Origin: Promethearchaeota archaeon
GTDB taxonomy: Archaea > Asgardarchaeota > Lokiarchaeia > Sigyniarchaeales > SOKP01
Length of the DNA: 22,917 nt
Reading direction: 5' to 3'
Assembly (NCBI GenBank): GCA_019058015.1
Contig: JAHLWH010000178.1
Span: forward strand, 1 to 22,917
How positions within the stretch are numbered: the stretch's first letter is position 1; every line of letters starts with the position of its first letter. Below the pieces are notes generated by a model. It did not search any database, had not been told where the DNA came from, and saw nothing but the letters and a program-made list of their open reading frames with translations. A program made the position numbers and the translations under genes. Positions 1 to 22,917 of the stretch are shown piece by piece.

Positions 1-1
1 C

Positions 2-178
2 TGTGTGGCTGGCTGTGGTAGAACTGGTCAAATGATTATCGTGTGGGCAACTAAAAATGGTCAAATTCCAAAGGATATAGATCCGGTAGAGTGGTTAAGA
101 AAAAAAAGACCATGCTCACTTGAAACTAAAAAACAAGAAGATTTCGCTAGAAAAATTCACAAGTATTTTCAAAAATAA
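2..178 (+). CDS. Protein-tyrosine/dual-specificity phosphatase, C-terminal part (5' end outside window)
   Basis: Not in the ORF track. Frame 2 reads CVAGCGRTGQMIIVWA...VEWLRKKRPCSLETKKQEDF...QK*: a CX5R(T) P-loop followed by the typical R..RP.S.ET..Q C-terminal motif. TAA at 176-178. Confidence 0.85.
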   Translation, partial: CVAGCGRTGQMIIVWATKNGQIPKDIDPVEWLRKKRPCSLETKKQEDFARKIHKYFQK

Positions 179-201
179 AAAGACCATAAAATAATCTATT
201 G

Positions 202-921
202 TTATGATATAAGAACCAATCCATAGTATATGGTGATAATATAGAGATATATTTCGATAATTAATGTTGCCAAAACACCAATTAGAATCATTTCGAGCGC
301 AGGTTTAAGCCAATGTTTCTCAGAAAAAAAACTTCTAAAAATACCTACTATGAAAAATGCACAGAAGGACAAAATAGTTGCGATAATAAAGGAGATTGTT
401 GCTATTGGTATAAAATATGGAATTACTGGCAGAAAACCGCCTAAAACAAAAGCACATGCCATATATATTGCATTATTTACTGGATCTCTTTTTTGAGAAC
501 CTTCAAGTTGAAATTTTATTATTTTCTCCCAAAGATCTGGATTTGTTCTAAAAGAGTTCTCAATAGTTTCAATTTCTTTACTATTTATTCCAATTTTTTG
601 GGAAAATTTTGCAAATTTTTCTTTACGTAGTGTTTCATTTTTATCATTCGAAGGTGATTTAATTAGATATTCATTTTTTGTTTTTGTTGAAGTAAATGCA
701 CCAAAACCCATTGAAATAGCACCTGCTGCTACCTCAGCTAATAATGTGATCAATAATAGCGTAGGATTGGAAAAAACAAGAATTGCAATTCCTGCAAGTA
801 AAACATACGTAGAGATCAAACCGTCTTGAAACCCAAAAATAAAATTCCTAAAGGTATCTCCGCTTTCTGAGAACAATAACTTTTGGAATCGTATAGAAAT
901 TTTTTTTTTCATACTAATCAA
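202..921 (-). CDS. VIT1/CCC1 family Fe/Mn transporter
   Basis: FRNFIFGFQDGLIST, AGAISMGFGAF and FVLGGFLPVIPY motifs, about 5 TM segments. The conserved intramembrane Asp and Met are present. Confidence 0.88.
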   Translation of the reverse strand: MISMKKKISIRFQKLLFSESGDTFRNFIFGFQDGLISTYVLLAGIAILVFSNPTLLLITLLAEVAAGAISMGFGAFTSTKTKNEYLIKSPSNDKNETLRKEKFAKFSQKIGINSKEIETIENSFRTNPDLWEKIIKFQLEGSQKRDPVNNAIYMACAFVLGGFLPVIPYFIPIATISFIIATILSFCAFFIVGIFRSFFSEKHWLKPALEMILIGVLATLIIEIYLYIITIYYGLVLIS

Positions 922-992
922 ATATTTTCTTAAATATTTATAGATTTAAAATTAACTGAAAGATTAAAAGGGGGGTTATTTAATAATTCTTT

Positions 993-1442
993 CTAAAGAA
1001 AACTAATGGAATACGCATTGGGGATTCCAAATAGTCCGAAAATAATATTTGTTGAAAAAGTGCTTATAAAGTAAGCTGGCGGGAATGTGATTAAAAATAA
1101 TATGAATACCCATTTTACAGAAAGTTTATTCTTTTCATAATATCTTAAGTATAAAATAAAGAATTCAGCTGTATAAGTTATACAGAGATTTATTATTATA
1201 GCAATGCCTCCTCCAATAACATAAAATATTGAATAAAATGCGGTAATTCCTTCAACCACTTCAACGATTAAACCTGTTATTAAAATATTTTTTATATTAA
1301 TTTGAGATTTATCCCTATAATGAAGGAAAAGTCCTAAATACAAAAAACCTTCGAATACAATAAAATGAAGGATTGTTTGAATAATTTCAAAGATTAGAAT
1401 TTCAAAAAAGGTTAATCCTGGTAATGAATTAAATGGAATCAT
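993..1442 (-). CDS. Hypothetical integral membrane protein (about 4 TM)
   Basis: 149-aa ORF with repeated hydrophobic stretches, no family recognised. Confidence 0.7.
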   Translation of the reverse strand: MIPFNSLPGLTFFEILIFEIIQTILHFIVFEGFLYLGLFLHYRDKSQINIKNILITGLIVEVVEGITAFYSIFYVIGGGIAIIINLCITYTAEFFILYLRYYEKNKLSVKWVFILFLITFPPAYFISTFSTNIIFGLFGIPNAYSISFL

Positions 1443-1564
1443 GTTATTTTTTTCCTTTTAGGTAATTCATTTCATTATTAATTAAGTAATTAGTTTTAAA
1501 TTTATTTAAAAGAATATTGAAATAAATTATTAAATAAATAAATTCTTCAAAATAGGATTATATT

Positions 1565-1825
1565 ATGATCGAAAATCGTTCAGTAAATGAGAATCGAATA
1601 CCTATATCAAGTCCTGTTGTTTTATCACAGAGAAGAAAGGTTATCTTAGCCTTGATATTTATAATAGGGATACCTTTATCTTATCCAACCGTATTTCCTT
1701 TTGGGCTTATTTGTTCAGCAATTCTATTATTCCAAAAAAATAAAAAGTCAAACATCGCTGGATTTATCTTAATAATTTCTCAAATAATTCAAATTTTAGT
1801 CTTAGGACCAGCCTTAAAGCTTTAA
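1565..1825 (+). CDS. Small hypothetical membrane protein
   Basis: 86 aa with 2-3 hydrophobic segments, ends 31 nt before the next co-oriented gene. Confidence 0.6.
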   Translation: MIENRSVNENRIPISSPVVLSQRRKVILALIFIIGIPLSYPTVFPFGLICSAILLFQKNKKSNIAGFILIISQIIQILVLGPALKL

Positions 1826-1856
1826 ACAATCGATTTTTAAAAAATAATGGAAGGTA

Positions 1857-3629
1857 ATGATAAAAATGAATATGGATAGAGATAAATTATTGTTAATTGG
1901 GAAAATTTTCCTTATTATTTTTGCTCTTGGGCTCTGGACTTATTCATATATTGACTTCAATGTAATGTTCAATAATGATAAGGTCACATTATGGATTCAT
2001 GGTCCTTCAATAGTAGAAGAGGATGAAGAATTTAGTCTAACAGTAGAAGCATGGGATATTTTTGAAAGATTAGCAGGGAGATTTACGGGTGAGATCTCCT
2101 TTAGTATAGAATCGTATAATTTCACCACACTTGAAGGGATCAGTTCTGATCATACATTACCAGCTGACTATGTATTCAGTTCTAATTTTATATGGAGTGG
2201 TATTTTGCCTGCCTATATAATACCCGGCGCTGATAATGGAAAAAAAACATTTAACATGAAAATTTCTACTCCCGGAATTCATTACGTTGTAGTAGAGGAG
2301 AAAAATAATCATAATCGATATAGGAGTAATCCAATAATAGTCAAATCAGAAGGAGATTCGTATTTGAAATTATATTGGGGCGATCTTCACGGTCATACGC
2401 TTTTTTCAGATGGATCTGGTTTACCCTTTGAATCATATCAAATTGCTCGTGATGTTTCATTATTAGATTTTGCAGCCTTAACAGATCATTGTGAACACTT
2501 CCCAAGAATGGGCGATATTGATATTTTCAATATTTTCGATAATTACATTCAAACAACTAATAGCTTTAATGAACCAGAAAAATTTGTGACAATTGTTGCT
2601 TTAGAATGGACACCCCGTTATGTAGTCAGGGGAGCAGATATTGTTTTTGGCCATTTAAACGTATATTTTGAAGGAGATAACATGCCATTCTTTTCTACTT
2701 TTACGAATCTTACACCTGATGTGTTATTTGAATACCTTGAAGAAAATAGTAATGATGATTTTATCTCATGGACTCATCATACAATAAGAAAGGATTACGC
2801 ATCGGATTATGCATTTTATCACGAGGATATAAATACTTTAATTGAAATTTACTCGGTTCATGGTTCATGTGAGACCTTAGGAAATGATACTTATTATGAA
2901 GAAGTTTCAAAAATTCCAACCGATGAACCAGGTTATTCGGTGAGAGATGCTTTAAAGATGGGCAGGCGTTTTGGGTTTATGGCTTCAGGAGATACTCATG
3001 ATGGTCGACTAGGGCACAGTATAAGTCATACAAAAGCCTCTGCTTATAATCAATATCCTTACACATTAGCAGGATATAGACTAGGTCATCCCCACCCAAA
3101 CGGTTTAACAGGTATTTTTGCATCCAATTTAACAAGAAAATCGATCTTTAACGCATTAAAAACAAAATCTTGCCTTGCAACTACAGGTGTGAATAGACCA
3201 TATATTGAATTTAATATAAATGAAACTACAGTAGGAGATAATAATTCAACTTTAAATGTCCCAGCTAATGATACTCATCGGAGGATTAATATTTTAATTT
3301 GTGCTGATGGAGTATCTTTTGGCCCTAATAATATCAATAACATCTCAGAGGTTGAGATTTATAAAAATTCAGAATTATGGTATTCTAATAAATCAATTAA
3401 TGATATATTTTTTAAAATGTCAATTTTAGACAATAAAACAATCACTGGTACCAGCTATGATAACTGCATCCAAAAAGACGATGGTGAGTGGTATATACAC
3501 CAAAATTCATTAAAACCTGTCAACCCTGATGAATTAAATACCGGTGGCTTTGATTACTATTATATTAGAACTCGTGATACCAGTGGTTATGCTGCCTGGG
3601 TTGGACCAATATGGGTTGGAGTCCCGTAA
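1857..3629 (+). CDS. Membrane-anchored PHP-fold metallohydrolase (DUF3604 / CehA-McbA-like)
   Basis: N-terminal TM helix. Metal motifs WGDLHGHT.FSDG, DFAALTDH, LEWT, GHLNV, ASGDTHDG. C-terminal YYYIR...AWVGPIWV. Confidence 0.82.
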   Translation: MIKMNMDRDKLLLIGKIFLIIFALGLWTYSYIDFNVMFNNDKVTLWIHGPSIVEEDEEFSLTVEAWDIFERLAGRFTGEISFSIESYNFTTLEGISSDHTLPADYVFSSNFIWSGILPAYIIPGADNGKKTFNMKISTPGIHYVVVEEKNNHNRYRSNPIIVKSEGDSYLKLYWGDLHGHTLFSDGSGLPFESYQIARDVSLLDFAALTDHCEHFPRMGDIDIFNIFDNYIQTTNSFNEPEKFVTIVALEWTPRYVVRGADIVFGHLNVYFEGDNMPFFSTFTNLTPDVLFEYLEENSNDDFISWTHHTIRKDYASDYAFYHEDINTLIEIYSVHGSCETLGNDTYYEEVSKIPTDEPGYSVRDALKMGRRFGFMASGDTHDGRLGHSISHTKASAYNQYPYTLAGYRLGHPHPNGLTGIFASNLTRKSIFNALKTKSCLATTGVNRPYIEFNINETTVGDNNSTLNVPANDTHRRINILICADGVSFGPNNINNISEVEIYKNSELWYSNKSINDIFFKMSILDNKTITGTSYDNCIQKDDGEWYIHQNSLKPVNPDELNTGGFDYYYIRTRDTSGYAAWVGPIWVGVP

Positions 3630-3646
3630 ATCGTAAAATGTATTAT

Positions 3647-3674
3647 TTTTTTCCTATCTTTTTTTAGCTTTTTT
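3647..3674 (+). terminator. Archaeal-type oligo-T terminator
   Basis: Three T6-T7 runs directly after the stop codon at 3629. Confidence 0.45.
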
Positions 3675-3743
3675 ATAGAAAGAAATTAAAATTGATAATG
3701 ACAATAATTAAATCAATATAAACAAAATCTAATAAAAGAAAAA

Positions 3744-4682
3744 ATGTCTCATCAAATATCTAATGAAGTTTATTTAAAATATCTTTTATTATCCTTAAAT
3801 AAAGATGAATTAAAAGAAATATGTAGATCTTTTAATATAAAAGGTTTTTCAAAGTTTGGTAAGGAAGATTTAACTAATTTTTTAATTGATAGTTTAGCTG
3901 AAGAAGAAGTAGCGGAATTACTAAAAGAAAGAGAGATGGATATTATTTCTAGGGAAATAAATAGAGCATTTAATATCATTAGAGGTAATGAACGTGAATC
4001 TGTGGAGAATATTAAGATAGTAAACCCTAAGGAACATGAAATTGAGATTAAATTTAAGGGCTTTAGGTGGACGAATGAATTGTACCTTAGTATTAAAGAC
4101 ACAAATATTTTCGATCCAGAGAGAATTTGTGAATGTAGAATTGGCTCCGCTGGAGGTTTTTGTCCCCATTTTTGGGTTGGATTTATTGTTTCCTTAAAAA
4201 AAGGGTTTTTTAATTTGAAAAATTGGACTACTACTAAATTACCTAAAGATTTCGGAAAGCGAATAAAAAATATTCAAATTTCTACTATATCAAAAGATAA
4301 ATCAATAGAACAATTAAGGATTTTTGATGCAACTTCTGATGATGTAAGACTTTTAAAATTTTTAAATTCAAGAACAACTGTTTATGATGGAACTGTCACA
4401 GATTTAGAATTTAAAGAGGACGATTTTCAAGGCAATATTACTAAATACTATATTGCAACATTAAAAGACGGTAAACTGGGCCCACAGTTAAAGAAAAAAT
4501 CAGATTTTAATGAAAATGAATTAGAAGAGTTTGAAGAGATTAAAGCAAGAATCAGCGAAAAAAAGCATATTGATGCAGATTTAAAGGTAGGAGATATAAT
4601 ATCTTTAAATGGATCCCTTACTAAAGACAATTTTTTGGATGCTCTTGTATTAAAAAGAGTAACAAAAATTCAAAAAAAGTAA
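3744..4682 (+). CDS. SWIM zinc-finger protein with N-terminal HEH (SAP/Rho-N-like) and C-terminal OB-fold-like domains
   Basis: SWIM CxC-x8-CxH (CECRIGSAGGFCPH, 4128-4169). N-terminal LNKDELKEICRSFNIKGFSKFGKEDL. C-terminal GTVTD...YYIATLKDG...LKVGDIISLNG. Confidence 0.75.
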   Translation: MSHQISNEVYLKYLLLSLNKDELKEICRSFNIKGFSKFGKEDLTNFLIDSLAEEEVAELLKEREMDIISREINRAFNIIRGNERESVENIKIVNPKEHEIEIKFKGFRWTNELYLSIKDTNIFDPERICECRIGSAGGFCPHFWVGFIVSLKKGFFNLKNWTTTKLPKDFGKRIKNIQISTISKDKSIEQLRIFDATSDDVRLLKFLNSRTTVYDGTVTDLEFKEDDFQGNITKYYIATLKDGKLGPQLKKKSDFNENELEEFEEIKARISEKKHIDADLKVGDIISLNGSLTKDNFLDALVLKRVTKIQKK

Positions 4683-4757
4683 ATTAAAAATTATAAAGCA
4701 TTCTCTCCTAATCTAATTAATAATTTTAAATAATCTAACATCAATTAATGAATTATT

Positions 4758-4765
4758 AAGGAGGA
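4758..4765 (+). promoter_or_regulatory. Shine-Dalgarno site
   Basis: AAGGAGGA 6 nt upstream of the ATG at 4772. Confidence 0.7.
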
Positions 4766-4771
4766 TTAATA

Positions 4772-5803
4772 ATGTTTTTAAAAGATAGATGTACCGTTTG
4801 CGGAGTATGTTTGATAAGATGCCCCTATTTGGCATATTCTGAGGAAAAAGCTAAGGAAGAGTTTAAAAAATTGATAAACAGTGAGCCTACTTCAATAACT
4901 GCGGAGTGTATTACATGTGCTGCGTGTAACATGTTCTGTCCTGAAGGAGCTAATCCTTTTGATTTAATTAACGATAGGCAAGAAGAAACTGGAACATTTA
5001 AAGTTACCGATGAATGGATCAGAATGATGAAAATGGCGTCAAAAATGCCATCCAAAATTATTAAAGGAGATCCTGAAAAACCAATTATGAATCTCTGTTC
5101 AGTAGGAGATATACTTCCTGGAGTTATTGAAGGGCAGCTCTTCGATGGAATGACACTTCTTAAAGGAGGTGATTATTTTTGTTATTTTGGTTGGGTGCAT
5201 GCAGGAAAACCAAGTATGGTTAGCGAAAATGCCCAAATTTTTGTAGATAATCTCGCAAAAATTGGTGCTGAGGAAATAATATGTTATCACGACGATTGCT
5301 ATGCGATGTTAACCAATAAGGTTATAGAATTTGGGATAGACTTGCCGTTTAAACCGATTCATATATTAGAATATCTGCGAGATTATGTTAAGGAGCATAA
5401 TGACCAGATAAAAAAATTAAACATGAAAGTTGCCTACCAGCAACCCTGCGCTTCAAGGTATGCCTTTGAAGAAAATGACAAAATACTTGATGAACTATTT
5501 GAACTTATAGGGGTTGAAAGAGTAGATAGAAAATACGATCGAATTGATGCCCAGTGCTGTGGAGGAATAATAAGTGTGATGTTAAATTTAGGTAAAAAAG
5601 AATCAAATAAATGGCGGATGACTAATATTATGGATGCAAAGGAAGCGGGAGCTGACGCAATGGTTTTCTTATGTCCATTATGCATTCTTAGCCTTAGAAG
5701 TCGAGCAAAAGCCCAAGGATTGGAACCATACATCATTAGCAACTTAGTGAGATTAGCATTAGGGGAAAAACTCACACATGGAGGAGCTGGAAAGATCTAT
5801 TAA
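4772..5803 (+). CDS. Fe-S oxidoreductase, HdrD/GlpC-like (2x[4Fe-4S] ferredoxin domain + CCG domains)
   Basis: CTVCGVCLIRCP and CITCAACNMFCP. Degenerate first CCG domain (FCYFG...HDDC). Second domain YQQPC...QCCGG...LCPLC. Confidence 0.88.
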   Translation: MFLKDRCTVCGVCLIRCPYLAYSEEKAKEEFKKLINSEPTSITAECITCAACNMFCPEGANPFDLINDRQEETGTFKVTDEWIRMMKMASKMPSKIIKGDPEKPIMNLCSVGDILPGVIEGQLFDGMTLLKGGDYFCYFGWVHAGKPSMVSENAQIFVDNLAKIGAEEIICYHDDCYAMLTNKVIEFGIDLPFKPIHILEYLRDYVKEHNDQIKKLNMKVAYQQPCASRYAFEENDKILDELFELIGVERVDRKYDRIDAQCCGGIISVMLNLGKKESNKWRMTNIMDAKEAGADAMVFLCPLCILSLRSRAKAQGLEPYIISNLVRLALGEKLTHGGAGKIY

Positions 5804-5862
5804 TAAATAACTTTTTTTATTTTAAAAACTACTAATTTTTTTAATAAAATTGAAAAAAGGAT

Positions 5863-7242
5863 TTGATTAGTATTAACCCTAAAAGTGGTTTTTTAACTGA
5901 TAATAATATTATTTTAGCGACTGATTTTTACGAATTAACAATGAGTGCGGGATATTTCCAATATAATTTAGAGAATTTTATTGATGATCAAAATGACATA
6001 TCAACTTTTGAAGTATTTGTAAGAAAACTTCCTCGAAACAGAAATTATCTAATTTTTGCTGGGCTTGAACAAGTCATACATTATTTACAAAATGCACGAT
6101 TTAATGAAAGAACGATTGAATATTTCCGAAGTAGAGAAGATTTTAAAAATATAAATCCTAAATTTTTTGATGAGTATTTACCTAATTTTAAATTTGATCT
6201 CGATGTGTGGTCAATCCCAGAAGGACAATTCTTTTTCCCAAATGAGCCAATCATGAGGATTGAAGGGCCTACAATTCAAGCACAGTTAGCTGAAACATAC
6301 ATACTGAATGTGATTACTTATCAAACTGCAGTAGCATCTAAAGCATCAAGAATAAGAATTGTGTCTGGAAACCGGATAATTGTAGATTTTGGGACGAGAC
6401 GTTCTCATAGTCCATTAGCAGGGGTTTATGCTGCTCGTGCAAGTTATATTGCAGGGTTAAATGGTACAAGCAACTGTTTAGCTGATTTGGAATTAGGTAT
6501 TAGGGCATCTGGAACAATGGCTCATTCATGGGTTCAAAGATTCCCTACAGAGTTAGAGAGTTTTAAGGAGTTTTATAAATTATATGGAAAGAATTCAATT
6601 CTTCTCATAGATACATATGATATAAAAAAAGGTGCATTAAATGCGTGTAAGACAGCGAAAGATATAGGAGGTGTAAGGATTGACTCAGGTGATCTCGTAG
6701 AAAATTCAAAAATAGTGAGAAAAATTTTAGATGAAAATGGTCTTAAGAATGCAATTATTACATTAAGCAGTGATTTAAATGAATATAAAATAAAAGAAAT
6801 AATTGATAAAGGTACTCCCGTTGATGCTTTTGGTGTAGGTACTGAAATGGTTACAAGCCGCGATGATCCTGTTGTAAATAGCGTTTACAAATTGATACAA
6901 CATAATGGAATTCCTAAGATTAAAATTAGCGAAGGAAAAATCACATATCCTGGAAAAAAACAGGTTTATAGAAAATATAACGAGAATGGAAAATTTACCA
7001 AAGATATACTAATGCTAGAAAATGAAACTCCGCCTGAAGAATCCGAGCCAATTATGATCCCAATTATGAAAAAAGGGGAATTAATTTATGATTTACCATC
7101 ATTAGATAAGATTCAACAGTTTTATTACAAAAACATGGAAAAATTGCCAGAAGAATATAAAAAATTAGAGCCGTTAAATCTTTTTAGATTAGAATTATCA
7201 AATGGAATTAAAGATTTAACTCAAAAATTAAAGAATCAATAA
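5863..7242 (+). CDS. pncB: Nicotinate phosphoribosyltransferase
   Basis: TDFYELTM, DFGTRRSH, GTMAHSWV (phospho-His), LIDTYD, GVRIDSGD, SSDLNEY, FGVGT. TTG start. Confidence 0.95.
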   Translation: MISINPKSGFLTDNNIILATDFYELTMSAGYFQYNLENFIDDQNDISTFEVFVRKLPRNRNYLIFAGLEQVIHYLQNARFNERTIEYFRSREDFKNINPKFFDEYLPNFKFDLDVWSIPEGQFFFPNEPIMRIEGPTIQAQLAETYILNVITYQTAVASKASRIRIVSGNRIIVDFGTRRSHSPLAGVYAARASYIAGLNGTSNCLADLELGIRASGTMAHSWVQRFPTELESFKEFYKLYGKNSILLIDTYDIKKGALNACKTAKDIGGVRIDSGDLVENSKIVRKILDENGLKNAIITLSSDLNEYKIKEIIDKGTPVDAFGVGTEMVTSRDDPVVNSVYKLIQHNGIPKIKISEGKITYPGKKQVYRKYNENGKFTKDILMLENETPPEESEPIMIPIMKKGELIYDLPSLDKIQQFYYKNMEKLPEEYKKLEPLNLFRLELSNGIKDLTQKLKNQ

Positions 7243-7249
7243 TTTAAGA

Positions 7250-8098
7250 TTAACTCGAAGATATCAATAATATCGGGATTATTATTATAATAGAAATTAT
7301 CCCATATAATATACAAAAGTATCCAAATTGTATCTTTTGAGCAACTCTAATTAAAAATTCAATAGATAAGTATCCGACTCCAAAACTAATCAATGTTGAT
7401 AGAATTATAATTATCGGATCTAAAGTTCCCAAGATAGATCCCTCTTCGAATATAATATCTACTCCAATGGACGCAATAGCTACAGGAACAGACATTAAAA
7501 AACTTAACTTCAATGCAGAAGAATGCTCATATTTTTCTCCAAGAATTGTCGAAACTGTGACACCAGAACGAGAAATACCTGGTAAAATAGAACATCCTTG
7601 AATTAACCCGGCTAAGAAACTATGCTTAAAGATTTTTTCATCTTCAATGTCATTTATTGCATTCTTTCCATAATCTTTTCTTATTTTTAGTAAAATAATA
7701 CCGGTAATAATTAGAAATCCTGAAATGATTAAAGTTATTAAATCTCCTTGAAATGCAGAAAAACTATCCTTAATTAAGAAATAAAGCGATAAAGCCGTTA
7801 TAGCCGTACCAATGGTTGCAAAGATCACCCAATTTCTTTTTTTGATATCAATATCCTCTACTTCAAATATATTGGGCAAAAAAGATTGAATTATTTTTAT
7901 ATAATCAGTTCTAAATTTCAAAAGAACTGCAATTGTCGTTCCTAAATGAAGCCATATAGCCAAACTGAACGCTTGATCTGGAGGTATTCCAAAAACATTG
8001 ATTGAAAAGATCATAACCTGTCCAGAGGAGGAGATGGGGAGCCACTCAAAAAGCCCTTGCAATATAGAAAGTATGATGAATTTGAGGAGATCAAACAT
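7250..8098 (-). CDS. uppP: Undecaprenyl/polyprenyl-diphosphate phosphatase (BacA/UppP family)
   Basis: QGLFEWLPISSSG, LHLGT, PGISRSGVT and LSFLMSVP motifs, polytopic membrane protein. Confidence 0.93.
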   Translation of the reverse strand: MFDLLKFIILSILQGLFEWLPISSSGQVMIFSINVFGIPPDQAFSLAIWLHLGTTIAVLLKFRTDYIKIIQSFLPNIFEVEDIDIKKRNWVIFATIGTAITALSLYFLIKDSFSAFQGDLITLIISGFLIITGIILLKIRKDYGKNAINDIEDEKIFKHSFLAGLIQGCSILPGISRSGVTVSTILGEKYEHSSALKLSFLMSVPVAIASIGVDIIFEEGSILGTLDPIIIILSTLISFGVGYLSIEFLIRVAQKIQFGYFCILYGIISIIIIIPILLISSS

Positions 8099-8173
8099 GA
8101 GTAATAAAAACCATTTATTATTTAATATTTTACCATATGATGAGTGAATAACTAAAGTTTTGGATAAATATAT

Positions 8174-8257
8174 TTACCACATTTTGCACATCTTGCTTGA
8201 GGTATTTTTGGTGGATTCATTATATGCGGGAATTAAAATTACTACTTTTTTAGACAT
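8174..8257 (-). pseudogene. 5' remnant of a family-2 glycosyltransferase gene
   Basis: ATG at 8257 reads MSKKVVILIPAYNESTKNTSSKMCKMW*. VVILIPAYNE is the GT2 N-terminal motif, but the ORF stops after 27 aa. Confidence 0.6.
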
Positions 8258-8356
8258 AAAAAATTTGATATTTTAATTTAGAATATTAATTCGGTTTAAA
8301 TAATTATATATTTCTAAAAAAATCAATTAATTATCTCCAAGTTTTGAATCTAACTT

Positions 8357-10720
8357 TTAATAAGCGCAATGTTCTGTTCTTTCAATGATTTCATTTTGTA
8401 AATCAACACCAAGATTAACATAATAATCACTATAACCGGCAACTCGCACTATCAAATTTCTATATTTTTCTGGATTTTTTTGAGCTTCGCGTAAAGTCTC
8501 TGCTGAGACTACATTAAATTGAACGTGATGCCCATCCATTTTAAAATAGGCCCTGATTAAATGCGCCAGTTTTTCAATACCGATATCGTCAGCTAATAAT
8601 TTAGGTGTAAATTTTTGATTTAGTAATGTGCCCCCAGTTCGAAGATGATCAATCTTTGCTGCGGATTTTATAACGGCTGTAGGACCATGGGTATCTGCCC
8701 CTTGAACAGGTGAGATTCCTTCGGATAATGGAGTATATGCCTTTCGACCATCAGGAGTTGCCCCGATTACGCTACCAAAGTAAATATGTACCGTTGTTGG
8801 AAGAAGATTCACGCGATGATGACCACCTTTAGTGTTAGGTCGTCCATCAATTGCTTTATAATATAATTCAAAAATTTGTTGCATAATCTCATCTGCATAA
8901 TCATCATCGTTTCCATATTTCGGTGTATCAGTTATAAATAGTTGTCGTAAGGTTTCCGAATTCTTGAAATTATCTTTTAAAATCCCTAACATTTGCTGCA
9001 TATTTATCCGTTTCTTATCAAATACATTATATTTAATTGAAACTAAAGAATCAGTTATACTACCCAAACCAACGCCTTGAATATAGGATGTATTATATCT
9101 GGCTCCACCATTATTATAATCTTTTCCTTTTAAGATACAATCATCTATTAATAAGGATATAAAAGGTGCTGGCAGTGTTTGAGCCCATAGCTGCTCGATA
9201 ATATTATTTCCTTTAATTTTAATATCAATAAAATAATTTACTTGTTTTGAAAATGCTTCAAAGACTTCCTTAAAAATTTGAAATTTTGTTGGATCACCAG
9301 TTTTCAACCCGATCTCTTTACCAGTTATTGGATCAATACCATTATTCAATGTAATCTCTAATATTTTTACGAGATTGAAATAACCCGTAAGAATATAAGC
9401 CTCCTTTCCAAAAGCACCTGCTTCAACACAACCGCTGGCACCACCAGTTCGAGCATCAATAATTGATTTCCCTTGTCTAGTTAATTCTTGAATAATAGCA
9501 TCAATATTAAATATAGATGGTTGTCCGAATCCTGTTTTGACGATTTGAAGAGCCCGCTTTAAAAATTCATTCGGTGTTTTTTTGCTGATTTGCACATTGG
9601 AACTTGGTTGAACAATTCTCATCTCCTCTATAACATCAAGAATCATATATGAGAGTTCATTAACAGCATTTGTTCCATCTTCTTTTAAGCCACCCAAGTT
9701 TATATTGCAAAAATCTGTATAAGTATTACTTTCCTCAGCTGTAACCCCCACTTTTGGAGGAGCAGGTTGGTTATTAAATTTGACCCAGAAAGCTTCTAAT
9801 AATTCTTTTGCATCTTCATATGTGATTGTTCCATTCTCTCGATCTTTCTCATAGAAGGGATATAAATGTTGATCAAGATGGCCTGGATTAAAAGAATCCC
9901 ATGTGTTATATTCTGTGATCACCCCAAGATGAATAAACCAATAATGTTGCAGTGCCTCCCATATAGTTCTAGGTGTATGTGCCGGAACATACTCGCAAAT
10001 CTCTGCTATTTTTTCTAATTCATGCTTTCTCTTGACATTTTCTTCATCTCTTGCTAAATCTTTTGCTTTTTCAGAATGGAGTTTAGCAAAGATTATTAAC
10101 GCATCTGCACAAATATCCATTGCTTTTAATTCTTCTCTTTTATTGAAAGCATCGGAATCATTATAAAAATCTAAATTTTCAATACTTTCTTTAATTTCCT
10201 TTTTTAAATCCAGAAATCCTTTCGTAAAGATTTTTTTATCGCCCACTGTGTGACCAGGTGCTCTTTGTTCCATAAATTCAGTAAAAACTCCTGCTTCATA
10301 TGCTTCTATCCATTCTGAATCTACATTTTCAAAAATTTTATCTCTAATTGAACGCCCTTTCCAAAACGGGATAATAATATCCTTAGTTAATTGTTTTGTC
10401 TCATCACTTACTATAAAAGAAATCTTTTCTCGAGAGTTGAGAATATCAAGGTCTTTAAGACTATGACAACATACTTCCGGATATGTTGGTGTAGCTTTTG
10501 GTTCGGGACCTCTTTCTCCTACAATAAGCTCACCATCGTTAATACAGATTTTTTTATGTTCCAAAATATATTTGAAAGCAAGAGCTCTTGCAACTGGAGC
10601 AGAAAGTTTATGTGCTGCACCACTTTTATAAAAATCTGTAATTAGTAACGCTCTCTCGAGGGAAAAACTTGGTATTGCCTTACGACTCTGCTCACGTAGT
10701 TTTATTATTCTTTCATTCAT
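8357..10720 (-). CDS. hypD: Glycyl radical enzyme, trans-4-hydroxy-L-proline dehydratase
   Basis: RVAGY glycyl loop and SGCVE Cys loop. HypD-type motifs FMEQRAPGHT, NTWDSF, ESNTYTDF, LTGYF and LPTTVH. PTYPEVCCH and KFNNQPAPPKVG also match my recollection of C. difficile HypD. Confidence 0.92.
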   Translation of the reverse strand: MNERIIKLREQSRKAIPSFSLERALLITDFYKSGAAHKLSAPVARALAFKYILEHKKICINDGELIVGERGPEPKATPTYPEVCCHSLKDLDILNSREKISFIVSDETKQLTKDIIIPFWKGRSIRDKIFENVDSEWIEAYEAGVFTEFMEQRAPGHTVGDKKIFTKGFLDLKKEIKESIENLDFYNDSDAFNKREELKAMDICADALIIFAKLHSEKAKDLARDEENVKRKHELEKIAEICEYVPAHTPRTIWEALQHYWFIHLGVITEYNTWDSFNPGHLDQHLYPFYEKDRENGTITYEDAKELLEAFWVKFNNQPAPPKVGVTAEESNTYTDFCNINLGGLKEDGTNAVNELSYMILDVIEEMRIVQPSSNVQISKKTPNEFLKRALQIVKTGFGQPSIFNIDAIIQELTRQGKSIIDARTGGASGCVEAGAFGKEAYILTGYFNLVKILEITLNNGIDPITGKEIGLKTGDPTKFQIFKEVFEAFSKQVNYFIDIKIKGNNIIEQLWAQTLPAPFISLLIDDCILKGKDYNNGGARYNTSYIQGVGLGSITDSLVSIKYNVFDKKRINMQQMLGILKDNFKNSETLRQLFITDTPKYGNDDDYADEIMQQIFELYYKAIDGRPNTKGGHHRVNLLPTTVHIYFGSVIGATPDGRKAYTPLSEGISPVQGADTHGPTAVIKSAAKIDHLRTGGTLLNQKFTPKLLADDIGIEKLAHLIRAYFKMDGHHVQFNVVSAETLREAQKNPEKYRNLIVRVAGYSDYYVNLGVDLQNEIIERTEHCAY

Positions 10721-10723
10721 AAT

Positions 10724-11533
10724 TTATCCACCTATTTTCACTTGAAAACCAAAATTTTCAAAATCATTTTTTATTTCCTCCATTTTTTCATTCGTTGGAG
10801 ATTGTATGTCTCTCATTTTGTATTCCATCTTCAATTTATCGTACTTATTTTTCCCGATTCGATGATAAGGTAAAAGATTTACTCTTTTAACGTTATTTAA
10901 AGAGGAGATAAATTCTCCAAGTTGTGTAATATTTATTGCTGTATCAGTAATTTCTGGAATTATAGGAATCCTAATCAATGTTTGCTTACCATTTTGTGAT
11001 AAATACTTTAAATTTTTAATAATCTGTTTGTTGGACACTCCTGTATATTTAATATGGTTTTGATCTTCCATGATTTTCAAATCATATAGATATAAGTCAA
11101 CAAAATTATTAATTTTCTTTAGATCTTCTAAAGATGAATATCCAGAAGTATCCAAGGCGGTATGGATGTGCTGCTTTTTGCATTCATGTAATAATGAATA
11201 CAAAAATTCAAGTTGCATTAAAGGTTCTCCCCCAGAAAATGTGACTCCTCCATTTGATTCCTCATAAAAAATAATATCTTTTTTAATTTCTTCCATTATC
11301 TCATTTACAGACATTTCCCGTCCGATTATCTCTTGAGTTTCCCAGGATGCAAGTTTTTCTTTTTCATTCTTGTTTTCAATAGTTATTTTTTGAAGTTCTA
11401 ATCTAAGACCTTCAGGGTTATGACACCACCAGCAACGTAATGGACACCCTTTTAGAAAAATTGTAGTTCGAATACCGGGACCATCATGAATTGCGAATTT
11501 TTTGATGTTAAATATTATTCCGGTCTCTTTCAT
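10724..11533 (-). CDS. Glycyl-radical enzyme activating enzyme (radical SAM), cognate for HypD
   Basis: HDGPGIRTTIFLKGCPLRCWWCHNPE, GGVTFSGGEP, ALDTSG, YDLK, LLPYH. Ends 3 nt before hypD, with GGTGGA in its last codons as a possible RBS. Confidence 0.93.
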   Translation of the reverse strand: MKETGIIFNIKKFAIHDGPGIRTTIFLKGCPLRCWWCHNPEGLRLELQKITIENKNEKEKLASWETQEIIGREMSVNEIMEEIKKDIIFYEESNGGVTFSGGEPLMQLEFLYSLLHECKKQHIHTALDTSGYSSLEDLKKINNFVDLYLYDLKIMEDQNHIKYTGVSNKQIIKNLKYLSQNGKQTLIRIPIIPEITDTAINITQLGEFISSLNNVKRVNLLPYHRIGKNKYDKLKMEYKMRDIQSPTNEKMEEIKNDFENFGFQVKIGG

Positions 11534-11737
11534 AATATATTATCTTAATTTTCAGCTTTTTTTTTCTCAGTAAATCTAAGAAATTATTAATCAATTCAAT
11601 TTAAATTTATTTCCTATATTAAAATTTTATAAACAATTTTGAAAACAATTAAAGAAATTCGCAATTTTAAATGATTATACTTAAAACTTTTTCATTCTAA
11701 TAATTTATATACTTTTAAATACGAAATAATATATTCT

Positions 11738-11743
11738 GAGGAG
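11738..11743 (+). promoter_or_regulatory. Shine-Dalgarno site
   Basis: GAGGAG 8 nt upstream of the ATG at 11752. Confidence 0.6.
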
Positions 11744-11751
11744 CAATTACA

Positions 11752-13116
11752 ATGATGGAAAAAGAAAGTGAAACACCCCAATTAAAGCGAAGGGTCTCTT
11801 TATTCGCTGTTACTATGTATGGGGTTGGTAATATTTTAGGAGCTGGTATTTATGCCCTAATAGGTGAAGTAGTAGGTGAAACTGGAAATTTATCTTGGCT
11901 TTCTTTCGTTTTAGCTGCAATTACTGGAGCTTTAACTGGCTTATCTTATGCCGAACTTTCAGCCATGTATCCAAAAAGTGCTGCTGAATTTGTGTATGCG
12001 GAGAAAACATTCAACATACGCGTTTTATCGTTCACTTTAGGATGGATTATAATTTTTTCAGGCCTTTTCTCTAGTGCGACGGTTGCACTAGGCTTTGCGA
12101 ATTATTTAGCTGCGCTGCTCAGCATAGATTCTACATTTCTAATCGTTCTATTTGCAATAATTTTAGTTGGAATTCTTGGTATGATAAACTTTGCGGGTAT
12201 AAAAAGCTCAACATGGACAAATATTTTATTTACTTTAATAGAAGCCGCCGGTCTTATATTTATTATTATAATAGGAATACCTTATTTTGGTTCAGTTAAT
12301 TATATTGAGCTTCCAGTTGGGGCAACTTTTACAGCTGTATTTTCTTCAATCGCACTAATTTTCTTCGCGTATATCGGCTTTGAGGATATTGCCAATATAG
12401 CAGAAGAAGTAAAGAAACCAGAGAAAAACTTACCTAAGGCAATAATCTATTCTTTAATTATTACAACAATTTTATATTTTTTAACCGCAATAGCTGTTGT
12501 AAGTATCTTGCCTTATTCAGAAATTGCTGCATCACCTGATCCATTAAGTGCTGTTACAACAGCTGCCTTAGGTCCCGTTGGGGGGCTAATAATGTCATTG
12601 ATTGCACTTTTTGCAACCGCTAATACGGTTTTAATAATGTTAATAGTTACCTCTCGTATGATGTATGGAATGGCTAGAGATAAAGCCCTACCAGAATCTC
12701 TATGTAAGGTATCGGAAAAACATAGAACACCAATTATCTCTGTGTTTTTAACAATGATTCTAACGATGGTCTTTACATTATTTACTGATATTTCTATCGT
12801 TGCAAATGCAACTGTATTTGGAGTATTAATCAATTTTCTCATCGTGAATATATGCGTTATTGTGCTAAGAAAGAAGAATCCTGATGATAAGAGACCGTTT
12901 AAACTTCGGCCAAATATTGGCTGGGTACCAGTTGTGGCATTATTTGGTGCTATCGTTTGTATTGGGCTATTATTTACCTTTGATTGGTTAATAGTCCTAA
13001 TCCAAGGCATTATAATTTTAATAGGACTACTAATTTTCTATATACCTAAGATTTTATTTTTTTTGAAACGTTCAATTAGAAATAGATTACAAAGAAATAA
13101 ATTAAAAAAAAATTAA
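11752..13116 (+). CDS. APC-superfamily amino acid permease
   Basis: TM1 GNILGAGIY, SYAELSAMYP, TM6 FFAYIGFEDI..AEEVKKPEKNLP, SRMMYGMARD, about 12 TMs. Confidence 0.93.
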   Translation: MMEKESETPQLKRRVSLFAVTMYGVGNILGAGIYALIGEVVGETGNLSWLSFVLAAITGALTGLSYAELSAMYPKSAAEFVYAEKTFNIRVLSFTLGWIIIFSGLFSSATVALGFANYLAALLSIDSTFLIVLFAIILVGILGMINFAGIKSSTWTNILFTLIEAAGLIFIIIIGIPYFGSVNYIELPVGATFTAVFSSIALIFFAYIGFEDIANIAEEVKKPEKNLPKAIIYSLIITTILYFLTAIAVVSILPYSEIAASPDPLSAVTTAALGPVGGLIMSLIALFATANTVLIMLIVTSRMMYGMARDKALPESLCKVSEKHRTPIISVFLTMILTMVFTLFTDISIVANATVFGVLINFLIVNICVIVLRKKNPDDKRPFKLRPNIGWVPVVALFGAIVCIGLLFTFDWLIVLIQGIIILIGLLIFYIPKILFFLKRSIRNRLQRNKLKKN

Positions 13117-13147
13117 TAGAAAAAGATAATTTTAATTTCTGCTATTT

Positions 13148-13321
13148 TTATATATTTTCGATTCGAATCACTGCAGGGATAAATAAGTTAAGTCCTGTTG
13201 AGAATTGAAAAATAAAAGTATCTAATATATATATTATTGTAAAAATAATTGGAAGGATAGTATGTATAAGATGCGCGCGAGGGAACTCTTTACCTACGGG
13301 AGGTCCATGTTTTTCTTTCAA
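13148..13321 (-). pseudogene. Truncated membrane-protein gene, resembling the N-terminus of archaeal ICMT/PEMT-family methyltransferases
   Basis: TTG at 13321 reads MKEKHGPPVGKEFPRAHLIHTILPIIFTIIYILDTFIFQFSTGLNLFIPAVIRIENI* (57 aa, below the ORF track cut-off). GC-richer than its flanks. The family assignment is from memory of the G.E.P..H...ILD.FIF..ST....IP..IR pattern. Confidence 0.5.
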
Positions 13322-13505
13322 TTTATATTTACCAATTTATTTAAAATACTTTAATTTAGGATTTAAATTCTTTTTCAATTTAATAATTTTTTAAAAAAAT
13401 TTTCAAATTGTTTTTTATATTAAAATTGTAATAAGAGTATATTTTATTAAACCTTGATTATACTATATTTGGAAATATAAAGAAAATTAAAATAAGGTCT
13501 TAAAG

Positions 13506-16445
13506 TTGGCTCAACCCAAAAAGAAAAGTAAAAAGGAAACGAAGAAAGTGAGTGAACAAGTATCTCTTTCTTCATTTATTGAAAAAAAAAAACCTAAAAA
13601 AGAAATTATTGAAGAAGAACAACCGCAAATGGTTACTAAAGAGCAAATCGAAAGGGAAATTCTAGGAATAAAGGAACAACCAAAAACTGTTGCAAAAAAA
13701 GAGATTAATGTTATAGAATCTGGGGAAAAAGTGTCAAAAAAAGAGACATTAGGAGAGATTCCTAAAAATCAATATTATGAACCTAAAGCCACAAATTTTG
13801 GATTACTTGAAAAAAATACTCAATTCAAAAAGAAGGAAAGAGAATCTGGAGAAGCTGCTTATGTTAGGTTTTTGATTGAAAATGGGAAGATCACCACGAA
13901 TTTAGAAAATGGGGTTTTACTAGATGTTGATTACGATGGAGGGCAAAATAAGGCATACTGTAAATTTTATGATTTAGAGTCAAAGGAGATTAAAATTTGG
14001 ATTGATACAACTGGTCATACACCTTACTGTTTAAGTAAAAGAAGCATAACTGATCTTGATAATGATATTGATCTAACAAATTTCGATGGATTTATCAGAA
14101 ATGAGACAATTAAGCGATATGATTTATTATTTGATAAGGAAATTGAAATGACAAAAGTCTACGGAAAAACACCCACAAGTATCGGTGCTCGAGGAAAAGC
14201 TATAAGGGATATTCTAAAAAAAGAAAATGCTTGGGAAGCTGATATTAGATATCATCAAAATTATATTTATGATGAGGGATTAATACCAGGATTGATTTAT
14301 GAAATAAAAAATAATAAATTAATTAAAAAGGATTTTAGCGGAAGTACAAAGGAGACAATTGAAAGAGCGAGGGAACTTTCAGATATCTTTAAAGATGAGA
14401 GTAAAGCACTAAAAGATTTTGCTAATAGGTATCTTGAGATTTTTAATACGCCCATTATTGATTTAAAAAGGGTTGCGATTGATATCGAAATACATATGAA
14501 TCCTGATGAGAAGAGAATACCAGACGCAAGTAAATCTAAAAATAAAATAATTAGTATATCATTTGTTGGGATAGATGGATTAAAAAAGGTCTATGTATTA
14601 GAAAGAGAAGGTTTCTCAATGGGAGAAAAAATAGAGGAAATGCCAGATGATTTAGAAATTGTCTTTTTTGGGGATGAAAAGGATTTATTGATTGAAACCT
14701 TTCGAATCATGTGGAAATATCCCGTAGTTATAACATTTAATGGTGATAATTTTGATCTTAATTATTTATTCCATAGAGCAAAAAAGCTCAAAATTCCTGA
14801 ACTATTAAATCCTATTCTTGTTAGAGCCGGATTTGGACCTATGCGGAAGGCTGAATGTAATTTAAAGAAAGGATTACACATCGATCTTTATAGCTTTTTT
14901 TCAAATAGGAGTATTAAAGGTTATGCTTTTGGAGGGGCATATGAAAGGAACTCTTTAGATTTGATAACTACTGCTTTATTAGGTAAAGGAAAATTTAAAC
15001 ATGATGAAGAAATCCATGAGATGACATATAATCGACTTATTTATTATAATTATAAAGATTCTGAAATTACATTGGAACTAACAAGGTTCAATGAAGCAGT
15101 AGTGATGAACCTTATTACAATTCTTTTGAGAATGACAAAAATGCCTCTTCATGATTTAATTCGACACCAAATTTCTGCGTGGATAAAAAATATCTTTTAT
15201 TTTGAACATAGGCAGAAAAATTATCTAATCCCAAGAAGATCTGAAATAAGTGAATTAAAAAAGGGAGGGACATCGCAATCAATAATCGAAGGGAAAGGAT
15301 TTCAAGGTGCTCTAGTTATAGATCCTGTCCCCGGCACACATTATAATGTGGTTGTATTAGATTTTGCAAGCCTTTATCCTTCAATTATAAAAGAATATAA
15401 CCTATCATACGAGACAGTCCAGTGTCCCCATGAAACTTGTAAAGAAAATTTAATAAAAGGAATACCTTATCACGTTTGCAACAAAAGAACTGGCATATTT
15501 TCCTATGTAACAGGATTTTTTAGAGATGTTAGAGTTAAATATTTTAAACCAAAATCATCAGATAAATCAATACCCCAAAAACAGAGAAATATATTCCAAG
15601 TTTTACAACAAGCTCTAAAAGTGTTTATTAATGGTTCATACGGTGTATTTGGAAGTCCAAATTTCCCCTTATTTTGTCTGCCAGTTGCTGAAAGCACAAC
15701 AGGTATTGGTCGATATTCAATTCAATCTGCGATAAAGAAAGCGGAAAGCCTCGAAATTCAGGTTCTTTACGGCGATACTGACTCAATTTTCTTAAAAAGC
15801 CCAACAAAGAGCCAATTAAATGAAATTTCTAATTGGAGTAAAGATGAATTGGATTTAGATTTAGAAGAAGAAAAAACTTATCAATTTTTAGCACTATCAA
15901 AACGAAAAAAGAATTATATCGGAGTTTATGCAGGTACAAAAACTATTGATATTAAAGGGATGACTGCTAAAAAGAGCAATACTCCTAATTTTATCAAGAA
16001 AACATTTGGTCAATTAACTGAAATATTAAGAGATATTACAAATAATGAAGAATTTGATAAATCACGCCAAATAATTATTGATATTATCAAAAAAGATCGA
16101 GGTGCGATAGGAAAAAAGGGTGGATTTACATTAGATGATTATATAATCTCTTTAGAACTGCAAAGACCCTTGAATAAATATATTAAAACTACTCCTCAAC
16201 ACGTAAGAGCTGCACGAATCCTAAAAAAAGTTACTAAAAAGGAACTACAAGAGGGCGATGTAGTTTCTTTCGTTAAAACAAGAGATAGTGGGGGAGTCAA
16301 ACCAGTAGAATTAGCTAAACTCGAAGATATTGATGGAAAAGCGTATAGACATTTATTAAGAAGTGCAGTTGAACAACTCCTTGATGCTTTGGGCATATTT
16401 TATGAAGAAATTAGAGGAATAAAGAAAATGGATTCATTTTTTTAA
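13506..16445 (+). CDS. polB: Family B DNA polymerase, PolB1-like, exonuclease and polymerase motifs intact
   Basis: ExoI DIE, ExoII FNGDNFD, ExoIII YNYKD. Polymerase motifs DFASLYPSII, QQALKVFINGSYGVFG, YGDTDS, KKNYIG and KGMTAKKSNTP are B1-type signatures. TTG start. Confidence 0.95.
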   Translation: MAQPKKKSKKETKKVSEQVSLSSFIEKKKPKKEIIEEEQPQMVTKEQIEREILGIKEQPKTVAKKEINVIESGEKVSKKETLGEIPKNQYYEPKATNFGLLEKNTQFKKKERESGEAAYVRFLIENGKITTNLENGVLLDVDYDGGQNKAYCKFYDLESKEIKIWIDTTGHTPYCLSKRSITDLDNDIDLTNFDGFIRNETIKRYDLLFDKEIEMTKVYGKTPTSIGARGKAIRDILKKENAWEADIRYHQNYIYDEGLIPGLIYEIKNNKLIKKDFSGSTKETIERARELSDIFKDESKALKDFANRYLEIFNTPIIDLKRVAIDIEIHMNPDEKRIPDASKSKNKIISISFVGIDGLKKVYVLEREGFSMGEKIEEMPDDLEIVFFGDEKDLLIETFRIMWKYPVVITFNGDNFDLNYLFHRAKKLKIPELLNPILVRAGFGPMRKAECNLKKGLHIDLYSFFSNRSIKGYAFGGAYERNSLDLITTALLGKGKFKHDEEIHEMTYNRLIYYNYKDSEITLELTRFNEAVVMNLITILLRMTKMPLHDLIRHQISAWIKNIFYFEHRQKNYLIPRRSEISELKKGGTSQSIIEGKGFQGALVIDPVPGTHYNVVVLDFASLYPSIIKEYNLSYETVQCPHETCKENLIKGIPYHVCNKRTGIFSYVTGFFRDVRVKYFKPKSSDKSIPQKQRNIFQVLQQALKVFINGSYGVFGSPNFPLFCLPVAESTTGIGRYSIQSAIKKAESLEIQVLYGDTDSIFLKSPTKSQLNEISNWSKDELDLDLEEEKTYQFLALSKRKKNYIGVYAGTKTIDIKGMTAKKSNTPNFIKKTFGQLTEILRDITNNEEFDKSRQIIIDIIKKDRGAIGKKGGFTLDDYIISLELQRPLNKYIKTTPQHVRAARILKKVTKKELQEGDVVSFVKTRDSGGVKPVELAKLEDIDGKAYRHLLRSAVEQLLDALGIFYEEIRGIKKMDSFF

Positions 16446-16486
16446 AAAAAAATGAATTAATTCTCTTCCTATAAAAATAAGTTTTT

Positions 16487-16819
16487 TTAGCCATTTCTGA
16501 CTAAAGCTTTTTTAATCTCTTCTAACAATAAAGTTTTTTCAGCGATATACCAGTGCAATTTTGATTTCTCTGGAGAATTGTGATAGATTTTTTCAGCAGT
16601 TTCTGCAATATCATCACGGCTTGGCTCTATTAACGTATCATTTTTTAAAAAGAAAACTAAATTATCAGACTCTAAAGCCTCAACGTCATGTTCATTAGTG
16701 ATATTTATCTTTATAGTCTCTGTTAGTTCAGCTAAACGCCAGCAAATATGTTCATAAGATTCATTATATTTGTATTGTCGGTAAGCCAGAATCTGTATAT
16801 CTTCTTTCTTAATTGGCAA
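16487..16819 (-). CDS. Hypothetical protein with two DUF2934-like helical repeats
   Basis: EDIQILAYRQY-x10-WRLAE and DDIAETAEKIY-x10-WYIAE align without gaps. TTG start preceded by AGAGGA. Confidence 0.75.
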   Translation of the reverse strand: MPIKKEDIQILAYRQYKYNESYEHICWRLAELTETIKINITNEHDVEALESDNLVFFLKNDTLIEPSRDDIAETAEKIYHNSPEKSKLHWYIAEKTLLLEEIKKALVRNG

Positions 16820-16839
16820 ATATATCCTCTTTCTTAATT
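16796..16839. repeat. 19-nt direct repeat (18/19 identical, 25-nt period) straddling a start codon
   Basis: tatatcttctttcttaatt (16796-16814) and tatatcctctttcttaatt (16821-16839). Confidence 0.85.
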
Positions 16840-17179
16840 ATTTTTCCTATCCTAAATTTCCTATAAATTGAAGTAAGTTTACTATATATTTGTTACGATT
16901 TTAAGGAAAATTCTTGTTGTTATAACAAATTCGTATTTTAATCAGTAGTTTCCTTAATTTTTAATAATAATTACCAAACTAAAAATCTTTTTGATATTTA
17001 ATTTCCTTTTCTGTAAATAGAATTAGAAAAAGAATTCAATTAAAAAAAATATAGTAGATATTTAATAAGAAAAGTGGGAAATAAAGATTTAAAGAGGTTA
17101 TGCATATTGTTCATATATAATTCTTAGAAAAATCGTGTCCTTTTAAGATGAAAATCTAAAATAAAATTTAATCAATATA

Positions 17180-17584
17180 TTAAAGAACTCTGAAACCTAG
17201 AACCCTCTCACTCCATACGGATTTAAGATAAATTGTTGCGATTCCGCAAAAATCTACATCTTCAATTTTTTCAAGGTCTCCTTCTAAATATAGGACTGTA
17301 TTTCTCTCAGAATTAAGAATCTCTCCTTTTTCTTTTGAAAACTCAAAGATAGGGCCATTATCATCACAAATTTTTGAATCTAAGATAAATCCATATTTAG
17401 ACCCTCCATTAGATTTAATAGATTTATGTTTATCAAGCATAAATATCGGAGAGCCATTCATTCTTTTAACCACATTTTCTTCCAAAAAACCTAGTAATTT
17501 TTTCTTTTTATTCAAATATTTTTTTCCATCAATATATCCCATTCTTTTATGTTTTTTGTTAAATACTTCTATCATTTTATCCAT
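17180..17584 (-). CDS. Hypothetical beta-hairpin repeat protein (beta-flower / tubby-C-like)
   Basis: Roughly 15-residue units (VFNKKHKRMGYIDG, YLNKKKKLLGFLEE, IKSNGGSKYGFILD) followed by a C-terminal hydrophobic helix. Confidence 0.65.
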   Translation of the reverse strand: MDKMIEVFNKKHKRMGYIDGKKYLNKKKKLLGFLEENVVKRMNGSPIFMLDKHKSIKSNGGSKYGFILDSKICDDNGPIFEFSKEKGEILNSERNTVLYLEGDLEKIEDVDFCGIATIYLKSVWSERVLGFRVL

Positions 17585-17816
17585 TTTAGATTTTTAAATT
17601 TTTATTAATTACGCTTTGTTATAAGAATTAATTCACCTTAAATCTTAGTATCTGTGACTTTAAATTTTCTTAAAGAATTTTTCAATTTCAAAAATATTTT
17701 TTTTAATTCTACAAATGTTTAAATAGTGAAATAAGGCAGAAAATTCCATAAGAAAACAAAAATTAATAGATATTAAATCTCTAAATAATTATAGAATTTA
17801 GATTTGATCAGTTAAA

Positions 17817-17823
17817 TTATATG
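17817..17823 (+). promoter_or_regulatory. Candidate TATA box for tRNA-Thr
   Basis: TTATATG about 30 nt upstream of the mature tRNA 5' end. Weak evidence in AT-rich DNA. Confidence 0.3.
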
Positions 17824-17852
17824 AATTAAAGAGAGTTTAATTTTAAAAATAT

Positions 17853-17925
17853 GCCTCCGTAGCTTAGCTGGTAGAGCGTCAGACTTGTAATCTGACGGTC
17901 AAGGGTTCAAATCCCTTCGGAGGCT
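17853..17925 (+). tRNA. tRNA-Thr (UGU), intronless, CCA not encoded
   Basis: Acceptor stem GCCTCCG/CGGAGGC, D arm GCTT..GAGC, anticodon arm TCAGA-CTTGTAA-TCTGA, T arm AAGGG-TTCAAAT-CCCTT, discriminator U. Confidence 0.98.
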
Positions 17926-17948
17926 TCTTTTATTAATTTTTTATATCA

Positions 17949-19550
17949 ATGGGCGGCCAAAGAAAAAATTTGAATAAAATAAATCGCGTAATTTTATGCA
18001 TAATTGATTGTCTTCGAGCAGAACATTTATTTAAATTTATCAATAGCGGCCTACTTCCGAATTTAAAAAGATTAAAGGATGAAGGGATTTTTTCTAAAAA
18101 TTGTATTACTGATTTTCCATCTGTAACGTTGCCTACTCAACCAACGATAATAACAGGCACATATACTGGAGATTATCGGAAAGAATATTGCCATGGAATC
18201 CCTTGTTTTAGATGGATGGATCGCGATTTTACACCTCCAATCCTTAGAGATTATGGTTCCAAGAGCATACAAGTTTTTAAAATGAATGAAGATTTGGGCA
18301 AAAATTGTAAAACTCTTCTCGAAATGGTTGGAGATGGAAATAAAACAAGTATCACTCAGTTTTGTAATCGAGGAACAACTTATTTTTTCCCCAAATCCAA
18401 AATTAGAATAGGATTTTATTTTTTATTAATAAGCTATTACCCAAATTTGAAAAAAGCAATTTCTATATTCAATTCAAGAGTGATTCATTTACTCTTAGAA
18501 AATTTTAGAAGCCCAAAAAAATATTTTCGAAACAAAGAACCTCCGATTGGGAGTTTAATCTATTTTTTAAGTTCTGATCTTTTAATGCATGTTTTTGGAT
18601 ATGATAGCCAATTGTATAAGTTAAATTTAATGCATATTGATAAAATGATGGGTGTTCTATTAGATGGATTAGAGGAATTGGGTTATTTAGATGAAACTGC
18701 AATAGCAATCACATCTGATCATGGAAATTATCGAGCAAATAAAGTTGGGGAGTTGAGTTCTATTTATTTACAAAATGGTTTGAAGCCATATAAACCACGT
18801 GCAAGTTATAAAGGGAATTTCAATTTGGCTGAATTTGGTGGCGTTGGCTTTTTTTACTTCAGAGGACGCAATAATTTACTTCAAGAGAATAAATATCAAT
18901 GGACACTGCCTACTTTGAAGGAGCTTGGAAATTTTGGACCAAAACGGGTTAATCTATTAGATAAATTATTTAATATTGAAAACAGTCAATTGATGTATTA
19001 TAAAGATGATAACAATACTCATCATAAAGGGATTGTATATTTAAAACGAAAAGATAAGAAAACTGGAAAAATACACACTGGTAAAATAGAATATAAAGGG
19101 ATAAATATAGATTATAAGACTAAATACACTTCTGAAGATGATGATAATGATATTTTTGGTTATTTAAAGGATGAAACTGCCAGTAAATTACTAGATGGTA
19201 AATTTCATTCAAATCGCGAATGGATGGACGCCACATATCATCTTGATTTTCCAATGTATCCTGATTTAATTCCACGTCATTTTAAAAACCCTCGAAGTGG
19301 TGATATTATCCTGAGCACCGATGGGAGTGTTATTTTTAATATTGCCCATGGTAAGCGAAAAAGTGACAATATTCATTTCCATGATTTGGGTCTTAGAGAC
19401 TGTGCAATTGTGCCTTTATTAATTGGAGGTTCTTCAGAAATTCCTCATAAAGAAATTCCTTATTGTTCAACAACAGATATTGTTCCAACATTATTACAAA
19501 TGCTAGGTAGAAAAGCACATCCAAGTATGGTTGGAAGTTCTTTGATTTAA
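17949..19550 (+). CDS. Alkaline phosphatase superfamily enzyme (nucleotide pyrophosphatase/phosphodiesterase-like)
   Basis: IIDCLR, FPSVT (Thr nucleophile), SDLLMH, TSDHG, HFHD, DIVPTLL. No signal peptide seen. Confidence 0.88.
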   Translation: MGGQRKNLNKINRVILCIIDCLRAEHLFKFINSGLLPNLKRLKDEGIFSKNCITDFPSVTLPTQPTIITGTYTGDYRKEYCHGIPCFRWMDRDFTPPILRDYGSKSIQVFKMNEDLGKNCKTLLEMVGDGNKTSITQFCNRGTTYFFPKSKIRIGFYFLLISYYPNLKKAISIFNSRVIHLLLENFRSPKKYFRNKEPPIGSLIYFLSSDLLMHVFGYDSQLYKLNLMHIDKMMGVLLDGLEELGYLDETAIAITSDHGNYRANKVGELSSIYLQNGLKPYKPRASYKGNFNLAEFGGVGFFYFRGRNNLLQENKYQWTLPTLKELGNFGPKRVNLLDKLFNIENSQLMYYKDDNNTHHKGIVYLKRKDKKTGKIHTGKIEYKGINIDYKTKYTSEDDDNDIFGYLKDETASKLLDGKFHSNREWMDATYHLDFPMYPDLIPRHFKNPRSGDIILSTDGSVIFNIAHGKRKSDNIHFHDLGLRDCAIVPLLIGGSSEIPHKEIPYCSTTDIVPTLLQMLGRKAHPSMVGSSLI

Positions 19551-19571
19551 TTTTTTAGTTGCATTAATATT

Positions 19572-22289
19572 TCATATTTTTATAATGAAGCTCAATATCT
19601 CTTGTGGATTTGATACAAAAGTAAAGGAATTATCATTCTCAATCTTCATCTCCTCAATTGGGAATTCTAATAAATTTACTTTTATAACACTCTTAATTTT
19701 TTGATTGAATTTTACTGTCCCTGTTGATTTCTTTCCAGATGTTTCTAATAATCTAATTAAAAAGCCATTATTTCCATCTTCAGGTTTTTTAATTGATGAT
19801 ACTATAAAATTTTCGGGTTCAATTGAAAAAAGACTAAATTCACTTCCTAATTTGCCCTTATTATGCTTGATCTTCCGAACAATCAAGGGTATGTTAAAAT
19901 TTTGAGCTTTTCTAGCTATTAGGTTATTAGAAAAATCACCATTGTGTAAATATAAAGAGTATTTAAATGTATGATCTCCAATTGCATATGCTTTAGGAAT
20001 CCTATAAAAAGGTCCAGCCATGGCGGGAACAGTTCCATATATTATATTTGTAAGTAATCCAGTACTTCGCATGAGAGTCAGGAAGCATGAGTCTTTATTT
20101 TTGCCAATTTCATATTCTGGTATTCCATAATTCATAATTGAAACTCCTTTTTTCTCCCTAATATTCGAAAAGTCCATCCAATTAATAACAGGTTTTATTC
20201 TATTATAATGCTCAAAATGTTTATTTATTTCCTTCCATGATTTTCCCACTTTTGGTTCAATATTTCGCTCAATAAATCCATATGGAATTTCTGATCTTAT
20301 AGTAGGGTTTGATATAGGAATTGGAAAACATGCTTGAATACGAATGTTTCTTATGCTATTGTAAAATATAGATATAAAATCAATTCTTACATCACCAAAA
20401 TTAGGAATTATGATATATTGAGTGATTTCGTTAATTGATTTAAATAAAATCTTACTTTTGCATTTTAATTTCGCATTTAATTTAACGACGGTTCTAACTG
20501 GTCCTTTTTCGACAACTTCTAGTTGAAAATCATACATATGATGGATTTTTCCAATTCTTCCAATGTAATAACCATCTCCTCGATCATTGTGAATTCTTAA
20601 GCCTCCAATTGAATATTCACCATTTGAATTAAGCTCAAATTTATCTTTTTTATTAAAAATACTAATTAATTTTCCATCTTTAAAACTCAATTTTAGAATA
20701 TTATTTTCAATAGTTAGAGTATTGAATTTTTTTTGTTCCAATTTAGATTGTTCTTGATTTGAAGATTGGTTTTTCCTAATGGAATATGAGGCATAACCGA
20801 TTGGAGGAATATCTTTGGCCAAGAAAATGTAAGAATTTTCTTTCTCGTTGATTTTTTCTTTTTGATAAGGGATTTGTTTACCATTTTGATTTAATATACT
20901 AAATTCTTTTATTTTACTGGGTAATTTTATCTTTTCAATGCTTGTGCGTTCCCAAGAGAGTGGATTGAAAATTAAAAGCGGTATATCTTCTTTTAAAATA
21001 TTAGATGTATCTATATTTTTAATGAAATAACTTAATGCACTTTTAAATAGTCTTTTTAATTGTAATTCCGACAGTTTTAATTGCTTCATTATATTATCAT
21101 ATGCTGCATCTATATGAACTCCGGTTATTCCATCATGGAAATCACAACAAAGAATTCGCTTTATTGCCTTAGTAATTATCTCTTTAGGATAAGGAGTGTT
21201 ATTTAATAGATTGGATAATGTCGAAAATAGTTCTGTTAAATAAAATTGATTCTCTAAAAATCGTATTTGTTGCTTTAATTTAGGTCGATTACTAAACGTT
21301 CCTGGGAATAAATCTGGAGGTCCTAAAAATTCATAGTTTTCTACAATGCCAAATTTCTTCCTTGATTTTTTTAGAGCAGAGTGAAATTCTGAGGGAATTG
21401 CGATAATTGCTTTATTTTCCTTATTTTTTTTGTTATAATAATCGACTGCATCAAGGATATTAGTACTTGGAGGAAGATTATCTGTTCCATTTAAAATTAG
21501 AATGTTATCAGTAGTTGACCTAACAATTCTATTTTTAATTGAAAACTTTAGACCCCCCATATCCAATCCGAATATCGAAATTCCTAACCTGGTATTTGAT
21601 AATCTACGAAAAATGTATTTAAATGGAGGAAAAATTTTTATTAGAAATTCATACACTCTGAAATTTTGTGGAATTATTTGTAAAGTTCCAGGAATTAGAA
21701 AGAATGGAAAAATAGGAGGTAAAATCGTCATTGCAAAAGGAGGTGGAATATAGGTGTAAGTTGAATACATCCAATGAGTAAGAATTTTTGACCCATCGAA
21801 ACTTTTCCACCAAAATTCTTGTGGGAGTCTTCTATTTCTTGCTCCTCTAACAAAAATAAAAAATTCAAAACCAGCTTTTTTTAATATCTGCGGAAGTTGG
21901 GGTGTTTGACCAAATGAATCAATAAGATATGCAATCGTTGAATCGATTCCAAAATGTTTTTTAAAATACCTACAACCATATAAAAATTGCCTTACAAGGC
22001 TTTCCCCGTTAGGTAAGAGAGTATCCGGAGCTACAATATCTCCACCAATCAACTCAACTTTTCTTTCTTTCACCCTCTGTTGGAGTTCTTCCCACATTTC
22101 AGGATGATTTATGCGAAAATATTCACATGCCATCACTGAATCAATAATATATCGATAATTTTCGTGCTTTCGCATAATCAGTAAAGCTTCTTTTATTAAT
22201 TTAGCATTTTTACTGCCCATTCCATCTGGTGTATCACACCATAAATAATCATAGTGAGAATGTGGAGTTAAAAATATTTTTTTTCCCAT
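19572..22289 (-). CDS. Glycoside hydrolase family 38 (alpha-mannosidase-like)
   Basis: HSHYDYLW zinc motif, GESLVRQ, IDSFG nucleophile, PQLPQIL, FHDGITG, FNPLSWER, GPVR, EIPYG, LTLMRS. Confidence 0.92.
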   Translation of the reverse strand: MGKKIFLTPHSHYDYLWCDTPDGMGSKNAKLIKEALLIMRKHENYRYIIDSVMACEYFRINHPEMWEELQQRVKERKVELIGGDIVAPDTLLPNGESLVRQFLYGCRYFKKHFGIDSTIAYLIDSFGQTPQLPQILKKAGFEFFIFVRGARNRRLPQEFWWKSFDGSKILTHWMYSTYTYIPPPFAMTILPPIFPFFLIPGTLQIIPQNFRVYEFLIKIFPPFKYIFRRLSNTRLGISIFGLDMGGLKFSIKNRIVRSTTDNILILNGTDNLPPSTNILDAVDYYNKKNKENKAIIAIPSEFHSALKKSRKKFGIVENYEFLGPPDLFPGTFSNRPKLKQQIRFLENQFYLTELFSTLSNLLNNTPYPKEIITKAIKRILCCDFHDGITGVHIDAAYDNIMKQLKLSELQLKRLFKSALSYFIKNIDTSNILKEDIPLLIFNPLSWERTSIEKIKLPSKIKEFSILNQNGKQIPYQKEKINEKENSYIFLAKDIPPIGYASYSIRKNQSSNQEQSKLEQKKFNTLTIENNILKLSFKDGKLISIFNKKDKFELNSNGEYSIGGLRIHNDRGDGYYIGRIGKIHHMYDFQLEVVEKGPVRTVVKLNAKLKCKSKILFKSINEITQYIIIPNFGDVRIDFISIFYNSIRNIRIQACFPIPISNPTIRSEIPYGFIERNIEPKVGKSWKEINKHFEHYNRIKPVINWMDFSNIREKKGVSIMNYGIPEYEIGKNKDSCFLTLMRSTGLLTNIIYGTVPAMAGPFYRIPKAYAIGDHTFKYSLYLHNGDFSNNLIARKAQNFNIPLIVRKIKHNKGKLGSEFSLFSIEPENFIVSSIKKPEDGNNGFLIRLLETSGKKSTGTVKFNQKIKSVIKVNLLEFPIEEMKIENDNSFTFVSNPQEILSFIIKI

Positions 22290-22318
22290 TTTTTAAAGCC
22301 TTACTTCATTATACTTTT

Positions 22319-22699
22319 TTAATCATAGTATATAATCATTTGAATTACACCTAAAATAGCGAGAGTCAAATCTATAAAAAAATCTGCTGTAAAAGATAAA
22401 GTAACCAAATTAATGATTACAATTATTGGAAAATAAATTGCGCAATAAAATAAAAATGGCTGGGAAATTATTCCACCCCAACCCCAGCGATCCTTCCTTA
22501 AAAACTCTAAAATTGCCCAGAAGCCTAAAATTGGCCAAAATAGACCTATGATATCTATAAATTCGGAATATGGAAAAAACTTAATTAATAACAATAAACA
22601 ATTAGCAAAATAAATTCCACTTAAAATTAAGGTATATTTCTTAGATTCGCTCATAATAAATGATAAGTTTAAAAATATATTAATTTGTTTAAGGTTCAT
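22319..22699 (-). CDS. Hypothetical membrane protein (about 4 TM), true start may be 22654 (MSESKK)
   Basis: Hydrophobic ORF ending 29 nt upstream of GH38 on the same strand, probably co-transcribed. Confidence 0.65.
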   Translation of the reverse strand: MNLKQINIFLNLSFIMSESKKYTLILSGIYFANCLLLLIKFFPYSEFIDIIGLFWPILGFWAILEFLRKDRWGWGGIISQPFLFYCAIYFPIIVIINLVTLSFTADFFIDLTLAILGVIQMIIYYD

Positions 22700-22763
22700 T
22701 CAATAAAATTAAAATAAATGTGAAATTAAAAAAACCAATTAGAAATAATAATTTTCGATTCAA

Positions 22764-22917
22764 ATGGCTACCAACGAAAAAAGAGAGAAAAGAATCAAGG
22801 AAAAACTACTGGGAATAGAAGATTATACTGAAGTTGCCGTGAGAGCTGAGGATGTAGATTTTATGTCCATCGTGCATTTTAATGAATATCTAAATTATTT
22901 TGATTTTGGATTTGTGA
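22764..22917 (+). CDS. Acyl-CoA thioesterase (4HBT/YbgC hot-dog fold), 3' end outside window
   Basis: Not in the ORF track. MATNEKREKRIKEKLLGIEDYTEVAVRAEDVDFMSIVHFNEYLNYFDFGFV matches the VR..D.D...VH...YL.YF motif. Confidence 0.78.
   Translation, partial: MATNEKREKRIKEKLLGIEDYTEVAVRAEDVDFMSIVHFNEYLNYFDFGFV

Follow-up and report, generated by a model that had tools for sequence, protein, structure and literature searches.

Levin and co-workers are said to have described, in 2017, the glycyl radical enzyme (GRE) HypD of C. difficile with its activase, HypD-AE, and P5C reductase. To our knowledge, no PFL-like GRE from an archaeon has been characterized. The C. difficile enzyme was described further by Huang et al. 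(2018) and in the study of Backman et al. (2020, PMC7077986). The latter gives the roles of 12 active-site residues of HypD and indicates that D278, D339, and H160 are essential by mutagenesis. Sister enzymes of HypD act on related substrates: those of HpyG, HpzG, and HplG are N-methyl-cis-4-hydroxyproline isomers and trans-4-hydroxy-D-proline. The activases without a ferredoxin-like domain are PFL-AE and RNR-AE, according to a 2026 review. In Promethearchaeum syntrophicum MK-D1, an isolated Asgard archaeon, HypD was also listed as DSAG12_03102 (Supplementary Table 4 of Imachi et al. 2020); this isolate did not grow when 1 mM L-hydroxyproline was given as the sole substrate (Imachi et al. 2024).

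Here, we analyzed a locus in a 22,917-nucleotide stretch of DNA from a Promethearchaeota archaeon, and this whole stretch is termed the window. A sequence-only reading of the window had proposed a hydroxyproline-utilization module consisting of hypD, its activase gene, and a divergent amino acid permease gene. All three open reading frames were found exactly where they had been described, with the permease gene starting 218 nt away in the divergent orientation. By summarizing the results below, we propose, with a probability of roughly 0.72, that the locus contains a two-gene activase-hypD unit that would convert hydroxyproline to P5C, from which proline or ornithine would be formed by other enzymes, the pathway serving as a proline source and an NAD(P)H sink, and that the permease is a neighbor of this unit.

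The gene assigned to hypD (positions 8357–10720, minus strand) encodes a protein of 787 aa, which is a GRE with the active-site motifs of HypD, as in the sequence-only reading. Its score with the NCBIfam HypD equivalog model NF043068 was 1347.5 bits (1347.2 bits in the genome scan), which is above the cut-off of 1100, and the Pfam families PFL-like and Gly_radical were matched with 763.6 and 130.6 bits, respectively. The top solved structure was C. difficile HypD (6vxc/6vxe) with 1098.6 bits over residues 3–784 of the query, followed by glycerol dehydratase (566.7 bits) and HpyG (8id1, 492.9 bits). Each of the 12 residues known from the active site of the C. difficile enzyme (F152, H160, W277, D278, S334, D339, F340, C434, E436, Y450, T645, and G765) was kept at position n−3 of the query. 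The Cys loop contains C431 and E433, which correspond to C434-x-E436, in the context GCVEAG, and the glycyl radical site is G762 (G765 in C. difficile) in an RVxG motif with the context VRVAGYS. D275, D336, and H157 correspond to the acid/base residues D278, D339, and H160. All three carboxylate-binding residues (S334, Y450, and T645) were present, and so were the three that make aromatic contacts (F152, W277, and F340). R156 and K326 were likewise kept, as read from the sequence.

The 12-residue pattern was found in 74/74 full-length HypD homologs and in 0/4 paralogous GREs of the same genome; these four other GREs gave 402–562 bits with the HypD model and lacked the signature. Judged by sequence, the pattern in the window GRE is far beyond chance. 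In a tree of 78 rows, the HypD homologs were split from the four paralogs with an SH-aLRT value of 100, and the window HypD was placed inside an Asgard set of 10–11 rows with a value of 98; this tree covered HypD homologs and the paralogs of the genome, and the ranking of PDB scores stands in for characterized references (HypD, CutC, IslA, GD, and PFL). The closest homologs of HypD and the permease were named Promethearchaeota, Hermod-, Hod-, Thor-, Heimdall-, or Odinarchaeota, in agreement with the Asgard-like host suggested earlier. These comparisons support the assignment of the window GRE as a putative HypD ortholog with its activase, and it is as safe a candidate for an archaeal PFL-like GRE as sequence can offer.

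Since other hydroxyproline isomers have GREs of their own that are sisters of HypD, and no archaeal member has been assayed, the window enzyme might instead act on another hydroxyproline isomer or an N-methylated form, as HpyG, HpzG, and HplG do. We regard this as highly improbable, as the score with HypD far exceeded those with HpyG, 8iof (464.2 bits), and HplG (7vua, 414.1 bits), every substrate-contacting residue of HypD was identical, and the protein scored above the HypD equivalog cut-off.

The activase gene (10724–11533, minus strand) lies upstream of the GRE gene on the same strand, and only 3 nt separate its stop codon from the GRE start. Its 269-aa product is a glycyl-radical activating enzyme of the radical SAM type with the CX3CX2C motif CPLRCWWC. 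Pfam analysis indicated Radical_SAM (77.6 bits) and Fer4_12 (60.3 bits). The best NCBIfam model was that of the HypD activase, NF043069; its 339 bits were obtained in two stretches and were below the cut-off of 425. The score with TIGR02494, the model of PFL2-type GRE activases, was 297.2 bits and passed the cut-off of 174.35, and the PFLA model gave 229.8 bits. The best solved relative was PflA (3C8F, 158.5 bits). Positions 43–93 of the GRE-activase profile, which correspond to the ferredoxin-like insert, were unmatched in the window activase, and its own insert is 57 aa long and contains no Cys. The ferredoxin-like domain was likewise missing in 28 of the 63 parsed activating enzymes, and the sequences suggest that a whole subclade of HypD, to which that of the window belongs, uses activases without this domain. 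A long HypD activase with eight cysteines occurs in the sister clade. Considering the score below the equivalog cut-off and the lack of the ferredoxin-like domain, which is present in most GRE activases, activation could differ from that of the known systems or need a partner. The short activases of this HypD subclade represent a natural experiment on the ferredoxin-like domain. A literature search joining HypD-AE and auxiliary found no paper.

The activase and permease genes are separated by a divergent AT-rich spacer of 218 nt (11534–11751), which, as read from the sequence, presumably holds putative promoters of both sides. Oligo-T tracts terminate archaeal transcription, and such a tract was read in the sequence approximately 30 nt past the hypD stop codon (8310–8356, minus strand). 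This candidate terminator possibly closes the activase-hypD transcript. No public run known to be RNA covered the locus: nine RNA runs matched next to nothing of it, and the four runs that did match were of unstated kind and from one study. The hypD-activase-permease layout recurred in three further genomes of the same genus, in one of them on a contig of at least 134 kb; because of this repetition, the layout can be attributed to the organism.

The permease gene (11752–13116, plus strand) encodes a 454-aa amino acid permease of the APC superfamily. The protein matched AA_permease_2 (188.7 bits) and AA_permease (152.2 bits) above the gathering score and passed no equivalog model (TIGR00909, 288 vs 557 bits; BcaP, 244 vs 690 bits). 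The proposed module would require that hypD, the activase gene, and the permease gene are co-regulated and that the permease is a dedicated importer of free hydroxyproline. The short divergent spacing and the identical layout in all four genomes of the genus holding the genes are in favor of this proposal. Within family f1, moreover, the genera with HypD and those with the permease ortholog coincided (g1, g2, and g11), which hints weakly at a functional link between the two. Non-homologous transporters were also found beside hypD in other lineages, namely an MFS transporter (L020) and an Opp-type ABC system (L031), as well as OPT, EamA, and MFS transporters in bacteria, and hence an adjacent transporter may matter.

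Nevertheless, the distribution of the permease makes such a module unlikely. Synteny of hypD and the permease across Asgard genomes, which had been suggested as a check, was kept only in genus g1, and the four near-identical genomes of this genus (96–99% identical at these genes) are not independent. In all 28 other genomes with both genes, hypD and the permease gene were located on different contigs. A BLAST search with the permease against all open reading frames of 80 other hypD loci, with flanks of up to 10 kb, gave 0/80 at E<1e-5, and no AA_permease was detected among the 120 archaeal and 112 non-archaeal hypD neighbors scanned. The permease ortholog was absent from families in which HypD is frequent (f12, 61/76 genomes with HypD; f27, 15/21; f32, 9/11; f10, 11/28; f17, 7/19; f18, 3/3; f2, 5/7), and most HypD-bearing Asgard families lacked it. 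Conversely, it was present in 4/4 genomes of f8 and seven genomes of f1 in which HypD was not found. Its usual neighbors elsewhere were an NrdG2-type radical SAM protein, a CCG iron-sulfur protein, enoyl-CoA hydratases, or an M1 aminopeptidase, and the lack of a match to any substrate-specific model also argues against a dedicated importer. The window permease is therefore probably just adjacent to hypD, with no dedicated role in hydroxyproline use. In the literature on HypD-linked transporters, none was found by title among the matches listed.

Two genes near permease orthologs were considered and rejected. A radical SAM gene of approximately 250 aa beside the orthologs of g2 and g11 was examined as a diverged HypD activase, which would have indicated that the permease and the activase were linked early on; it passed the NrdG2 model (151–155 vs 131 bits) and was 27% identical to the window activase over 130 residues. 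An open reading frame of 979 aa near the permease ortholog in L100, which has the same length as PolB of the window, encodes an LVIVD-repeat protein and not PolB.

Genes for the fate of P5C were searched for in the genome to which the window belongs. The completeness of this genome, which comprises 283 contigs, is 94.4%, so that a gene not found in it may still be present in the organism. A proC gene was found neither in the window nor within 10 kb of hypD in any of 80 related loci; it was identified on another contig (C24) with 282.7 bits against a cut-off of 196.75, so that the earlier expectation of an unlinked proC held. The ornithine route, which had also been suggested, was supported by an ornithine aminotransferase (OAT) gene (530 bits, cut-off 378.4) that adjoins arcC, encoding carbamate kinase (377 bits, cut-off 358). 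In the same genome, no match was obtained for proA or Pro_racemase, and the best match for proB was 37.6 bits against 186. PrdB (PF07355) also had no match in the genome, a result that is uninformative as the family was matched in 0/14 control genomes. No candidate emerged for the oxidation to glutamate proposed earlier: Pro_dh (proline dehydrogenase) had no match, and the best match in the genome for the P5C dehydrogenase model TIGR01237 was 131 bits against 659.65. Proline or ornithine is therefore the most likely end point of the pathway, given that the genome yielded no ProA, ProB, proline dehydrogenase, P5C dehydrogenase, proline racemase, or PrdB.

The weak match to TIGR01237 was given by a single gene of the aldehyde dehydrogenase superfamily (C98:38028–39314), which could oxidize P5C. 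For MK-D1, L-hydroxyproline had also been postulated to be a potential energy source on the basis of genome analysis (Imachi et al. 2024). Hydroxyproline might thus be a true energy and carbon substrate, with P5C converted to glutamate by an unrecognized dehydrogenase and then fermented. We consider this reading improbable, in view of the low score of the C98 gene, the proline dehydrogenase not found in the genome, the clear presence of both proC and OAT, and the failure of MK-D1 to grow on L-hydroxyproline. An end point at proline or ornithine fits the observation that this isolate, with an annotated and expressed HypD, showed no growth when L-hydroxyproline (1 mM) was its only substrate.

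The neighbors of hypD in other organisms pointed to peptides as a source of hydroxyproline. Among 63 non-archaeal loci, hypD had a Peptidase_M24 Xaa-Pro peptidase gene as its immediate neighbor in 12, a DPP-IV/S9 peptidase gene in 3, and an AA_permease gene in none. The genome of the window contains five Creatinase_N-bearing open frames of 376–403 aa, which are M24 candidates; a search of this genome for aminopeptidase P of the AMP_N type gave no match.

In the proposed two-gene pathway, hydroxyproline would probably enter the cell largely as peptides, which Xaa-Pro peptidases would cleave inside the cell. The permease is probably a general Asgard amino acid transporter that came to be located beside hypD only in g1, and it may also carry free hydroxyproline. 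The radical SAM activase would install the glycyl radical on G762 of HypD. Since the enzyme is orthologous to the characterized C. difficile HypD, it is expected to use C431 to abstract a C5 hydrogen of trans-4-hydroxy-L-proline and then to eliminate water, yielding P5C. From the gene content, the unlinked ProC would then reduce P5C to proline; alternatively, OAT, whose gene is next to that of carbamate kinase, may transaminate it. In a fermenting, syntrophic archaeon, such a pathway would supply proline and take up reducing power as an NAD(P)H sink, and would not be energy-yielding catabolism.

HypD was found in about half of the 301 sampled Asgard genomes, and NCBI already names it. The novelty implied by the sequence-only reading was thus overstated, as an Asgard HypD already appeared in the 2020 table for MK-D1, with a negative growth test following in 2024; a literature search joining 'hydroxyproline dehydratase' and Asgard found no paper. 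The activase-hypD pair is a sound annotation, not a discovery. Part of its value lies in the gene content, by which hydroxyproline is predicted to be turned into proline or ornithine, making it worth testing as a co-substrate or electron sink. We tentatively extend this to Asgard archaea lacking ProA and ProB, in which hydroxyproline might be an electron acceptor and proline source rather than a fuel: HypD and ProC would form a Stickland-type oxidant branch stopping at proline, and the minimal activase would show that the ferredoxin-like auxiliary-cluster domain is dispensable for a GRE eliminase. If true, such use would partly relieve these obligate syntrophs of having to release H2 or formate to get rid of reducing equivalents, and it would explain why the isolate did not grow on hydroxyproline alone.

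Among the known systems, that of C. difficile is one of the closest. The window HypD aligns with C. difficile HypD (6VXC/6VXE) over the full length with a single one-residue gap, the two share all 12 residues for catalysis and binding, and the activase is adjacent in both. The systems differ in that the host of the window is an archaeon, its proC is unlinked whereas proC commonly adjoins hypD in Clostridiales, and its activase of 269 aa lacks the ferredoxin-like insert (positions 43–93 of the GRE-activase profile). As no proline reductase was found, with the PrdB search matching 0/14 controls, completion of a Stickland reaction is not predicted, unlike in C. difficile. HypD of MK-D1 is likened to that of the window by annotation, and the adjacency of the permease is specific to the genus of the window.

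The APC/SLC7-type transporter of 5OQT/6F34 ('Amino acid transporter'), which we take to be GkApcT, is the closest structure to the window permease (5oqt, 160 bits over residues 4–431). The two have AA_permease_2 in common, although the window permease passes no family model specific to a substrate. HpyG, HpzG, and HplG (8ID1, 8IOF, and 7VUA) share the GRE eliminase/lyase fold and the CXE loop with the window HypD but match it with only 414–493 bits, and the residue set specific to HypD is complete in the window protein. Finally, PflA (3C8F) and the class III RNR activase consist of the radical SAM domain only, similar to the window activase. By profile, however, the latter most resembles the HypD activase (339 bits) and PFL2-type activases (297 bits) and not PFLA (229.8 bits), and, unlike PflA and the RNR activase, it adjoins a GRE eliminase.

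The gene for the 787-aa glycyl radical enzyme (GRE; 8357–10720, minus strand, PFL-like in Pfam), with an oligo-T run 3' of its stop codon, is separated by 3 nt from a gene on the same strand encoding a 269-aa activase (10724–11533; radical SAM/Fer4_12). The gene for a 454-aa permease (11752–13116, plus strand; AA_permease_2) diverges from the activase gene across an AT-rich 218-nt spacer. The best solved-structure match of the GRE was HypD of C. difficile, which dehydrates trans-4-hydroxy-L-proline (hereafter Hyp) to P5C (6vxc/6vxe; 1098.6 bits over residues 3–784, with one single-residue gap). Glycerol dehydratase (566.7 bits), HpyG (492.9), 8iof (464.2), choline TMA-lyases (about 403–453) and HplG (414.1) ranked lower, and the second-ranked protein-family model scored 667 bits. 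All twelve HypD active-site residues named in the sequence-only reading were kept at an offset of n−3. According to excerpts of Backman et al. 2020 (PMC7077986), H160, D278, D339 and E436 form the acid/base network, S334, Y450 and T645 bind the carboxylate, and F152, W277 and F340 make the aromatic contacts. The complete pattern was found in 74/74 full-length HypD homologues (73 loci and the window), and of these positions the GRE paralogues of the same genome retained no more than the generic His, Cys, Glu/Asp and Gly.

Comparison with characterized GREs was made by the PDB ranking, and the maximum-likelihood tree (IQ-TREE quick search, LG+G4; loci truncated below 700 aa excluded) comprised only the 74 HypD homologues and, as the outgroup, four own-genome paralogues. 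In this 78-row tree the HypD group, including the window GRE, was set apart from the paralogues at 100 SH-aLRT. The window HypD belonged to a set of 10–11 rows (support 98) otherwise consisting of Promethearchaeota/Hermodarchaeota MAGs and one 'uncultured bacterium' MAG, and the adjoining groups were from uncultured bacteria, Calditrichota, Rhodothermota, Ignavibacteriota and Bacteroidota. The assignment as HypD has the greatest strength that sequence data can give. The four paralogues, PFL2-type GREs on other contigs (C80:9886–12282, C87:22379–24778, C264:1127–3709 and C21:15062–17566), scored 402–562 bits with the HypD model, and none reached any equivalog cut-off. The C264 and C21 enzymes each have a long N-terminal extension and a long activase of their own; those on C80 and C87 had no adjoining activase within the loci fetched, and an acyl-CoA dehydrogenase-like gene adjoins the C80 enzyme.

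The window is a complete contig (22,917 bases) of a 3.84-Mb genome in 283 contigs, 94.4% complete. The closest homologues of HypD (72–78% identity, plus one cluster at 99%) and of the permease (66–83%, plus one cluster at 96%) were, where the source was named, almost all from Asgard MAGs, in agreement with the proposed Asgard host. The activase-hypD-permease layout recurred in three further genomes of the same genus (92–99% identity), in one of them, a 10-contig assembly, on a contig at least 134 kb long, which indicates that the locus is the archaeon's own and not contamination. Further genes of the contig, none tied to hydroxyproline, lie at 13506–16445 (+), 17949–19550 (+), 19572–22289 (−) and 1857–5803 (+); the contig encodes, besides a family-B DNA polymerase (NF004417, 951 bits), proteins resembling a phosphodiesterase/sulfatase and a GH38 alpha-mannosidase (905 aa), and a DUF3604/CehA-like metallohydrolase, after whose gene come an unknown 312-aa ORF and a gene for a CCG/4Fe-4S protein. 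Small GTPase genes (Ras/Roc/Arf-family, some 520 aa), typical Asgard content, were seen a few kb from hypD in several Asgard loci (flanks of L010, L012 and L014–L016).

HypD is common in the Asgard phylum. A match at E ≤ 1e-150 was found in 160 of the 301 genomes sampled; since the best matches of 11 of these (1e-151 to 1e-167; the single such row shown was 40% identical) fall in the paralogue range, about 149/301 genomes have a HypD-grade gene. In one genome (G054, C230:3222–5575) the match was in two overlapping pieces (residues 1–436 and 432–785), the second holding a TAA stop; a frameshift, disruption of the gene or misassembly may be the reason. HypD is unmentioned in the main text of Imachi et al. 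2020, and PFL-like GREs of characterized function are all bacterial (2026 review); literature searches on hydroxyproline or its dehydratase in Asgard archaea or Lokiarchaea yielded nothing further. The hydroxyproline biology of the window is plausible and had already been recognized.

The sequence-only reading noted the lack of proC at the locus and assigned P5C to an unlinked proC, to ornithine or to oxidation to glutamate. The first two fates gained support. By BLAST, proC was within 10 kb of hypD in 0/80 hypD loci, so its absence there is the rule outside Clostridiales, and an unlinked proC beside an aconitase-family gene was located on contig C24 (282.7 bits versus 196.75). An ornithine aminotransferase gene adjoining that of a carbamate kinase was found at C81:22831–24072 (L089; 530 versus 378.4). 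No candidate emerged for oxidation: the genome had no match for proline dehydrogenase, and its best score for P5C dehydrogenase (TIGR01237) was 131 versus 659.65. Neither proline racemase/hydroxyproline epimerase nor proA was matched in the genome, the best proB score was 37.6 versus 186, and the PrdB profile gave no match in a search that had no positive control. On a literal reading of this gene content, from a genome that is 94% complete, ProC would receive P5C only from ornithine or hydroxyproline, and neither proline nor P5C would be oxidized. As proA and proB were not found and ornithine aminotransferase is present, proline would derive from ornithine, arginine or hydroxyproline, not from glutamate. 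Conversion of Hyp via P5C to proline (or ornithine) would be the simplest reading; such a route may supply proline and take up two electrons but would be insufficient alone for growth, which agrees with the negative growth test of the isolate, Promethearchaeum syntrophicum MK-D1 (Imachi et al. 2024).

The permease is a generic APC-superfamily protein passing no substrate-specific model (TIGR00909, 288 versus 557; BcaP, 244 versus 690); of the solved structures, 5oqt, an amino acid transporter from a bacterium, came closest (160 bits), with CAT/SLC7 proteins next. In Asgard archaea the permease has well-conserved orthologues. The sequence-only reading made it part of the Hyp module, a claim that the survey did not support. 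No homologue was encoded in any of the 80 hypD loci, 12 Asgard and 3 other archaeal ones among them (BLAST against all ORFs, flanks up to 10 kb), and no AA_permease occurred among 120 archaeal and 112 non-archaeal hypD neighbours in Pfam scans. Orthologues (E ≤ 1e-100) were present in 44/301 genomes, confined to three families of the phylum sample: the window's own, f1 (38/68), f8 (4/4) and f26 (1/3). In f8 and f26, which have the permease, no HypD was found, and HypD was frequent in permease-less families (f12, 61/76; f27, 15/21; f32, 9/11; f10, 11/28; f17, 7/19; f18, 3/3; f2, 5/7). Both genes shared a contig only in the window's genus, g1; in the 28 other genomes with both, they were on separate contigs in every case. 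Around the orthologues of ten other genomes we found NrdG2-type radical SAM, CCG iron-sulfur protein, enoyl-CoA hydratase, thioesterase and OsmC genes, never a GRE. The first two were the usual neighbours in g2 and g11, the sister genera (L100–L104, L107–L109); in f8 (L105, L106; 1.3–1.4-Mb genomes) an M1 (ERAP1-like) aminopeptidase gene directly adjoined. That the permease is a dedicated Hyp importer would accord with the restriction of both genes to the same three genera within f1 and with the unrelated transporters adjoining hypD in other lineages, but the 0/80 loci and the separate contigs outside g1 make it unlikely. The permease-hypD link is local.

Different transporters accompany hypD in different archaea: an MFS gene overlaps the activase start of the activase-hypD pair in an Asgard MAG (L020:3105–7612), and in a Thermoplasmatota MAG (L031:4671–11178) the genes after hypD encode an Opp-type ABC peptide transporter. 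OPT, EamA and MFS genes are next to hypD in some bacteria. Among the 63 non-archaeal hypD loci, for which the 112 nearest of 201 listed neighbours were scanned, a Peptidase_M24 Xaa-Pro peptidase gene (~460 aa, mostly with AMP_N) directly adjoined hypD in 12 (L018, L022, L024, L025, L027, L032, L035, L038, L041, L057, L059 and L076) and proline-specific DPP-IV/S9 peptidase genes in 3 more; GntR-FCD regulators occurred in 5 and ornithine cyclodeaminase in 1. These peptidases suggest that Hyp may arrive as part of imported peptides, with cleavage taking place inside the cell. The window's genome had no AMP_N match; its five Creatinase_N-bearing open frames (376–403 aa), candidate M24B Xaa-Pro peptidases, are all unlinked to hypD.

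The neighbouring gene was indeed that of an activase: the HypD-activase equivalog was its best model, and TIGR02494 was passed. Its equivalog score of 339 was below the cut-off of 425 because the protein covers only positions 1–42 and 94–293 of the GRE-activase profile; its CX3CX2C motif is followed by a 57-aa insert with 0 Cys. The window, the 80 loci and the own-genome loci together gave 65 activase ORFs, of which 28 were short (≤1 Cys in a 43–63-aa insert) and 35 long (7–10 Cys in 87–97 aa); two were not parsed, one of which (L013) was short on inspection. The other two model-passing activases of the genome (C21, C264) were long. All 28 short activases adjoined HypDs of one subclade, and the state required just two changes on the HypD tree (57 rows); the short activase marks the subclade of Asgard, Bacteroidota, Calditrichota and related sequences. 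No activase was near hypD in g2, g11 and 9/12 Asgard loci (fetched flanks of L009–L012, L014, L016, L017, L029 and L050). The eight genomes concerned (G005, G014, G017, G023, G024, G029, G030 and G035) hold at most distant long activases (35–40% identical) on other contigs, and four had no activase match at E ≤ 1e-40. The 2026 review credits GRE activases, in their 'vast majority', with an eight-cysteine ferredoxin-like domain, naming PFL-AE and the class III RNR activase as the only ones without it; the window activase resembles these two in having no such domain.
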